64,000 bases of DNA from Elusimicrobia bacterium GWB2_63_22 (GCA_001799735.1 MGUA01000034.1:20056-84055), one strand, 5' to 3'. Shown: positions 1-64,000, counted from the first letter of the stretch. The notes: generated from the letters alone by a model not told the origin. Translations and numbers: made by a program.

Positions 1-86
1 CTTATTACGGCGGCCGAGACAACTGCGAACAGCGCCGTCAGACGGCGCTTCAGCCGGGAAAGGTCCGGGACAGCCTGATCGTTCAA
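1..86 (-). CDS. Possible N-terminus of a membrane protein running off the window edge (possibly a sensor kinase)
   Basis: TTG start after a G-rich RBS-like run; reads MNDQAVPDLSRLKRRLTALFAVVSAAVI (basic patch then hydrophobic helix); divergent from a response regulator. Too short for the ORF track. Confidence 0.3.
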   Translation of the reverse strand, partial: MNDQAVPDLSRLKRRLTALFAVVSAAVI

Positions 87-236
87 TTCCCCCCCAATGA
101 GACCGGGCGGCCGACTGCCGGCGGATCTCTATTCCCCTAACGGAACCATTATATATATATCCGCGCCTTTTTGACCAGCGCCAGGACAGGAGTTTAACCA
201 CCGGCTTTTTTTTGCTATAAAGTCCAAGGGGCGATC

Positions 237-872
237 ATGACAAAAGACATCCGTATCTTCCTGGTAGAGGATGACCCGGTTTCCGCCGGCATAACTCTCA
301 GGATGCTCAAAGAAGCCGGCCTGGCGGGGGCGCTGACCGCGGCCGTAACGCTGCGGGAAGGCCTCGCGGGCCTGCTGCGCGACGGGGAGAAGGTAGTCCT
401 GCTGGACATGGGCCTGCCCGACAGCCAGGGGCTGGACACGGTGAGGGCCGTCTGCGGCCGGTTCCCTCGCCTGCCCGTGATCGTGATGACCGGCACCGAC
501 GACGAGGCCCTCGGGCTGGAGGCACTGAAGTACGGGGCGCAGGATTATCTGGTGAAGGGGCAGTTCGACGACAGGACGCTGAAGCGGGTGATCCGCTACG
601 CCATCGAGAGGAAGGACCTGCTCAACGAGAAAGAGGAGCTGATCTTAAAACTGCAGGAGGCGCTGCACCAGGTAAAGCAGCTGACCGGCCTGCTGCCGAC
701 CTGCTGCGAATGCAGGAAGATAAGGACGCCCGAGGGCAACTGGGTGCAGATGGAAAGTTATATCAGCAAGCACTCGGAGGCCGTGTTCAGCCACGGCTAC
801 TGCGACACCTGCTTCCAGAAACATATAGCCGAACTGGACGCGGAAAAAGCGCGGAGCCAGAAGAAGAGCTGA
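237..872 (+). CDS. Response regulator with coiled coil and C-terminal Cys/His-rich tail
   Basis: LVEDD, VLLDMGLPD and DYLVKG receiver motifs; tail LLPTCCECRKIR..FSHGYCDTC. Confidence 0.9.
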   Translation: MTKDIRIFLVEDDPVSAGITLRMLKEAGLAGALTAAVTLREGLAGLLRDGEKVVLLDMGLPDSQGLDTVRAVCGRFPRLPVIVMTGTDDEALGLEALKYGAQDYLVKGQFDDRTLKRVIRYAIERKDLLNEKEELILKLQEALHQVKQLTGLLPTCCECRKIRTPEGNWVQMESYISKHSEAVFSHGYCDTCFQKHIAELDAEKARSQKKS

Positions 873-876
873 GCCG

Positions 877-1344
877 CTACTCCCCGATATCCTCGTTCCA
901 GAGCTCAGGGCGGGCTTTTATGAAGTCCGCCATCAGCCGCTTGCATTCCGGCAGGTCCAGATTGACCAGTTTAACGAACTTTTTGGAATAACTCTCAGGA
1001 CCTTTGAAGGTCTTGTTCTCGCCTATTACGACCAAAGGGATCTTGTAGAGGAGGATGGCCCCGGTGCACATGGCGCAGGGCGAAAGGGTGGAGTAGATGG
1101 CGCAAGCCTTGTAGTCCGCCGCCTTCAGGCGGCCGGCGTTCTCCAGGCAGTCCATCTCGGCGTGGAGGATGGCGGATTTTTTCTGCACGCGGCGGTTATG
1201 GCCGCGGCCGATAATGCGGCCGTCCTTCACCAGCACGGCGCCTATCGGAATGCCGCCCTCCCGCAGCCCTTTGCGGGCCTCTTTAATAGCCTCCGATAAG
1301 AACTTCAGGTGCAGCTTTCGGTTCACTGTTAAAGTTTTGTTCAT
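877..1344 (-). CDS. Cytosine/nucleoside deaminase (zinc-dependent CDA family)
   Basis: HAEMDC and SPCAMC zinc motifs; GGIPIGAVLV..GRGHNRRVQ resembles yeast-type cytosine deaminase. Confidence 0.9.
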   Translation of the reverse strand: MNKTLTVNRKLHLKFLSEAIKEARKGLREGGIPIGAVLVKDGRIIGRGHNRRVQKKSAILHAEMDCLENAGRLKAADYKACAIYSTLSPCAMCTGAILLYKIPLVVIGENKTFKGPESYSKKFVKLVNLDLPECKRLMADFIKARPELWNEDIGE

Positions 1345-1855
1345 CCCCGCCTCCCTCCTGCCTGGGCCTGGGTTTAGTCCCTGGTTTAGCCCCCCCGGCC
1401 TTCTTTTTCACCAGGCGCTTGAACAGGCCCTCGGCCTTGCCCTGCGGCGCCTTTACGTTGAGCGTCAGGGAGTTGCCGCTCTTTGAGACCTTGAGCGTGC
1501 CGCTGAAACCCACCGTCTTGAAATTTATATTGCCGGCCTTGTCGGCGCAGCCCGTCATGGGGATGGGCGGCATGCCCTCCACTTTGACCGTGGCGTTAAA
1601 GCAGTTCCTGGAAGTCCGCTTTATGGAGAAGTCGCCCCGCTGCGGCTCTTCGGCGCAGTCGCCTTCGTAGGTGAAGTTGCCGAAGAACCCGACGTTGCCG
1701 GTCTTAACGGAAGCCCGGACTTTCCATTCGCAGTCGTTGTCGGAAACCACGGTCCCGCCCCACTCGCCCGGCAGGCGGTCGAAAGGCGAGGCCGCGGCGG
1801 CGCCCAGAGAAGGCAGGCACAGCAGCAGCGCTAGAACACGCGGCAGAATATGCAT
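1283..1855 (-). CDS. Hypothetical exported beta-rich protein
   Basis: Signal peptide (LALLLCLPSLGAAA); co-oriented in an operon with overlapping neighbours. Confidence 0.7.
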   Translation of the reverse strand: MHILPRVLALLLCLPSLGAAAASPFDRLPGEWGGTVVSDNDCEWKVRASVKTGNVGFFGNFTYEGDCAEEPQRGDFSIKRTSRNCFNATVKVEGMPPIPMTGCADKAGNINFKTVGFSGTLKVSKSGNSLTLNVKAPQGKAEGLFKRLVKKKAGGAKPGTKPRPRQEGGGDEQNFNSEPKAAPEVLIGGY

Positions 1856-3018
1856 TTCAGGTATTCCCCCTCGGGATAGTCTGCGGCCACCGGGTGGTCC
1901 GGCCCCGCGCCCGATTTTTTAAGGATCTGCACTTTGCGGCCGGCGTTGGACGCCGCGCCGCGCAGGATGAACGAGAACTCGTCCATGGAGACCATGCCGC
2001 TGCAGGAGCAGGTGACGAAGATGCCGCCTTCCTCCACCAGCGACAGCGCTATGCGGTTGAAATCGCGGTACTTGAAGATGCCCTTGTCGCGCTCTTCGCG
2101 GCTGGACACCAGCTTGTACGGGTCCAGCACCACCATGCCGAACTTCCGCTTGAGCTCCAGCATCTGGCGCATGTAGGTAAAAGCGTCGGCGCAGACCGGG
2201 TCTATCCTGACCTTGTTGATATTGGCGTTGCGCTTGGACAGCTCGCTGGCCTCTGGGTCCAGCTCCACGCAGGTCACGGCCTCGGCCCCGCCCAGTTTGG
2301 CGGCGTAGACGCCGAAACCGCCGGTATAGGAGCAGAGGTCTATGACCTTCTTGCCGGCGGCGAGGGTGGAGGCGTAAAGCCGGTTCTCGCGCTGGTCGCA
2401 GAAGAAGCCGGTCTTGTAGCCGGACTTCATGTCTATCTCGAACTGCACCCCGTTCTCGGTGATGCGGGTCTTGCGGCCCGGGCCCGGCTCGGGCTTTATG
2501 TTGAAGCCCTCCATCTCCTGGGTATAGGAGGTGGCGCGGTGATGGAAGGAAGCGTCCGGGAAATGCTTTTTGAACGCGGCCTCGATGTTAGGCCACAGGC
2601 GGTACATGCCGAGCGAGTAGAACTCGAGGGCGATCTGGTCCTTGTAGATGTCCACCGTCAGGCCCGGCAGGCCGTCGGCGTAGTCGTGCACCAGGCGGCA
2701 GGCGTCGGTCTTGTCCTGGAGCTTGAGCACGTCGCGGCGCAGGGACACGGCGCGGGTGACGCGCTGGTCGAAGAACCGGTCCACCTGGAATTCCTCCGGG
2801 TTCTCCCGGGTGAAGATGCGCAGGGTGATCTGGCTGCGGGGGTTGTAGATGGCCACGCCGTAGGGGTTGTTGTTCTTGTCGTAGACGGCCACCATCTGCC
2901 CGGGCTCGGCGCGGTCGGCGATGTCTATCATGCGCTTGAAGGCGTTGGGGCCGGCGGGCGCGTGCGAGAGCTTTACCCTGGGCAGGCCGCCCGCTTTGGA
3001 AAATATTTTTTCAGCCAT
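1831..3018 (-). CDS. RlmI-like class I SAM-dependent rRNA m5C methyltransferase
   Basis: PUA-like N-terminus, DGLPGLTVD, KTGFFCDQRENR, DLCSYTGGF, VLDP, TCSCS. Confidence 0.9.
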   Translation of the reverse strand: MAEKIFSKAGGLPRVKLSHAPAGPNAFKRMIDIADRAEPGQMVAVYDKNNNPYGVAIYNPRSQITLRIFTRENPEEFQVDRFFDQRVTRAVSLRRDVLKLQDKTDACRLVHDYADGLPGLTVDIYKDQIALEFYSLGMYRLWPNIEAAFKKHFPDASFHHRATSYTQEMEGFNIKPEPGPGRKTRITENGVQFEIDMKSGYKTGFFCDQRENRLYASTLAAGKKVIDLCSYTGGFGVYAAKLGGAEAVTCVELDPEASELSKRNANINKVRIDPVCADAFTYMRQMLELKRKFGMVVLDPYKLVSSREERDKGIFKYRDFNRIALSLVEEGGIFVTCSCSGMVSMDEFSFILRGAASNAGRKVQILKKSGAGPDHPVAADYPEGEYLKCIFCRVF

Positions 3019-3024
3019 GGTGAT

Positions 3025-3030
3025 ATTATA
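3025..3030 (-). promoter_or_regulatory. Putative -10 element (TATAAT) 6 nt upstream of the ATG, leaderless type
   Basis: Minus strand GGTATAAT-atcacc-ATG; no SD sequence. Confidence 0.55.
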
Positions 3031-3031
3031 C

Positions 3032-4399
3032 CTAACCCTTTAAGATATCGATCCGGCGCCACAGCCCGGAGCGGAAGCGCAGGAAGAAGAACACGAACAG
3101 CAGGATGATGTAAAATCCGGCCCAGGCCCAGGCGTGGATCAGCTCCCCGCCGGCGTAGCGGGTTATGTACCAGATGCCCGGCACGAACAGGATCCAGGCG
3201 GCGGCGCTGCCGCCCAGCATCTGAAAGCGCGTGTCCCCCGCCCCGCGCAGCGCGTCGGCGAAGATCATGCCCACCCCGTCGAAGAACACAAAGACGGCCA
3301 GCACCTTCATCACAGGCCGGCTCATGGCCAGGATCTCGGCGTATTCCGCCGAATGGCCGGAGCCGAAGATATTGACGAAAAGGCCCGGCAGCAGGGCAAA
3401 AAGAGCGCCCAGGGCGAGCCCGTAAAGGGCGGCCATCTTGGCGGCGTTATAGGTGACGCGCATGGAGACGTCGGGCTTCTTCATGCCGATATATTTACCC
3501 ACCAGCGTCAGCGTCGCCATGCCCAGGCCCAGCACCGGCATGAAGGCGATCATGTTGATGGAGGCGATGATATTGCTGGCGGCCAGGGAGATCTTGTCCA
3601 TGGCCCCGACGATAAAGATGAAGGCGCCGAAGGCGGCGATGTCGAGGAAGAAGCCCACGCCGTTGGGGGCGCCGTACTTGATGAGCCGCAGGAACAGGCC
3701 TTTATGCACGCCGATCAGCCTGGCGGTGCGGAAGCGCCGGCGGTTATAGGGCGAGAGAATGAGTTTAAGGTAAAGCCCCAGCATCAGCGCCTGCGCGGCC
3801 ACCCAGGCCAGGCCCGCGCCGGTTATGCCCAGCTCGGGGAAAGGGCCGGGCCCGAAGATGAGCAGCCAGGACAGCAGCACGCAGAAAACGCTGGCGCCCA
3901 TATTCACCGACATCGGCACCTTGGTCAGGCCGCGGCCGGTAAAGAACGCCGACAGGGCGCCGTTGGTGATGGCCACTATGCCGCCTGCGTTAAGGATGAG
4001 GAAATACTGTTTTTCCAGCGGGATCACGGCGGCCGGGTGGCCGGAATGCTCTATGATGAAATACCCCAGCGGGGTGAGGAGGAGCAGCAGCAGGCCGGAG
4101 GCCAGCGACAGCCAGACGCCCTGCCACACGGCCACGGACACGCTGGCCGTTTTGCCCCGGCCGTGGTACTGGGAGACGAAAGCGTTGGTATAGCTGGCCA
4201 CCCCGACGAAGAAACAGGCGAACACGAAAGCCAGCAGGCCGGCGGGCACGCAGGCGGCCAGCGCGTCCGGGCTGTAGCGGGCCAGGAACACGCGGTTGAT
4301 GAACTGCATCACGGTGGTGGAGGCGGTGGAGAGGATGAGCGGGTAAGCCACCTTAAGCAGCTCGCCCGCCCCGCCCTCGCCCCGGGTGAATAATTTCAT
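3032..4399 (-). CDS. MATE family efflux transporter
   Basis: About 12 TM helices; FVSQYHGRG, FPELGITGAGLA, ALRGAGDTR. Confidence 0.93.
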   Translation of the reverse strand: MKLFTRGEGGAGELLKVAYPLILSTASTTVMQFINRVFLARYSPDALAACVPAGLLAFVFACFFVGVASYTNAFVSQYHGRGKTASVSVAVWQGVWLSLASGLLLLLLTPLGYFIIEHSGHPAAVIPLEKQYFLILNAGGIVAITNGALSAFFTGRGLTKVPMSVNMGASVFCVLLSWLLIFGPGPFPELGITGAGLAWVAAQALMLGLYLKLILSPYNRRRFRTARLIGVHKGLFLRLIKYGAPNGVGFFLDIAAFGAFIFIVGAMDKISLAASNIIASINMIAFMPVLGLGMATLTLVGKYIGMKKPDVSMRVTYNAAKMAALYGLALGALFALLPGLFVNIFGSGHSAEYAEILAMSRPVMKVLAVFVFFDGVGMIFADALRGAGDTRFQMLGGSAAAWILFVPGIWYITRYAGGELIHAWAWAGFYIILLFVFFFLRFRSGLWRRIDILKG

Positions 4400-4432
4400 A
4401 GCAGGTCCGCGCGGACGCCGGCCGGGGCCGGC

Positions 4433-6271
4433 TTAGTCTTCGGTCTTCTCGCCGCGCTTGCGCTTGCTGTGGTCCAGTATCTTCTTGCGCAGGCGCAGGT
4501 TCTTGGGCGTCACTTCCACGAACTCGTCTTCCTCGACGTATTCTATAGCCTGCTCCAGGCTCATCTGGCGGTGCGGGGTAAGCGTTATGGCCATGTCGGC
4601 GGTGGAGGAGCGCATGTTGGTCTGCTTCTTCTCCTTGCAGGGGTTGACCACCAGGTCGTTGGCCCGGCAGTGCTCGCCTACGATCTGCCCGGCGTAGATG
4701 TCCTCGCCGGTGCCCACGCACATGATGCCGTGGTCCTGCAGGCTGTTGAGGGCGTAGCCGGCCGAGGTGCCCGCCTCTTTGGCTATGAACACCCCGTTGC
4801 GGCTGGGCCGGTTGAAGCTGCCCTCCGGCAGGAAGCCGTGAAAGCTGTGATGCATCAGGCCCGAGCCCTTGGTGAACGACATGAACTCGGACTTGAAGCC
4901 GATCAGCGCCTTCGACGAGATGACGTATTCGAAGCGGACGCGGCCGTCGTCGCCCACGCTCATGTTCTTAAGCTGCGCGCCACGGCTGCCCAGGCCGTTC
5001 ATTACGGAGCCCTGGTATTCTGCGGGCGCGTCCAGCAGCAGCATTTCCACGGGTTCTACGGTAACGCCGTTCTCCTCGTGGGTGATGACCACCATCTTGG
5101 ACACGCAGAGCTCATAGCCCTCGCGCCGCATGGTCTCGATGAGGATGGACAGGTGCAGCTCGCCGCGGCCGGAAACCTTGAAGCCCGGCTCGCCGGCGAT
5201 CTCCTCGATCTTCAGGCCGACGTTGATCTGCTGCTCTTTGTAGAGGCGGTCGCGGATCTGCGTCACGGTGACGAACTTGCCCTCGCGGCCGGAGAAAGGC
5301 CCGTCGTTAGGGTAAAATTCCATCGCGAGGGTGGGCTGCTCTATCTCCAGGCCGGGCAGCACGCCGGGGTTCTCCAGGTCGCTGACGGTGTCGCCGACCT
5401 CTATGCCCTCGAGGCCGGCCACGGCCACGATGTCTCCGGAATGGGCGTCCTTTATGACGATGCGCTCGAAGTTCTTGTAGCCCATAAGCTGCATGACCTT
5501 GCGGGTCTTGGGGTCGGTGCCGGGCGAGGCGATGGAGACCTGCTGGCCGGCGCTTATCCTGCCCTGCACAATGCGGCCCACGCCGATGCGGCCGGTGTAG
5601 GAGCTGTAGTCGAGCATGGTAACCAGCAGGCGCAGCGGCTGGTCGTCGAGGTCCAGCGGGCCGGGCACGTGCTTTATGATGACCTCGAAGAGGTGCGAGA
5701 GGTCCTTGGCCGGGTGGTTGTAGTCGGCCGAGGCCCAGCCGTCGCGGCCGACGGCGTAGACCACGGGGAAGTCCAGCTGGGCGTCGGAGGCGCCGAGCTC
5801 CATGAAGAGGGAGAAGACCTTGTCCAGGGCGGCGTGGGGGTCGCAGTTGAGGCGGTCCACTTTGTTGATGACCACGATGGGGCGCAGGCCGAGGGCGAGG
5901 GACTTCTTGAGGACGAAGCGGGTCTGGGGCATGGGGCCGTCGAGGGCGTCCACGAGCAGCAGCACGCCGTCGACCATGCGGAGCACGCGTTCCACCTCGC
6001 TGCCGAAGTCGGCGTGGCCGGGGGTGTCGACTATGTGGACGGTGGTGTCTTTATAGCGGACGGAGGTGTTCTTGGAAAGGATGGTGATGCCGCGCTCTTT
6101 TTCCAGGTCGTTGGAGTCCATGATGCAGATGGCTTCCTCGCCGGATTTGTCGTGGTAGGCGCCGGTCTGCTTGAGCATGGCGTCGACGAGGGTGGTTTTG
6201 CCGTGGTCGACGTGGGCGATGATGGCGATGTTGCGCAGGTCGTGCCGGCGCTTGGCGGTGTCATGTTGCAT
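4433..6271 (-). CDS. typA: Translational GTPase TypA/BipA
   Basis: [58 protein letters not shown]. Confidence 0.97.
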
Positions 6272-6306
6272 GTGTTTATAGGTCTCCTTAAAAAAACCGG
6301 TGAAAA

Positions 6307-8124
6307 TTACTGGCTGACGGCGCCTTCGCCGGCTTCTATGGCCTTGAGCTCTTCGGTGTAGGCGGCGATCTTGGCCTCGAGGGCGGCGATCTTGTCGCCG
6401 AGCTCTTTGACCTGGGCGTAATCGGAATGGATCTCGGGCGCGGACATTTTGGCGGCCAGCGTCTCTACCGTCTTGCGCGAGTAGGCTATTTCCTTCTTCA
6501 GGGTCTCGGCGCGGCGGCTTTTCTTGCGGACCTCGGCGTCCTGGCGCTTTTTCTCTTCCCAGTCGGCGCCGTCGGCTTTGGGGGCGGCCTTGGGCTCTTC
6601 TTTCCTGCGCGTGGAGGCGGTCTCGTGCCGGAGCTGCTCCTGGCGGTAGTTGAAGTAATCGTAATTGCCGGGGTAGACGGTGGTCTTGCCCTGCTCGATG
6701 TGCACCACGGAGTCGGCCAGGGCGTTGATGAAGTAGATATCGTGGCTGATGAAGCAGAGGGTGCCTTCGAATTCTTTCAGGGCGCCTATCAGCGCGTCCA
6801 CGCTGGCGATGTCGAGGTGGGTGGTGGGCTCGTCCATCAGGATAACGTTGGGCGGGTCCATGAGCAGCTTTACCAGCATCAGGCGGCTCTTTTCACCGCC
6901 GGAAAGGACCTCGGTCTTCTTGTAGACGTTGTCGCCGGGGAACAGGAAGGTGCCCAGCACGGTGCGCACGGCCAGCTCCGGGTTCATCCGGTCGTTGTCC
7001 ATGGCCTCCTGCAGCACGGTCTTGCGCGGGTCCAGTATGCCCTCGCGGTGCTGGGAGAAGTAGCCGGTCTTAACATTAAGACCGAGCACGCGCTCGCCGG
7101 AGTCCGGCTCTATCACGCCGGCCAGCATCTTGAGCAGGGTGGACTTGCCGGCGCCGTTATGGCCGAGGAAGGCCATCTTCTGGCCGCGGAGCAGCTCGAA
7201 ATCGAAACCCTCGTAGACCTTTATGGGGTCGTGGTCCGGCACGTTGTAGACCTTGCTGATATTTTTCAGTTCCAGCACCTTGGTGCCGGTGCGGTTGGGC
7301 TGAGGGAAGCGCATTTTAACGGTCTTCACTTCCTGGATCAGCTCTATGCGCTCCAGCTTGTCGAGGCGCTTTATCATGCTCTGCACGCGGGCGGCGGTGG
7401 AGACGCGCGCCCGGTTGCGGGCGATGAAGTCTTCCATCTGCGCTATCTCCTCCTGCTGCAGGCGCCAGGCGGAGTAGATCTTCTCTTTCTCGGACTGGCG
7501 CTGGGCCAGGAAATTCTCGTAGTTGCCGTGGTAGACGCGCAGGGTATGGTCCTGCAGGGAAACGATGGCGCTGCAGATCTTGTTGATGAAGTCGCGGTCA
7601 TGCGAGATGACGAAGATGGCGCCCTGGTAGGACTGCAGGTACTCCTCCAGCCACAGCAGCGAGTCCAGGTCCAGGTGGTTGGTGGGCTCGTCGAGCAGCA
7701 GGAGATCGGGCTTCTTGAGCAGCAGCTTGCCCATGGCCACGCGCATGGCCCAGCCGCCGGAGAGGGTGTTGACCCGGCGGGTAAAATCGGTGACCTTGAA
7801 GCCGAGGCCCATCAGGATGGCCTTGCCTTCGGCCTCTATGCGTCCGTCGTAGTCCTCCACGCCGTCGAGGGTCTCTTCTATCACGGTGCGGTCGGAGACC
7901 GGCGGGTTCTCCTGCGGCAGGTAGCCCACCACCACGCCCTTCTTGAACTGGATCTCGCCGTCGTCGGCCTCTTCGGCCCGGAGCATCATCTTGAACAGCG
8001 TGGATTTGCCGGCGCCGTTGGGGCCCACCAGGGCGAAGCGGTCGCCCTCGTTTACCTGCAGCGAGGCGTCCTCGAAGAGGACCTGGGAAGAGAAGGATTT
8101 ATGTACGTTCCTGAGGGTTATCAT
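6307..8124 (-). CDS. ABC-F family ATP-binding protein
   Basis: Two ABC domains (GPNGAGKS/LSGG/LLLDEPTNHLD; GHNGAGKS/LSGGEK/DEPTTHLD), no TM, C-terminal coiled coil; start placed at MITLRN. Confidence 0.93.
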   Translation of the reverse strand: MITLRNVHKSFSSQVLFEDASLQVNEGDRFALVGPNGAGKSTLFKMMLRAEEADDGEIQFKKGVVVGYLPQENPPVSDRTVIEETLDGVEDYDGRIEAEGKAILMGLGFKVTDFTRRVNTLSGGWAMRVAMGKLLLKKPDLLLLDEPTNHLDLDSLLWLEEYLQSYQGAIFVISHDRDFINKICSAIVSLQDHTLRVYHGNYENFLAQRQSEKEKIYSAWRLQQEEIAQMEDFIARNRARVSTAARVQSMIKRLDKLERIELIQEVKTVKMRFPQPNRTGTKVLELKNISKVYNVPDHDPIKVYEGFDFELLRGQKMAFLGHNGAGKSTLLKMLAGVIEPDSGERVLGLNVKTGYFSQHREGILDPRKTVLQEAMDNDRMNPELAVRTVLGTFLFPGDNVYKKTEVLSGGEKSRLMLVKLLMDPPNVILMDEPTTHLDIASVDALIGALKEFEGTLCFISHDIYFINALADSVVHIEQGKTTVYPGNYDYFNYRQEQLRHETASTRRKEEPKAAPKADGADWEEKKRQDAEVRKKSRRAETLKKEIAYSRKTVETLAAKMSAPEIHSDYAQVKELGDKIAALEAKIAAYTEELKAIEAGEGAVSQ

Positions 8125-8298
8125 GGGTGCGCGGCCCGCCTTGCGGGCCTCCAGTTTTAAAATTTTCCGGGAACTAGCAGGATAAATAAGGAAATCAAGC
8201 CTACCGGACCGTCTGCGCATATATTTTAGCATTTTCGCGCCCCCTTTTATATAATGACCGGAGGGAGAGAATACCCGGTTTCACATTACGGAGGCTAA

Positions 8299-8568
8299 AT
8301 GTCCGACACTTTCATAAATATCGCCTGGGCGCTTATTTTCGCGCTGGCCGGCGGCGCGGCGGGCGCCTTCCTGCTGATCTGGTTCTCCTCGCGCATCCCG
8401 TCCGTCTTCAACAAGATCACCCCGGAGATGGACGAGGGCAAGGAGATCATCCGCGGCAACCGCGCCGTGGCTGAATATTTCGGGCGCATCGTCTCGGCCG
8501 CCATACTCGGCGTCAGCGTGATCATCGCGGCCGCCGTGCTGGGCGGCCTGATAGCGGCCCTGCACTGA
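8299..8568 (+). CDS. Small two-helix membrane protein, DUF350-like
   Basis: KITPEMDEGKEIIRGNRAVA between two TM helices matches the DUF350 pattern; GGAGG RBS; stop overlaps next start (TGATG). Confidence 0.75.
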   Translation: MSDTFINIAWALIFALAGGAAGAFLLIWFSSRIPSVFNKITPEMDEGKEIIRGNRAVAEYFGRIVSAAILGVSVIIAAAVLGGLIAALH

Positions 8569-10439
8569 TGCGCTACCTGCTGCTCGCCTTACTGCTGCTC
8601 GTCCCCTCCGCTCCGGCCTGGTCCAGGGCCGGGGGCGGCGGCGGTGGTGGCGGCGGCGGGGGCTGCTTCCCGGCCGGCACGCTCATCACCACCGCGGCGG
8701 GCGGAATACCTATAGAAAAGATCAAGCCCGGCGACACGGTCCTCGCTTTTTCGGAGGACGGCATAGTGCAGGCCGGGGTCAGGCAAACCTACGAGAAGAA
8801 AGACCGCCTGCTGGTCATCCGCACGCCTAAAGGAAAGCTCACCGCCACCTCCGAGCACCCGCTGCTCACGCGCGCCGGCTTTACCGAAGTCCGCGACCTG
8901 AAGAAAGGCATGCAGGTGGCGGTGCTGGAGGACGGCAAGCGCGTCTGGACGAAGATAAAATCCATCAAGCCGGGCGGGGTCGCCCCCGTGTACAACCTGG
9001 AAGTCGCTCCCCCTCACACTTTCATCGCCGACGGGTTCATAGTCCACAACAAGGGCGGTTTCGGCGGGAGCTACGGCGGCGGCTACAGCAGCAGCTACTC
9101 GGGCGGCCGCTACCGCCGGCGCAGCTACGGCCTGATCGACCTGATCTTTATAGGTTTAGCCGTACTGGTTGTTTTTTTTAAGAACATTTTTTCCGGCGGG
9201 CGCGGAGGCGGGGGCGGTATCTGGAGCTGGGGCTCCCCCTCAAAAAAAGCTCCGCCCATGCTGGCCAACGGCGCGGTGACGCCCCGGGCCGAAAGGACCC
9301 TGGACATCATCCGCAGCCTCGCCCGGCGCGACCCGGACTTCGAACCCAACGGGCTTGAGAACCTGGTAAGGAACACTTTCCTGCGCGTACAGGCGGCCTG
9401 GCAGGCGCGGGACTACTCCGCGCTGGCCGGCGTGATGATGCCCAACCTGCACGCCAGCCACAGCGCCAAGGTAGAATCCCTGCGCGCCAGGGGGCAGAAG
9501 AACATGATGGAGGACGTGCAGGTGGGCCACGTGGACTTTGTGCACGTGCGCTGCCCGGAGCAGAGGGAGGGCCGCGCCTTCACCGCGCTGGTAACCGCCT
9601 CCGCGCGGGATTACACTCTGGACGAAAGGCACGGCGGGCTGGTCAGCGGCAGCCGGGACCCGTCCTCCTTCCAGGAATTCTGGACGTTCCACCAGCTCAA
9701 CGGGGGCTGGGCGCTGGCCCGCATCGACCAGCTGGGCGACCTGGATTTTCTCAACGCCCCCAACCTGCCGGCGGAACCTGAAAAGCCCGGGGCTTTCGCC
9801 AAGACCGGCGCAGCAGCTTTCCTGCCGGCCGGCCCCGGGGCCTTCACGGGAGCGGTTCCCGCCGCCGCCCCCACCGCGCCCGGCCTTGACTTCGCCGCCG
9901 CGGCAGCCGCGCTGCAGCCGCAGCAGCCGCCGCCTCCTCCCCCCCGCGAGGCTGAGGGGGTCATGAACCGCCAGAAGATGGAGATCGCCGCCACGCTGGC
10001 CTTTGAAAGCGTCTACGAGGCCTGGGCCAACAACGACAGCTCCCGGCTGAGCGCGGATTATGTCTCGGCCGAGGCGCTGGCCAAACTGAAGCGCGTGATG
10101 GAGGACAGGAAAGCGGAAGGCCTGACCTTCCAGTTCACCAGCCTGTTCACGCGCCGCGCGGAGGTGGTGCTGGCCGTCCCGGCCAGCAAGAGCCGCCTGC
10201 ATATGGACGAATTTACCGCCCGGATAACGGCCACCGCCGTCAGAGCCATGCTGCGCAACGGCAAGACCCTGCACCGGGACACGGCCCCGCAGCCTTTCAC
10301 CGAGTACTGGGTTTTCGGCCGGCAGGACAAGAGCTGGAAATTGAGGGACATCCTGCCCCGCATGGACCAGGAGAGCGAGGACCGCAGCCAGGACGGCGCT
10401 CCCGGCCCCGCTCAGATAGAATGGTACTGGCAATCCTGA
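8568..10439 (+). CDS. Exported Hint (BIL/pretoxin-HINT type) domain protein with TM helix and tandem Tim44-like domains
   Basis: Signal peptide, poly-Gly, CFPAGTLI..TSEHP..VYNLEV..HTFIADGFIVHN, Gly/Ser/Tyr linker, TM, DPDF..VQAAW..FQEFWTF and a second ..FTEYWVFGR..WKL repeat. Confidence 0.85.
   Translation: MRYLLLALLLLVPSAPAWSRAGGGGGGGGGGGCFPAGTLITTAAGGIPIEKIKPGDTVLAFSEDGIVQAGVRQTYEKKDRLLVIRTPKGKLTATSEHPLLTRAGFTEVRDLKKGMQVAVLEDGKRVWTKIKSIKPGGVAPVYNLEVAPPHTFIADGFIVHNKGGFGGSYGGGYSSSYSGGRYRRRSYGLIDLIFIGLAVLVVFFKNIFSGGRGGGGGIWSWGSPSKKAPPMLANGAVTPRAERTLDIIRSLARRDPDFEPNGLENLVRNTFLRVQAAWQARDYSALAGVMMPNLHASHSAKVESLRARGQKNMMEDVQVGHVDFVHVRCPEQREGRAFTALVTASARDYTLDERHGGLVSGSRDPSSFQEFWTFHQLNGGWALARIDQLGDLDFLNAPNLPAEPEKPGAFAKTGAAAFLPAGPGAFTGAVPAAAPTAPGLDFAAAAAALQPQQPPPPPPREAEGVMNRQKMEIAATLAFESVYEAWANNDSSRLSADYVSAEALAKLKRVMEDRKAEGLTFQFTSLFTRRAEVVLAVPASKSRLHMDEFTARITATAVRAMLRNGKTLHRDTAPQPFTEYWVFGRQDKSWKLRDILPRMDQESEDRSQDGAPGPAQIEWYWQS
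8664..9050 (+). other. Hint / bacterial intein-like domain (129 aa, no homing endonuclease)
   Basis: Cys1 (tgc 8664), block B TxxH (ATSEH), block F VYNLEV, terminal His-Asn (cac aac 9045-9050); +1 residue is Lys. Confidence 0.88.
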
Positions 10440-10442
10440 AAT

Positions 10443-10478
10443 AAAAAAACCCCGCGCCTCCCTGGGGGAAGCGCGGGG
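10443..10478 (-). terminator. Intrinsic terminator between convergent genes
   Basis: CCCCGCGC/GCGCGGGG stem with an A7 tract on + (U tract on -). Confidence 0.7.
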
Positions 10479-10498
10479 CGTTCGCCCTGACGGCGGGG

Positions 10499-10954
10499 CT
10501 ATTTTACCCTGTTGAGCATGGGCACTACCGCGTTTATCTTGCCGGCCAGCACGCCGTGCAGGCCCAGCTTTTTGCGCAGCGCCTCGAGGAAGCGGTGTTC
10601 GGCCGTTACCAGCTTGCGGTCGGCGGCCACCATGTATACGGCCCAGGCGTAGGCGGTCTCGCGCAGGCCGGGGGTCAGCAGGGCGGCGGCCGTTTCCAGC
10701 ACGGCGTCCCGGCCCTTGTCGGCTATCGCCGAAGCTATGCAGCCCATATACTCCCCGGCGTCCTCCACTTCTTCGAAGAGCGGGCTGGATACCAGCACGC
10801 CCTGCAGATCGTCGATCTCCTTTTTCTTCAGTTTGCCGTCGGCGGAAACAGCCATGATAGCCACGGCCATAATGGCGTCGGCCGGGGTCAGCAGGGTCTC
10901 CTGCTGGCAGCCGCAGGCGCAGCCGCAGATCTTTTTATCGGTTTTCTTTTTCAT
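10499..10954 (-). CDS. TerB-like (tellurite resistance TerB family) protein with Cys-rich N-terminal tail
   Basis: AVSADGKL..E and VAADRKL..AEHRFL..LR helical-repeat motifs; CGCACGC tail. Confidence 0.75.
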   Translation of the reverse strand: MKKKTDKKICGCACGCQQETLLTPADAIMAVAIMAVSADGKLKKKEIDDLQGVLVSSPLFEEVEDAGEYMGCIASAIADKGRDAVLETAAALLTPGLRETAYAWAVYMVAADRKLVTAEHRFLEALRKKLGLHGVLAGKINAVVPMLNRVK

Positions 10955-11002
10955 AATAATCCTCCGGTATCCAGTATTTAAGCTCTAACATATTTAAGCA
11001 GC

Positions 11003-11362
11003 TCAACCTATAAGCCGCACCTTGTAGCCGGCAGCCTCCAGCTCGGTCTTCACGAACGCCCGGCGGTCGCCCTGCAGCTCCAGCACGCCGTTCTTCACCG
11101 CCCCCCCGGCCCCCAGCCGCTTCTTGAACTTGCTGAGCAGCTCTTCCTTGCCGGCCGGGTGCATGGGCAACTTCTCCACCAGCGTCATGCCGCTGCCTTT
11201 GCCTGTTCTCCTAAATGAGATGCGGACGGGCTCGGTTTGGTTTCTTTTGCGGACCTCTCCCGCCAGGCCCTCGGCGCATTCGCAGGGGGACTTGCCGCAG
11301 TTAGGGCACTCCACCTTCCCGTCTGGACCGGTGGAATAAACAAGCCTGTCGTTATCTCCCAT
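11003..11362 (-). CDS. yciH: SUI1/YciH family translation initiation factor
   Basis: RLVYST, CPNCGKSPCEC, KKRLGAGGAVKNGVLELQGD. Confidence 0.85.
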   Translation of the reverse strand: MGDNDRLVYSTGPDGKVECPNCGKSPCECAEGLAGEVRKRNQTEPVRISFRRTGKGSGMTLVEKLPMHPAGKEELLSKFKKRLGAGGAVKNGVLELQGDRRAFVKTELEAAGYKVRLIG

Positions 11363-12062
11363 TAGCCGCCCCCTCCCTGGCCAGCAGGCCTTCCAGCGCC
11401 CGCATGTCCGCCTGGAACACCGGGCTTTTGCGGTAGCGTTTATAAAGTTTTTCGGCCAGTTTTTTGCCGGCCTCTATGTCGGAGGGATGGTGCACCCCGC
11501 CTATCACGCGGTCCAGGGCGGCCTCGTCGGCGCGGGCGAAGAATTCTTTCTTGCGGGACGGCACCAGGTCCGCCAGCATCAGCGCGAACAGCCGGGAGAT
11601 GGTGGCGTGGCCGCTGGGATAGGCGAGCCCGCCGATGCGCCCCAGGCACGGATCCAGCGCCGGGTCGCGCAGGAACGGGCGCTGCCTTTTAAACATATCC
11701 TTAATATCCGCCGCCACCCCGTCTGTCTCGGTCTTTACCCTCTGCAGGACGGCCGCGGCGGCTGCGGGCAGGGGCGTGGGGAAAGGGCTTATATCGCCGA
11801 AGAACTCCTCGTAACCGGCGTGCGCCCCGGCGTTCGCCCTGGCGCACTGCTCCGCCGTGCGCCGGTTCTGCCAGCTCTCTATGGCGGCCAGGTCCCTGCG
11901 GTCCGCCCGGGAGCCGGCGGCGGGCGGGGCCGGGAAATCCGGCATCCGCTGCTGGTCGGCCGTTATATAATAGGTGGTGCGCGGTATTATCCACTCTTCC
12001 GCGCCCGCCAGGGCCGGAGCCAGCAAGACCGCCGCTATCAGGATGTGCCGGAGAATTTTCAT
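11352..12062 (-). CDS. Exported PAP2 family (class A-like) acid phosphatase
   Basis: Signal peptide; KDMFKRQRP, YPSGH, RVIGGVHHPSD. Confidence 0.9.
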   Translation of the reverse strand: MKILRHILIAAVLLAPALAGAEEWIIPRTTYYITADQQRMPDFPAPPAAGSRADRRDLAAIESWQNRRTAEQCARANAGAHAGYEEFFGDISPFPTPLPAAAAAVLQRVKTETDGVAADIKDMFKRQRPFLRDPALDPCLGRIGGLAYPSGHATISRLFALMLADLVPSRKKEFFARADEAALDRVIGGVHHPSDIEAGKKLAEKLYKRYRKSPVFQADMRALEGLLAREGAANGR

Positions 12063-12068
12063 GCTTAA

Positions 12069-12077
12069 ATTTTAGCA
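12069..12077 (-). promoter_or_regulatory. Putative extended -10 (TGCTAAAAT) 6 nt upstream of the ATG, leaderless type
   Basis: Minus strand TGCTAAAAT-ttaagc-ATG. Confidence 0.55.
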
Positions 12078-12149
12078 AACAAAGCGCCTGTTCCCCCCCA
12101 ATAGGGGAAAAAGATATAATTAGTTATTAGATTTTATGGAGGGGCAAAT

Positions 12150-13583
12150 ATGACCACAGCAACCAAGGAGAGCAAGAAAACCATGAAGAACGACTTTAAA
12201 GTTAAAGATATCACGCTGGCCGCCTGGGGCCGCCGCGAGATAGAGATAGCCGAGAAAGAAATGCCCGGCCTTATGGCCCTCCGCGAGAAATTCGGCGCCA
12301 AAAAACCCCTTAAGGGCGCCCGCGTAATGGGCTCGCTGCACATGACCACCCAGACCGCCGTCCTCATAGAGACCCTCTCGGCCCTCGGCGCCGAAGTGCG
12401 CTGGTGCTCCTGCAATATTTTCTCCACCTCCGACCAGGCCGCCGCCGCCATCGCGGCCACCGGCATCCCGGTGTTCGCCTGGAAGGGCGAGACCCTGGCC
12501 GAATACTGGTGGTGCACCGAGCGCGCGCTAGACTTCGGCGGCGGCAAAGGCCCCCATCTGATCGTCGACGACGGCGGAGACGCCACCATGATGCTGCACC
12601 GCGGCTTCGCGGCCGAGGATAACGCTAAAATACTCGACGCCAAGGCCGACTGCGAGGACGAGCAGGAACTCAACAAGTGCCTCAAAGCCATCCTCAAGGC
12701 CTCCCCCAAGCGCTGGCACCTGGCCGTGAAAGACTGGAAGGGCGTCTCCGAGGAGACCACCACCGGCGTGCACCGCCTGTACCAGATGCACGAGGCCGGC
12801 ACTCTGATGGTCCCCGCCATCAACGTCAACGATTCCGTCACCAAGTCCAAGTTCGACAACCTCTACGGCTGCCGCGAGTCCCTGGCGGACGGCATAAAGC
12901 GCGCCACCGACGTGATGATAGCCGGCAAGGTGTGCGTGGTCTGCGGCTACGGCGACGTAGGCAAAGGCTCGGCCCGCTCCCTGCGCGGCTTCGGCGCGCG
13001 TGTCATCGTAACCGAGATAGACCCCATCTGCGCCCTGCAGGCCGCGATGGAAGGCTTCGAGGTGAAGACCGTAGAGGACACGCTCGGCGAGGGCGACGTC
13101 TACGTCACCACCACCGGCAACAAGGACATCATCCGCCTCGAGCACATGCTCAAGATGAAAGACCAGGCCATCGTCTGCAATATCGGCCATTTCGACAACG
13201 AGATCCAGGTGGAGGCCCTCAAGCGCGCCAAGGGCGTGAAGCAGGTCAACATAAAGCCCCAGGTGGACCGCTTCGACCTGCCCAACGGCCGCTCGATGTA
13301 CCTGCTGGCCGAAGGCCGCCTGGTGAACCTGGGCTGCGCCAAGGGCCACCCGTCCTTCGTGATGAGCAATTCCTTCACCAACCAGACCCTGGCCCAGATC
13401 GAACTCTGGACCAAGAAGCTGGCGATAGGCGTGACCCGCCTGCCCAAGCACCTCGACGAGGAAGTGGCCCGCCTGCACCTGGAGAAGATCGGCGTCAAGC
13501 TGACCCGGCTCACCAAGGACCAGGCCGACTACATCGGCGTCAAGGCTGACGGCCCCTACAAGCCGGACCATTACCGGTATTGA
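12150..13583 (+). CDS. ahcY: Adenosylhomocysteinase (SAH hydrolase)
   Basis: [51 protein letters not shown]. Confidence 0.98.
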
Positions 13584-13595
13584 ACCGCCGCTGAC

Positions 13596-13631
13596 AAAAA
13601 AAGCCCGGGGCCAAAAACCCCGGGTTTTTTT
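13596..13631 (+). terminator. Intrinsic terminator after ahcY
   Basis: A-tract, CCCGGGG/CCCCGGG stem, T7. Confidence 0.8.
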
Positions 13632-13708
13632 CGCTATAATGACAATACCGGACTAAATGGGTCAGGATTAGCCGCCCCCCCGGATATTCAGCGAACACGA
13701 GGTACATA

Positions 13709-14101
13709 ATGAAGAACTACATGCTAGCCGCCGCCTGCCTGCTAGGCCTTACCGCCTGCGGGACAATGAAGGAATTTCTTTCCGACGCCGACAAATCCAG
13801 GATAGAGGCGCGCCCTAACGGAGCCTACGCCGCCATAGCCTCGGACGAGGATAAAAAAGAAGCCACGAACTACGCTTCTTTCGGGGCGAAGAATTTCTGT
13901 GAAAAGAAAGGCAAGACGGCCGTCATACTCGGCACTACCGCCAAATATGACGGGCTTTCCACCGAAAAGAACGATAAACTCCTCAAAAAAGCCAGTGAAG
14001 CGGCCCTGCTGGCCGGCGCTCCCGGCAAAGCCGCCCTCGCCGCCGACAGCATGACGGACGACGCCCTGCACGAGATACAGATGGAATTCAAGTGCGAGTA
14101 A
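13709..14101 (+). CDS. Hypothetical lipoprotein
   Basis: Lipobox LTAC; GAGG RBS. Confidence 0.75.
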   Translation: MKNYMLAAACLLGLTACGTMKEFLSDADKSRIEARPNGAYAAIASDEDKKEATNYASFGAKNFCEKKGKTAVILGTTAKYDGLSTEKNDKLLKKASEAALLAGAPGKAALAADSMTDDALHEIQMEFKCE

Positions 14102-14177
14102 CTCCTGGCGGCGCTCTCCGCCGGAAGCGGACGGCCGAAAGCCGAACCGCAGACCGGGGCTGAGCCTTCACCGCCGC

Positions 14178-14213
14178 AAAAAGAGCCCGGAGCGAAAACC
14201 CCGGGCTTTTTTT
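14178..14213 (+). terminator. Intrinsic terminator
   Basis: AGCCCGG/CCGGGCT stem followed by T7. Confidence 0.75.
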
Positions 14214-14234
14214 GTATCATAACTGCGGGGGACC

Positions 14235-14993
14235 ATGAAGCTCAGTTTTCTTACCATTAACGCTCACAAGGGATTTTCTCACCTGAACCGGCGCTTCGCG
14301 CTGCCGGAGCTGCGCGACTGCGTGCGCGACACGGGCGCGGACATCGTCTTCATGCAGGAGGTGGTCGGCCAGAACCTGCGCCACGCCGAGCGCTACTTCG
14401 GCTGGCCGGTCAAGCCCCAGCACGAGTTCATGACCGAGATCTCCGGCTTCAACCACGCCTACGGCAAGAACGTGGTGTATACCGCCGGCCACCACGGCAA
14501 CGCCATCCTGTCGCGCTTTCCCATACTCCACTCCGAAAGGGTGGACATCTCCACTAACCGCGTAGAGAAGCGCGGGCTGCTGTACGCCAAGATCCAGCTG
14601 CCGGAGGATAAACCGCCGCTGCATTGCGTCTGCGTGCACCTGGGCCTGTTGCGCCGGTCCAGGCGCAAACAGTTCGCCAGGATCTGCGAATACGTAAAAA
14701 GCGTGGTGCCGGACCACGAGCCGGTCATCGTGGCCGGCGACTTTAACGAGTGGCGCAAAGGCAAGCACGACGAGCTGGAGACCTGCCTGCTGATGAAGGA
14801 CGCCGGCCTGGCCCTGCACGGGCGCAAACTGCGCACCTTCCCGGCGGCGTGCCCGGTGCTGCCGCTGGACCGCATCTACCAGCGCGGCTTCAAGGTGCTC
14901 AAGGCGCAGGTGCTCTGCTCAGGCCCGTGGCGGGACATCTCCGACCACGCGGCCTTCCTCGCCGAGGCCGAATACACCTGGCTCCCCCGCTGA
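14235..14993 (+). CDS. Endonuclease/exonuclease/phosphatase family protein (YbhP-like)
   Basis: TINAHKG, DIVFMQEV, GNAILSRFP, AGDFNEW, LDRIY, SDH. Confidence 0.92.
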   Translation: MKLSFLTINAHKGFSHLNRRFALPELRDCVRDTGADIVFMQEVVGQNLRHAERYFGWPVKPQHEFMTEISGFNHAYGKNVVYTAGHHGNAILSRFPILHSERVDISTNRVEKRGLLYAKIQLPEDKPPLHCVCVHLGLLRRSRRKQFARICEYVKSVVPDHEPVIVAGDFNEWRKGKHDELETCLLMKDAGLALHGRKLRTFPAACPVLPLDRIYQRGFKVLKAQVLCSGPWRDISDHAAFLAEAEYTWLPR

Positions 14994-15021
14994 CCCCCCG
15001 CTTTTTATAGAATAGTAGTTC

Positions 15022-17508
15022 ATGCACGTGCTTCCCGTACTGCGCAGCGCGCCGGAGATACTTAAAGCCGCGGCCAAGAGCCGCCGGCTGATAGTTTCTT
15101 CCCCCCCGGGCTCGGGCAAATCCACAAAAGTTCCCCAGCTGCTGCTCGACAGCGGCAAATTTTCCGGCCGCATAGCCGTGCTGGAGCCGCGCCGCCTGGC
15201 GGCCCGCATGCTGGCCGACCGCGTGGCCAGGGAGCGCGGCGGAAGCGCCGGCGGGGAGGTGGGCTACCGGGTGCGGTTCGAGGACCGGACCGGCCCCAAA
15301 ACCCGCATCGTCTTCGAGACCGAAGGCATACTGCTGCGGGAACTGGTCTCCGACCCGCACCTTAAAAAATACTCCGTCATTATCCTGGACGAATTCCACG
15401 AGCGCCACATTCACGCCGACATCACCCTGGCCGCCTGCCTGGCCCTGCAGCGGGGCCCCCGGCCGGACCTGCTGGTGGTGGTGATGTCCGCCACGCTCGA
15501 CGAGGCGGCCCTAGCGCAATACCTTTCGCCGTGCGAAACGGTAAAGGCGGAAGGCACCGTCTTCCCGGTCCGCACCGTCTACTGCGGGCCAGAGCTGGCC
15601 AAGCTCCCCGCCTGGGACGCCGCCGCCAGGACCTGCGCGCAACTGCTGCCGGCCGTGAAGGAAGGCCACGCGCTGATCTTCATGCCCGGCGCCTACGAGA
15701 TCGGCCGCACCGCCGCCGAGCTGGCCAAAAACCCCTCCCTCGCCGCCTTCGCGGTGATGCCGCTGCACGGCGAGATGCCGCCGGCCGCGCAGGACGCCGC
15801 GGTGGCCCCTTCCGACCGGCGCAAAATAATCATCGCCACCAACATCGCCGAGACCTCGCTGACCATAGAGGGCGTCACCGCCGTGGTGGACAGCGGCCTG
15901 GCCCGCGTGGCCCGCTACGACGGGGCGCGCGGCATCAACACCCTTTTCACCGAGGATATCCCGGCCTCTTCGGCCGCCCAGCGCGCCGGCCGGGCCGGCC
16001 GCACCGCCCCCGGCGTGTGCGCGCGGCTCTGGACCGAGCGCGCCAACGCCGGCCGCCCCGCCGCCCTGGAGCCGGAAATACTCCGCCTGGACGTCAGCGA
16101 GGCCCTGCTGACGCTCAAGGCCTGCGGTTTTAAAGGTTTCGGGGACCTGCGCTGGCTGGACCCGCCCGCCCCGCAGGACGAAGCGCGTGCCGAACAGCTT
16201 TTAAAGGACCTCGGCGCGGCCGACGCGAGCGGCGCCCTGACTGACGACGGGCGCGAGATGGCTAAATACCCGCTTCACCCGCGCTACTCCCGCATGATGA
16301 CCGAAGGCGCCCGCCTGGGCTGCCGGCGGGAATGCGCGCTGATAGCCGCCGCCGCTCAGGGCCGCGGCCTCTGGCTGGCCGAGGACGGGCAGGACAACCG
16401 CAAAGAGACCGAAGGCCGCTCCGACCTGGCCGCCGTCATAAGGGCGCTGGAACGCTGCGCCGACGCTGATTTTGATTTCTTCGCCTGCCAGAAGGCGGGC
16501 TTGAAGCAGAACGCCGCGCGCGACGCGTGGCGCCTGGCCCGGCGCCTGGCCGGCGGCGCCGAGCCCGGCGGCGCCCGCGAGACGGCCCTGGCCGCCCGCT
16601 GCTTCCTGCGGGCCTTCCCGGACCGGGTAGCCGCGCTCTTCTCAGCCGAGCGGGGCCGTTACCAGCTGCCCGGCGAACGCCGCGCGCGGCTGAGCCCCCG
16701 GAGCGCCGCCGCCGGGGCGCCCCTTATCTGCGCCGGGGAAGCGCTGGAGAGCCTGCAGAGGGGCGGGGCGGACATAACCCTGTCCTTCGCTGCGGAGATA
16801 AAGGAAGAGTGGCTGCGGGAAGCTTTCCCGGGCGACATTAAAACAATTTCTCGCGCCGCGCTGGACGAGACTATGCGCACCCCGGTTACGGAAACCCTGG
16901 TGCTGTACCGCGGCGTCGTCATCCGCCGCGAAGTGACGGCGGTTAAGCCCGCCAAGGCTTCCTCCGACCTGATCGCCGAAGAATTTATCAACGGAGAGGA
17001 GCGCCTGCAGCACTGGGACGAGGAAGTGGAGGAGTGGCTGGCCCGGATAGAGTTCCTGGCCGGGGCCTGCCCTGACTTCGGCCTGGAGCCGCTCTCCGAA
17101 GAGGACCGCAAGCTTATCATAACGGATATCTGCTCCGGCGCCCGCTCCGTGGCCGAAGCGCGGGGCAGGCCGGTGCTGCCGGCGCTGCAGGACTGGTACG
17201 GTTGGGAAAAGGTGCGGCTGCTGGACCGGCACGCCCCCGCCAGGCTGGAAATGCCGGGTGGCCGCCGGGCGAAGATCAAATATCCCAAGGGCCGGGAACC
17301 TTACCTGGAAGCCAAGATCCAGGACCTCTTCCCCCTTACCGAAACCCCGCGCATTGCGGCAGGGCGGGTGCCGCTGGTGGTGCATATCCTCGCCCCCTCC
17401 ATGCGCCCGGTGCAGGTGACCAAAGATCTGAAAAGTTTTTGGGCCGACAGCTACCCCAAGCTGAAGCCGGCGCTGGCGCGGCGCTACCCCAGGCATAAAT
17501 GGCTATAA
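15022..17508 (+). CDS. hrpB: ATP-dependent RNA helicase HrpB
   Basis: GSGKST, LEPRRLAAR, DEFHER, MSAT, ATNIAETSLTI, QRAGRAGR, C-terminal PVQVTKDL..FW..YPRHKW. Confidence 0.93.
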   Translation: MHVLPVLRSAPEILKAAAKSRRLIVSSPPGSGKSTKVPQLLLDSGKFSGRIAVLEPRRLAARMLADRVARERGGSAGGEVGYRVRFEDRTGPKTRIVFETEGILLRELVSDPHLKKYSVIILDEFHERHIHADITLAACLALQRGPRPDLLVVVMSATLDEAALAQYLSPCETVKAEGTVFPVRTVYCGPELAKLPAWDAAARTCAQLLPAVKEGHALIFMPGAYEIGRTAAELAKNPSLAAFAVMPLHGEMPPAAQDAAVAPSDRRKIIIATNIAETSLTIEGVTAVVDSGLARVARYDGARGINTLFTEDIPASSAAQRAGRAGRTAPGVCARLWTERANAGRPAALEPEILRLDVSEALLTLKACGFKGFGDLRWLDPPAPQDEARAEQLLKDLGAADASGALTDDGREMAKYPLHPRYSRMMTEGARLGCRRECALIAAAAQGRGLWLAEDGQDNRKETEGRSDLAAVIRALERCADADFDFFACQKAGLKQNAARDAWRLARRLAGGAEPGGARETALAARCFLRAFPDRVAALFSAERGRYQLPGERRARLSPRSAAAGAPLICAGEALESLQRGGADITLSFAAEIKEEWLREAFPGDIKTISRAALDETMRTPVTETLVLYRGVVIRREVTAVKPAKASSDLIAEEFINGEERLQHWDEEVEEWLARIEFLAGACPDFGLEPLSEEDRKLIITDICSGARSVAEARGRPVLPALQDWYGWEKVRLLDRHAPARLEMPGGRRAKIKYPKGREPYLEAKIQDLFPLTETPRIAAGRVPLVVHILAPSMRPVQVTKDLKSFWADSYPKLKPALARRYPRHKWL

Positions 17509-17530
17509 TGGGATTAAAGAGGAAACAACC

Positions 17531-17926
17531 ATGAAGAACTTTCTAAAACTCGCGGCCCTACCCCTGCTGGGCGCCGCCCTGCTGGCGGGCTGCGGCAAAC
17601 AGCCCGGCCCCCGGGAACACCTCTCCGCCGTCCGGTCCGCCCTGCAGGTCTACTACGGAGACCATGAAGGCAAGTTCCCCGACACTCTCGACGAACTTAC
17701 AAAAGACGGCAAGTACCTCCTGGAACTGCCCAAAGTGGACCTGCCCGGGCACCGGGCATCCAACGCCGTGAAATACATCTCGGGCCCGACGCTCAGCCCG
17801 AAGAACCTGACCGACGAAGGCGGCTACGCCTACTACAACTCGGACAAATATCCCGACACCAAAGGCGCGGTAGTGCTGAACTGCACCCACGCCAATAAAA
17901 AAGGCGCGCCCGTACATTCGTACTGA
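17531..17926 (+). CDS. Lipoprotein with GspG/pilin-like globular domain
   Basis: Lipobox LAGC; LSAVRSALQVYYGDHEGKFPDTLDEL resembles a pseudopilin alpha-helix/YP motif. Confidence 0.65.
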   Translation: MKNFLKLAALPLLGAALLAGCGKQPGPREHLSAVRSALQVYYGDHEGKFPDTLDELTKDGKYLLELPKVDLPGHRASNAVKYISGPTLSPKNLTDEGGYAYYNSDKYPDTKGAVVLNCTHANKKGAPVHSY

Positions 17927-17950
17927 CGCGCCCGGGCCGCTCCCTGCGGC

Positions 17951-19465
17951 CTAGAGGTTGAAGAAAGCCTTGATGCGCGAGAGCAGGTCCTGCTCCTCGT
18001 TCCTGAGGCCGGCAGCCGCGGCGTCCCCGGCCAGTTTCTCCCTCGCGGCGGACAGCTCTACGTGCCTCTTGGCGATGATGGCGGCGATGGAGGCCGCGAT
18101 CTCCGGGCGGCTGGCGAGCACGCCGCGGAAGTTGTCGCGGTCCAGGCGGTAGCACCTCACTTCGCCGGAGGCCACCACAGTAGCCGTCCTCGGCTCGCCG
18201 GTCAGCAGGCCCATCTCGCCCAGTACGTCCCCGGCCCCGAGCTTCTTGACCATGTTGTAGCTCTCCGAGCCGGCGGCGCGCACCTGCACCTCGGCTCCGC
18301 CGGAATAAATAATGTAGAGGCAGTCTGAAACGGCGCCCTGCGCCGTTATCCGCTCCCCCTGGGAGAAGGGCGCGGACTTCAGCTTGGCGGCCAGCGTGCG
18401 CAGCTCGTCCTCGTTGAGAGGCTCGAAGACTTCCACCCCTTTGAGGGCTTCCTGGCGCCGCTCCTGCTCCGTCTGCAGCCCCCGGTCAGCCGCGTCGCGG
18501 GCGGCCTCGCTGATCACCAGCGAGCGGTTGTGCACCGAGAGCTTTATGCCGGCCCGGGAGAGGGAGTAAAAGATCTTGGAGCGCACCTTGGAATCCGTGC
18601 CGGCCGGCGAGGAGAGATCGCTGAGGTAATAGCGCACCTCGTAAACTACGCAATTCGGCAGAAAATCCTTTATGCCGCAGTACGGGACCGGCGTCCTGGC
18701 TATGCCCGCCGGCAGGTCCTCGGCGAAAGCCCTGTCCACCACGGCCGAGACCTCGCCCGGGGAGTGGTCGTAATACACGTTGAACGGCACCGCACGCCAG
18801 CGCGTATTATTCTGCGCTCTGCCCTGCACCAGCACCGGGCTCTTCATCAGGATGATATTGGGGATCACCACTATATCCCCGTCGAGGGTCTCGATGGTGG
18901 TCTGGCGCCAGCGGATCTCGCGCACTATGCCCTCGTGTTGGTCTATCTTTATCCAATCCCCCGGCATGAAGGAGTCCTCGAGGTGCAGCACCATGCCGCC
19001 GATGATGTTGCCCAGGGTGTCCTGCAGGGAAAAGGCCACCACGCCGGTGACCACGGCGGAGGTGGCCAGCACGCCGCTCAGGTCCGCGCCCGACGCGGAG
19101 ATGACGGCCAGGGCCGCCAGCACGTAGGCGCCGGCCAGGATGATATCCTCCACGAACTTGGAAACGCGGGTACGCAGCTTGGGCATGACCAGCGCGAACC
19201 CCAGCACCCCGGCCACGTTTATAGCCGCTATCACCGCCAGCAGGCGCGAGACCAGCTCCCCCAGCTTGACCAGCCCTCCGGGAGTCTCCCCGCCGAGGAA
19301 CTTAACGCCCAGCAAGCCCGCAATGGAGAAAAAAGCCATCAGGGCTGTGCCGCCGAGTTTTTTATGTGAACCGGGTGCCGCCCGGTACAGCAGGGCGATG
19401 GCCAGGAAAAGAAGGGAATAAAAACCTATTATCCAGGGGCCGAACAGGGCGGAGATATTTTGCAT
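17951..19465 (-). CDS. MscS family mechanosensitive channel with C-terminal cNMP-binding domain
   Basis: FSLQDTLGNIIGG..GDWI..IRWRQTTI..VIPN; C-terminal LGEMGLLTGEPRTATV. Confidence 0.92.
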   Translation of the reverse strand: MQNISALFGPWIIGFYSLLFLAIALLYRAAPGSHKKLGGTALMAFFSIAGLLGVKFLGGETPGGLVKLGELVSRLLAVIAAINVAGVLGFALVMPKLRTRVSKFVEDIILAGAYVLAALAVISASGADLSGVLATSAVVTGVVAFSLQDTLGNIIGGMVLHLEDSFMPGDWIKIDQHEGIVREIRWRQTTIETLDGDIVVIPNIILMKSPVLVQGRAQNNTRWRAVPFNVYYDHSPGEVSAVVDRAFAEDLPAGIARTPVPYCGIKDFLPNCVVYEVRYYLSDLSSPAGTDSKVRSKIFYSLSRAGIKLSVHNRSLVISEAARDAADRGLQTEQERRQEALKGVEVFEPLNEDELRTLAAKLKSAPFSQGERITAQGAVSDCLYIIYSGGAEVQVRAAGSESYNMVKKLGAGDVLGEMGLLTGEPRTATVVASGEVRCYRLDRDNFRGVLASRPEIAASIAAIIAKRHVELSAAREKLAGDAAAAGLRNEEQDLLSRIKAFFNL

Positions 19466-19471
19466 GGCTAT

Positions 19472-19477
19472 ATTGTA
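19472..19477 (-). promoter_or_regulatory. Putative -10 (TACAAT) 6 nt upstream of the mscS ATG, leaderless type
   Basis: Minus strand TACAAT-atagcc-ATG. Confidence 0.5.
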
Positions 19478-19495
19478 GAAAAATACGGGGGCTGT

Positions 19496-20023
19496 TCAGC
19501 GCAGGAAAAGCCGCGCGGCCAGCACCAGCTGCGCCGCCAGCGCGGGCACGCAGGCCAGCATGAAAAGGCGGCGCCGGCGGGTAGCGCAGCGGGCGACGGC
19601 GATTATGCGGGCCACTATGTCTTCGTAGTAACGGGTGGCGGTAATGCCGCCGCCGAGGTACCTGTCCAGGCGGTTGACCAGTTCCAGGTGCGTGTACCTG
19701 GCCAGGTCGCGCGGCACCAGGAAGGAATCTTCGGCGTCGATCTTCCCCACCCGCTGGTCCAGCAGCGGGATCTGCCGCGGCGTCTCGGCCAGCGGCGACA
19801 GCGCGGCCAGGCCCAGCGGCAGCACCGCGCACAGCAGCGCGACCGCAAGGAAGGACAACGGGCCTTCGCGGAAGACCCCGAGTATGATGGGCATTTCCAG
19901 AGCGGAGAAGAACATCAGTATCGCCAGTTTTATCTCGGTCCAGTCGGAAGTCCGCAGCACGCTCTCGTGTATGATCCAGAGACGGCGCTCGGGTTCCGGG
20001 TTAAGGTGGGAGGATACGCTCAT
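19496..20023 (-). CDS. Membrane protein resembling the Pycsar effector PycTM (DUF5706)
   Basis: Two N-terminal TM helices after DWTEIKLAIL, then DSFLVPRDLARY and YEDIVARIIAVARCATRRRRLF preceding a final TM; matches my recollection of the family pattern (A-E/D-x-K..SLLFFGDIA..DLARQI..IA.RK). Confidence 0.6.
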   Translation of the reverse strand: MSVSSHLNPEPERRLWIIHESVLRTSDWTEIKLAILMFFSALEMPIILGVFREGPLSFLAVALLCAVLPLGLAALSPLAETPRQIPLLDQRVGKIDAEDSFLVPRDLARYTHLELVNRLDRYLGGGITATRYYEDIVARIIAVARCATRRRRLFMLACVPALAAQLVLAARLFLR

Positions 20024-20039
20024 AGGGGCTCCTTGAAGT

Positions 20040-22271
20040 TCAGCTGTCCTGCAGGCGGCGCAGCTCGCGGTCGGCGTCGCGCAGGCGCAGCGCCTCCACG
20101 TTGGCCAGGCGCTGGTAGAAGGCCGCGCCGTACGCCGGGTCGCTGGCCGTAACGGCGTCGAAAGCCTCGCGGCTGATGCAGTAAAGGTCCGTGTCTACCA
20201 GGGCCACCGCGTCGGCGGTCCTGGGCGTGCGCACCAGGAAAGCCACCTCGCCGAAGAAGTCGCCCGGCCCGAAGACGGCCAGGTGGTGCTGGCGGTGGGT
20301 GTCCTTGAGCGGCAGCACTATGCGCACGTGGCCGCGCCTGATCAGAAAAAGTTCGTGGCCGCCGCCCTTGCGCAGGAAGACCGCCTCGCCGGCCTTGACG
20401 CGGCGTTCGGAGAAAGCCAGGTGCATCCGGTCCAGCAGGGTCTTATCCAGGCCCTTCAGGAAATCTATCTGCGACAGGTCCAGCAGCTCGCCGGGGTCGG
20501 GCCGGGGCACGCCGGCCTCGTCGAGCGCCATATCCTCGGCCCATTCCAGCGCGTCGTGCAGCGTCTCGAAGACGCGGCCGCCGCCGCGGCGGTGGGTGAG
20601 CCCCAGCTGCTTGAAATAGGCCACCAGGTCCTGCCCGGTGGGCAGGCTTTGCGGCAGATGCGAGAACACCAGCGACCCGCCCCTCTCGGCCAGGCGCTCG
20701 GCCACCTGCTCCAGCATGTGCACCGCCGTAAAATCCACCGACGTCACGCGGCGCATGTCCAGAATAAGCCGGCGGCAGGTGCGCAGTTCCGCCTCTATCT
20801 CGCTGAACAGCTGGTCGGTGGTGCCGAAGAACAGGCTGCCCTGCAGTTCCACCACCAGCGTCTCCCGGCCGCGCTCGGCCAGCACGGCCTTTTCGGCCGG
20901 CAGGCGCCGCTGCTTGGAGGAGATCTCCTCGCCGGTGGCCTTGCGGCGCACCACGTTGGTGCCCATCTGCTCGCGCATGAACAGCAGGATGGAGAAAACT
21001 ATGCCCACGCCGGCGGCGGTGATAAGGTCGGAAGCCAGGGCGGTGCCGGCCACAGAAACGATGACGGCGAAATCCAGGATGGTGGACTCCTTGAGCGCCA
21101 GCCGCACGCTGGAGCGGTCCACCATGCGCGCGCCGACCACGGCCAGGATGCCCGCCAGGGCGGCCACGGGGATGCGGCCTATGGCGGCGCCCAGCGCCAG
21201 GGCTGCGGCCAGGGCGAAAGCTCCCTCCAGCACGCCGGCCAGGCGGGTTTTGCCGCCGCTGGCCAGGCTCACCATGGTGGCGCCGAGGGTGCCGGCGCCC
21301 GGCATGCCGCCGAACAGCGCCGAGGAAATGTTGCCGGCCCCCTGCCCGCGCAGTTCCCGGTTGGAATCGTGCCGGGAGCGGGTTATGGAATCCGTCACCA
21401 CGCAGGTCTTGAGAGTGTCTATGGAAAGCAGCACCGACAGCGTGAGCGCCGGGCCCAGCATGGCGTAGAGCTCGCTGGAACCTATATGCCCGAGGGCTTT
21501 CAGGTTGCCGGCTATGCCGTGCCAGACCGCCGCGGGGCTGGTGGAGATGGCGCCGATGATGAACGGGTTGGCGTCGAGCGCCAGCAGCTGCGGCCGGACG
21601 AGGCCGGCCAGGAAGTGCGCGGCTATGCCGGCGGCCAGGCCCAGGATGGCGGCGGGCACGCGCCTGGTAAAGCGCGGCGCGGCCACCATCACTCCCGCCG
21701 TGACCAGCGCCACCGAGAAAGCCGGCCATTGCCAGGCGCCCGGGGCCAGCACGCCCTCCAGCGTGGAAAGTTCTTTGGCCAGGCCCAGGAAGGGCCCGGC
21801 CTGCTTGAGGAGGATGAGCAGGCCGACGCCGCTCATGTAGCCGGTGACCACGGGATAAGGGATATATTTTATCAGCCGCCCGCCGCCGAGCGCGCCGTAG
21901 ACCAGCTGCAGCACGCCGGAGAACACGCCGACCAGCACCAGCGAGGCCATTACGCTCTCCGGCGCGGCCCCGCCGGTAACCAGGCGCGCGCAGAGCGCCG
22001 CCATAACGGCGGCCGCCGGCGCGCAGGGCGCGGAAATAAGGTGGGGCGCCCCGCCCAGCGCCGGGGCGACAAGCCCTATGGCGACGGTGCCCAGGATGCC
22101 GGCCAGCGCGCCCGCCCCGGCGAAACCGGGGCCGAGCGGCGCGTACATGGCCACGCCGAAAGCGATAGCGGAGGGCAGGGCCACCAGCATGGCGGCCATG
22201 CCGCCCCAGGCGTCGGACCAGGCCGCGCCTTTTGGTTCGCCGGAGGTAACGTTTGATGAGAGGATTGGCAT
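20040..22271 (-). CDS. SulP/SLC26 anion transporter with STAS and cNMP-binding domains
   Basis: VALPSAIAFG, IKYIPYPVVTG, NRELRGQG, LQGSLFFGT, LDMRRVTSVD, FFGEVAFLVRTPRTADA. Confidence 0.93.
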   Translation of the reverse strand: MPILSSNVTSGEPKGAAWSDAWGGMAAMLVALPSAIAFGVAMYAPLGPGFAGAGALAGILGTVAIGLVAPALGGAPHLISAPCAPAAAVMAALCARLVTGGAAPESVMASLVLVGVFSGVLQLVYGALGGGRLIKYIPYPVVTGYMSGVGLLILLKQAGPFLGLAKELSTLEGVLAPGAWQWPAFSVALVTAGVMVAAPRFTRRVPAAILGLAAGIAAHFLAGLVRPQLLALDANPFIIGAISTSPAAVWHGIAGNLKALGHIGSSELYAMLGPALTLSVLLSIDTLKTCVVTDSITRSRHDSNRELRGQGAGNISSALFGGMPGAGTLGATMVSLASGGKTRLAGVLEGAFALAAALALGAAIGRIPVAALAGILAVVGARMVDRSSVRLALKESTILDFAVIVSVAGTALASDLITAAGVGIVFSILLFMREQMGTNVVRRKATGEEISSKQRRLPAEKAVLAERGRETLVVELQGSLFFGTTDQLFSEIEAELRTCRRLILDMRRVTSVDFTAVHMLEQVAERLAERGGSLVFSHLPQSLPTGQDLVAYFKQLGLTHRRGGGRVFETLHDALEWAEDMALDEAGVPRPDPGELLDLSQIDFLKGLDKTLLDRMHLAFSERRVKAGEAVFLRKGGGHELFLIRRGHVRIVLPLKDTHRQHHLAVFGPGDFFGEVAFLVRTPRTADAVALVDTDLYCISREAFDAVTASDPAYGAAFYQRLANVEALRLRDADRELRRLQDS

Positions 22272-22285
22272 GTATTAAGCCCGGA

Positions 22286-23548
22286 TTATTTCCTGGCGGC
22301 CTTAGCCGTCCTGGCCGCCTTCCTGGGCTGGGGTTTGCCCAGCTCGAACACGTCGTGCAGCGTGCGCACCCCGAGCTCTGAATACTTGGCCTCGATAAGG
22401 CAGGAGACCTTTATATCGGAAGTGTTGACCATGTAGACGCTGATGCCTTCGCGGGCCAGGGCCGTGAACATCTTGGAGGCCACGCCGCTGTGCAGGCGCA
22501 TGCCGGCGCCCACGATGGAGAGCTTGTTGAGCCCGGAGCGCACCGCGTAGCTGCTGCCTGGGTATTTAGCCGTGATCTTTTTAGCCGCCTTCTCCGCGGC
22601 GCCCAGGTCCGCCGAGCCGCAGGTGAAGGAGACGGAAGTCGCCCTGTCCGCGCCGGTGGTGTCCTCTACTATCATGTCGATATTGATCTCGTCCTCGGCG
22701 ATGGCGGTGAAGACGCCGGCCAGGATGCCGGGCTTGTCGGGGATGTTCAAGAGCGAGACCTTCACCTGGTTCTTGTCGCAGACTATACCGGCTACGGCGG
22801 CGTATTCCATTATTTCCTCCTCGGTCACCACCGAGGTGCCCGGGTTAAAATTGAGCGAAGAGCGCACGATGAGCGGGAGCCGGTTGCGGCGCGCCATCTC
22901 TACGCAGCGCGGGTGCAGCACCTTGGCGCCCAGGTAGGACATCTCCAGCATTTCCTCGTAGGTGACCTTGGGCAGCATGCGGGCGTCGGGGCAGACCGCC
23001 GGATCCGCCGTGTAGATGCCGTCCACGTCCTTGTAGAACTCCACCCGGTCGGCCTTCAGCGCCACACCCAGCGCCACGGCCGTGATGTCGGAGCCGCCGC
23101 GGCCCAGCGTGGTGATGGAGCCCTCGCGCGTGGCGCCCTGGAAGCCGGCTACCACCACAATGTAGCCGTCGTTCAGGGCTTCCAGCGTGCGCACGGTGTT
23201 AACGGATTCTATGCGGGCCTTGGAGAAGGCGCCGGAGGTGGTTATCTGCACCTGGTGGCCCAGGAAGGAGACAGCCCGGCGGCCCTCTTCCTCTATGGCC
23301 AGGGCCAGCAGCGCGGTGGTAACCTGCTCGCCGGTGGCCAGCAGCACGTCGAACTCGCGGCCTTCGCTGCGCCGCGAGACGGTTTTGCCCAGCTCTATCA
23401 GCCGGTTGGTCTCGCCGGCCATGGCCGAGACCACCACCACCACTTTATCCCCCCGGCCAGCGCTCTGGATGACGCGTTTAGCCACGGCGCGGATGCGGTC
23501 TATATTGCCGACGGAAGTACCGCCGTATTTCTGTATGATCAGGGCCAT
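22286..23548 (-). CDS. lysC: Aspartate kinase with two ACT domains
   Basis: QKYGGTSVG, TTLGRGGSD, DVDGIYTADP, GAKVLHPR. Confidence 0.95.
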   Translation of the reverse strand: MALIIQKYGGTSVGNIDRIRAVAKRVIQSAGRGDKVVVVVSAMAGETNRLIELGKTVSRRSEGREFDVLLATGEQVTTALLALAIEEEGRRAVSFLGHQVQITTSGAFSKARIESVNTVRTLEALNDGYIVVVAGFQGATREGSITTLGRGGSDITAVALGVALKADRVEFYKDVDGIYTADPAVCPDARMLPKVTYEEMLEMSYLGAKVLHPRCVEMARRNRLPLIVRSSLNFNPGTSVVTEEEIMEYAAVAGIVCDKNQVKVSLLNIPDKPGILAGVFTAIAEDEINIDMIVEDTTGADRATSVSFTCGSADLGAAEKAAKKITAKYPGSSYAVRSGLNKLSIVGAGMRLHSGVASKMFTALAREGISVYMVNTSDIKVSCLIEAKYSELGVRTLHDVFELGKPQPRKAARTAKAARK

Positions 23549-23575
23549 GAAATAGCTATGATAATAAAAAACAGC

Positions 23576-23839
23576 TTATTTATCTACAGTAGAGATGGCC
23601 TCTATCTTGGCCCAGTCCACAAAGGCATGGCTGCCCTGCCCGCGGTTGACGACCAGGCATTCCTCGGTGTCGGTCACCGACTCGGCCCGCAGCGCGCCGC
23701 CCGGCGTGGCCGCCCTGATAATGACCACGAACTGCATGTCTTCAAGCCTGTACGTCAGCTCGCCCGGTTTTGAATACTTGCTGTCCGGGTCCATGATGAA
23801 CCGCTTCTTCAACACACTCTGCCAGTCTGCTCTGTTCAT
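23576..23839 (-). CDS. Hypothetical protein
   Basis: GGGGG RBS before ATG; compact beta-rich sequence. Confidence 0.65.
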   Translation of the reverse strand: MNRADWQSVLKKRFIMDPDSKYSKPGELTYRLEDMQFVVIIRAATPGGALRAESVTDTEECLVVNRGQGSHAFVDWAKIEAISTVDK

Positions 23840-24022
23840 GTTTCCCCCTTGAGCGCTCTTGTCTGAAAATTAAAGCAAACTAACTATACAAAACAAAGAC
23901 CCCGGCAAAACCACGGGAGGCTGCCGCAGCAAGGCGGACTTTCAGCAAAACCGGGTTTCTTTGTATTATAAATATATTGAGCACGAAAATTTAGTGTGTC
24001 AAAGACTCTTCGAGGAGACTAC

Positions 24023-25897
24023 ATGAAAGAACTGAACTGGCGGCTGCTATTGCTCGGAGGCTCGCTGTGCGCCGTAGCCGCGGCCGCGACGCCGTACGTG
24101 ACGCTGAAACTCGGGCAGAGCGTGGACCTGACCATGGGCGGCATGTTCCTGGCCGCCTTTGTGCTGGGCAAGCGGATGAAAGGGCAGGAGCTCGCCATAG
24201 AGCTCAACATCATTCAGGCCATGATCGGCCTGGTGTCGAGCATCGCCTTCATGGTCGTTATCCTGTCGGCCTTCTTCTATATCCAGAACGTCTTCGGCCG
24301 CGACATCGGCTTTAACCTGAGCGTCTGGCAGATGTTCCTCTGGCTGATGGTCTCGGCCAGCCTCGGCGTATTCATGGGTATCTTCCCCCGCGCCTCCCTG
24401 CTGAAAGACCACTCCATACCCTGGCCGGGCAGCAAAGCCACGCTGGCCGTGGCCCAGACGCTGACCGACCCCAATGCCGGCGAAACCACCAAGCGGCGCC
24501 GCGACGTGCTGATGGTCAGCACCGGCGGGGCCGGCTTCCTGACCTTCCTGCGCGACGGCATGGGCGTGCTGCCCCCCATAGTGGGCAACGCGGCGCTCAA
24601 CATCTCCATAGGCCTGGAATTCGCGGCCTTCGGCATAGGCATGCTGGTGCCGCTCTCCGTCGGACTCTCCGGCCTGCTCGGCACCTGGATAGTCAGCGCC
24701 TTCGGCGAGCAGGTGGCGCAGTACTCGGCACTCTCCGGCGTGACTCCGGAAAACTTTGCCAGCTGCCTGAGCACCCTAAACTCGGTGGGCGGCCTGGAAG
24801 GCGCGCCTAAGGCGCAGGCTATGGACTTCCTCAACGCCACCTGCGGCAAGGCGACGGAGTTCCTCGGCGCCGGATCGCACTTCAAGTACGTAGTGCAGTG
24901 GATGATGTGGCCCGCCACGGCCATGATGATAGCCGCCGCGCTGACCAGCGTGCTCGTCCCCGTCGTAAAGCATTTCTGGCAGAAGCGCGAGGTTAAGTAC
25001 GAGAAGCACGAATTCAAGTCCCTGGCCGATGAGGAGATCCCGCTCTGGTGGACCGTCACCGGCATCTCCGTCTCCGTCACGCTGCTGATCTGGATGACCA
25101 GCTCCTGGTTCAACATGCCCTGGCAGGAAGTTACGCTGGCCGTGGCCATACAGCCCGTGCTGATCATCGCCGGCCTGCGCGTGCTCGGTATCACGGGCTC
25201 CGGCCCGGTCTCGCTGATGGCTAACGCCACGCAGTTCCTCTTTGGCCTTATCTGGCCCGCCCAGATCCGCTCCAACCTGGCGGCCGCCTACGTAAGCGCC
25301 AACCCGCAGGCCACGTCGGAATGCGTGGTGCCGTCGTTCTGGGTGGCGCAGCGCCTGGGCGGCAGGTTCAAGACACTGATAATCGCCATGCTGGCGGTGA
25401 TACCGATAGGCGCCCTGCTTACTCCCATCATGTTCAACATGCTCGAGAAGACCTACGGCATAGGCCTCAACCCCGGCCAACTCGCGGCCCCGACGGGTCT
25501 CAAGATAGCGACGCTCGCCATAGTGATGGAGAAGGGCATCTCCTACCTCCCCTACGGCGCGCTGCAGGCCTCCGTCATCGCCATCTTCATCGGCGTTTTC
25601 TTCGAACTGATGCTCTCGGTCAAGCGGACCAACGAGCTGGGCCACGAGGTGAGCCGGTTCTGGTTCATCCCGATCCCGGCGGCGCTGGGCTTCGCGCTGA
25701 TCCTGCCGGCCTCGCTGAACATAGGCATAGCCTGCGGCTCTATGATCTCGGCCATCTGGGGCCGCTTCTCGCCCGGCGAGGAAGGCTCCTTCGGCCTGTA
25801 CGGCACGCCGCTGGCCTCCGGCCTGGTGGCCGGCGAAGCCATGGTGGGCGCTATCCTGCTGCCGGCCCTAGCCGCGGTGATGGACCTGCTAAAGTAA
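24023..25897 (+). CDS. OPT/YSL family oligopeptide transporter
   Basis: YVTLKLG, ELNIIQ, PWPG..A, LAAP, ASGLVAGEA; GAGGAG RBS before ATG at 24023. Confidence 0.85.
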   Translation: MKELNWRLLLLGGSLCAVAAAATPYVTLKLGQSVDLTMGGMFLAAFVLGKRMKGQELAIELNIIQAMIGLVSSIAFMVVILSAFFYIQNVFGRDIGFNLSVWQMFLWLMVSASLGVFMGIFPRASLLKDHSIPWPGSKATLAVAQTLTDPNAGETTKRRRDVLMVSTGGAGFLTFLRDGMGVLPPIVGNAALNISIGLEFAAFGIGMLVPLSVGLSGLLGTWIVSAFGEQVAQYSALSGVTPENFASCLSTLNSVGGLEGAPKAQAMDFLNATCGKATEFLGAGSHFKYVVQWMMWPATAMMIAAALTSVLVPVVKHFWQKREVKYEKHEFKSLADEEIPLWWTVTGISVSVTLLIWMTSSWFNMPWQEVTLAVAIQPVLIIAGLRVLGITGSGPVSLMANATQFLFGLIWPAQIRSNLAAAYVSANPQATSECVVPSFWVAQRLGGRFKTLIIAMLAVIPIGALLTPIMFNMLEKTYGIGLNPGQLAAPTGLKIATLAIVMEKGISYLPYGALQASVIAIFIGVFFELMLSVKRTNELGHEVSRFWFIPIPAALGFALILPASLNIGIACGSMISAIWGRFSPGEEGSFGLYGTPLASGLVAGEAMVGAILLPALAAVMDLLK

Positions 25898-25913
25898 CTC
25901 AGGCACCCCAAAG

Positions 25914-25946
25914 AAAATCCCCGGCCTCTCAGCCGGGGATTTTTTT
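25914..25946 (+). terminator. Intrinsic terminator
   Basis: AAAATCCCCGGC/GCCGGGGATTTT stem plus T tract. Confidence 0.8.
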
Positions 25947-25949
25947 GCC

Positions 25950-26014
25950 CCGTCATTCCGGCGAAAGCCGGAATCCAGTTCCCGTCTGGACTCCTGCTTT
26001 CGCAGGGGTGACGG
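25950..26014. repeat. REP-like double-hairpin element, copy 1
   Basis: CCGTCATTCCGGCGAAAGCCGGAATCCAG..CTGGACTCCTGCTTTCGCAGGGGTGACGG; second copy at 43800. Confidence 0.8.
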
Positions 26015-26042
26015 ACAACTGAAGTTTCAGGCTAAGGGCCGG

Positions 26043-26396
26043 TTACTGCACCTTGAGCACGTCGGAGATGACTTTTTCCAGCGCGTCCTTGGGCAGAGCG
26101 CCCTGCGCCATCTGCGGCTTGCCGTCCATAGGCACGAACAGCATGCTGGGGATGCTCTGAATGCCGAAGGCCGCGGCCAGCGCCTGTTCCTCTTCGGTGT
26201 TTATCTTGTAGACGTCCAGCTTGCCGGCGTATTTCTGCGACAGCTCGTCCAGCACCGGGGCTAGCATCTTGCAGGGGCCGCACCAGTCGGCGTAGAAATC
26301 CACTATGCACGGCTTATCGCCGGCGAATTTCCATTCATTGTTCTTCTCAAAATCGAACACTTTGGTCTTGAACGCTTCAGTAGTCAGGTTCTGCAT
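26043..26396 (-). CDS. trxA: Thioredoxin
   Basis: DFYADWCGPCK, GIQSIP. Confidence 0.93.
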   Translation of the reverse strand: MQNLTTEAFKTKVFDFEKNNEWKFAGDKPCIVDFYADWCGPCKMLAPVLDELSQKYAGKLDVYKINTEEEQALAAAFGIQSIPSMLFVPMDGKPQMAQGALPKDALEKVISDVLKVQ

Positions 26397-26410
26397 TGTT
26401 GTTCCTCCGT

Positions 26411-26578
26411 TTACCGGTTCAGCGCGAAAGAAAGCCCCAGTAGGGCGCCCCAGATGACGCTCAGATACGGGCTCCTCACTATGGGGCAGGCCCCGGTGGA
26501 GCAGCCCACCAGCCTGTGCCAGAGATACCCCAGCATTCCCCCGGCCGAAACCCCCACCGCGATCGCCATGACCTGCAT
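26411..26578 (-). CDS. Small membrane protein, DUF6132-like
   Basis: GGMLGYLW..VGCSTGACPI..PY motif; GGAGG RBS before ATG at 26578. Confidence 0.75.
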   Translation of the reverse strand: MQVMAIAVGVSAGGMLGYLWHRLVGCSTGACPIVRSPYLSVIWGALLGLSFALNR

Positions 26579-26714
26579 TTTCGCACCTCCGCCAGTTTTA
26601 CCTTCGTAAATTAGATGCGCCGGGAGCCAAAAGGTTACAGCTTTGACCACTTTTGGATATAATTAAGTCTGAACGGTGCACAAAGCAAAGCATAGCAGGC
26701 TACTCATTCTCCCT

Positions 26715-26939
26715 ATGAAAACATACTGCGTAAAGTGCTATACCACACATGATGACAGCGTCCCGTGTTTTGACGCCACCGCGCAGGCGGCAAAGGACAT
26801 GGGAGTAAAAAGCAGGGAGGAACCGTCTTCCCCGGAACAGGCGCGCCGCGACGCCGCCTCTCTCCGCAAGGCCGTACTCCTTGTGATAGCGGCCGCCCTG
26901 GGCCTTCTAATCGGCGGCGCCTTCTTATTTTCCAAATAG
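26715..26939 (+). CDS. Hypothetical small protein with N-terminal CxxC and C-terminal TM anchor
   Basis: MKTYCVKC..H..C; hydrophobic tail. Confidence 0.55.
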   Translation: MKTYCVKCYTTHDDSVPCFDATAQAAKDMGVKSREEPSSPEQARRDAASLRKAVLLVIAAALGLLIGGAFLFSK

Positions 26940-26960
26940 CTTCACTACCCCCGTCCTTAC

Positions 26961-26997
26961 AAAAAACAGGCCCCTTTCTACAGGGGCCTGAAATTTT
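26961..26997. terminator. Probable bidirectional terminator
   Basis: A6, CAGGCCCCT/AGGGGCCTG stem, TTTT. Confidence 0.65.
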
Positions 26998-27066
26998 CGA
27001 GATTGAATTGTCGGCGATTAGGGAGATAGTCATCAGCGTCCCCTATCGCCCCTCAGTCCGCGAAAC

Positions 27067-27531
27067 TCATTTCGATGGATCGCATTTATAAGAGACAAGG
27101 TCCAAGCCGAATACTATCTCCCCGGCCTCTTCCTCACCCTCCTGCTCGAACCCAAAGCCGCGAAAGAACTTGATCGCGGCCTTATTGGCAACGCAGCAGC
27201 AGACGCAGACCCGGCCGAACTGGCCTCTTTCACGCATCTGCCTGAACAATTCCCTCACCGCCTCCCGGCCGTACCCCTTTCCCTGGTAGCGCTTGTCCGT
27301 CATCATCTGGTCGATGACGTAATTCTTTTCCGCCTGCAGGTCACGGTACAGGACAAACCCCACCATAGCACCGTCAGCGTAAACCGCTAACGGATGGGCG
27401 GTTTCATAGTAAACGTACGCCTTGGCCAGGGATTTAGCATTCGCCACTACGAACTTCACCTGCTCTTCCGCCACCGAGAGGTTTACGCATTCGCGGTAAT
27501 TGTCTTTGTCTATATTTTTCAGAGTTATCAT
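27067..27531 (-). CDS. GNAT family N-acetyltransferase (spermidine acetyltransferase-like)
   Basis: ITLKNIDKDNY..V..EQ..FV..N..SLA; YQGKGYGR acetyl-CoA motif; N..A..FF..FGF. Confidence 0.88.
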   Translation of the reverse strand: MITLKNIDKDNYRECVNLSVAEEQVKFVVANAKSLAKAYVYYETAHPLAVYADGAMVGFVLYRDLQAEKNYVIDQMMTDKRYQGKGYGREAVRELFRQMRERGQFGRVCVCCCVANKAAIKFFRGFGFEQEGEEEAGEIVFGLDLVSYKCDPSK

Positions 27532-27620
27532 AGAATTTTTGGACTGGCTCCGCATCAGATTCCCGTCTCACCCTCCGCTACGGCTTTCTGCGGACCAGTT
27601 CTATGAAGCCGTGCGTGGAA

Positions 27621-27680
27621 TTCAGGGGACACAACACTTAATTCATAAAAGAACCGCAGTTAAGTATTGTGTCCCCAGAA
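27621..27680. repeat. Imperfect inverted repeat GGGGACACAA..TTGTGTCCCC
   Basis: Arms at 27625-27641 and 27660-27676. Confidence 0.65.
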
Positions 27681-27716
27681 CTCCGAGAGATGATTATGTC
27701 TCGCTGTCCCGGAGCC

Positions 27717-27747
27717 AAAAAATAAAGGCCGCTTTGCGCGGCCTTTA
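27717..27747 (-). terminator. Terminator downstream of tRNA-Gln
   Basis: TAAAGGCCGC/GCGGCCTTTA stem with A tract on +. Confidence 0.75.
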
Positions 27748-27751
27748 AATT

Positions 27752-27825
27752 TGGCTCCGGGACTAGGATTTGAACCTAGACAAAGGGATTCAGAGTCCCT
27801 TGTGCTACCGTTACACCATCCCGGA
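27752..27825 (-). tRNA. tRNA-Gln (anticodon CTG), CCA encoded
   Basis: Acceptor TCCGGGA/TCCCGGA, anticodon arm AGGGA-CTCTGAA-TCCCT, T arm GGTTCAAATCC, GCCA end. Confidence 0.95.
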
Positions 27826-27875
27826 ATAAAGCTACAGGTCTATTATATAAATTTCCGCGGCTGTCTGAAAGTATA

Positions 27876-27946
27876 TCGGGGCACCGGGAATCGAACCCGG
27901 GACTCATGCACCCAAAGCACGCGTGATACCATTTCACAATGCCCCG
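27876..27946 (-). tRNA. tRNA-Pro (anticodon TGG), CCA not encoded
   Basis: Acceptor CGGGGCA/TGCCCCG-A, anticodon arm CGTGC-TTTGGGT-GCATG, T arm CCGGG-TTCGATT-CCCGG. Confidence 0.88.
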
Positions 27947-27988
27947 AAGTCAAGACAAGGCATAGTTTATAATTTACGGAGACGGGGT

Positions 27989-28714
27989 TCAAACGCCGGC
28001 CCTGGCGGCCGCCGCGTCCTTTTCGTCCAGGAACCGCTCCAGCCCGGCCTTTATCGCCCAGCCGATAGCGCGCCGGTTGTCCTCGTCCAGCAGGAAGGCG
28101 CGGCTTTTATCTATGTCGCCGATCTCCAGCAGCACCCGGTAGCGGGCCTTGTTTACGTTCTCGTCCACGCTGTAGAAGGCCAGGCGGCCGGTGACGGCGC
28201 AGCGGTAGTCGTTGCGCCCCGTGGTGCTGTCGAGGTGCGTGCCGCGGTTCTCCAGGTCGGTGGCGCGGGCGATCTCCTCGATAATGATATTGGAGAGCCG
28301 GCGGTTGTCCTCCATGCCGGCGTCGCCGTCGTGGATATAGCCCCAGACCGCGTGGCGATTGGTGCCGCCGTTATTATGGATGCCGATAAAGACCAGGGGG
28401 TTCAACTCGTTGGAGCGCCGCAGCTCCCAGGCGTAGCCTGACAGTCTGCCGTCCTCCAGGGCCGAGGTGTGCGCTATCTTGGTATTGGTGCCGCTGGTGG
28501 CGTGGTGCAGGTCAGGCTGGAAGTAGCTCCAGACCTTATGCTCGTCGTAGCGGGGATAAGCGCGCATGGCGTAGCCCGCTATGGCGTCGGCGGTGAGCGC
28601 CTCGTTATAGTTCTCGCCCGTGTCGCTCTGGTGGGACGGCTGGAAGACGATAACGGGCCCCAGCGCCGAGGCCGGAGCGGCGCAGAGAAGGACAAGCAGC
28701 GCGGCGCGCAGCAT
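27989..28714 (-). CDS. Exported Amidase_3-like (N-acetylmuramoyl-L-alanine amidase-like) protein
   Basis: Signal peptide; QPSH..NE..FIGIHNNG..VLLEIG zinc-ligand spacing. Confidence 0.7.
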   Translation of the reverse strand: MLRAALLVLLCAAPASALGPVIVFQPSHQSDTGENYNEALTADAIAGYAMRAYPRYDEHKVWSYFQPDLHHATSGTNTKIAHTSALEDGRLSGYAWELRRSNELNPLVFIGIHNNGGTNRHAVWGYIHDGDAGMEDNRRLSNIIIEEIARATDLENRGTHLDSTTGRNDYRCAVTGRLAFYSVDENVNKARYRVLLEIGDIDKSRAFLLDEDNRRAIGWAIKAGLERFLDEKDAAAARAGV

Positions 28715-29277
28715 TACAGAAGCCCCAGCAGGCCGTCTTTAAGCGCCTTGTCGGAAGGCTTCGGCCCGAGCCACACCCGGAACAGGGCGTCGGCGAAATC
28801 CTTGCCTTCTATCGAGCCGAGGCTCTTGCCGTTGGCTTCCAGCTCCAGCGCTTTGCCGGGCCGGTAGAGGAACAGCAGCCGGTCGCCTTTCTTGACGTCG
28901 GGGATAAGCTTGCCGAATTTCTCTATGCGCTCCTTCAAGGCCGGCAGGACCTCGCCGGCGTTATTGGTGAAGCCGTCGGCGATGGCCTTGGCCACGTCGG
29001 CGCCGTCCACCGCGCGCAGGAAAACCAGCTCTATGCGCTTTACCTGCTCCGAGGCCGCTATCTCCAGGCCGTCTTTGGACGGCTTCTCCAGGTACAGCCC
29101 GGCGACGTAGACCTTGAACACCACCTTGGTGCGCAGGCCCAGGCCGTTGAGCTGCAGCTTTTTGCCGTCGAGATCCATAGAGACGGGCATGGTTACCCCC
29201 TTGAGATTTTTGGTCTCAGGGGCGGCGTAAAGGCCGCAGGGGAGGGCCAGTAAAGTCAGCAGGGCTAATATTTTCAT
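28714..29277 (-). CDS. Chalcone isomerase-like (Chalcone_3) exported protein
   Basis: LQLNGLGLRTKVVFKVYVAGLYL; FADALFRVWLGPKPSD..LK..LLG. Confidence 0.9.
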   Translation of the reverse strand: MKILALLTLLALPCGLYAAPETKNLKGVTMPVSMDLDGKKLQLNGLGLRTKVVFKVYVAGLYLEKPSKDGLEIAASEQVKRIELVFLRAVDGADVAKAIADGFTNNAGEVLPALKERIEKFGKLIPDVKKGDRLLFLYRPGKALELEANGKSLGSIEGKDFADALFRVWLGPKPSDKALKDGLLGLL

Positions 29278-29407
29278 AGGTCTCCTTGATTTTCAAATCC
29301 GTTAAAAAGAGCGGAGCGTTAACGCCGCTTTTATGAATAATATATATTCTGACAAGGCTTTTCAATTTTGATAGGATTAGGGCAGACAAACGCTATGGAT
29401 CGGTACC

Positions 29408-31318
29408 GTGAACATCCTGAAAGTCCTTCTACCCCTGCTAATCATTATGACCGCAATTAAACCGTCAACTGCACAGGTTTCCGCGCCGCGTTCCTGGACG
29501 CTGGCCCACTTTCTGCCCGGGGATTTCAAGGGCGCCAAGACCCAGAACCTCGCCCCGGCGCCCTTCCCGGAGGCCGCCTTCACCGTGGAGAACAGTTCCA
29601 AACCGGCGCAGCTGACCTCGTCCGAAATAGAGACCCTCTTCCCCTTCGATGAGCTGCTGCTCTCCGCCGACGCCGTTTTCTCCGGCAGCGGCGAGCTGGA
29701 GGCCGAGGCCCAGGTAAAGGCCGGCGGCACCTGGAGCCCCTGGTTCAGCTACGGCCGCTTCAATCCCCCCGCCGGCGGGACCAGCGTAAAGGACCAGCAG
29801 AACGATTTCGGCAGGATGGACGTGGACGTGCTCAAGCTCAAGCAGAAAGCCACGGCCTTCCGCTACCGCCTGACGCTTACCCCGGGCGCCGGCTCGCGGG
29901 CCGCGCTGCGCCTGGCGGCGGCCTCCTACACGGACTCCTCCGCGCCGTACAGCCAGGCAGACGCCGCGGCCAAACCGGCGCCGTTCAGCCCGGCGCGGGT
30001 AAAGGCTCCGGCCTTCTCGCAGATGATACAGCAGGTAAACTACGCCGGCGACATCTGCAGTCCGGTCTCCCTCGCCATGACCCTGTCGAGCCTGGGCGGA
30101 AAGGCCGAACCGCTGCCTACCGCCGCGGCGGTGCTCGACTCGGCCGAGAACATCTACGGCAACTGGTTCCTCAATACCGCCTATGCCGGCTCGCGCGGCT
30201 TCTACGCCTTCCTGGCCCGCCTCAACACCCTGGAGGAGGCGCGCGCTTTCATCCAGGCCGGCTCGCCGGTAATAGCCAGCGTCACCTTTGGCCCGGACGA
30301 ACTTAAGAACTCCCCCCTCAAGAAGACCCGGGGGCACCTGCTGGTGATCACCGGCTTCGACGCCAAGGGCGACGTAATAACCCACGACCCCGCCGCCCCG
30401 GAGCAAAAGACCGTAGAACGCGTCTATAAACGCGCCGAGTTCGCCGCGGCCTGGCTGAAGAACAAGTACGGCACGGCCTACATCGTGACCAAAGACCTCA
30501 ACCGCTTCCTCGCCGTTAAAGCCAATATGACGGAGCTGTACGCCATGCCCCCCAAGGACAAGGCCGAGCGCGGCAAGCTGATAGAAAGCCAGCTGCTCTT
30601 CAACGAGCGGGCCGAACTGCTGGAGACCGCCGGCCCCTGGGCCCGCGCCCGCGCCGTAGAGCAGCGCAGCCTGAAGACCGACGGGAAGACCCTCTCCCCC
30701 TACGAAGGCTGGCTGGAGCTGGACTCGCTGGCCTTCAGCCTGCCGCAGGTAGCCACAGCGGTGGTGAAGACCAAGACCGCCATGGCCGGCGGCACCGAGA
30801 TCTCCATGGGCGTAAAGCTGCGCGTGGCCGGAGGCCTGGCCCTGCCGGCGGGCCGGCTGGCGGCCAAAGACCTGAACCAGCTGCCGCAGAAAACCCCCGC
30901 GGCCGGGCTGCGCGGCAAGATAATGACCTCCGCCCGGGCTTTCCTCGGCGACAAATATTACTGGGGCGGCCGCTCGGCCTGGGGCATAGACTGCTCCGGC
31001 CTGGTGAACCTGGCCTACCGGGCCTGGGGCCTGGACCTCCCCCGCAACGCCGGCGACCAGTTCGCCGCGTCCAGGAGCGTGGCCAGGGAAAACCTGCAGC
31101 CGGCGGACCTGATCTTCTCCTCGGACGCCAACCGCCCGGGCGCCATTACCCACGTTATGCTCTACGCCGGCGGGGGCCGCCTGGTGGAGGCCACCGGCGA
31201 CAGCAACTCCGTGCGCGAGGTGACTTTCGCGGAAAAATTCGGCGCCGACTTCAAGAAGGCCAGGAACGGCATGGTCTCGCAGGGCAAGAAGATCTTCTTC
31301 CGCCGCGTGCTGAACTGA
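29408..31318 (+). CDS. Exported fusion of C39-like peptidase, SH3-like region and NlpC/P60 hydrolase
   Basis: SQ..ICSPVSLAM..GHLLVITGFD..HDPA; SQLLFNE..YEGWL; YWGGRSAWGIDCSGLV..LPRNA..DLIF..HV. Confidence 0.85.
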   Translation: MNILKVLLPLLIIMTAIKPSTAQVSAPRSWTLAHFLPGDFKGAKTQNLAPAPFPEAAFTVENSSKPAQLTSSEIETLFPFDELLLSADAVFSGSGELEAEAQVKAGGTWSPWFSYGRFNPPAGGTSVKDQQNDFGRMDVDVLKLKQKATAFRYRLTLTPGAGSRAALRLAAASYTDSSAPYSQADAAAKPAPFSPARVKAPAFSQMIQQVNYAGDICSPVSLAMTLSSLGGKAEPLPTAAAVLDSAENIYGNWFLNTAYAGSRGFYAFLARLNTLEEARAFIQAGSPVIASVTFGPDELKNSPLKKTRGHLLVITGFDAKGDVITHDPAAPEQKTVERVYKRAEFAAAWLKNKYGTAYIVTKDLNRFLAVKANMTELYAMPPKDKAERGKLIESQLLFNERAELLETAGPWARARAVEQRSLKTDGKTLSPYEGWLELDSLAFSLPQVATAVVKTKTAMAGGTEISMGVKLRVAGGLALPAGRLAAKDLNQLPQKTPAAGLRGKIMTSARAFLGDKYYWGGRSAWGIDCSGLVNLAYRAWGLDLPRNAGDQFAASRSVARENLQPADLIFSSDANRPGAITHVMLYAGGGRLVEATGDSNSVREVTFAEKFGADFKKARNGMVSQGKKIFFRRVLN

Positions 31319-31342
31319 GTCCCGGCCCCGGGAACGGACCTT

Positions 31343-31984
31343 ATGGCTACCGAAACAAAGAACCAGACCGGCCGGCTAGTCAGCGCGCTGAAGAAAGCCT
31401 ACCCGGACGCCTATTGCTCGCTGGACCACCGCAGCCCTTACGAGCTGCTGATGGCCACCATCCTCTCGGCGCAATGCACCGACGAGCGGGTGAACATGGT
31501 GACGCCGGCGCTGTTCAAGAAATATCCCGGCCCAGCCGCCATGGCCGCCGCCCCCCTCCCCGAGTTGGAACGGCTGGTACACTCCACCGGCTTCTATAAG
31601 AACAAGGCCCTCTCGCTCAAGGAGGCCTCCAGGGAGATAACGGAAAAATTCAACGGCCAGGTGCCGCGCACCATGGACGAATTGCTGACCCTGCGCGGCG
31701 TGGCCAGGAAGACCGCCAACGTGGTGCTGGGCTCGGCCTACGGCATAGCCGCCGGCGTGGTGGTGGACACGCACGTCAAGCGCCTGGCCTTCCGCCTGGG
31801 CCTTTCAAAACATACCGACCCGGGCAAGATAGAGCAGGACCTGATGAAGGCCCTGCCCAAAGAAGAGTGGATCTGGTTCGCCCACGCGCTGGTGCTGCAC
31901 GGCCGCGCCGTCTGCGACGCCCGCAAGCCGCTCTGCGAAAAGTGCCCGGTCGAGAAGCTCTGCCCCAGGAAAGGCGTAAAGTAG
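31343..31984 (+). CDS. nth: Endonuclease III
   Basis: TILSAQCTDERVN, GVARKTANVV, VDTHV, C-terminal 4Fe-4S CxxxxxxCxxCxxxxxC. Confidence 0.96.
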   Translation: MATETKNQTGRLVSALKKAYPDAYCSLDHRSPYELLMATILSAQCTDERVNMVTPALFKKYPGPAAMAAAPLPELERLVHSTGFYKNKALSLKEASREITEKFNGQVPRTMDELLTLRGVARKTANVVLGSAYGIAAGVVVDTHVKRLAFRLGLSKHTDPGKIEQDLMKALPKEEWIWFAHALVLHGRAVCDARKPLCEKCPVEKLCPRKGVK

Positions 31985-31998
31985 GGCGCCGCCCGGGC

Positions 31999-32036
31999 AA
32001 AAAAATAAGCCGCGCTAGCGCGGCTTATTTCTTTTT
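31999..32036. terminator. Bidirectional terminator
   Basis: AAATAAGCCGCG/CGCGGCTTATTT between convergent genes. Confidence 0.8.
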
Positions 32037-32048
32037 ACGCCGGGAGTC

Positions 32049-32903
32049 CTACAGGTTGGTGATGTCCTGGAAGATTATCCCGCCGCCTATCACCTTGCCG
32101 TCCACGCCCTTCATGTTAATGGAGCTGTAACCGATAACTTTTTCCTTGCCGTTTACCTTGCACTTGAACTCCTGGCGCCGCACGGTCTTGCCCTGCTTAA
32201 GCACGTCGCCGATGGCGCCGACTATGTCGGGACAGAGCTGGAAGAGTTCCACTACCGGCTTGTTGAGGTACTCTTGCCCCACCTCGAAGATCTCCGAGGC
32301 CTTGGGGTTGAAAAATATAACTTTCCCTTCCAGGTCCGCGCCGATAAAGCCGCCGGAGAGGTTGTTGATGGTGCTCTCGCCTTTGAGGTTGAGCTGCTTT
32401 ATAGTGGTGCCCAGCCTGACAATATACACGTCCCGCGCGGCCAGGGCGGTCATCATTTCGGCGCATTTCAGGTCATCCTCGGTGAAGGCCCCGGGGATGG
32501 AATTGATGAACTCCATTACGCCCAGCAGCTCGCCGTTGGCTATGGCCGGCACCGCGAGGGCCGACTTGGTCTGAAAGCCGGAGCCTTTGTCCACTTTCTT
32601 GGTGAACAGCGGGCTGTTCTCCGCGTCGTTGACCAGCACTGACTTGCGGCCTTCCGCGCAGAAACCGACCACGCCCTGGTAGCCGAAGGCGACGCCCACC
32701 AGGTCTCCCCCCACCGGGCCTATGCTCTTCTTGAAGGTAAGGCGCTTCTTGGCGTCGTCGGCCTCGAAGAAGCTGGCCGCGTGGCAGTTGACGATACCGG
32801 CGCCGCGGCGCGCCAGGTAGTCCCAAAGGGCCTCTTCGCCCTTGGCCGCCTCGGCGGGCAGGTCGGCGGCGAATTTGGAGATAAGTTCAAGGGGGTCGTT
32901 CAT
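32049..32903 (-). CDS. GAF + PAS sensor protein without output domain
   Basis: GVVGF..LVND..VDKGSGFQTKSALAVP..LGVMEFIN..FTEDD; DLEGKVIFFNPKA..IIFQDIT. Confidence 0.85.
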   Translation of the reverse strand: MNDPLELISKFAADLPAEAAKGEEALWDYLARRGAGIVNCHAASFFEADDAKKRLTFKKSIGPVGGDLVGVAFGYQGVVGFCAEGRKSVLVNDAENSPLFTKKVDKGSGFQTKSALAVPAIANGELLGVMEFINSIPGAFTEDDLKCAEMMTALAARDVYIVRLGTTIKQLNLKGESTINNLSGGFIGADLEGKVIFFNPKASEIFEVGQEYLNKPVVELFQLCPDIVGAIGDVLKQGKTVRRQEFKCKVNGKEKVIGYSSINMKGVDGKVIGGGIIFQDITNL

Positions 32904-34741
32904 TTTTTCACCTTCTTCTGTTCGGGCCGGCGCGGCGCGCCGAAATACTGCAGCACGCCCTCCGCCATGGTCTCGGCCAGCTTCTTCTGGAAGGACGGGG
33001 AGTTCAGCATTTCTTCCTGGCGGGGCAGGATCATGTAGGCGTTCTCCACCAGGGCCGCCGGCATCCAGGTCATGCGGGCCACCAGGTAATCCCCGAAGCG
33101 CAGGCCCTCGTCGGGCAGCGGGATGTGCTTCAGGTAGGCACGGTGCAGGGCCGCGGCCAGGGCGCGGCTGTGGCGCTGGTAATGATAGATGGAAAAGCCG
33201 CGCGGCTGGGCGTAGGGATCCTCGCCGTCGCCGATGGCGTTGTTGTGGATGCTGATAAAAAGGTCGCCGCCCAGGTCGCGGGCTAGCTTGGGCCGGTCGG
33301 CGAGGTCTACGAACTCGTCCCCGGGGCGCGTCAGCAGCACGGCCGCGCCGAGGGCGGCCAGCTCGTCGCGGAGCCGATGCGCTATAGCCAGGTTCACGTT
33401 AACCTCGAAGGTCTCCTTGGGCCCGACCGCGCCGTCGAGCCGGCAGGCGCTGGAGGCCGGAATGGAGCTGAACTTTGCGTCCCGGAGCGGCGTTTTAGTG
33501 TCGCCGCACTTCAGCCAGGGGGAATGCCCGGGGTCCAGCACCACTTTAACGCCGGAGAGCGGCTTGGGCCAGGCCAGCGAAGGCCTGGGCCGGGCGCGCA
33601 GGTCCACCTGCAGGGTCCGGCCGCCGTTGGGATAGGAAATGTTATAGCCCCAGAGTTCGCCAGGGCCGGTCTCAAAGTCAATCTGGACGGTGTTAATGCC
33701 CGACTGCCGGAACGAAACGTTCCTGACCAGGGTATCGGAAGAATCGTAGACCACCCAGTTGGTGCGGAGGCTGGCGTAATAGAGGGTCACGCGCAGCCCG
33801 TTCTCCAGCTCCTCGGCGATGAAAGGTATTTTCTCGTAAAGGGTCAGGGCCGCCGAAGAACCGAAATCTGTCTTTTTAAGTTTAATGGCCCCGGTCTCGG
33901 TCAGGGGGCCGCCGGAGTAGGGAGCGCCGGCCGAGGGCTGCACTTTGGAGTCCTCTACCCAGCAGTCGGCGTCAGGGGAGAGCAGCACGCGCCGCATGCC
34001 GTTGGAGCGGCCGGCCGAGGCCAGCTTTACACCTTTGGGCAGGAACATCATGTAGCCGCCCTCGGGCGCGTTGCGCAGCACCACCGTGTCGGTGGAAGTC
34101 TCCACCATGGCGGGGGCGGAGAGCACCCGCACGCGGCCCTTAGCCTTGGCGGAGGCGCCATGGGCGAACAGGCCGCCCTTAAACCGGGCGGACGGGTAGA
34201 ATTCTTTGCCCTGGTCGGCAGGCGCTATCCTGTAGACGCCGTAGTACCGGCCGGAGCCTTGCGGCGCCTCGGCCAGCGGCGCGTCCTCCAGGAGCTTCCC
34301 AAGGGAGAAAACGCCTTCCCTGCCGGGCGTGCCGTAAAGCGAGACCCGCACATAGTCCCCGGGCAGCACCTCGGAATCGGCGGCGCCGGCGGTGAACTCC
34401 AGGCTGACCGCGGCGGTGGAGGAGCGCTGTTCCGCCGGAACGCGCACGCTGAGGCGGCGCTGCGCGGTGGTGCCGTCAGCCAGCTCGCCTTTAAAAAAGA
34501 AATCTCCGGGCGAGACGGGCAGGTAGGCGATAAAGCCGCCGTTGGAATGCACCTCCACCCTTTCCCCGTTTACGGTGAAAGGGACGGTGGCGGGCGAGAC
34601 ATTGCCGAAGACGAAGGTTTTCTGCACGGCGGGCAGCGCGGCGCCGTCGGCGGGGTAGACGAAATTTATTTCCCCGGCGCGCAGCGGTACCGCCAGGAGC
34701 GGGAGCAGCGAGAAGGAGAGCAGGGCGGAAGGAAGACGCAT
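32900..34741 (-). CDS. N-acetylmuramoyl-L-alanine amidase (Amidase_3, C-terminal)
   Basis: Signal peptide; VVLDPGH, E..VNL, LTR, FISIHNNA, AALVE. Confidence 0.9.
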   Translation of the reverse strand: MRLPSALLSFSLLPLLAVPLRAGEINFVYPADGAALPAVQKTFVFGNVSPATVPFTVNGERVEVHSNGGFIAYLPVSPGDFFFKGELADGTTAQRRLSVRVPAEQRSSTAAVSLEFTAGAADSEVLPGDYVRVSLYGTPGREGVFSLGKLLEDAPLAEAPQGSGRYYGVYRIAPADQGKEFYPSARFKGGLFAHGASAKAKGRVRVLSAPAMVETSTDTVVLRNAPEGGYMMFLPKGVKLASAGRSNGMRRVLLSPDADCWVEDSKVQPSAGAPYSGGPLTETGAIKLKKTDFGSSAALTLYEKIPFIAEELENGLRVTLYYASLRTNWVVYDSSDTLVRNVSFRQSGINTVQIDFETGPGELWGYNISYPNGGRTLQVDLRARPRPSLAWPKPLSGVKVVLDPGHSPWLKCGDTKTPLRDAKFSSIPASSACRLDGAVGPKETFEVNVNLAIAHRLRDELAALGAAVLLTRPGDEFVDLADRPKLARDLGGDLFISIHNNAIGDGEDPYAQPRGFSIYHYQRHSRALAAALHRAYLKHIPLPDEGLRFGDYLVARMTWMPAALVENAYMILPRQEEMLNSPSFQKKLAETMAEGVLQYFGAPRRPEQKKVKK

Positions 34742-34820
34742 AGAACCTTTTGAGTTAAAGAAAACGAAATATAAATTTAATACCGTTCAGTTACAATTAT
34801 AATATATTAGAGCTTTCACT

Positions 34821-36134
34821 ATGAACAAACCGATACTCACGGCTATCCTTTCCACCCTGCTGCTGCCGGCCGCGGCCGCCGCGTCGGATTACACTTTCAT
34901 GCGCCCCTGCCCCAGGGCCAACGCCATGGGCTCGGCCTTCTCCACCGTGGAAGGCGACGCCTGCGCGGTCTTCTATAACCCCGCCAACCTGACCACGCTG
35001 GAGAACCTGGAAGTGCGCTTCGAGACCGGCCGCCGCCTGGCCGGGGACGCCCCCGCCGGCGAGGTGGCCGCGGTCTACATTCGCCCGGTCCCCGATACCG
35101 AGGACAAAGTGGCCGGCATGGGTTTCTACAGCGTCCGCCAGCGGGGCGGCCTGGGCCTCACCTCCGTCTCTTTCAGCGTCGGCAACCGCACGGTCATAAA
35201 ATACCTCCAGCAGCCCCTCTACTACGGCAGCGGAGTAAAGCTGGTCAGCCTGCGCGACGGCGAAAAAAGCCACCTCGGCCTGGGCCTGGACGCCGGCGTC
35301 CTGCTGCAGGGCAGCGGCGGCCTGCGCACCGCCCTGGTGCTGTCGGACCTGGTGCTGGGCGCCGGCAAATCCCTGGCCGGCGTCACGCTCGGCAATTCCT
35401 ACCGGGTCAAGGACACCCTGCTCGTGGCGGACCTGCGCGCGCGCGGTTCCTACTCCGAAGTTTTCCTCGGCGCCGAACACCAGCTGTTCAACGGCCTGCT
35501 GCAGGCCCGCGCCGGCAAGGGCGTCTCGCTGGGCGGCGGGCAGTACCTGGCCCTCGGCCTCGGCGTCAACACCCTCCCCTGGACCCTGGACCTGGCCTGG
35601 TCCATCCCCTGGCGCGGCTACCAGGAGAACTCCGGCTACTACGGCTTCAGCTTCGGCTACCGCTTCGGCGCCGAGACCTTCAGCGAGCGGCTGGTGGGCG
35701 ACGCCGCGCGGCAGGCCGAGAGCCTCAAGAACCAGATAGACGACCTGCGCTTGCAGAAGTCCAACCTGGACTCCACCATCGCCACGGGCCGGGTGAACAA
35801 GAGCATGCTGGAGACCGACCTGACCCTGCTGCAGAGCCGCATGCGCGAGGCCGAGACCAACCTCAAGGAGATCCAGGTGCAGGCGGTGGAAGCCCTGTAC
35901 AGAAAAGAGAATCCCCCGCCGCAGAAAAAGTACGTCCCCCCGGCGCCGGAACGCTGGCCCAAGCTGTACAAGGCGGCCCCCGGCGACACGCTGCGCTCCA
36001 TCGCTGGCAAATTTTACGGCAACCCCAGCCTCTGGGAGCTCATCTACGACGCCAACCAGAAGAATATTTCCAAAGGGGCGCCGGTGGAGGGCGCGGTGCT
36101 CACCATCCCCCCGCCCCCGTCGAGGATAAAATAG
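34821..36134 (+). CDS. PorV/PorQ-like outer-membrane beta-barrel fused to coiled coil and LysM
   Basis: RANAMGSAF..GD..AVFYNPANL; barrel-closing FSFGYRF; heptad region; GDTLRSIAGKFYGNPSLWELIYDAN. Confidence 0.8.
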   Translation: MNKPILTAILSTLLLPAAAAASDYTFMRPCPRANAMGSAFSTVEGDACAVFYNPANLTTLENLEVRFETGRRLAGDAPAGEVAAVYIRPVPDTEDKVAGMGFYSVRQRGGLGLTSVSFSVGNRTVIKYLQQPLYYGSGVKLVSLRDGEKSHLGLGLDAGVLLQGSGGLRTALVLSDLVLGAGKSLAGVTLGNSYRVKDTLLVADLRARGSYSEVFLGAEHQLFNGLLQARAGKGVSLGGGQYLALGLGVNTLPWTLDLAWSIPWRGYQENSGYYGFSFGYRFGAETFSERLVGDAARQAESLKNQIDDLRLQKSNLDSTIATGRVNKSMLETDLTLLQSRMREAETNLKEIQVQAVEALYRKENPPPQKKYVPPAPERWPKLYKAAPGDTLRSIAGKFYGNPSLWELIYDANQKNISKGAPVEGAVLTIPPPPSRIK

Positions 36135-36137
36135 CTT

Positions 36138-37277
36138 ATGTTCAATACCATCCAGGTGATCTGCGCTTCCGAAAAGGACAAGCTGATCCTGCGCGGGATC
36201 TTTAAGAACCTCGGCGCCGACGCCGTGTTCGCCTCCGACCTCAACGACGCGCTGGCCGTGTTCGAAAAGGCCCGCCCGGCCGCGGTGTTTACCGCCGACG
36301 GCGGCGAGCCCCCGGTGGAGATCCAGCTGCGCGAGATCCGGCGCGTCGCCCCCTTTATCCCGGTCATTCCCCTCCTCAAGCGCCGCGACGCCACCCGCGC
36401 CGTGGAACTGATGAAAGCCGGGGCGATGGACTGCGCGCAGAGCCCCTGGACCGAGGAGGAGCTGCGCCCGCTGTACCGCAAAGCCGTGCGCCTGACCGGC
36501 ACCCCGCTGGAACTGGACTCCTCGGCCCTCCGCCGCCGGCGCCGCTCGGCCGCGCTGGCCCTGGCGGCGTTCTTCGCCTTCGCCGGCTTCTCGGGCGGGC
36601 TCTACTACGGGTACAAGAAGTATTCCCCCAAGGCCTCCCACCCGCACACCTTCTCCCTGCCCTACGCGCACCCCACCGGCATAGTGATAAAGAAGGACGC
36701 GGTGCTCATCAGCGACTGGTTCAGCCAGGGGCTATACGAGCATTCCTTCAAGAATTTCAACATTACCAAGGTGACCAGCCTGCCGCAGGTCACCCCGGCG
36801 GCCATGACCGCCTCCCAGGACGCGCTGTGGCTGGCCGGGGTCAACGGCGTAATAGAGCGGCGCCTGCTGGACGCCCGCTACACCCAGGTCTCGCGCACCC
36901 CAGCGCTTTCCCCCGTCCCCGACGGGGCCTGCTTCGACGGCCTGTACTTCTGGACAGTCCATTCGGCCTCGGGCGTCATCACCAAGCGCATGCCCGGCGA
37001 CGCGCTGACCGAGATGAAGAAGTTCAAATACCCCGGCAAAAAGCTCACGGCCTTCACCTGCGATACGCGCTTCCTGTGGGCCGCCGACCCGGACCTGAAA
37101 GCCGTGGTGAAGATGTCCCTCGACGACCCGGAGAGGATCCTGGTCCGGAGCGACCTGGACGCCTACGCCTCCAGGACCCTTAAGATAACCGCCATGGCGG
37201 CTCGCGACGGGCGGCTGTGGTTCGCGGGAGAGGACGGGGGCCGCGGCCTCGCGTTCTACCGGGATGAACCTAAATAG
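36138..37277 (+). CDS. Pseudo-receiver domain + TM helix + beta-propeller-like domain protein
   Basis: PFIPVI..AVELMKAGAMD..P..EEL receiver-like pattern; RRRRR then TM; repeated G..FDG..LW blades. Confidence 0.7.
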   Translation: MFNTIQVICASEKDKLILRGIFKNLGADAVFASDLNDALAVFEKARPAAVFTADGGEPPVEIQLREIRRVAPFIPVIPLLKRRDATRAVELMKAGAMDCAQSPWTEEELRPLYRKAVRLTGTPLELDSSALRRRRRSAALALAAFFAFAGFSGGLYYGYKKYSPKASHPHTFSLPYAHPTGIVIKKDAVLISDWFSQGLYEHSFKNFNITKVTSLPQVTPAAMTASQDALWLAGVNGVIERRLLDARYTQVSRTPALSPVPDGACFDGLYFWTVHSASGVITKRMPGDALTEMKKFKYPGKKLTAFTCDTRFLWAADPDLKAVVKMSLDDPERILVRSDLDAYASRTLKITAMAARDGRLWFAGEDGGRGLAFYRDEPK

Positions 37278-37581
37278 CGCCGACTCTTATATCCCGGCGG
37301 AGATAAAGACTTCGCTGGACCTGCCGCCCCTCTGGGGCCGGCTGGGCTCGCTTTCGCCCGGCGAGGCGGAACTGGTCAGCCACTTCGAGCTGCCGCGGGG
37401 CAAGGTAATAGCGCTGTCCTTCCAGCTCGGCCGCTCGGCCTTCGAGGAGATCCGAGCCAGGATAAAGAAAGTCCTGCGCGACGAGGACGGCTATTACAAT
37501 TACTCCCTGGTCTTCCTGGACCCGGCCCAGGCCGAGCTGTTAAGGGCCGCCATCGCAGGGACTCTCCCCCCGTCCGTTTGA
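37264..37581 (+). CDS. PilZ-like small protein
   Basis: GRLGSLSPG..L..G..I.LSF.L..IRA.I..V..Y.L.F pattern; RxxxR motif absent. Confidence 0.55.
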   Translation: MNLNSADSYIPAEIKTSLDLPPLWGRLGSLSPGEAELVSHFELPRGKVIALSFQLGRSAFEEIRARIKKVLRDEDGYYNYSLVFLDPAQAELLRAAIAGTLPPSV

Positions 37582-37613
37582 GGCCACCCCGTAATAAAAC
37601 TATAATTTAGCGG

Positions 37614-38825
37614 ATGACTTTCACCCGCACCCGCCTCATACTGGCAGTGCTGCTGCTTGCCGCCGCGGCGGGCGGCGGCTTCGCCTACTTCAAGTACCGC
37701 AGCTTCTCGCGCTACCTGGCGGACCAGATCGGCGGGCAGGCCGCAAAAAAACTGGGCCGCGAGGTGAAGTTCAAAAGCATTTCTTTCTCCCCCCTCAAAG
37801 GCGTGGTCATAAAGGAAGCCTGCGTCTCCCGCCGGCCGGATTTCTCGAAAGGCAGCTTTTTCTGCGCCGAGAAGGCTGTCATACGGCCCGAACTCGGGGC
37901 GCTGCTCAGGAACAAGGTCTACTTCTCCCGCGTGTCCCTGGACAAGCCCGTGCTAAAAGTACGCGAGCGGGGCGGGCGCTGGGACTTCGAGGACCTGCTG
38001 GCCCTGCTGCCTGAAACGGACAAGGGCCTGTACCTCACCTGGAACGCCAGCGAACTCGTCATGCGGGGCGCGGCGCTGGAGGCGGACCTGGAGACCTCGG
38101 GGCTTTCGCTGGCGCTCGGGGACGCGGACATCTCGCTTTCCCATTTCTCGTCGTTCGGCGGCAACTACGGGCTGGAGGCCGAAGGCCTGGTAAGGACGGT
38201 CCATAAGGGCAAACTGGTCTCGGCGCGCGTCAAGCTGGACGCCGACGCCAACTTCGAATACGGCGGCCTCTCCTCTTCCAAGGGCAGCCTGACGGCGGAA
38301 AAGCTGTCCTACGGGGCCATAACGCTGGAGCGGTTCGCCGCGGATTGGACCCTTTTCAACCTGCGCAAGCCGCTGACCGAGAAGAACTACACCGGCACTT
38401 TCAGCGCCGCCGGCCTGGTCATCCCAGGGCAGGAGAATTCCGCGCGCGACGGCGTGAGCCGCGGCCTGGCGCTTTTCTCGGCGGCCATGGGCAAGCCCGC
38501 GCCCAAAATTGAGGATATAGAAATGAGCGAGTTCGGCGCGGCCTTCCGCCTGGACGACTCGGCGGTGTCGATAAAGGATATAAAGCTGCGCACCAATTTT
38601 CTGGCCCTGGACGCGTCCCTGGCCATAGACGGCCCGTCTAAAACTGCGCAGGCCGGGCTCAGCGCGGAGATAGGCGCAAATAAGCTCGCAATGTCGGCCT
38701 CCGGGCCGCTGAAGGCCCCGGAGATAAAGCCGCTGCTTTCCGCGACGCTCTCGGCCAAGTTCAAAGAAGCGCTGGCCGGCATCGAGGCCGGCCTGCTGAA
38801 GGTCTTTCCCGTTACAGGAGAATAA
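37614..38825 (+). CDS. AsmA-family protein
   Basis: N-terminal TM; KLGREVKF..P.L..LL..V.LDKP.L.V..GRWDFEDL. Confidence 0.75.
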   Translation: MTFTRTRLILAVLLLAAAAGGGFAYFKYRSFSRYLADQIGGQAAKKLGREVKFKSISFSPLKGVVIKEACVSRRPDFSKGSFFCAEKAVIRPELGALLRNKVYFSRVSLDKPVLKVRERGGRWDFEDLLALLPETDKGLYLTWNASELVMRGAALEADLETSGLSLALGDADISLSHFSSFGGNYGLEAEGLVRTVHKGKLVSARVKLDADANFEYGGLSSSKGSLTAEKLSYGAITLERFAADWTLFNLRKPLTEKNYTGTFSAAGLVIPGQENSARDGVSRGLALFSAAMGKPAPKIEDIEMSEFGAAFRLDDSAVSIKDIKLRTNFLALDASLAIDGPSKTAQAGLSAEIGANKLAMSASGPLKAPEIKPLLSATLSAKFKEALAGIEAGLLKVFPVTGE

Positions 38826-38826
38826 T

Positions 38827-40191
38827 ATGTCTAAAAAAGTAATCGTGATCGGTTCCGGCCCCGGCGGCTACCCGGCGGCGCTGCGCCTGAAAGAACTCGG
38901 CGCCGACGTCTGCATAGTGGAGGCCTGGGATTTCGGCGGCACCTGCCTTAACCGGGGCTGTATCCCCTCCAAGGCCTTCCTGGACACCGGCCACCGGGTG
39001 CACGCCTTCGAGGGCCTGCGTAAACTTCTTAAAGACGGCTCCGGGGTCAACTTCTCCCCCGACATGCTGGACTGGGACAAGGTAAAGGCGCGCCGCGCCG
39101 ACGTTATAACCAAGCTGCGCACCTCGCTGGAAAAACTTTTTCAGGCCAAGAAGATAGAGGTCATCCGCGGCCGCGCCGCCTTCTCCGGCTCCAACGAGAT
39201 CACGATCACGGGGCCGCAGGGCGAAATAAAAAAGACCTTCGACGCCGCCATCCTGGCCGCCGGCACCAGGCCTTCTTTTCCCCCGCCTTTCCGCGACTTT
39301 CACGAGCAGCTCACGGATTCCGACAGGATCTTCGACCTGCCCCGGCTCCCGAAGTCGCTGCTGATAGTGGGCGGCGGCGTTATCGGCCTTGAATTCGCGT
39401 GCTTCTTCAACGCGGTAGGCGTAAAAGTGGAAGTGCTGGAGCTGCTGCCGGACATCCTCGCCGGCGAGGACCCGCAGGTAACGCGCGCGGTGCGCTCCTC
39501 CTTCGAGAAGCGCGGGGTAAAGTTCCATTTCGGCAAGAAGACCGCCTCGCTTGAGCTCGGAGCCGGCCTGAAGGCCGCGGTGCTGGAGGACGGCACGCGC
39601 ATAGAGGCCGAGGAGATCCTGGTGGGCGCCGGCCGCGCGGCGGACCTGACCGGCATGGGGCTGGAAGCCCTGGGCCTGGCCTGGGACAGGCGCGGCGTAA
39701 AGGTAAGCGACCGCATGCTGACCGCCGTGCCCGGCGTCTACGCCGTGGGCGACGTCAACGGCATCTCCCTGCTGGCCCATTCGGCCAGCCGCCAGGGCGA
39801 GATAGCCGCCGAGAATATCATGGGGGCCGACCACGCCTTCGACGATTCCATTGTCCCCAAGTGCGTGTACGCCTGGCCCGAGGTGGGGTCGGTGGGCCTC
39901 AACAAGGCGCAGGCCGAGGCCAAAGGCCTGGCGGTAAAGACCGCGCGCGCCTTCTACCTGGGCATCGGCAAAGCCGTCGCCACCGACGAGACCGAGGGGT
40001 TCGCCCAGCTGGTGTTCGACGCCGGCGACGAGACGGTGCTGGGCGCCCAGATCGTGGGCGGCCCCGCGACGGAGCTGATCCACGTGATCGCGCTGGCGGT
40101 AAAGCTGAAACTCAAGCGCCGGGACCTGAAGGAAATTATTTACGCGCACCCGACCATGGCCGAAGCCATCCACGAGGCGCTGCAGAAATAA
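38827..40191 (+). CDS. lpdA: Dihydrolipoamide dehydrogenase
   Basis: GSGPGGY, GGTCLNRGCIPSK, GGGVIGLE, HPTMAE. Confidence 0.96.
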   Translation: MSKKVIVIGSGPGGYPAALRLKELGADVCIVEAWDFGGTCLNRGCIPSKAFLDTGHRVHAFEGLRKLLKDGSGVNFSPDMLDWDKVKARRADVITKLRTSLEKLFQAKKIEVIRGRAAFSGSNEITITGPQGEIKKTFDAAILAAGTRPSFPPPFRDFHEQLTDSDRIFDLPRLPKSLLIVGGGVIGLEFACFFNAVGVKVEVLELLPDILAGEDPQVTRAVRSSFEKRGVKFHFGKKTASLELGAGLKAAVLEDGTRIEAEEILVGAGRAADLTGMGLEALGLAWDRRGVKVSDRMLTAVPGVYAVGDVNGISLLAHSASRQGEIAAENIMGADHAFDDSIVPKCVYAWPEVGSVGLNKAQAEAKGLAVKTARAFYLGIGKAVATDETEGFAQLVFDAGDETVLGAQIVGGPATELIHVIALAVKLKLKRRDLKEIIYAHPTMAEAIHEALQK

Positions 40192-40194
40192 AAC

Positions 40195-40959
40195 ATGAAG
40201 ATCCTGTCCTGGAACGTCAACGGCTACCGGGCGGTACTGAAGAAAGGCTTCGGCGAGTTCCTGCTCGCCGAGAAGCCCGCCATACTGGGCCTGCAGGAGG
40301 TTAAGGCCTGCACCGAGCAGCTGGCGCCCGGAGACACGGACTTCAAGGGCTATGCCTCGTCCTGGAACTGCGCCGAGAGGAAGGGCTACAGCGGGGTGGC
40401 GGCGTTCTACAGCGCCAAGCCGCTCGCCGTGACCAACGGCTTGGGCGAGGAGCGCTTCGACCGGGAGGGCCGCGTGATAACGCTGGAGTACCCGGCCTTC
40501 TACCTGCTCAACGTCTATTTCCCCAACGGCGGCCAGGGGCCCGAGCGCCTGGCCTACAAACTGGACTTCTACGAGGCGTTCCTGAACCATATCGAAAAGC
40601 TCCGCAAGACCGGCAAGGCCGTCATTTTCTGCGGCGACGTCAACACCGCCCACAACGAGATAGACCTGGCCCGCCCCAAAGAGAACGTCGGGAACTCCGG
40701 CTTCATGCCCGTGGAGCGGGCCTGGCTGGACAGGATAACGGCCCGCGGCTGGGTGGACACCTTCCGGGCGAAGCACCCGGAACCGGGGCAGTACTCCTGG
40801 TGGGATTACAAAACCCGCGCCCGCGAGCGCAACGTCGGCTGGCGCATAGACTATTTCTTCATCAACAAAGAAAAAGCGTCCCTGGTTAAGGACGCTTTCA
40901 TACTGCCGCAGGTGCAGGGCTCCGACCATTGCCCCGTCGGCATAGAGCTTCAGCCGTAG
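40195..40959 (+). CDS. xth: Exodeoxyribonuclease III / AP endonuclease
   Basis: SWNVNG, LQEVK, GYSGV, GDVNTAH, GWRIDYF, SDHCP. Confidence 0.95.
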   Translation: MKILSWNVNGYRAVLKKGFGEFLLAEKPAILGLQEVKACTEQLAPGDTDFKGYASSWNCAERKGYSGVAAFYSAKPLAVTNGLGEERFDREGRVITLEYPAFYLLNVYFPNGGQGPERLAYKLDFYEAFLNHIEKLRKTGKAVIFCGDVNTAHNEIDLARPKENVGNSGFMPVERAWLDRITARGWVDTFRAKHPEPGQYSWWDYKTRARERNVGWRIDYFFINKEKASLVKDAFILPQVQGSDHCPVGIELQP

Positions 40960-41447
40960 CGCACCGAAATTATCTCCAGCTTCAGGTTGCCGCCGGAGCG
41001 CTCCAGCTCCGCCAGGTCACCGGCTTTTTTACCCAGCAGCGCGCCGGCCAGCGGCGAAGCCCAGTTCAGCAGCCCCGCCCCGGCGTCGGCCTCGTCTTCC
41101 CCTACGATACGGTATTCGCGCTCTTCCCCGGACGCTTCTTTTACCCGGATCAGCGCCCCGAAGCGCACGTCCACGGCGCCGGAACCGGCGTTATCCACCA
41201 CCCTGGCGCTTTTTACCTGGCCCTCGTAATAGGCCAGGTCCAGCTCCGCCTGCTGCAGGTCCAGGGCGCGCTGCTCTTCAGGGCGTTTTTTGGCCAGAAG
41301 CACAGTGCGCAGCACGGCCAGTTCCGCTACGCGCAGCTTGAGCGCCTCCAGGCCGGCGGGCGTTACGTAGTTGGGCCTGCCGCTGGGCTGCCGCTTGCGC
41401 GGTTCCTCGGGAACGTCGCTGTCTTCTTTTACGAATGCTCTGCTCAT
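40950..41447 (-). CDS. GreA/GreB family protein
   Basis: MSRAFVKE, NYVTPAG, VRFGA..YRIVGEDEAD..SPLA.ALLG. Confidence 0.88.
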   Translation of the reverse strand: MSRAFVKEDSDVPEEPRKRQPSGRPNYVTPAGLEALKLRVAELAVLRTVLLAKKRPEEQRALDLQQAELDLAYYEGQVKSARVVDNAGSGAVDVRFGALIRVKEASGEEREYRIVGEDEADAGAGLLNWASPLAGALLGKKAGDLAELERSGGNLKLEIISVRYG

Positions 41448-41461
41448 AAGGCCTTTTAAAC

Positions 41462-41491
41462 AAAACGCCCGCCCCTTGGGGGACGGGCGTT
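41462..41491 (-). terminator. Probable terminator after the outer-membrane protein gene
   Basis: AACGCCCG/CGGGCGTT stem with adjacent A-rich tract on +. Confidence 0.6.
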
Positions 41492-41510
41492 GCTGTTATG
41501 ACCGCAAGTC

Positions 41511-42053
41511 TTAGAACTTGTAGTCGAGTTTGAAGCCGAGGTTGATGAAATCGGCGTCAAGGTCGCCGCCCACGGTGTGGTAGCGCAGCTCGGCGCCGGC
41601 GGTCATGTTCTTGTTGACCTCGTAGCCGATACCGCCGCCCAGGTTGAGCCCCAGGTCCGACGAGGAATCGTAACCGGCCACGGTCTTGTTCAGGGACGAG
41701 TGGTAAAGCTCTATGCCGGCCACGCCGTAGAAGGTCAGCATGTCCCGGGTGACGAAGTACTTGGCCACGGGGCCGATGTTGAGCACGGAGAAGCTGTAGT
41801 CGCTGTTGGCGTCGAATTCATAACCGAAAGCGTAGCCCAGCTCGAGACCGACCTTTATGTTGTCCTGCAGCAGGTAGTCCGCGGACACGCCGAGGCCCAG
41901 GGAGCTGTCCAGCACGTCGCCGGCGTCGCCGGTAGGCATCGAGTAGAAAGGCATGGCGCCGTAGGTCAGCTTGGACTGGTCAAAAGTGAAAGCGGAAGCG
42001 TTAACCGCGAAACCGACCGCCACTACAGCCGCAAGAACGAGTATTTTCTTCAT
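41511..42053 (-). CDS. Eight-stranded outer-membrane beta-barrel protein
   Basis: Signal peptide; amphipathic strands; C-terminal YKF. Confidence 0.85.
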   Translation of the reverse strand: MKKILVLAAVVAVGFAVNASAFTFDQSKLTYGAMPFYSMPTGDAGDVLDSSLGLGVSADYLLQDNIKVGLELGYAFGYEFDANSDYSFSVLNIGPVAKYFVTRDMLTFYGVAGIELYHSSLNKTVAGYDSSSDLGLNLGGGIGYEVNKNMTAGAELRYHTVGGDLDADFINLGFKLDYKF

Positions 42054-42214
42054 TATCTATTGTCCTCCCAATAATTTTAGTAACCCATAACATGGTACAA
42101 AATTTACCGGCCCCATAAAGCCGCCCGGGCCTTAAATAGAATTTGCCCACCAATATCCATATTTGTTATAAATTTATATACCTTAACCGGTTCCCAAAAA
42201 TTCCAGGAGGCAAT

Positions 42215-43345
42215 ATGTCCACCGCAACTACCGTACGCCGTACCGCTTTGAACGAGACCATGAGGAAAGCCGGCGGCAAGATGGTGGACTTCCACGGCTG
42301 GGAACTGCCCATAGAGTTCGCCGGCATCCTCAAGGAGCACGAGGCCGTGCGCAAATCCGCCGGCATCTTCGACGTCTCCCACATGGGCCAGGTCTTCGTG
42401 ACCGGCGCCGACGCCTTCAAGCTGCTGCAGATCACCAACGCCAACGACCTGCGCAAAGCCACCCCCGGCAAGGGCGTGTACTCCCACGTCACCAACGAGA
42501 AAGCCGGCCTGGTGGACGACATCATCGCCTTCTGCCTGGCCGCGGACCGCTACCTGGTCATAGTCAACGCCACCACCTCCACCAAGGACTACGAGTGGTT
42601 CAAGTCCCAGGGCGCCCGCATGCACGTGAAGGTGGAGAACAAGAGCGACGATTATTCCATGATCGCCATCCAGGGCCCCAACGTGCCCAAAATGTTCGAC
42701 ACCTTCGCCCCGGAAGCCCTTAAACTCCCCCGCTTCGGCATAGTGGAGAAGGACCTGCACGGCGAGCATTGCTACATCAGCCGCACCGGCTACACCGGCG
42801 AGGACGGCTTCGAGATCACCGCCCCCCACTCTATAATCAACAAGCTCTGGGACGAGATGCTGGAACTGGGCCGCCCCTACGGCATAGTGCCCTGCGGCCT
42901 CGGCGCGCGCGACACGCTGCGCCTCGAGAGCGGCTACCTGCTCTACGGCCAGGACGTGGACGACGTGCATACCACCTACGAGTCCGGCTACGGCTGGGTG
43001 GTCTCGCTCGATAAGGGCGATTTCATCGGCCGCTCCATCCTGGCGGATCAGAAGGCCAACGGCGTGCAGCGCCGCCTCACCGGCCTCACCCTCACCGGCG
43101 GCGTGCCGCGCCCCGGCTGCAAGATCTTCATGGACGGCAAAGAGGTGGGCGAGCTCAACAGCGCCACCTATTCACCCACCCTCAAGAAGGGCATCGGCGT
43201 GGGCTACGTGACCCCTCCGGGTCTCAAGCCCGGCACCCCGCTGGAGGTGGAGATACGCGGCCGCCGCGTGAAGGCCGAAGTCTCGCAGATGCCGTTCCAC
43301 AAGGGCACGGCCTTCAGCAAGATACTTTACACCGGCAAGCCGTAA
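42215..43345 (+). CDS. gcvT: Glycine cleavage system T protein
   Basis: FDVSHMG, RTGYTGEDGFE, GLGARDTLRLE; AGGAGG RBS. Confidence 0.96.
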   Translation: MSTATTVRRTALNETMRKAGGKMVDFHGWELPIEFAGILKEHEAVRKSAGIFDVSHMGQVFVTGADAFKLLQITNANDLRKATPGKGVYSHVTNEKAGLVDDIIAFCLAADRYLVIVNATTSTKDYEWFKSQGARMHVKVENKSDDYSMIAIQGPNVPKMFDTFAPEALKLPRFGIVEKDLHGEHCYISRTGYTGEDGFEITAPHSIINKLWDEMLELGRPYGIVPCGLGARDTLRLESGYLLYGQDVDDVHTTYESGYGWVVSLDKGDFIGRSILADQKANGVQRRLTGLTLTGGVPRPGCKIFMDGKEVGELNSATYSPTLKKGIGVGYVTPPGLKPGTPLEVEIRGRRVKAEVSQMPFHKGTAFSKILYTGKP

Positions 43346-43380
43346 GCTTTCAGGAATTTAGCGACTTCAAGGAGAATAAT

Positions 43381-43767
43381 ATGTCCAAACCCGAAGAACT
43401 CAAGTATACCAAGACCCACGAGTACCTGCATCCCGGCGCCGAGGCCATAGTCGGCATTTCCGACCACGCCCAGCACGAGATGGGCGACGTGGTGTTCGTA
43501 GAACTGCCGAAAGTGGGCCAGAAACTGGAGAAAGAGAAGCCCTGCGCGGTGGTGGAATCCGTAAAATCAGCTTTCGACATTTACGCCCCGGTCTCCGGCG
43601 AAGTCACCGCCGTCAACGCCGCCGTCACCGGCGAACCGGCCCTGCTCAACCAGTCCCCTCTTGAGAACGGCTGGATGTTCAAGATCAAGCCCTCCAACCC
43701 GGCCGAAGCCGAGACCCTGATGGACTGGACCGCCTACCAGGACTTCGTAAAGCAAGCGGCTCACTAA
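43381..43767 (+). CDS. gcvH: Glycine cleavage system H protein
   Basis: GISDHAQ..GDVVFVELP, VESVKS lipoyl-Lys. Confidence 0.96.
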   Translation: MSKPEELKYTKTHEYLHPGAEAIVGISDHAQHEMGDVVFVELPKVGQKLEKEKPCAVVESVKSAFDIYAPVSGEVTAVNAAVTGEPALLNQSPLENGWMFKIKPSNPAEAETLMDWTAYQDFVKQAAH

Positions 43768-43799
43768 GCTGCAAAAGAAGCCCGGCGCACCTATCTGCT

Positions 43800-43870
43800 C
43801 CGTCATTCCGGCGCAAGCCGGAATCCAGTCCTCGCCGGGAACTGGGCACCGGCTTTCGCCGGTGTGACGG
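43800..43870. repeat. REP-like double-hairpin element, copy 2
   Basis: CCGTCATTCCGGCGCAAGCCGGAATCCAG..CTGGGCACCGGCTTTCGCCGGTGTGACGG. Confidence 0.8.
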
Positions 43871-43905
43871 GTGAGCAAAACCCTCAGTTCCACACAGGAG
43901 CTCCC

Positions 43906-45237
43906 ATGTATATCCCGCACACCAAGAAAGACAAAGAGGAGATGCTTAAGACCATAGGCGCTCCCTCCTTCGAAGACCTGGTAAAACAGGTCCCCTCCAA
44001 ATTCCTCTGGCCCAAGTTCGACCTGCCGGCCGACAGCCTGGACGAGTCCCAGGCCGCCGCGCGCATGGCCGGGCTGGCGGGTAAGAACTGCCGCCCGCTC
44101 AACTTCGTCGGCGCCGGCGCCTACGATCGCTACACCCCGGCGGCCGTCAAGGCCATCACCTCCCGCACCGAGTTCCTGACGGCCTACACGCCCTACCAGC
44201 CCGAGGCCAGCCAGGGCACGCTGCAGGCCATCTACGAGTTCCAGAGCACGGTCTCAGCCCTCTACGGCATGGACTGCGCCAACGCCTCCATGTACGACGG
44301 CGCCAGCTCCTTCGCCGAAGCCGTCCGCGCCGCGGTGCGCGTGACCGGCAGGAAGAAGATAGTCTACGCGGCCGGCGTGAACCCGCAGTACATGGACACG
44401 CTGAAAACTTATTTCGCCCACTCGCCCGAGTATTCCTACGTCAAAGTGCCGCTTAAGGACGGCGCTATGGACCATGCCGCCCTGCCGGCCCTGCTGGAGG
44501 GAGCGGCTTGTCTGGCCGTGCAGACCCCTAATTTCCTGGGCCTGATAGAAGACATGGCCGGCGTGGCCGACCTGGTAAAGAAAGCCGGCGCCCTGCTGGT
44601 AGCCGCGGCCGACCCCGTGAGCCTCGGCCTGCTGGCCGCCCCCGGCGACTACGGCGCCGATTTTGCCGTCGGAGAAGGCCAGAGCCTCGGCCTGCCGCTC
44701 GCCTACGGCGGCCCCTACCTGGGCCTGTTCTCCTGCAAAAAAGAGCATGTGCGCCAGATGCCGGGCCGCATAGCCGGCCTCACCAAGGATAAGGACGGCC
44801 GGCGCGGCTTCGTGCTGACGCTGCAGGCCCGCGAGCAGCATATCCGCCGCGACAAGGCCGCCTCCAACATCTGCTCCAACGAGGCGCTGTGCGCCTTGGC
44901 CGCCACGGTCTATTCCGCGCTCTACGGCCCGGAAGGGCTCAAAGAACTGGCCGAGGCCAACGCCGGCGCCGCCGCGTTCGCCGCCGAGCGCCTGGGCGCC
45001 ATAACGGGCTGCTCGCTCAAATTCAAAGGTCCCTTCTTCAACGAGTTCGTCCTCTCCGTGCCCGGCAAAGCCGCCGCCCTGCGCGAGAAAGCGCTGGCGA
45101 TGCGCGGCGTGGACATAGGCCTGCCGCTCGCCCCGCTCTACCCCGAGCTCGGAGAGACCCTGCTGGTCTGCGCCACCGAGACCAAGACGGAAGCCGACAT
45201 CTTAAAACTCGCCGACGCCATAAAGGAGGCCCTATGA
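43906..45237 (+). CDS. gcvPA: Glycine dehydrogenase subunit 1
   Basis: YIPHT, TAYTPYQPE.SQG.LQ, NASMYDG, REQHIRRDKA.SNICSN. Confidence 0.95.
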   Translation: MYIPHTKKDKEEMLKTIGAPSFEDLVKQVPSKFLWPKFDLPADSLDESQAAARMAGLAGKNCRPLNFVGAGAYDRYTPAAVKAITSRTEFLTAYTPYQPEASQGTLQAIYEFQSTVSALYGMDCANASMYDGASSFAEAVRAAVRVTGRKKIVYAAGVNPQYMDTLKTYFAHSPEYSYVKVPLKDGAMDHAALPALLEGAACLAVQTPNFLGLIEDMAGVADLVKKAGALLVAAADPVSLGLLAAPGDYGADFAVGEGQSLGLPLAYGGPYLGLFSCKKEHVRQMPGRIAGLTKDKDGRRGFVLTLQAREQHIRRDKAASNICSNEALCALAATVYSALYGPEGLKELAEANAGAAAFAAERLGAITGCSLKFKGPFFNEFVLSVPGKAAALREKALAMRGVDIGLPLAPLYPELGETLLVCATETKTEADILKLADAIKEAL

Positions 45238-46679
45238 TCTGCTCCGTTACCGACAACAAGCTGAGCATCGAAAAGTCCGATCCCGGCCGCCGCGGCCTGT
45301 GGTGCAAAAACCCGCTGCGCGCCAAGGCCAAGCTGCCCGCCGCCCTGCTGCGCAAGTCCCCCCCGCGCCTGCCGGAACTGGCCGAGTTCGACGTGGTGCG
45401 CCATTACACGCGCCTGTCCCGCCTGAACTTCTCGGTGGACACCCACTTCTACCCGCTGGGCTCGTGCACCATGAAGTACAACCCGCGCTTTAACGAGGAG
45501 GCCGCCGCGCTGGAGGGTTTCGCCGCGCTGCACCCGCTCGCGCACGACACCTGCGCGCAGGGCACGCTGGAACTGCTCCACGACCTGTCCGCCCGCCTGA
45601 CGGAACTGTGCGGCTTGGACGCCATCACCCTGCAGCCCGCCGCCGGCGCGCACAGCGAGTTCACCGGCCTGCTCTTGGCCAAGGCCTACTTCGAGGCCAG
45701 GGGCGAGAACCGCACCGAGATCGTCTGCCCCGACTCCGCGCACGGCACCAACCCCGCCACCGCGTCGATGATGGGCTTTACCACCGTCAACCTGGCTTCC
45801 AAGCCGGACGGCCGCCTGGATGTGGAGGAGCTAAAGAAGCATATCGGCCCCAAGACCGCCGTGCTGATGCTCACCATGCCCAACACCCTGGGCATCTTCG
45901 AGAGCAACATCGAGGCCATCGCCAAGGCCGTGCACGAGGCCGGCGCCCTGTTCTACATGGACGGCGCCAACCTCAACGCCCTCATCGGCATGGTCAAGCC
46001 CGGCGACTTCGGCGTGGACATGATGCACCTGAACTTCCACAAGACCTTCTCCACCCCGCACGGCGGCGGCGGCCCCGGCGCCGGCGCCATTGTGTGCAGC
46101 AAGGCCCTGGCCCCGTTCCTGCCCGTACCGACGGTGAAGAAAGAAAACGGCCGGTACGTCTCCGACTTCGGCGATGGCCGCTCCATCGGCAAGGTGAAGG
46201 CCTTCTTCGGCAACACCGGCGTGCTGGTGCGCGCCTACGCCTACATGCTGGCCCACTCGGCCAAGGAGTTCGGCGAGATAGCCGTAGCCGCCATCCTCAA
46301 CGCCAACTACGTCGCGGCGCTGCTCAAGGACCTGTACCCGGCGTATTCCAAGGAGTACTGCATGCACGAATGCGTGCTCACCCCGGGCGCGGACATGACG
46401 GCCAAGGGCCTCAAAACCCTGGACATAGCCAAAGGCCTGCTGGACCGCGGCTTCCACGCCCCGACCATCTACTTCCCCAACATCGTGCATGAAGCCATCA
46501 TGATAGAGCCGACCGAGACCGAATCCAAGGAAACCCTGGACGAGTTCGTGGCCGCCATGAGGGACATCCACGACAAAGGCATCGCTGACCCGCAGGCCCT
46601 CAAGGACGCCCCGCACACCATGCCCGTAAAGCGTCTCGACGAAGTACAGGCCGCAAGACAGCCGAACCTGCGCTGGTAG
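45234..46679 (+). CDS. gcvPB: Glycine dehydrogenase subunit 2
   Basis: YPLGSCTMKYNP, SAHGTNPA, HLNFHKTFSTPHGGGGPG; AGGAGG RBS, ATGA overlap. Confidence 0.95.
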   Translation: MICSVTDNKLSIEKSDPGRRGLWCKNPLRAKAKLPAALLRKSPPRLPELAEFDVVRHYTRLSRLNFSVDTHFYPLGSCTMKYNPRFNEEAAALEGFAALHPLAHDTCAQGTLELLHDLSARLTELCGLDAITLQPAAGAHSEFTGLLLAKAYFEARGENRTEIVCPDSAHGTNPATASMMGFTTVNLASKPDGRLDVEELKKHIGPKTAVLMLTMPNTLGIFESNIEAIAKAVHEAGALFYMDGANLNALIGMVKPGDFGVDMMHLNFHKTFSTPHGGGGPGAGAIVCSKALAPFLPVPTVKKENGRYVSDFGDGRSIGKVKAFFGNTGVLVRAYAYMLAHSAKEFGEIAVAAILNANYVAALLKDLYPAYSKEYCMHECVLTPGADMTAKGLKTLDIAKGLLDRGFHAPTIYFPNIVHEAIMIEPTETESKETLDEFVAAMRDIHDKGIADPQALKDAPHTMPVKRLDEVQAARQPNLRW

Positions 46680-46680
46680 C

Positions 46681-46811
46681 GGGCGCCGCGGGGGAAGGAA
46701 CGCAAAACACGGGGTCTCGCACACCGTGCTCGCCCCTCCTCCCTCGGCCCTCGCGCTTGCGTAAGCTCGGGCCTCCGGGAGGGTTTTGCTAACCCTTCCC
46801 CCGCGTCACCC
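46681..46811. repeat. Intergenic palindromic element with long terminal inverted repeats
   Basis: CGCGGGGGAAGG (46687-46698) / CCTTCCCCCGCG (46794-46805), plus GCAAAAC/GTTTTGC. Confidence 0.6.
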
Positions 46812-46830
46812 TTAGTTTGGCTAAGACTAT

Positions 46831-47532
46831 ATGGAAAAAGGACTGATAATAGAGACTCCGCCCCTGGATGTGTACGAGCAGATGGCCGCCGACGAGGCGC
46901 TGTGCGAGACCATGCCCGCCCCCTACCTCCTGCGCTTCTACAACTGGGCCGAGCCGGGGATAACCTTCGGCTACTCCCAGCGCCGCAAAGCCGTCCAGCA
47001 GGCCATAGACGCCGCCGGCTGCCCCATCACCGCCGTCACCCGCCGCCCCACCGGCGGCGGCATAGTCTTCCACGAGACCGACCTCACCTTCTCCTTCATC
47101 TTCCCCTCCCCCGGCGCCTACTTCGAGCCCGGCAAGACCTACGACCGCCTGCACCGGGCCATAAACGCCGAATACGCCCGCCTCGGCGTCTCCTTCGACC
47201 TCCTCAACGAGAAGACCAAGGACTACGCGGTCAACGACCCGGTCATGAACTGCTTTGCCAAACCGGTGAACATGGATATATTGTATAATGGAAAAAAAGT
47301 GCTCGGCGGAGCGCTCCGGAAGTTCGGGGACCATATGCTCTACCAGGCGTCCTTCCAGGCCCCGGACGCCAGGACCAACGCCAAGATGCACAGGAACGCG
47401 GTGATAAAAGCTTTAGGCGGTGAGTACGGCCTCGAATGGGAGGCCGCGGCCATGCCGGAACCGGCGCAGCAGAAGGCCGCAGAGATAGCCGCGGCCAAGT
47501 ACCGCGCGGCGTCGTGGAACGAGCGGATCTAG
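46831..47532 (+). CDS. Lipoate-protein ligase / octanoyltransferase (LplA/LipM family)
   Basis: MAADEAL, LRFYNW, RRPTGGG.VFH, KKVLG.A; next to gcv genes. Confidence 0.88.
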   Translation: MEKGLIIETPPLDVYEQMAADEALCETMPAPYLLRFYNWAEPGITFGYSQRRKAVQQAIDAAGCPITAVTRRPTGGGIVFHETDLTFSFIFPSPGAYFEPGKTYDRLHRAINAEYARLGVSFDLLNEKTKDYAVNDPVMNCFAKPVNMDILYNGKKVLGGALRKFGDHMLYQASFQAPDARTNAKMHRNAVIKALGGEYGLEWEAAAMPEPAQQKAAEIAAAKYRAASWNERI

Positions 47533-47541
47533 GAGGAACTC

Positions 47542-47772
47542 ATGGTAGCTTTCGTGCTCTGCAAACTGGTAGCCGGCCTCGAACAGAAGGCCGTGCAGCA
47601 GATAAAGAACGTCCGCGGGGTTAAGGACGTCTACATGACCTTCGGCGGCTGGGACGCCATCCTGGTGGCGGAATCCGACACCATAGACAAGCTCAGCGGC
47701 CTCATAGTGCGCGAAGTGCGCGGCATACACGGCGTGCAGACCACCGAGACCCTGGTCACGACCAACCTGTAA
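47542..47772 (+). CDS. Stand-alone Lrp/AsnC ligand-binding domain protein
   Basis: AFVL..G.E..V..I..V.GV..V..TFGGWD..GVQTTETL; no HTH. Confidence 0.85.
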   Translation: MVAFVLCKLVAGLEQKAVQQIKNVRGVKDVYMTFGGWDAILVAESDTIDKLSGLIVREVRGIHGVQTTETLVTTNL

Positions 47773-47801
47773 TTTTCAGACGGGGCGGAAAGAGGTTCAA
47801 G

Positions 47802-48227
47802 ATGGAAAACACTGTATTTGGCAGGCCGGCCGACAAGCTGGTGCTGATAGTGGACGACGACGAGTCTGTACGCGAGCTCCTTGAATTCATAGTCAAGAAG
47901 GAAGGCTTCCGGATAGAGAAGGCCTCCGACGGCGAAGAGGCCCTCACCAAGGCCCGCGCCGTGAACCCCGACATCATCCTGCTGGACCTGATGCTGCCCA
48001 AGTACGGCGGCTTCGAGATCCTGCGCGAACTGCAGACCGACGAGACCTCCGGCATCCCGATAGTCATCATCACCGGCCGCTACACCGACCGCTCCACCTC
48101 CGACATGATAAAGCAGGAGCCTAACGTCAGGGAATTCATAGAAAAGCCCGTGAAGCCCCAGATCCTCACCTCCCTGCTCCACAAGCTGCTGCGCACGCAG
48201 CCGGCCATGAGGAAACCGGGCGCCTGA
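47802..48227 (+). CDS. Single-domain response regulator
   Basis: LIVDDD, ILLDLMLP, EKP. Confidence 0.92.
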   Translation: MENTVFGRPADKLVLIVDDDESVRELLEFIVKKEGFRIEKASDGEEALTKARAVNPDIILLDLMLPKYGGFEILRELQTDETSGIPIVIITGRYTDRSTSDMIKQEPNVREFIEKPVKPQILTSLLHKLLRTQPAMRKPGA

Positions 48228-48688
48228 TGGCGGTCCCAAAAGTTCTACGGAGAACGGCCTTGGCGGCCCTGGCCGCCGGGGCCTTTTTATTGCTGGCCGC
48301 CGGGGACCTGGCCCTGCGGTCGCGGAGCGCCCTGCTTAAGGCGGAGCAGGAGGAGTACTGGCGGGCCAACCCCGCCGCCAAAGCGGCGCACTTCGAAGCC
48401 GAATACTCCGGGAGGGCCGCCCAGAAAGAGAAAGCGGCCGGCGCCCAGGCCAACCCGGAAACCGCGGCGCGCGCGGCCGACCTGCGGGCCGCTGAAAAAG
48501 ATTTCAGACTCTCGGAAAGTTCCGCAAAAATGGCCTATATCTGGTACCGCACGGCGGCCGAAGATTTCAATTTCCCAGGCAACCCCTGGGCGGCCAGGGC
48601 CCGGGCCCGGCTGCCCGGCGCGCTGAACGCCTGGCGGGCCGAATTGGCCGCTAAAGGCATAAAGGCCGAACCCTGGATGCTGCAGTAG
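48227..48688 (+). CDS. Hypothetical protein with N-terminal membrane anchor
   Basis: TGATG coupling with upstream gene; hydrophobic N-terminus. Confidence 0.65.
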   Translation: MAVPKVLRRTALAALAAGAFLLLAAGDLALRSRSALLKAEQEEYWRANPAAKAAHFEAEYSGRAAQKEKAAGAQANPETAARAADLRAAEKDFRLSESSAKMAYIWYRTAAEDFNFPGNPWAARARARLPGALNAWRAELAAKGIKAEPWMLQ

Positions 48689-48731
48689 CCGCGCCCCGCG
48701 CGCGCAGGAACAAGCCCGCGGCCCCCTCAAA

Positions 48732-49430
48732 ATGAGCGCCACCGCTAAAACACTGATCGGCATACTGCTGGCCCCCGCGGCCCTGGCCGCGGCCTGGGCC
48801 ACAGCCGCCGCGCTGGCGCCGGCGCTGGGGAAGTTCAACGTCACTTTCCCCCTGCTGGCGGGGGCTCTGGCCTGCGCGCTGCTGCACGCCGCCGGCCTGG
48901 GCCGGCGCCTTTACGTAGCGTCGCACGAGCTCACCCACGCCCTGGCCGCCGTCTTCACCGGCGTCCGGGTCAGAAAGATCTCGGTGCGCCGCAGCAGCGG
49001 CTATGTGCTGCTGGACTCCACCAACGCCTTCATCTCGCTGGCCCCGTACTTCATCCCCTTCTACACGCTGGCCGTTTCGGCCGCCTACTGGGCCGCGGGC
49101 CATTTCTGGCACCTCGCCCCCTACCGGCCCTGGTTCCTCGCCGCGGCCGGCTTCACCCTGGCCTTCCACCTGCTGCATACCGCCGAGATCCTGGGCGGCC
49201 CCGTGCAGAGCGACCTGCGCAAGGCGGGCGGGCCGGTCTTCTCCCTGCCGCTGCTGGTGCTGCTCAACTGCCTAGGCCTGGCCGCGGCCCTGCGGCTGCT
49301 CTTCCCGGGCCTGGTCAGCCTGCGGGCCTACGGCGCAAAGGTGTTCGAAACCCAGGCGGCGGCGTACCGGCATATTTACGAGGCGGCGCTATATGCCGTC
49401 AATACTGCTAAAATATATATACAGTCATGA
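48732..49430 (+). CDS. Membrane metallopeptidase, M50B-like
   Basis: HELTHAL, ISLAPYF, SDL; multiple TM helices. Confidence 0.75.
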   Translation: MSATAKTLIGILLAPAALAAAWATAAALAPALGKFNVTFPLLAGALACALLHAAGLGRRLYVASHELTHALAAVFTGVRVRKISVRRSSGYVLLDSTNAFISLAPYFIPFYTLAVSAAYWAAGHFWHLAPYRPWFLAAAGFTLAFHLLHTAEILGGPVQSDLRKAGGPVFSLPLLVLLNCLGLAAALRLLFPGLVSLRAYGAKVFETQAAAYRHIYEAALYAVNTAKIYIQS

Positions 49431-51616
49431 AACTTTTCAGGCAGATAATGGCCAGGGTGATCTTCCTGCCGCTGATACTGGCGGCGGGCATAGCCGTTAC
49501 GGCCGTCATAACGGTGCGGGTCATGTTCAAGCCGGCCGACCTGGCCGCCGTGGTGACCAACCAGTTCCAGGAGCTCCTCAAGCGCCCGGTGCGCATAGAA
49601 TGGGCCAAGCTTTCCGCCACCGGCGAGATCAAGATAAAGGGCCTGACCGCCACCGAGCCGGGCCCCGAAGCCGTTAACTTCCTCAGGGCCGAGTACATCT
49701 ACGCCACCTACCGCCTGCTGCCGCTGCTCAAGAAGAAGATAGAGATAGACAGCGTGGTCCTCGTCTCCCCGCAGATAGAGCTGATCAAGCGCGAGGACGG
49801 CACCTGGAACGTGGCGGATATTTTTTCGGCCTACCGCAGCGCCCCCGGCGGCAGCCGCAAAGTGAAGATAGACCGCGCCGAGATCAAGGACGGGGAGCTC
49901 CGGGTCTCTTTCCGCAAATCCCGGTCGGGCTACGTCTTCGACAACATCAACGTCGCGGTCAGGGACTTCAAACCCGACGGAGATTTTCCATTCGACGTCT
50001 CCATCTTCTTTAAGAGCGACGCTTTCAAGAAACCCGTAACGGGCCGCCTCTACGCCGAGGGCAGCGTCAACCTGGCGGATTTCAACTGGTCCTGGGCCGA
50101 GATAAAGGACCTGCACGCCGACCTCACCCTGCTGGAAAAAACCGCCAAGTTCTCCGGCGGCTTAAGGGATTTCCGCAGGCCGCGGATCACCCTGAAGGCG
50201 GAGACGCCGGCCATAAAGAGCTCCGAGCTGGCCTACCTGTTCAAATCCCCCTTCGCTTTCACGGCCCCGCGCTCCTTCTGGGAGATGGACGCCGTCTTCA
50301 CCGACTCGCGCACCATCGAGACCACGCTGCTGGCCCGCCCCCTCAACATCAAGGCCGAGGGCGTCTTCGACCTCTCCCTTTCTACCCCGGAATACACGCT
50401 GGCGGTCTCGGCCCCGCCGCTCAACCTGGGGCAGCTGTCCTCCTACGGCGTCAGGCTGCCAGTGGAGAATCCCTCCGGCAAGGTCCAGGTGCGCCTCAAG
50501 GTCGCCTCGCGCCAGGGCAAGCCGGTGCTGTCGAGCATCGCGGCCGCCACCAACTGGGCCGGGTTCAAATACCGCGGCCTGGCGGTCTCGGAACTGGAAG
50601 CCTCCGCGCTGCTGGCGGAGAATTTCTCCAACAGCCATATCACCGCGGCGGGCGGCCGGCTGGCCATGGGCAAGGACCGCCTGACCGGCCTGAAGCTGAA
50701 GACCAGGATCTCCAAGGACGAGCTGTCTGTGGACTACTCGGGCAAGCTCAACGGCAAGCCGATCAAGGGCATCGTAGCCATAGGCAATCCCTTTTCCCCG
50801 TCGAAAACAGTAAAGGTCACCGGCCACTCGGCCGACCTGGTCTACGCCGACACCTGGAACCTAATCCTGAATTCGCGGCAGCTGGTCGCCAACGGCCACA
50901 AGAAGGGCCGCGGCTACGAATCCGACCTGGCCTGGCTGAAGACGCTGAAGAATTCCATCCCGGCCGGCTACGCCGCCTTCAACCTCCTCTACAAGGCGGA
51001 CAAATTCAAGCACGAATATTTCGCCGCCGACCAGTTCTACGCCTCGGCCTCGCTCAAGAACATAACGGGGGACATCTCCAAGATGCGCGGCAATATCTCC
51101 CTCAAGTCCGGCGCCGGCACCTTCTACGACGTGCAACGGACCTCCGAGCAGGACCGGGTCTTCTACCTCTTCTCCCTGCCGCTGACCTTCATCCACAAGA
51201 TGAACCGCACCGGCGCGCTTAAATTCGGCTACAAGGTCAACGACGTTTCGTTCAACTCCATCGGCGGGGACTACTCCCTGCTCGGCGGGGGCCGCTCCGA
51301 GATCCGCAACTTTTACATGGACGGCAAGGAATTCTCGGCCTACGCCTCGGGGCAGCTGGATTTTTCCAACGAAACTATGAACCTGAAAATTTATACAATA
51401 TCAGGTAAGTACTATTCGATGGGCAGCCTGCCGGAGGCCATGACCGACGCCAGCGGCAAACCGGCCCTGGCCTTCATACTCTCGGGCAAGATGTCCAAGC
51501 CGGACTTCAAGATCATAAGCCCCAAGGATTCCGGCCGGATCATCAAGGAAGCGGCCCAGAAAGGCGCCGAGATAGATTTCGCAAGGATAGACCGTTTCGC
51601 AGGAGGAAAGAAATAA
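49427..51616 (+). CDS. AsmA-family protein
   Basis: N-terminal TM; LKRPV.I..LLPLL...I.I..V.L.SP.I.L..REDGTWNV.D. Confidence 0.8.
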   Translation: MKLFRQIMARVIFLPLILAAGIAVTAVITVRVMFKPADLAAVVTNQFQELLKRPVRIEWAKLSATGEIKIKGLTATEPGPEAVNFLRAEYIYATYRLLPLLKKKIEIDSVVLVSPQIELIKREDGTWNVADIFSAYRSAPGGSRKVKIDRAEIKDGELRVSFRKSRSGYVFDNINVAVRDFKPDGDFPFDVSIFFKSDAFKKPVTGRLYAEGSVNLADFNWSWAEIKDLHADLTLLEKTAKFSGGLRDFRRPRITLKAETPAIKSSELAYLFKSPFAFTAPRSFWEMDAVFTDSRTIETTLLARPLNIKAEGVFDLSLSTPEYTLAVSAPPLNLGQLSSYGVRLPVENPSGKVQVRLKVASRQGKPVLSSIAAATNWAGFKYRGLAVSELEASALLAENFSNSHITAAGGRLAMGKDRLTGLKLKTRISKDELSVDYSGKLNGKPIKGIVAIGNPFSPSKTVKVTGHSADLVYADTWNLILNSRQLVANGHKKGRGYESDLAWLKTLKNSIPAGYAAFNLLYKADKFKHEYFAADQFYASASLKNITGDISKMRGNISLKSGAGTFYDVQRTSEQDRVFYLFSLPLTFIHKMNRTGALKFGYKVNDVSFNSIGGDYSLLGGGRSEIRNFYMDGKEFSAYASGQLDFSNETMNLKIYTISGKYYSMGSLPEAMTDASGKPALAFILSGKMSKPDFKIISPKDSGRIIKEAAQKGAEIDFARIDRFAGGKK

Positions 51617-52212
51617 TGTCCAAGCTAGGTAAATTTGACGTAGTGGGTCTTCTCCAGGAGCACGGGGCCATTCTCAACGGCCATTTCCAGATACCGTCCG
51701 GCTTCCACACCCAGACCTACATCCAGCCCTCCCTCGTCCTGCAGTACCCGCACCTGGCCCAGAAAGTGGCCAAGGAGATGGCGGCCAAGTTCCCCATGGA
51801 GATCAACGTGGTGATCTCCCCCTCCGTCGGCTCCATGTCCATCGGCCAGGAAGTGGCCAGGGTCAAGAAGGCCCGCTCCATCTTCACCGAGCGCATCAAC
51901 GGCGTGATGGTGCTCAAGCGCGATTTCAAGATCTCCGAGGGCGAAAGGGTGCTGGTGGTGGACGACGTGCTCAACTCCGGCCGCATGTGCGGCGAGGCCA
52001 TCAACCTGGCCCGCGGCTACGGCGCCAAGGTCATAGGCGTGGCCGCCATAGTGGACCGCTCCACCGGCGACCTGACGCTCAACGTGCCCGTGCGCGGCCT
52101 GATCTCCTACCCGCTCCAGCTTTTCCCGCCCGACAACTGCCCGCTCTGCAGGCAGAAGCTGCCGCTCACGATACCCGGCTCCACCGTACACCACGTGCAC
52201 GGCCAGGAATAA
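51616..52212 (+). CDS. pyrE: Orotate phosphoribosyltransferase (short type; divergent PRPP motif)
   Basis: GAILNGHF..SG.H..Y.Q; GERVLVVDDV..SG; IVDRS; CPLC. Confidence 0.75.
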   Translation: MSKLGKFDVVGLLQEHGAILNGHFQIPSGFHTQTYIQPSLVLQYPHLAQKVAKEMAAKFPMEINVVISPSVGSMSIGQEVARVKKARSIFTERINGVMVLKRDFKISEGERVLVVDDVLNSGRMCGEAINLARGYGAKVIGVAAIVDRSTGDLTLNVPVRGLISYPLQLFPPDNCPLCRQKLPLTIPGSTVHHVHGQE

Positions 52213-52284
52213 GGAACCAGAATTCAGGCCCGGCGCTGCCGGGGCGGCTAAGGGCCGTCCCGGCGTATTCCGGGGTCCCGTAAT

Positions 52285-53070
52285 ATGAAGACCAACTGCA
52301 TAGCCCTCCTTTCGGATTTCGGCACCAACGACCCTTTCGTGGGGACGATGAAAGGCGTGCTGCTCTCCAAGGCGCCCGGCCTGTCCATCATCGACATCAC
52401 CCACCAGGTCCCGCCGCAGGACATCCAGACCGCGGCGTTCTACCTGATGGCCGCCATGCCGTACATGCCCAGGCACACCCTGTTCATGACCGTGGTGGAC
52501 CCTACCGTCGGCACCGGCCGCGGCATCGTCTGGGCCAGGACGGAGAATTACCAGTTCCTCTCGCCCGACAACGGCCTGATCAGCTGGGTGGAGCAGAAGG
52601 AAAAGATCAAGGAGGCCCGCTTCGTCAGCAACTCCTCCCTGTTCATGGACAATATCAGCTCCACCTTCCACGGCCGCGACATCATGGCCCCGGTGGCGGC
52701 GGCCATAGCCAAGGGCCTCCCCGAGAAAAAGATCGGGCCCGTCTTCAACGAGTACCGCCGCTTCCCGTTCCCCCAGCCAGTTAAGGCCGGCAACCGGATC
52801 AGCGGGCAGGTCATCGCCATAGACCATTTCGGCAACGTGATCACCAACATAAAGCGCGACTACCTCAGCGCCAAGGCCGTCTTCAACATTTCCGACCGGA
52901 TGCTCAAGGACCTCAAGCTCACCTATGCCTCGGTCCCGGAAGGCGAGGCGCTGGCCCTGATCGGCTCCTTCGGCTTCCTTGAATTCTGCGTGCGCAACGG
53001 CAGCTTCGCCCGCGCCTTCGACGTAAAGATCGGCTCCCCCGTGGAAGCCATCGTCTCAATTGATGAATAA
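52285..53070 (+). CDS. SAM hydroxide adenosyltransferase / SAM-dependent halogenase family (DUF62)
   Basis: LLSDFG, IIDITH, VVDPTVGT, PDNG, STFHGRD, IDHFGN.ITN. Confidence 0.92.
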   Translation: MKTNCIALLSDFGTNDPFVGTMKGVLLSKAPGLSIIDITHQVPPQDIQTAAFYLMAAMPYMPRHTLFMTVVDPTVGTGRGIVWARTENYQFLSPDNGLISWVEQKEKIKEARFVSNSSLFMDNISSTFHGRDIMAPVAAAIAKGLPEKKIGPVFNEYRRFPFPQPVKAGNRISGQVIAIDHFGNVITNIKRDYLSAKAVFNISDRMLKDLKLTYASVPEGEALALIGSFGFLEFCVRNGSFARAFDVKIGSPVEAIVSIDE

Positions 53071-54247
53071 TATAAAAACAATGAAACTCAAGCGCGAAGC
53101 CCTGCGGCGCCGCGCCCTAGGCCACGCCTGGATCTTCTCCAACGAACTGGAGATGGTGGACACCTCTATAGCGCCCGGCACCATCTGCGGCCTGCTATAC
53201 CCCGACGGCAAACCCGCCGGGATAGGCTTCTTCAACCCGAAAAGCCTCATCGCGGTACGCCTGCTGGCGCAGAACACGCTGGAGCTGCCGGCGGATTTCA
53301 TAAAAGAGCGCCTGGCCGCGGCCCTCGCCTACCGGGAAACCCTGGGCGTGGACCGGGCCTGCCGCATCTGCTTCGGCGAGTCGGACGGCCTGCCGGGCCT
53401 GGTGGTGGACCGCTACGGCGACTCCGTGGTGGTGGAACTGCTTTCCGCCGGCATGGAGCTGCTGAAGGCCGAGATCACGGCCGCGCTGATAGACCTGCTC
53501 AGGCCGCGCGGCATCTTCTACAAGAATACGCACCAGTTCCGCGAGCTCGAGGGCCTTAAGTCTTACGAGGAGACCGCGTTCGGCACCATGCCGGAGACGG
53601 CGGAGATAGAGGAGAACGGGCTTAAGTACCGCATTCCCATGTCCGGCGGGCAGAAGACCGGCTGGTACTTCGACCAGCGCGAGAACCGCGCCGCCCTGGT
53701 ACCTTTCTTCGCGGGCCGGCGCGTGCTGGACCTGCACACCTACCTGGGCGCCTTCGCCATCACCGCGGCCAGGTCCGGGGCCGCGGCCGTCTGGGGCGTG
53801 GACTCGTCGGAAAAGGCCATAGAGGCCGCCGAGGAGAACGCCGCGCTCAACGGCGTGAAGGGCAAAGTTATCTTCAGGAAAGAGAAAGCCGAGCGCCTGC
53901 TGGAGGCGCTGGAGGCCGACCAGCTCCCCGAGAAGCCGGACTTCATCCTGCTCGACCCGCCGAACATAGTGCGCAACAAGAAATACCTGCCGCAGGCGCT
54001 GAAGATGCTGTCGCGCATGGCCGGCGCGGCCCTGAAAGCCCTGCCGAAGGGCGGCTACCTGGCCGTCTCCACCTGCTCGCACCACATCCCCAGGGGTATC
54101 TTCGTGGAAACCCTCTCCAACGCGGCCGCCAAAGCCGGCCGCCGGGCCATGCTGGTGGAGCTGCGCGGCCAGGCCAAGGACCACCCGATCCTCATCAGCA
54201 TGCCGGAAACAGAGTACCTGCACTTCGCGCTCCTGCGCGTGGTGTAA
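53063..54247 (+). CDS. RlmI-like class I SAM-dependent rRNA methyltransferase
   Basis: GHAWIFSNE, ESDGLPGLVVD, GQKTGWYFDQRENR, LDPP, DHP..PETEYL; exact start uncertain. Confidence 0.9.
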   Translation: MNNIKTMKLKREALRRRALGHAWIFSNELEMVDTSIAPGTICGLLYPDGKPAGIGFFNPKSLIAVRLLAQNTLELPADFIKERLAAALAYRETLGVDRACRICFGESDGLPGLVVDRYGDSVVVELLSAGMELLKAEITAALIDLLRPRGIFYKNTHQFRELEGLKSYEETAFGTMPETAEIEENGLKYRIPMSGGQKTGWYFDQRENRAALVPFFAGRRVLDLHTYLGAFAITAARSGAAAVWGVDSSEKAIEAAEENAALNGVKGKVIFRKEKAERLLEALEADQLPEKPDFILLDPPNIVRNKKYLPQALKMLSRMAGAALKALPKGGYLAVSTCSHHIPRGIFVETLSNAAAKAGRRAMLVELRGQAKDHPILISMPETEYLHFALLRVV

Positions 54248-54264
54248 GCCTTCCGCCGTAAAAC

Positions 54265-54294
54265 AAAAAGGGCCCGAAGGGGCCCTTTTTATTT
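54265..54294. terminator. Bidirectional terminator
   Basis: AAAAAGGGCCC/GGGCCCTTTTT. Confidence 0.8.
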
Positions 54295-54306
54295 GGGAAG
54301 AACGTT

Positions 54307-54675
54307 TCAAATTATGCTTTTGACGACTTTGAGGATCTCGGATTTGCTGGACGGCTTGGTGATGTAGGTTTTGGCGCCGTAGGAGATCGCCTGCTGAATC
54401 TCGTTGATGCTGCCCTCTACGGTGAGCATCACCACCTGCGAGCCCTTGGTGACCTTGTCGAGTTTTATCGCCTGGCAGGCCTTCAGGCCGTCCATGACGG
54501 GCATGTGGATGTCGAGCATGACGAGGGCGGGGAGTTCCTTGCGGGCCAGCTCCACGGCTTCCTGGCCGTTCTCGGCCTTTATCACCGTGTAGCCTTCGTT
54601 CTCCAGCATATTAGCCAGCGTCTCGAGCATTTCTGCGTCGTCGTCGGCTATCAGGATCTTGTTGTGGAGAGGCAT
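54307..54675 (-). CDS. Single-domain response regulator
   Basis: ILIADDD, MLDIHMP, YITKP; GAGGA RBS before ATG at 54675. Confidence 0.92.
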   Translation of the reverse strand: MPLHNKILIADDDAEMLETLANMLENEGYTVIKAENGQEAVELARKELPALVMLDIHMPVMDGLKACQAIKLDKVTKGSQVVMLTVEGSINEIQQAISYGAKTYITKPSSKSEILKVVKSII

Positions 54676-54700
54676 AAGACGGGTCCTCAAAAATAAAATT

Positions 54701-54772
54701 TGCCGCGGGTTGGGATCGAACCAACGACACCTGGTTTTTCAGACCAGTGCTCTACCACTGAGCTACCGCGGC
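54701..54772 (-). tRNA. tRNA-Phe (anticodon GAA), CCA not encoded
   Basis: GCCGCGG-TAGCTCAGTGGTAGAGC-A-CTGGT-CTGAAAA-ACCAG..GGTTCGATCCC..CCGCGGC-A. Confidence 0.95.
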
Positions 54773-54835
54773 AAAATTGTGGTAAGTACTGCCTTTCAAT
54801 AATAGCATTTTTTGAAAAACCTGTTAACTACCAGG

Positions 54836-55855
54836 CTATTTCAGTTCCAGCACGTCGTGCAGGCCGGGGCCGTAGGAGACCAGCTCCACCTTCGGGTGCG
54901 GGTAGGCGGCGCAGACCTTCTGCAGCGTGGCCATGAACCGCTTCGCCTCGCCGGTGAAACTCTTTACGCCGCGGGAGATGTCCGCCCCCTCCAGCATGTC
55001 TATGTGGGTGATGGCCAGTTTGGTGGCCGAATTTATCCTCACGGTCTGCAGCGCCACGTCCATCTCGAACTCCCCCACCCGGCGCAGGCGGCCGCTGACG
55101 CTGCCGACCTCGCGCCCGGCGGTATGATATTTTTCCAGCCGGGCCTTGTCCTTGGTCTCCCTGGCCACCAGGCCCGGGCCGACGCGGGTCACGTAGGGCT
55201 TGAAGATCGCGTAGATATCTCCGGCGTATTTCGGGCCCAGCCCGGCCTCGCCCATGAAGGTGGAGGCGGTGGTGTCGCGCGAGGTGACGAAGGGATACTC
55301 GCCGTGCAGGTTGGACAGCTTCATGCCCTGCGTGCCCTCCAGCAGCATGCGCGAACCTTTGGCCAGCGCTTTATTAAGAAGCTCCGGCACGTCCTTCACG
55401 TATCGCTTCAGGCGGGGATGGTCCTTGGCGAACATCAGTTTCTTCCTGTCCACGCGGTCGCGCACGGCCGCGCCCAGGCCGGTGCCGACGCTGCCGATCT
55501 TGCCCATCATCCGGGCGTCGGCGCGCTCCGCGGCGGTATGGCGCGGCTCTATCACTACGACATGCGGGTCGATTATCAGGCGGTGCCCGGCCCCGGTCAG
55601 TTCTATCTCCTTCTCCAGCCAGTCCGGGATCACGTAGGTGCCGGCGCCCAGCACCAGTTTGGCGCGCGGGTTTACAAAGCCGCCCGGCATGGTCTTGAGC
55701 GTGTAGATCTTGTCCTTAAAAAAGATGGTGTGCCCGGCGTTAGGCCCGCCGACGCGGATGCAGTAGTCGTAATCCTTCTTTACCGCCAGCCAGGCGCAGA
55801 TCTTGCCTTTGCCCTCGTCCCCGGCCTGCCCGCCCACCACAATATCGACAGCCAT
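54836..55855 (-). CDS. purA: Adenylosuccinate synthetase (short, 339 aa)
   Basis: GGQAGDEGKGK, GGPNAGHT, EGTQG, YPFVTSRD, YVTRVGPG, GRLRRVG. Confidence 0.93.
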   Translation of the reverse strand: MAVDIVVGGQAGDEGKGKICAWLAVKKDYDYCIRVGGPNAGHTIFFKDKIYTLKTMPGGFVNPRAKLVLGAGTYVIPDWLEKEIELTGAGHRLIIDPHVVVIEPRHTAAERADARMMGKIGSVGTGLGAAVRDRVDRKKLMFAKDHPRLKRYVKDVPELLNKALAKGSRMLLEGTQGMKLSNLHGEYPFVTSRDTTASTFMGEAGLGPKYAGDIYAIFKPYVTRVGPGLVARETKDKARLEKYHTAGREVGSVSGRLRRVGEFEMDVALQTVRINSATKLAITHIDMLEGADISRGVKSFTGEAKRFMATLQKVCAAYPHPKVELVSYGPGLHDVLELK

Positions 55856-55856
55856 G

Positions 55857-57269
55857 TTAGTTCTCCTTTGACCGCTGTACGGCCAGCCTGCCGGCCAGCC
55901 CCGTGTACGACAGGGGCGTAAGCTTCCCGAGTTCCGCCTTTACCGCCGGCGGCACGTCGAGACCTTTTATAAATTCGGCCAGGCTCTCGGCGGTTACGGT
56001 CCGGCCCCGGGTGAACTTGCTGAGCAGTTCGTAGGCGCCGGCCAGGCGTTCCCGGCGCAGGATGGTCTGCACGCCTTCCGCCAGCACCTCGGGATGGCCC
56101 AGGAGTTCGCCCTCGCAGGCCGCGGCGTCCACCGAAACGCGGGCGAGCCCGGTCAGCAGGGACCGGTACGCCGCCAGGCAATGCCCGAAGGCCGCGCCGA
56201 AATTGCGCTCCACGGTGGAGTCGGACAGGTCCCGCTGCAGCCGCGAGACCGGCAGCTTCGCCGAGAAGAAGCCGAGCAGGGCGTTGGCGAGGCCGAGGTT
56301 CCCCTCGGCGTTCTCAAAGTGGATGGGGTTCACCTTCTGCGGCATGGTGGAGGAGCCGATCTCCCCCGCCACGGCCTTCTGGGCCACCAGCCCGGCGGAG
56401 ATGTAGCGCCACATGTCCTGGCAGAAGCCCAGCAGTATGGTATTGGCCCGCCGCAGCGTGTCGAAGAGTTCCGCGTAGCTGTCATGGGGCTCTATCTGCG
56501 TGGTGAAAGGATTGAACTCCAGCTGCGGGCCGGCCTTGCCGTTGAAGCCCTCTATAAATTCCCTGGAGAACCTGGGCCAGTCTACTCCCGGGTAGGCGGC
56601 GGCGTGGGCGTTGTAATTGCCGGAGGCGCCGTTGAGCTTGGCGGCTATGCGGGCGCGCCTGAGCTGTGACACCTGGCGGTGCAGGCGGGCGTGGAAGACC
56701 CGGAATTCCTTGCCGAAGGTGGTGGGCACCGCCGGCTGGCCGTGCGTGCGGGCCAGGAGCGGCGTGGCGGCGTACCGGAGGGCCAGGGCGTCCAGGACCG
56801 CGAGCAGTTCTTCCAGCGCGGGCAGGAGCTCGGCGTTAAGGCAGTCCCGCAGCGTGAGGGCGTAGGAGATATTGTTGACGTCCTCCGAGGTGAGGGCGAA
56901 ATGCACCAGCTCGGAGAGGTCTTTGAGGGAGCTGCGGCGCAGCCGCTCCTTTATGAAGTATTCCACCGCCTTTACGTCGTGGCGGGTCGCCGGGACGCCC
57001 GGCACTCCGGTGTCCTCTATAGCGGCTATGCGGTCCACGTCGGCGGCAGTGAGGCGCGGCAGCCTTTCAAGAAAATCTTTTTCGGCAGGCTTAAGCCGCC
57101 GCGCTTTCACCCCGGGGGTAGCGCAGAGCTTGGCCAGGTAGCGGCACTCTACCAGCACCCTGTAGCGGGCCAGCGCCCCCTCGCCGGCCAGGCCGCTAAG
57201 GCCCCCCAGCTTGGCGGCGTACCTGCCGTCCAAGGGACTTACCGCGTTCATGTCGCGCTTTCCCGCCAT
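55857..57269 (-). CDS. purB: Adenylosuccinate lyase
   Basis: SPLDGRY, HDVKAVEY, ARTHGQPA, GSSTMPQKVNPI.FEN, SRLQRDL. Confidence 0.96.
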   Translation of the reverse strand: MAGKRDMNAVSPLDGRYAAKLGGLSGLAGEGALARYRVLVECRYLAKLCATPGVKARRLKPAEKDFLERLPRLTAADVDRIAAIEDTGVPGVPATRHDVKAVEYFIKERLRRSSLKDLSELVHFALTSEDVNNISYALTLRDCLNAELLPALEELLAVLDALALRYAATPLLARTHGQPAVPTTFGKEFRVFHARLHRQVSQLRRARIAAKLNGASGNYNAHAAAYPGVDWPRFSREFIEGFNGKAGPQLEFNPFTTQIEPHDSYAELFDTLRRANTILLGFCQDMWRYISAGLVAQKAVAGEIGSSTMPQKVNPIHFENAEGNLGLANALLGFFSAKLPVSRLQRDLSDSTVERNFGAAFGHCLAAYRSLLTGLARVSVDAAACEGELLGHPEVLAEGVQTILRRERLAGAYELLSKFTRGRTVTAESLAEFIKGLDVPPAVKAELGKLTPLSYTGLAGRLAVQRSKEN

Positions 57270-57273
57270 ATGT

Positions 57274-57336
57274 CCTCCAAAAAAATAACCCCTGTCTGCG
57301 TCGGCAAGACATGGGGTCTTGCAACTAATTTTAACA
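57274..57336 (-). promoter_or_regulatory. Extended -10 promoter plus short leader with alternative antiterminator/terminator hairpins upstream of purB
   Basis: Minus strand TGTTAAAAT-tagtt-GCAAGAC-cccat-GTCTTGC..AGACAGGGGTTA-T7-GGAGG. Confidence 0.65.
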
Positions 57337-57366
57337 CAAATCCGCCGTCCCGGTAAAACCCTGTTT

Positions 57367-57375
57367 TGCTACAAT
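57367..57375 (+). promoter_or_regulatory. Putative extended -10 (TGCTACAAT) 6 nt upstream of the ATG, leaderless type
   Basis: TGCTACAAT-atcgct-ATG (57382). Confidence 0.55.
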
Positions 57376-57381
57376 ATCGCT

Positions 57382-58473
57382 ATGGAAACAACCCCGGAGG
57401 AATGCTCGGTAGTACTGGAGTCACTGGAGCAGACCTGTGAAACTTTTTTCATCACCGACGCCAGGGGAACCATTGTTTACGTCAACCCGGCCTTCGAAAA
57501 ACTCAGCGGCTATTCCAAGCAGGAGGCCCTCGGCAAGAACGCCAGCCTGCTCAAGAGCGGCGAGCAGAGCGCCGAATTCTACGGCGAGATGTGGGCCACG
57601 CTGAAGGCCGGCAAGCGCTGGGCCGGGCGCCTGGTGAACCGCCGCAAGGACGGCACCACCTACATCGACGAACAGCGCATCTGCCCTATAAAAGACGCCT
57701 CGGGGGCCATAAAGTATTACCTGGCGCTGCGCCACGACATCACCCGCGAACGGGAGCTGGAAGACCAGCTCAACCAGAGCCAGAAGATGGAATCCCTGGG
57801 CCTGCTGGCCGGCCAGATCTCCCACGACTTCAACAACCTGCTCACCATCATCATCGGGTCCATGGAGCTGGTCAGCGAGGACCTGAAGCCCGGCACCGTG
57901 GGGCACAAACTGGCCTCCGAGATACTCCGCTCCTCCAAGGAATCCGCCAACCTTATAAAGCAGCTGATGGTCTTCGCCCGCCGGCAGGACGCCACCCCCG
58001 CGCTGGTCTCCCTGAACGAACCGCTGAAGGAGCTTAAGGTGCTGCTCGACAAACTGCTGGGGCACAATGTAAAAGCCGCCTATTCGTTCGACGAAAACCT
58101 GTCAAAGGTCAGGATAGAACCTGAGCAGTTCAAGCAGTCGGTCATGAACCTGGCCATCAACGCCAAGGACGCCATGAACGGCTCCGGCAGCGTATTGTTA
58201 AAGACCTATAACGCCGGCCCCGAAGGCCTGCCTGCCGGCGTCCCGGCGCGGGCTTACGCCGTGTTCGAACTCTCCGACACCGGCCCCGGCATTCCCAAAG
58301 AGATCCTGCAGAAGATCTTCGAGCCTTTCTTCACCACCAAGCCAAAGGGTAAAGGCACGGGCCTGGGCCTTTCCTCGGTCTACGGCATTGTCGCGCAGAA
58401 CGGCGGCTATGTGCTGGCCGCCAACAAGCCGGGCGGCGGCGCCGCTTTCACCATCTACTTCCCCGCCGCCTAG
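57382..58473 (+). CDS. Cytoplasmic PAS-domain sensor histidine kinase
   Basis: [49 protein letters not shown]. Confidence 0.93.
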
Positions 58474-60632
58474 TGGCGGAAATGCCGCAGGCCGGTCAGC
58501 ACCATGGCCAGGCCCAGCCTGTCCGCGGCCTCTATAACTTCCTTATCTTTTACCGAACCGCCGGGCTGTATGACGGCGGTGGCCCCTATGCGGGCCCCCT
58601 CCTCCAGCGCGTCCGGGAAAGGGAAGAAGGCGTCGGACGCCATCACCAGGGTCTCCGGTTTGGGATTAACCTTTAAGAAAGCCTCGTATTTGTGGCCGGC
58701 CATGAAAACAGAGTCCACGCGGGACATCTGGCCGGCGCCTATGCCTACCGTCCGGCAGGTGTCGGCGAAGACTATGGCGTTGGAGCGCACGTACTTGGCC
58801 GCGGCCCAGGCGAAGCGCAGGGCCTCTTCCTCGCCGGAAGTCGGTTTGCGTTTAGTGGGGATCTCCCATTTGTCGCCCAACAGCTTGTTATCGTCGCCGC
58901 CCACCAGCACCTCTTCCCCGACGGAGCGCAGCACCAGGTGGTCCTTCGGGAAACTGTCCCATTTGAGCAGGCGGAGATTTGTCTTTTTCGCGAAGATCTC
59001 CAGGGCCTTCGGATCAAAGTCCGGGGCGCAGATGACCTCCACGAATTTCCTGGCGAGGAATTCGGCTATGCGCCCGTCGAGAGGCCGGTTGACCGCTATG
59101 ATCCCGCCGAAGGCGGAAAGCGGATCCGTGCTCCAGGCGCGCTCGAAAGCTTCTGCGATATCCGTCCCGGTCCCGAGGCCGCAGGGCGTGACATGCTTGA
59201 AGATAACGGCGGCGGGCTTGTCGAATTCTCCCACGGCCTGCCAGGTGCCGTAGGCGTCGAGGATATTGTTGTACGAGAGCTCCTTGCCCTGCAGCTGGGT
59301 GAAGGGCGGCCTATCCTTCCTGGTGTAGAGGGCGCAGGCCTGGTGCGGGTTCTCGCCGTAGCGCAGGCTGTGCACTTTTTTCAGCTTCAGTTCCAGGCTG
59401 TCCGGGGAAGACGCGCCGGCACCTCCCAGGGCGCGGGCTATCTCCCCGTCGTAGGCCGCGGTGTGGGCGAAGCCTTTTACGGAAAGTTCCTTCTTCAGCT
59501 CCAGCGGCAGGACGCCCCTGCCCGCGCGCAGGGCCTCCAGCACCGGGGCGTAATCGGCCGGGGAGGTGAGCACGGCCACTGCCTGGTAGTTCTTGGCCGC
59601 GCCCCTTATCAGGGCCACGCCGCCGATGTCTATGTTCTCTATGAGCTCCTCCGACCAGGGAGCGGCTTTTTGGGCCGTGGCGGCGAAAGGATAGAGGTTG
59701 ACCACCACCATATCGATAGGCTCTATGCCGAAATTAAACACGGTCGCCGCGTGGGCGGGGTTGTCGCGCCGGTAGAGTATGCCGCCGTGCACGGCGGGGT
59801 GCAGGGTCTTTACGCGGCCGTCCAGCATTTCCGGGAAGGCGGTGAGGGTTTCCAGCGCGCGCACCGGGAGGCCGGCGTCCCTGAGGGCCTTGTAGGTGCC
59901 GGAGGTGGAGACCAGCTCCACGCCTTCGTGAGCGAGGCCTTTGGCGAATTCGAGCAGGCCGGTTTTGTCAGAGACGGACAGGAGCGCGCGGCGCACCTTG
60001 CCGGTCTCATGCAGCGGGCCGGTGGTCCGCACCTTCCCCCCTTCGAGCAGCAGCCGGCCGGCGCAGAACAGGGCGACGGCGGCGGGGTAGATGGCGTGCT
60101 CGGCGGAGAGCACCCTGGCGGCCAGGGTGTCGGGGGTGTCGCCGGGCAGCACGGGGACGGGCTGCTGGGCGATTATGGGGCCGCGGTCATAGGCCTCGTC
60201 GATAAAATGCACGGTGGCGCCGGTGACTTTGGCGCCGGCTTCGAGGACGGCCTCATGGACTTTCATGCCGTAGAAGCCTTTGCCGCCGAAGGCGGGGAGC
60301 AGGGCGGGATGGACGTTGAGGATCTTGTTCCTGAACTCGAAGAGCATTTTGGGGCCGAGCTTCAGCATGAAGCCGGCGAGGCAGATGAGGTCTGCCCTAT
60401 GGGCGCGGCAGACGGAGGCGAGGTAGTCGTCGTAGTTGCCGGGGGCGAAGTCTTTGGGGGAGGCGGCTTCGGCGGGGATGCCGGCTTTTTTGGCCCGGTC
60501 GAGGGCGCCGGCGTCTTTTTTGCTGGAGAGGACGAGGACTATTTTGCCGTCTATGCGGCCGTCGCGGGCCGCGTCTATGAGTGACTGCAGGTTGGTGCCG
60601 CCGCCCGAAGCGAATACGACGATATTTTTCAT
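58470..60632 (-). CDS. purH: Fused PurN (GAR transformylase) - PurH (AICAR transformylase/IMP cyclohydrolase)
   Basis: N-terminal FASGGGTNLQ..HPALLP..GATVHF; then ALLSVSDKTG, GRVKTLHP, IDIGG, LRYGENPHQ, SDAFFPF, RHFRH in one frame. Confidence 0.93.
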   Translation of the reverse strand: MKNIVVFASGGGTNLQSLIDAARDGRIDGKIVLVLSSKKDAGALDRAKKAGIPAEAASPKDFAPGNYDDYLASVCRAHRADLICLAGFMLKLGPKMLFEFRNKILNVHPALLPAFGGKGFYGMKVHEAVLEAGAKVTGATVHFIDEAYDRGPIIAQQPVPVLPGDTPDTLAARVLSAEHAIYPAAVALFCAGRLLLEGGKVRTTGPLHETGKVRRALLSVSDKTGLLEFAKGLAHEGVELVSTSGTYKALRDAGLPVRALETLTAFPEMLDGRVKTLHPAVHGGILYRRDNPAHAATVFNFGIEPIDMVVVNLYPFAATAQKAAPWSEELIENIDIGGVALIRGAAKNYQAVAVLTSPADYAPVLEALRAGRGVLPLELKKELSVKGFAHTAAYDGEIARALGGAGASSPDSLELKLKKVHSLRYGENPHQACALYTRKDRPPFTQLQGKELSYNNILDAYGTWQAVGEFDKPAAVIFKHVTPCGLGTGTDIAEAFERAWSTDPLSAFGGIIAVNRPLDGRIAEFLARKFVEVICAPDFDPKALEIFAKKTNLRLLKWDSFPKDHLVLRSVGEEVLVGGDDNKLLGDKWEIPTKRKPTSGEEEALRFAWAAAKYVRSNAIVFADTCRTVGIGAGQMSRVDSVFMAGHKYEAFLKVNPKPETLVMASDAFFPFPDALEEGARIGATAVIQPGGSVKDKEVIEAADRLGLAMVLTGLRHFRH

Positions 60633-60650
60633 AGGCCTCCAGTTCTATTT

Positions 60651-60776
60651 GGGTTGACCGGGGCATTACCCCCGCTCACCCGGACTGCAGGGGACCGTTG
60701 CGCGGTCCCCCTCCAGCCGAAGCGGCTGGAGCCTCCCCTCCCCAACGGGTGCTCGGGGGTAATGCCCCGGCCACCC
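60651..60776. repeat. Intergenic multi-branched palindromic element
   Basis: Perfect 17-bp IR CCGGGGCATTACCCCCG (60658-60674 / 60754-60770) enclosing two 8-bp hairpins. Confidence 0.75.
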
Positions 60777-60783
60777 CTCGTCG

Positions 60784-61752
60784 CTACAGTAAAACTACTT
60801 CGTTTTTGCCTTTTACTACTTCGCCGACGACGACGGAACCTTTCAGGGTACGGAGAGCGGTTTGGGCGGCGGCGGGGCGCAGGACGGCGATCATGCCGAG
60901 GCCCATGTTGAAGGAGTCCCACATGTCGGCTTCGGGGATATTGCCGAGGCGCTGGAGCTCGCGCATGATGGCAGGCACCTTCCAGGAGTCCTTGTGGACT
61001 ACGGCGCCCAGGTGCTTAGGGAGGACGCGGGGCAGGTTGCCGGGGATGCCGGCGCCGGTGATGTGGGCCAGGGCGTTTACGTCCTGCCCGCGTTTCTTCA
61101 GGGCGGCGCGCAGTTTGTTTACATCCTTGACGTAGATCTTGGTCGGGGTGAGCAGGCGGGGAGCGTATTTTTTGAGGAGCTTTTTATCGTCCAGGACTTT
61201 GCGTATCAGGGAGAAGCCGTTGGAATGGAAACCGGTGGAAGGGAGGCCCACCAGGACGTCGCCGGCGCGGACCTTCCTGCCGTCCAGGACTTTGGAGTTC
61301 TCTACTATGCCGACGGAGAAACCGGCGAGGTCGTATTCGCCGGGCTGGTAGAAGCCGGGCATTTCGGCGGTCTCGCCGCCCAGCAGGGCGGATTCGCCCT
61401 GGCGGCAGCCTTCCAGGATGCCGGCTATGATCTTCTTGGACGTGGCGAGGTCCAGGCGGCCGGTGGCGTAGTAGTCGAGAAAGATCATCGGGCGGGCGCC
61501 GCAGCAGAGCAGGTCGTTGACGCACATGGCGACGAGGTCTATGCCTATGGTGTCGTGGCGGTCCAGGAGGAAGGCGAGCTTGAGCTTGGTGCCCACGCCG
61601 TCGGTGGAGGCGACTATGCTGTATTTATTCTTCGTTTCAGGCACGGACAGCAGGCCGGCGAAGCCGCCTATGGCCTTCGACTTTTTCTCCAGGAACTCGG
61701 TGAACTTGTCGGCCAGGTGGATATCAACTCCGCTTTTCTTGTAGGTAGTCAT
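60784..61752 (-). CDS. purM: Phosphoribosylformylglycinamidine cyclo-ligase (AIR synthase)
   Basis: YKKSGVD, DGVGTK, GIDLVAMCVND, GGETAEMP, HSNG, FNMG.G. Confidence 0.96.
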   Translation of the reverse strand: MTTYKKSGVDIHLADKFTEFLEKKSKAIGGFAGLLSVPETKNKYSIVASTDGVGTKLKLAFLLDRHDTIGIDLVAMCVNDLLCCGARPMIFLDYYATGRLDLATSKKIIAGILEGCRQGESALLGGETAEMPGFYQPGEYDLAGFSVGIVENSKVLDGRKVRAGDVLVGLPSTGFHSNGFSLIRKVLDDKKLLKKYAPRLLTPTKIYVKDVNKLRAALKKRGQDVNALAHITGAGIPGNLPRVLPKHLGAVVHKDSWKVPAIMRELQRLGNIPEADMWDSFNMGLGMIAVLRPAAAQTALRTLKGSVVVGEVVKGKNEVVLL

Positions 61753-61761
61753 CGGTTCTCC

Positions 61762-63012
61762 TTAAAGCCCTATATCCTTGCGGTACTGCATGCCTTCGAA
61801 TTTTATCCCGGCGAGGGCGGCGTAGGCCTTCCCCCTCGCGGCCTCTACGTTCTCCCCGCAGGCCGTCACGGCGAATACGCGGCCCCCGGCGGTGAGGTAG
61901 GCGTCATCCTTCTTAACGGTGCCGGCGTGGAAGACCTGCACCCCGGCGGCCTGGTCGTAGAGGCCGGTTATGGCCCGGCCTGTTTCCGGCGCTTCCGGGT
62001 AGCCGGCGGATGCGGCCACTACGGTTACACAGGTCTCGCCTGTAAGTTCCAGCGCCTTGCCGGCCAGCCGCCCGTCGGCGCAGGCGCTGAGCAGGGGCAG
62101 CAGGTCGCTCTGGAGGACCGGCATGATAGCCTGCGTTTCGGGGTCCCCGAAGCGCACGTTAAATTCCAGGACCTTGGGCCCCTCGGGGGTGAACATGAGC
62201 CCGGCGTAGATCACGCCCCGGAAACCCAGGCGCTCTTTCTTTACGCCGTCGAGAAAGCGCTGTATGACTTCCGTCCTGATGATTTCCATGTCCTCTTCGG
62301 GCAGCTCTACGGGGCAGACGGCGCCCATGCCGCCGGTATTGGGACCCTTGTCGCCTTCGAGCAGGCGCTTATGGTCGCGCGAGACCGGCAGCAGCAGGGC
62401 GCTTTCCCCGTCTACCAGCGCCATCACCGAGGCCTCCCGGCCGGTGATGAATTCCTCCATCACCACCTTGGAGCCGGCCGCGCCGAAGATGCGCCGCTCC
62501 ATAAAATCTTCCACGGCGGCCAGCGCCTCGGCCTCCGACTGGCAGATGCGCACGCCTTTGCCGGCCGCCAGCCCGTCGGCCTTAAGGACTACCGGGTATT
62601 TTTTATTCTCCGCTATCTTTTCCCTGGCGAAGGGAGCGGAGTAGAGCACGGAGAAGCCCGCCGTGGGAATCTCGTTGCGCTCCATGAACTCCTTGGCGAA
62701 CTGTTTGGAGGCCTCCAGCATGGCCCCTCGCTGCGACGGGCCGAACACTTTTATGCCTTTGCCGGTCAGGAAATCGGTCAGGCCTTTGGCCAGCGGGGCC
62801 TCGGGGCCTATCACCACCAGCGCGACGTTCTCGGCCAGGCAGTAGCCGTAGATCCCGTCGTGGTCCTCCTGCCGCACCGGCGGGCAGGCCGCCAGCCCGG
62901 CTATGGCCGCCGACCCGGGGATGCAGTGCAGCCGGCCCAGCAGCGGGCTCTGCTTGAGCTTCCAGGCCAGCGCGTGCTCGCGCCCGCCGGAACCGATCAG
63001 GAGTACGTTCAT
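61762..63012 (-). CDS. purD: Phosphoribosylamine-glycine ligase
   Basis: GSGGREHAL, KADGLAAGKGV, GPNTGGMG, EFNVRFGDPE. Confidence 0.97.
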   Translation of the reverse strand: MNVLLIGSGGREHALAWKLKQSPLLGRLHCIPGSAAIAGLAACPPVRQEDHDGIYGYCLAENVALVVIGPEAPLAKGLTDFLTGKGIKVFGPSQRGAMLEASKQFAKEFMERNEIPTAGFSVLYSAPFAREKIAENKKYPVVLKADGLAAGKGVRICQSEAEALAAVEDFMERRIFGAAGSKVVMEEFITGREASVMALVDGESALLLPVSRDHKRLLEGDKGPNTGGMGAVCPVELPEEDMEIIRTEVIQRFLDGVKKERLGFRGVIYAGLMFTPEGPKVLEFNVRFGDPETQAIMPVLQSDLLPLLSACADGRLAGKALELTGETCVTVVAASAGYPEAPETGRAITGLYDQAAGVQVFHAGTVKKDDAYLTAGGRVFAVTACGENVEAARGKAYAALAGIKFEGMQYRKDIGL

Positions 63013-63016
63013 AGGT

Positions 63017-64000
63017 TCACCTGTTGTACCTGCCGGTAAAGCAGGAGACGCAGAAATTGGCGTCCTTGCCGCCGCCGCAGGCCGTCACCAGGCTTTCCAG
63101 GCTCAGGTAATGCAGCGCGTCGGCTCCGATAAAGCGGCGGATGCGCTCTACGCTCATTTTATTGGCTATCAGCTCCTCGCGGTTGGGCGTGTCTATGCCG
63201 AAGTAGCAGGGCGAGATTATCGGCGGGGAGGCTATGGCCATGATGATCTTTTTAGCGCCGGCCGCCCTGAGGCTTTTAACGATCTCGCGCGACGTGGTGC
63301 CGCGCACCAGCGAGTCGTCTATCAGGATGATGGTCTTGCCCTTGATGACGTCCTTTATGGGCGCCAGCTTGAGATGGGCGGTGACTTCGCGCAGGCGCTG
63401 GTCGGGCTGGATGAAGGAGCGCCCGGTATAGTGGTTGCGCATGAACGCGGTCTGGTACGGGATCCAGGCTTCCTCCGAGAAACCCAGCGCGTAGACGGTG
63501 CCGGAATCCGGCACGCCGGAGACCAGGTCCGCTTTCACGCCGGCCAGCTCGCGGGCCAGCAGCGCGCCTATCTCGTAGCGGGCCTTCTGCACGCTGCGGC
63601 CGGCCACCACCGCGTCCGGGCGGGCGAAGTAGACCTGCTCGAAGATGCAGCGGGTGAATTTCCGGGCGGGCGCGAAGCGTCTGAAGGAGACCTTGCCGCC
63701 TGAGATGATCACCATCTCCCCGGGCTCTATCTCGCGCACCGTCTTGCCGCCGGCCACGTCGATAGCGCAGGTCTCGGAGGCCAGGATATAGGACTTGCCG
63801 AGCCGGCCCAGCACCAGCGGCCTGTAGCCGTGCGGGTCGCGCGCGCCGATCACCTTGCCGGGCGCCATGAACAGGAAGGCGTAGGAGCCGGCCAGCTTGG
63901 GCAGGTTCCTGGCCAGCGTGTCCTCCAGGTTGCGGCCCCGGTAGCGGGCGGCCAGGTGCAGGATCACCTCGGTGTCGCTGGTGCTCTGGAAGATAGCCCC
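63017..64000 (-). CDS. purF: Amidophosphoribosyltransferase (5' part outside window)
   Basis: SDTEV, RDPHGYRPL, CIFEQVYFARPD, DDSLVRGTT, CYFGID. Confidence 0.95.
   Translation of the reverse strand, partial: GAIFQSTSDTEVILHLAARYRGRNLEDTLARNLPKLAGSYAFLFMAPGKVIGARDPHGYRPLVLGRLGKSYILASETCAIDVAGGKTVREIEPGEMVIISGGKVSFRRFAPARKFTRCIFEQVYFARPDAVVAGRSVQKARYEIGALLARELAGVKADLVSGVPDSGTVYALGFSEEAWIPYQTAFMRNHYTGRSFIQPDQRLREVTAHLKLAPIKDVIKGKTIILIDDSLVRGTTSREIVKSLRAAGAKKIIMAIASPPIISPCYFGIDTPNREELIANKMSVERIRRFIGADALHYLSLESLVTACGGGKDANFCVSCFTGRYNR

Follow-up and report, generated by a model that had tools for sequence, protein, structure and literature searches.

Near-invariant Gly/Cys...His-Asn/Lys junctions in a Tim44-linked Hint family point to a possible lysine-dependent self-excision outside the cytoplasm

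A membrane protein of Elusimicrobia bacterium GWB2_63_22 has a Hint domain within its glycine-rich leader, and the near-invariant Gly/Cys...His-Asn/Lys junctions of this domain and its relatives (slashes mark the domain borders) point to an undescribed, lysine-dependent self-excision outside the cytoplasm. The gene, here called gene B, lies in a stretch of 64,000 nucleotides that was analysed as a whole (the window). Its Hint is not a sporadic insertion; rather, the comparison of homologues places it in a large and apparently undescribed family of Tim44-linked Hints, whose members have between 0 and 5 tandem Hints of three position-specific types. Literature searches, judged by title and abstract over the papers listed, found nothing on the combination of Hint and Tim44, nor anything relevant that pairs Tim44, Hint domains, inteins, DUF350 and LemA.

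The junctions were compared over 209 complete Hints, taken from 120 homologues among the matches listed together with the protein of the window. Cys1 is present in 202 of the 209 and all 202 have Lys at +1, with Gly at -1 in 206/209 and Gly at +2 in 202/209. When representatives are added there are 345 Tim44-linked Hints, 337 with the combination Cys/His-Asn/Lys, one with Ser/His-Asn/Lys and seven that lack the nucleophile; the +1 Lys accompanies a position-1 Cys or Ser in 338/338 Hints and is found in 0/7 of those that have neither, which carry Tyr or Arg instead. The seven nucleophile-less Hints belong to three clades and the poly-Gly run is gone in all of them, as is the block-B Thr in two of the three clades, with His-Asn and the remaining domain retained. 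As Cys1, oligo-Gly and Lys+1 are lost together they behave as one functional unit, the co-variation resting on approximately three independent loss events given that related sequences are not independent. The nucleophile-less Hints nonetheless stay well conserved, and therefore the domain must have a role besides re-ligation.

Where Hints occur in tandem the spacers between them are Lys-Gly(1-6), and at least one Hint is present in 136 of the 145 full-length proteins analysed. The Hint-less relatives, which are nested at least three times within the one-Hint clade of the tree, show a clean alignment gap from Cys33 to Lys162 inclusive, such that the leader is joined straight to the linker. None of the sequence-based grounds on which the preliminary description of this DNA would have been refuted, a sporadic, decaying insertion among them, is seen: a Hint profile match is present and both the catalytic residues and the linkage to the neighbouring gene are conserved.

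Nearly all of the sequence features in that description were recovered in their places by ORF reading, profile searches and an AlphaFold2 model. Gene A (8299..8568) encodes 89 aa and gene B (8568..10439) 623 aa. The two lie on the plus strand, as do the features of gene B given below, and form the two-gene arrangement that had been proposed, the stop of the one and the start of the other having one base in common (TGATG). Gene B begins M-R-Y-L6 and its residues 1-19 (MRYLLLALLLLVPSAPAWS, 8568..8624) read as a signal peptide with a putative cleavage site, a feature kept in homologues, Hint-less ones included. The leader or N-extein, Arg20-Ala21-Gly11 (residues 20-32, 8625..8663, with the poly-Gly run G22..G32 at 8631-8663), has a mean pairwise identity of 0.97 over 50 homologues. 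The Hint domain of 129 aa follows (residues 33-161, 8664..9050) and contains Cys33, Thr94-Ser-Glu-His97 (TxxH) and His160-Asn161; by type it belongs with the membrane-proximal "last" Hints, and Cys33 and Thr94-Ser-Glu-His97 fall in columns at least 90% conserved over the 209 Hints. After Lys162, the +1 residue (9051..9053), the protein runs into GGFGGSYGGGYSSSYSGGRYRRRS, in a Gly/Ser/Tyr-rich linker (residues 163-188, 9054..9131, pLDDT <50) that ends RYRRRSYG, and then into a transmembrane helix (residues 189-204, 9132..9179) which AlphaFold2 models as a helix and which holds the most hydrophobic 18-mer (Kyte-Doolittle mean 2.55).

The rest of the protein is made up of two Tim44-like domains, at residues 234-388 (9267..9731; best PF04280 stretch 248-387, pLDDT mostly >90) and 468-596 (9969..10355; the second PF04280 stretch), and a C-terminal IEWYW motif in which W619, Y620 and W621 are near-invariant. 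The Pfam match of PF04280 is strong and in two stretches (E 5.1e-28, 98.5 bits against a cut-off of 29.6), and AlphaFold2 gives a Tim44-like fold at 234-388 and at 468-596, and a Hint fold over residues 31-163 with pLDDT >90. The claimed domain order, from signal peptide through Arg-Ala-Gly11, Hint, Lys, linker and transmembrane helix to two Tim44-like domains, is correct.

The Hint of gene B is of the type-A BIL / PT-HINT kind, as had been suggested from Cys1, TxxH, His-Asn and a +1 residue other than Cys, Ser or Thr. The Hint profile search that had been recommended finds a match in PT-HINT PF07591 (36.5 bits, cut-off 27.7, residues 39-162), and Hint_2 (33.2 bits, cut-off 28.4) and, in NCBIfam, the intein C-terminal region TIGR01443 (26.3 bits, cut-off 15.6) are also above their cut-offs, with the Pfam models Intein_splicing (30.9 bits, cut-off 35.8) and Hint PF01079 (19.3, cut-off 29.7) below theirs. 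A Foldseek search of the PDB returned mini-inteins and BIL domains, with target-normalised TM scores of 0.74-0.90 in the top 19 ranks and E values down to 3e-11. The best structural and sequence matches are the class 1 mini-inteins NpuDnaB (4o1r) and Mtu RecA (3ifj; TM 0.84-0.87, E 1.4e-8), which have Cys1, TxxH and His-Asn in common with gene B. Unlike these, the Hint of gene B would be exported and does not interrupt an essential cytoplasmic enzyme at a conserved site, being placed instead in a low-complexity Gly-rich leader. Furthermore the +1 Cys, Ser or Thr of a canonical intein was found in 0/345 Tim44-linked Hints, and Pfam matched no homing endonuclease family in gene B, where the domain is only 129 aa.

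Among the BILs, that of Clostridium thermocellum (PDB 2LWY) is matched by Foldseek at TM 0.82 and 30% identity, and by phmmer over residues 33-161 (E 1.7e-7), and in keeping with type-A BILs generally the Hint of gene B has Cys1, TxxH, a terminal His-Asn and no +1 Cys, Ser or Thr, in a host protein that is probably exported. It differs from them in its near-invariant junctions (Gly at -1, Lys at +1, Gly at +2), in its fixed-order tandem arrays of three paralogous types with spacers that are solely Lys-Gly(1-6), in its host, a conserved membrane protein of the Tim44-like kind whose small partner is constant, rather than a hypervariable adhesin or toxin, and in a vertical inheritance that spans seven phylum-level labels of record titles. 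BIL2 of the Tetrahymena thermophila BUBL protein (PDB 6Y75 and 6TMM) appears at Foldseek ranks 12 and 18, and PMC8616854 describes a BIL thioester resolved by a lysine amine, an isopeptide being formed on the Lys epsilon-amine, with no ATP and no +1 Cys, Ser or Thr. BIL2 is however eukaryotic, has ubiquitin-like domains on either side and attaches a folded Ubl to other proteins, whereas here the N-extein would be bare oligoglycine (the leader is Arg-Ala-Gly11, with no folded ubiquitin-like domain in the sequence or the AlphaFold2 model), the candidate Lys is the +1 residue and the setting would be the bacterial envelope.

PT-HINT, the best Hint model for gene B, is also the model of the pretoxin-HINT domains of the CdiA, Rhs and Maf type. 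In contrast to those toxins there is no toxin domain past the Hint of gene B in Pfam and no immunity gene, in agreement with the preliminary description; only Tim44 domains follow, and the next gene 3' of gene B is convergent and DUF533/TerB-like. Nor is a Hedgehog-type layout present, as no cargo domain precedes the Hint, and a linker and transmembrane helix come after it, where a Hedgehog Hog domain has a sterol-recognition region.

The host protein itself resembles bacterial Tim44-like proteins in its two PF04280 domains and in its layout of signal peptide, "RAGGG" Gly-rich leader, transmembrane helix and Tim44-like domain, and is set apart from them by the duplication of the Tim44 domain, the Hints in the leader and the linked DUF350-like gene. 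It does not reach the NCBIfam cut-offs of NF033778 (TimA, 29.8 against 200) or NF033779 (Tim44/TimA adaptor, 51 against 80). Among the seven more distant Elusimicrobia Tim44-like ORFs listed, five start with signal peptide, RAGGG and a Gly/Ser/Tyr stretch and have no Hint, which bears out the view that the Hint sits inside a generic leader.

In the product of gene A two hydrophobic helices are accompanied by the conserved loop DEGKEIIRGN-AVA-YFGRIV, and column identity averages 78% over 18 homologues. It had been called DUF350-like, and this stands as a distant similarity, PF03994 matching 4/18 of the homologues (best E 4.7e-5), and falls as a firm assignment, since the copy in the window is not matched at E<=1. 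Indeed a search of the source genome at E<=10 found PF03994 in four places with gene A not among them, a Smithellaceae copy of gene A scores 23.7 bits against a cut-off of 26 over profile positions 11-65 of 133, and the Atlas cluster of the protein has DUF350 on 33% of its 91 members. With the window copy unmatched and homologues few or below threshold a firm DUF350 label was rejected; gene A would be a distant, half-size, borderline relative. The gene linkage is strongly conserved: the gene B homologue is preceded by one of gene A in 20/20 loci of a first set and in 69 of the 70 loci of a second set that have upstream sequence, the record titles of those loci bearing seven phylum-level labels. 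We infer a bicistronic membrane module of which gene A is the constant partner and in which the two products may bind each other; a complex prediction for gene A with gene B residues 165-623 gave a score of 0.00, which is uninformative on binding either way.

The history of the Hints can be read from their position in the arrays. In the Hint tree (FastTree, midpoint root, as for all trees) 38 of the 43 "first" Hints form one clade and 38 of the 43 "second" Hints another, and a third clade takes in every "last" Hint (43) and every "single" Hint (61), that of gene B included. The Hint of the window, which had been taken for a single insertion, is instead all that survives of an ancestral array in which three Hints each had a position-specific type. 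It is under the same purifying selection as the Tim44 domains: over 50 sequences mean pairwise identity is 0.61 in the Hint and, in the two Tim44 domains, 0.55 and 0.64; median dN/dS is 0.27 in the Hint, 0.29 and 0.25 in those two domains and 0.52 in the interdomain linker, values that are rough because dS is near 1. The Hint is not a mobile element, as there is a single genome copy (one weak match, E 0.009, being the only other in the source genome), no endonuclease, no G+C anomaly of the kind that would mark a recent insertion (0.62-0.67 in the Hint and 0.61-0.73 around it), and clades that follow position.

Direct repeats of Gly codons, 72% identical, flank the Hint at 8633-8664 and 9053-9084. 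The contigs of four DNA runs, searched at 85% likeness, indicate that related strains cover the stretch piecewise, with breaks at the poly-Gly repeat (8614-8670). No contig in the four runs joins precisely over the Hint (8664 to 9053), a result uninformative on a Hint-less allele, and the joints listed, between which the sequence is unknown, are probably from diverged relatives.

That the type-A BIL-like domain removes itself once it has been exported, and that the amine of Lys162 rejoins the oligoglycine leader, is a proposal to which we give about an even chance. The Sec-type signal peptide would bring leader, Hint and Gly/Ser/Tyr linker outside the cytoplasmic membrane, with the single transmembrane helix as anchor and both Tim44-like domains on the cytoplasmic face. 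Cys33 would then attack the carbonyl of Gly32 and an N-S acyl shift would give an oligoglycyl thioester, cyclisation of Asn161 would cut the Asn161-Lys162 bond, and the thioester would be captured by an amine of Lys162, either the freed alpha-amine or the epsilon-amine. The Hint would be freed and the leader rejoined to the linker, giving a mature protein equivalent to the Hint-less relatives plus one Lys. These steps follow the scheme of type-A BIL splicing in PMC4031507, where a thioester forms, Asn cyclises and the amine that this frees attacks.

Topology had been questioned on account of the RYRRR patch before the transmembrane helix. The patch is lineage-specific, and the family-wide mean of Lys plus Arg is 1.9 on the N side of the helix and 2.5 on the C side (fewer on the N side in 90/161 proteins, more in 50/161), a bias that fits an N-out, C-in topology. 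The worry is thereby softened, yet the copy in the window, with four on the N side and two on the C side, itself goes against N-out.

Two outcomes of processing had been put forward, rejoining of RAG11 to KGG and ligation in trans. Rejoining is favoured by comparison, because the Hint-less relatives have the exact junction and because Cys1, poly-Gly and Lys+1 are lost together, whilst nothing that was found supports transfer to peptidoglycan or protein. In such a transfer an outside amine, on a peptidoglycan stem peptide, phosphatidylethanolamine or a partner protein, would attack the Cys33 oligoglycyl thioester and become attached covalently to the leader or to an uncleaved signal-anchor, in the manner of cholesterol transfer by Hedgehog or of the ubiquitin-like conjugation carried out by BUBL. 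We think this improbable, even though the Hedgehog and Tetrahymena BIL2 thioesters are described in the sources consulted as captured by foreign nucleophiles, the -1 Gly would leave an unhindered thioester, the site of reaction would be extracytoplasmic, and a pilin-like protein of a related genome (L027) ends in a GGG/C...HN/K Hint with N-terminal cargo that resembles Hedgehog. In the Tim44-linked proteins there is no cargo, the N-extein being just Arg-Ala-Gly11 after the signal peptide or Lys-Gly(1-6) between Hints; the strict coupling of Lys+1 to Cys1 points to an internal acceptor, and the Hint-less relatives correspond to the internally rejoined product. Against self-excision itself it can be noted that a rejoined leader of 13 residues is without obvious value to the mature protein, and that Hint-less relatives and nucleophile-less Hints show the reaction to be dispensable in some lineages.

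Those nucleophile-less Hints also bear on the idea of a self-removing pro-domain, in which the Hint would do no more than cleave. Cyclisation of Asn161 would free the membrane protein, whose N-terminus would now be Lys-Gly-Gly, hydrolysis would resolve the thioester, the short leader would be discarded, and the Hint would serve as an export or folding aid, a timer or, later, a soluble periplasmic domain. Their His-Asn and fold-wide conservation are what a cleavage-only role would preserve, the fixed order of three Hint types suggests that the domains themselves matter, and the products of characterised type-A BILs are, according to reviews, mainly cleaved rather than spliced. C-terminal cleavage alone, however, needs no Cys1, -1 Gly or +1 Lys, which are invariant together in 337/345 Tim44-linked Hints and lost together, and we regard the pro-domain as somewhat unlikely, if the foremost of the alternatives to self-excision. 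A non-catalytic structural role, with the Hint staying attached as a periplasmic module that may, for example, bind an envelope component, is hardly credible: nucleophile-less Hints are indeed still conserved, but a structural domain needs none of Cys1, Thr-x-x-His and His-Asn, all kept in those same 337 Hints. It would also seem improbable, to much the same degree as transfer to an outside amine, that the Hints are selfish or neutral passengers which persist, with no benefit to the host, by splicing cleanly from a tolerant low-complexity linker. Hint number does vary from 0 to 5 in relatives with several losses, Hint-less orthologues retain gene A and the locus (L013, L056, L058 and L059), and the direct repeats beside the Hint would favour clean deletion. 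A useless element in a deletion-tolerant linker should nevertheless go fast, and most proteins keep theirs; moreover the Hints have neither a homing endonuclease nor a second genome copy, they track the host tree with position-specific clades held across phyla, their dN/dS equals that of the host domains, and copies without the nucleophile show no decay.

Returning to self-excision, a more novel form of it is that the invariant +1 Lys serves as branch nucleophile in protein splicing of a new kind, its epsilon-amine attacking the Gly thioester either ahead of Asn cyclisation or following it, which we judge distinctly unlikely. If true, the leader, and each Lys-Gly(n) spacer in tandem arrays, would be isopeptide-linked, and bacteria would possess, outside the cytoplasm, an equivalent of BUBL chemistry whose acceptor is part of the splice site itself. 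In a bolder variant a Lys-Gly(1-3) spacer, placed between the Asn of one Hint and the Cys of the next and cut on its N side, which would have a free amine and a C-terminal thioester, could cyclise, and an array would then be a natural generator of small cyclic Lys/Gly peptides.

According to the literature as far as it was consulted, the use of BIL domains to their hosts has been unclear since they were first described, the characterised ones being found in variable secreted proteins and mostly cleaving. The Tim44-linked family provides a good test case, with fixed Gly/Cys...His-Asn/Lys-Gly junctions, a constant host module, vertical inheritance and purifying selection, and with natural controls in members that have 0, 1, 2, 3, 4 or 5 Hints and in Cys-less and Lys-less variants. 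Were Lys+1 the acceptor, this would be an extracytoplasmic splicing chemistry that does without a C-extein side-chain nucleophile, of relevance to traceless Gly-Lys protein ligation and to envelope-protein maturation. The family may also offer an initial clue to what bacterial Tim44-like, DUF350 and LemA proteins do.

Finally, a promoter-like site (TTAGCA, an 18 nt spacer and TATAAT, 8226..8255, plus strand) with 10/12 consensus matches lies upstream of gene A; it is a consensus match alone, the region having two such sites where shuffled sequences have 0.3 on average. Directly past the gene B stop, between the convergent genes, is a G+C-rich, terminator-like hairpin of 14 pairs (10449..10479, assigned to neither strand), scored on the minus strand with a T-run, whereas on the plus strand an A-run precedes it. 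The DUF533/TerB-like neighbour was rejected as a third component, as it is adjacent in 6/30 loci of the first set (L022 and 5 of the 20 in which the gene B homologue is full) and in 4/78 of the second. The host module often has a LemA gene in front of it.

The gene pair lies on the forward strand and consists of a small gene A (8299-8568, 89 aa) and gene B (8568-10439, 623 aa), both taken from an ORF listing of the raw sequence and sharing a single base where one ends and the other starts (TGATG); it is flanked upstream by a promoter-like site at 8226-8255 and downstream by a strong hairpin at 10449-10479. Gene B opens with MRYLLLALLLLVPSAPAWS, which judged by eye resembles a signal peptide, followed by a leader of Arg20-Ala21 and eleven Gly (Gly22-Gly32, encoded by 8631-8663), a Hint domain with Cys33, Thr94-Ser-Glu-His97 and a terminal His160-Asn161, the +1 residue Lys162, a Gly/Ser/Tyr linker with RYRRRSYG at its end, a hydrophobic helix at residues 189-204 and two globular regions. 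In Pfam the protein matches Tim44 over two stretches (E 5.1e-28), PT-HINT at 36.5 bits against a cut-off of 27.7, and Hint_2 at 33.2 bits against one of 28.4. Among NCBIfam models, that for the intein C-terminal region exceeds its cut-off, and those for TimA fall short. An AlphaFold2 model built from an alignment of 61 sequences (mean pLDDT 77.9) places the Hint at 31-163 and Tim44-like domains at 234-388 and 468-596, mostly with pLDDT >90, with the leader, linker and interdomain segments disordered. [quoted passage not shown] The layout given in the preliminary description, two genes with a signal-peptide-like start, Gly11, Hint, Lys, transmembrane helix and two Tim44-like domains in the second, is thus confirmed, with a caveat on the DUF350 label of gene A.

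By every sequence and fold test the Hint is a type-A BIL domain. Comparable tests class it neither with canonical inteins nor with pretoxin-HINT toxins, Hedgehog Hog domains or BUBL units. In the open-access papers searched, no account of a Hint/Tim44-like architecture was found. New with respect to the published work found are the fixed junction Gly/Cys...His-Asn/Lys-Gly, the tandem arrays in fixed order, and the conserved host that is no toxin together with its partner gene; the Tim44-linked Hint is a real and conserved domain, belonging to a self-processing kind already known, in a form apparently not described before.

A homology search with gene B returned 152 hits, and the 120 listed come mostly from Elusimicrobia MAGs, with some from Thermodesulfobacteriota and Planctomycetota. 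They include a one-Hint class of ~570-670 aa with the N-terminus SP-RAG(6-11)/C...HN/KGG, a long class of 840-1016 aa with 3-4 Hints in tandem, and a Hint-less class of 470-490 aa with the N-terminus SP-RAGGGGGGGGGFSGG...; in a few homologues Leu or Gly replaces Cys1. The 78 loci fetched from GTDB species genomes carry record titles of Elusimicrobiota, several Desulfobacterota families, Verrucomicrobiota, Lentisphaerae, Phycisphaerales, Terriglobia and Legionella species. Within the window's phylum 71 of 401 sampled genomes (its own included) match at E<=0.001, those outside its family being mostly weak with partial coverage of the query, and a match occurs in 15 of the 19 other members of its genus. 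The window's genome has one copy of gene B, and no further Hints were found in it apart from a weak match at E 0.009.

The junctions are almost invariant. The window's protein and the 120 listed homologues together yield 209 complete Hints; Cys1 is present in 202, every one of which has Lys at +1 (202/202), with Gly at -1 in 206/209 and at +2 in 202/209. Only Lys-Gly(1-6) separates tandem Hints, and the spacer that follows the first Hint is 'KG' in 39 of 48 cases. When representatives are added, giving 345 Tim44-linked Hints, 337 are of the Cys/His-Asn/Lys type, one is Ser/His-Asn/Lys, and the other seven, which we call nucleophile-less, all have Tyr or Arg at +1. The Hint is conserved to the same degree as the Tim44 domains, with a mean pairwise identity in 50 one-Hint sequences of 0.61 against 0.55 and 0.64, and median dN/dS is 0.27 for the Hint, 0.29 and 0.25 for the Tim44 domains and 0.52 for the interdomain linker, rough relative figures from 184 pairs at 20 loci, given that dS is ~1 and that some genomes are represented twice among the loci. 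There is no G+C anomaly over the Hint, which is being maintained and is not decaying. The GGC/GGT repeat encoding the Gly run (8614-8670) is a site at which public assemblies of related strains break, and in close homologues the run varies from 6 to 11 Gly; together the breaks and the length variation suggest slippage.

In a tree of the 209 Hints the domains cluster by array position: 38 of 43 'first' Hints fall together, 38 of the 43 'second' Hints make up a clade of their own, and a third clade holds all 43 'last' Hints together with all 61 single ones. The tree of the Tim44 region from 145 full-length proteins (both trees were made with FastTree and rooted at the midpoint) has a one-Hint clade of 70 tips, support 0.985, nested in a grade of proteins with 2-5 Hints. 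These position clades and this nesting make the window's Hint the remaining member, the one next to the membrane, of an old array of three. Reduction continues in its lineage, where nine Hint-less proteins arise at at least three places, and seven nucleophile-less ones at three places, within the one-Hint clade.

These natural variants bear on function. In Hint-less relatives the alignment gap runs exactly from Cys33 to Lys162; apart from the missing Lys they would be identical to the rejoined product. The Hint-coding DNA lies between direct repeats of Gly codons (8633-8664 and 9053-9084, 72% identical), which could be the source of such deletions. Nucleophile-less Hints have lost both Cys1 and Lys+1 as well as the poly-Gly run, the signal peptide then abutting the Hint, and in two of three such clades the block-B Thr is also gone. 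Joint loss, in about three independent events, suggests that Cys1, the oligo-Gly run and Lys+1 work together as a unit, which is what resolution of a Gly thioester by the Lys amine would lead one to expect. Since the terminal His-Asn persists in these Hints along with the remainder of the domain, the domain is probably still useful after the unit is lost, most simply for C-terminal self-cleavage or in a structural role.

According to the review PMC4031507, type-A BILs splice by an N-terminal thioester, Asn cyclisation and attack by the freed amino group, and PMC7664689 is in accord. We regard as the best explanation, at roughly even confidence, that the Hint would excise itself after export and that excision would be accompanied by re-ligation through Lys162. 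The review also reports that cleavage products predominate among type-A BILs, and a Hint acting as a pro-domain, with cleavage only, is the most credible of the other readings, albeit a good deal less probable than self-excision with re-ligation. The Tetrahymena BUBL BIL2 domain, according to PMC8616854, makes an isopeptide bond onto a Lys epsilon-amine; splicing through the Lys epsilon-amine here, or the formation of cyclic Lys/Gly peptides in arrays, is a rather doubtful proposition. Unlikely, and to an equal extent, are the trans-ligation of an oligoglycyl thioester and a Hint that is simply a selfish passenger; a non-catalytic domain is very improbable.

The doubt over topology in the preliminary description holds for the window's protein, which has four Lys and Arg before the transmembrane helix and two after. 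Across 161 family members the averages are 1.9 before and 2.5 after, with the smaller count on the N side in 90 proteins and the larger one there in 50. This family-wide bias fits a Hint outside and Tim44 domains inside.

Gene A had been described as DUF350-like. The window's copy has no match to PF03994 (DUF350) in either the Pfam search or that of its own genome, whereas four of 18 homologues do match, one copy reaches 23.7 bits against a cut-off of 26, and in the Atlas cluster containing gene A DUF350 is annotated on 33% of 91 members. Elsewhere the window's genome has three above-cut-off DUF350 matches (C32:53505-54326 and C17:7428-7877), two of them in tandem inside one 282-aa ORF, their position unrelated to the Tim44-like gene. 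Gene A is highly conserved, the mean column identity of 18 homologues being 78%. Immediately upstream of gene B, and in the same orientation, a gene A homologue is present at 20/20 loci of the window's family, including Hint-less (L013) and multi-Hint (L016, L017, L019, L020) forms, and likewise at 69 of 70 GTDB loci whose sequence extends upstream (the exception is L077; eight further loci begin at the gene itself), although by ORF extents it is not tightly adjacent in four of the 69 (L062, L063, L079, L109). Linkage to gene A is therefore a property of the Tim44-like protein itself and not of its Hint.

At 24 of the 78 loci (L035-L112), all non-Elusimicrobia, a LemA gene stands immediately before the pair (for example L074:3026-3580, PF04011, E 1.1e-53); there is none beside the pair in the window. 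Downstream and convergent in the window is a DUF533/TerB-like gene (10499-10954, minus strand; 24.7 bits against a cut-off of 29.6, TerB 16.7 bits), a neighbour shared by 6 of the 30 loci of the first set, namely L022 and five of the 20 whose gene B homologue is full, and by 4 of the 78 loci of the second. A Hint-less Tim44-like protein from another Elusimicrobia family (L023:394-2250, minus strand) carries a fused C-terminal DUF533/TerB-like segment, below cut-off. Neighbour and fusion could hint at a functional link, the neighbour being kept only in close relatives. The remaining neighbours, all on the minus strand, are ordinary: an ATPase of ABC-F type (6307-8232), which is divergent from gene A, a SUI1-family protein (11003-11362) and a PAP2-family phosphatase (11352-12062). 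As far as locus clustering shows, none of them stays with the module in other phyla.

A whole-library search with the Hint only gave 8258 proteins at E<=1e-3, a number that falls to 552 at E<=1e-10 and to 51 at E<=1e-30; the best matches are Tim44-linked proteins with 2-5 Hints. Three giant proteins without a Tim44 region, P0192 (4119 aa), P0213 (1757 aa) and P0181 (1435 aa), have 4-5 Hints, those of P0192 and P0213 being of the Cys...His-Asn/Lys type and two of four in P0181 having Lys at +1, so the Lys+1 Hint clade extends beyond the Tim44 family; the large proteins P0174, P0178 and P0201 have Cys...His-Asn/Cys, that is intein-type, junctions. Finally, a 452-aa ORF at locus L027 is pilin-like, with an FTLVEMVV-type N-terminus, a Cys-rich middle and a C-terminal Hint whose junctions (GGG/C...HN/K) are of the same type with just six residues beyond it, a layout of N-terminal cargo and C-terminal Hint like that of Hedgehog.
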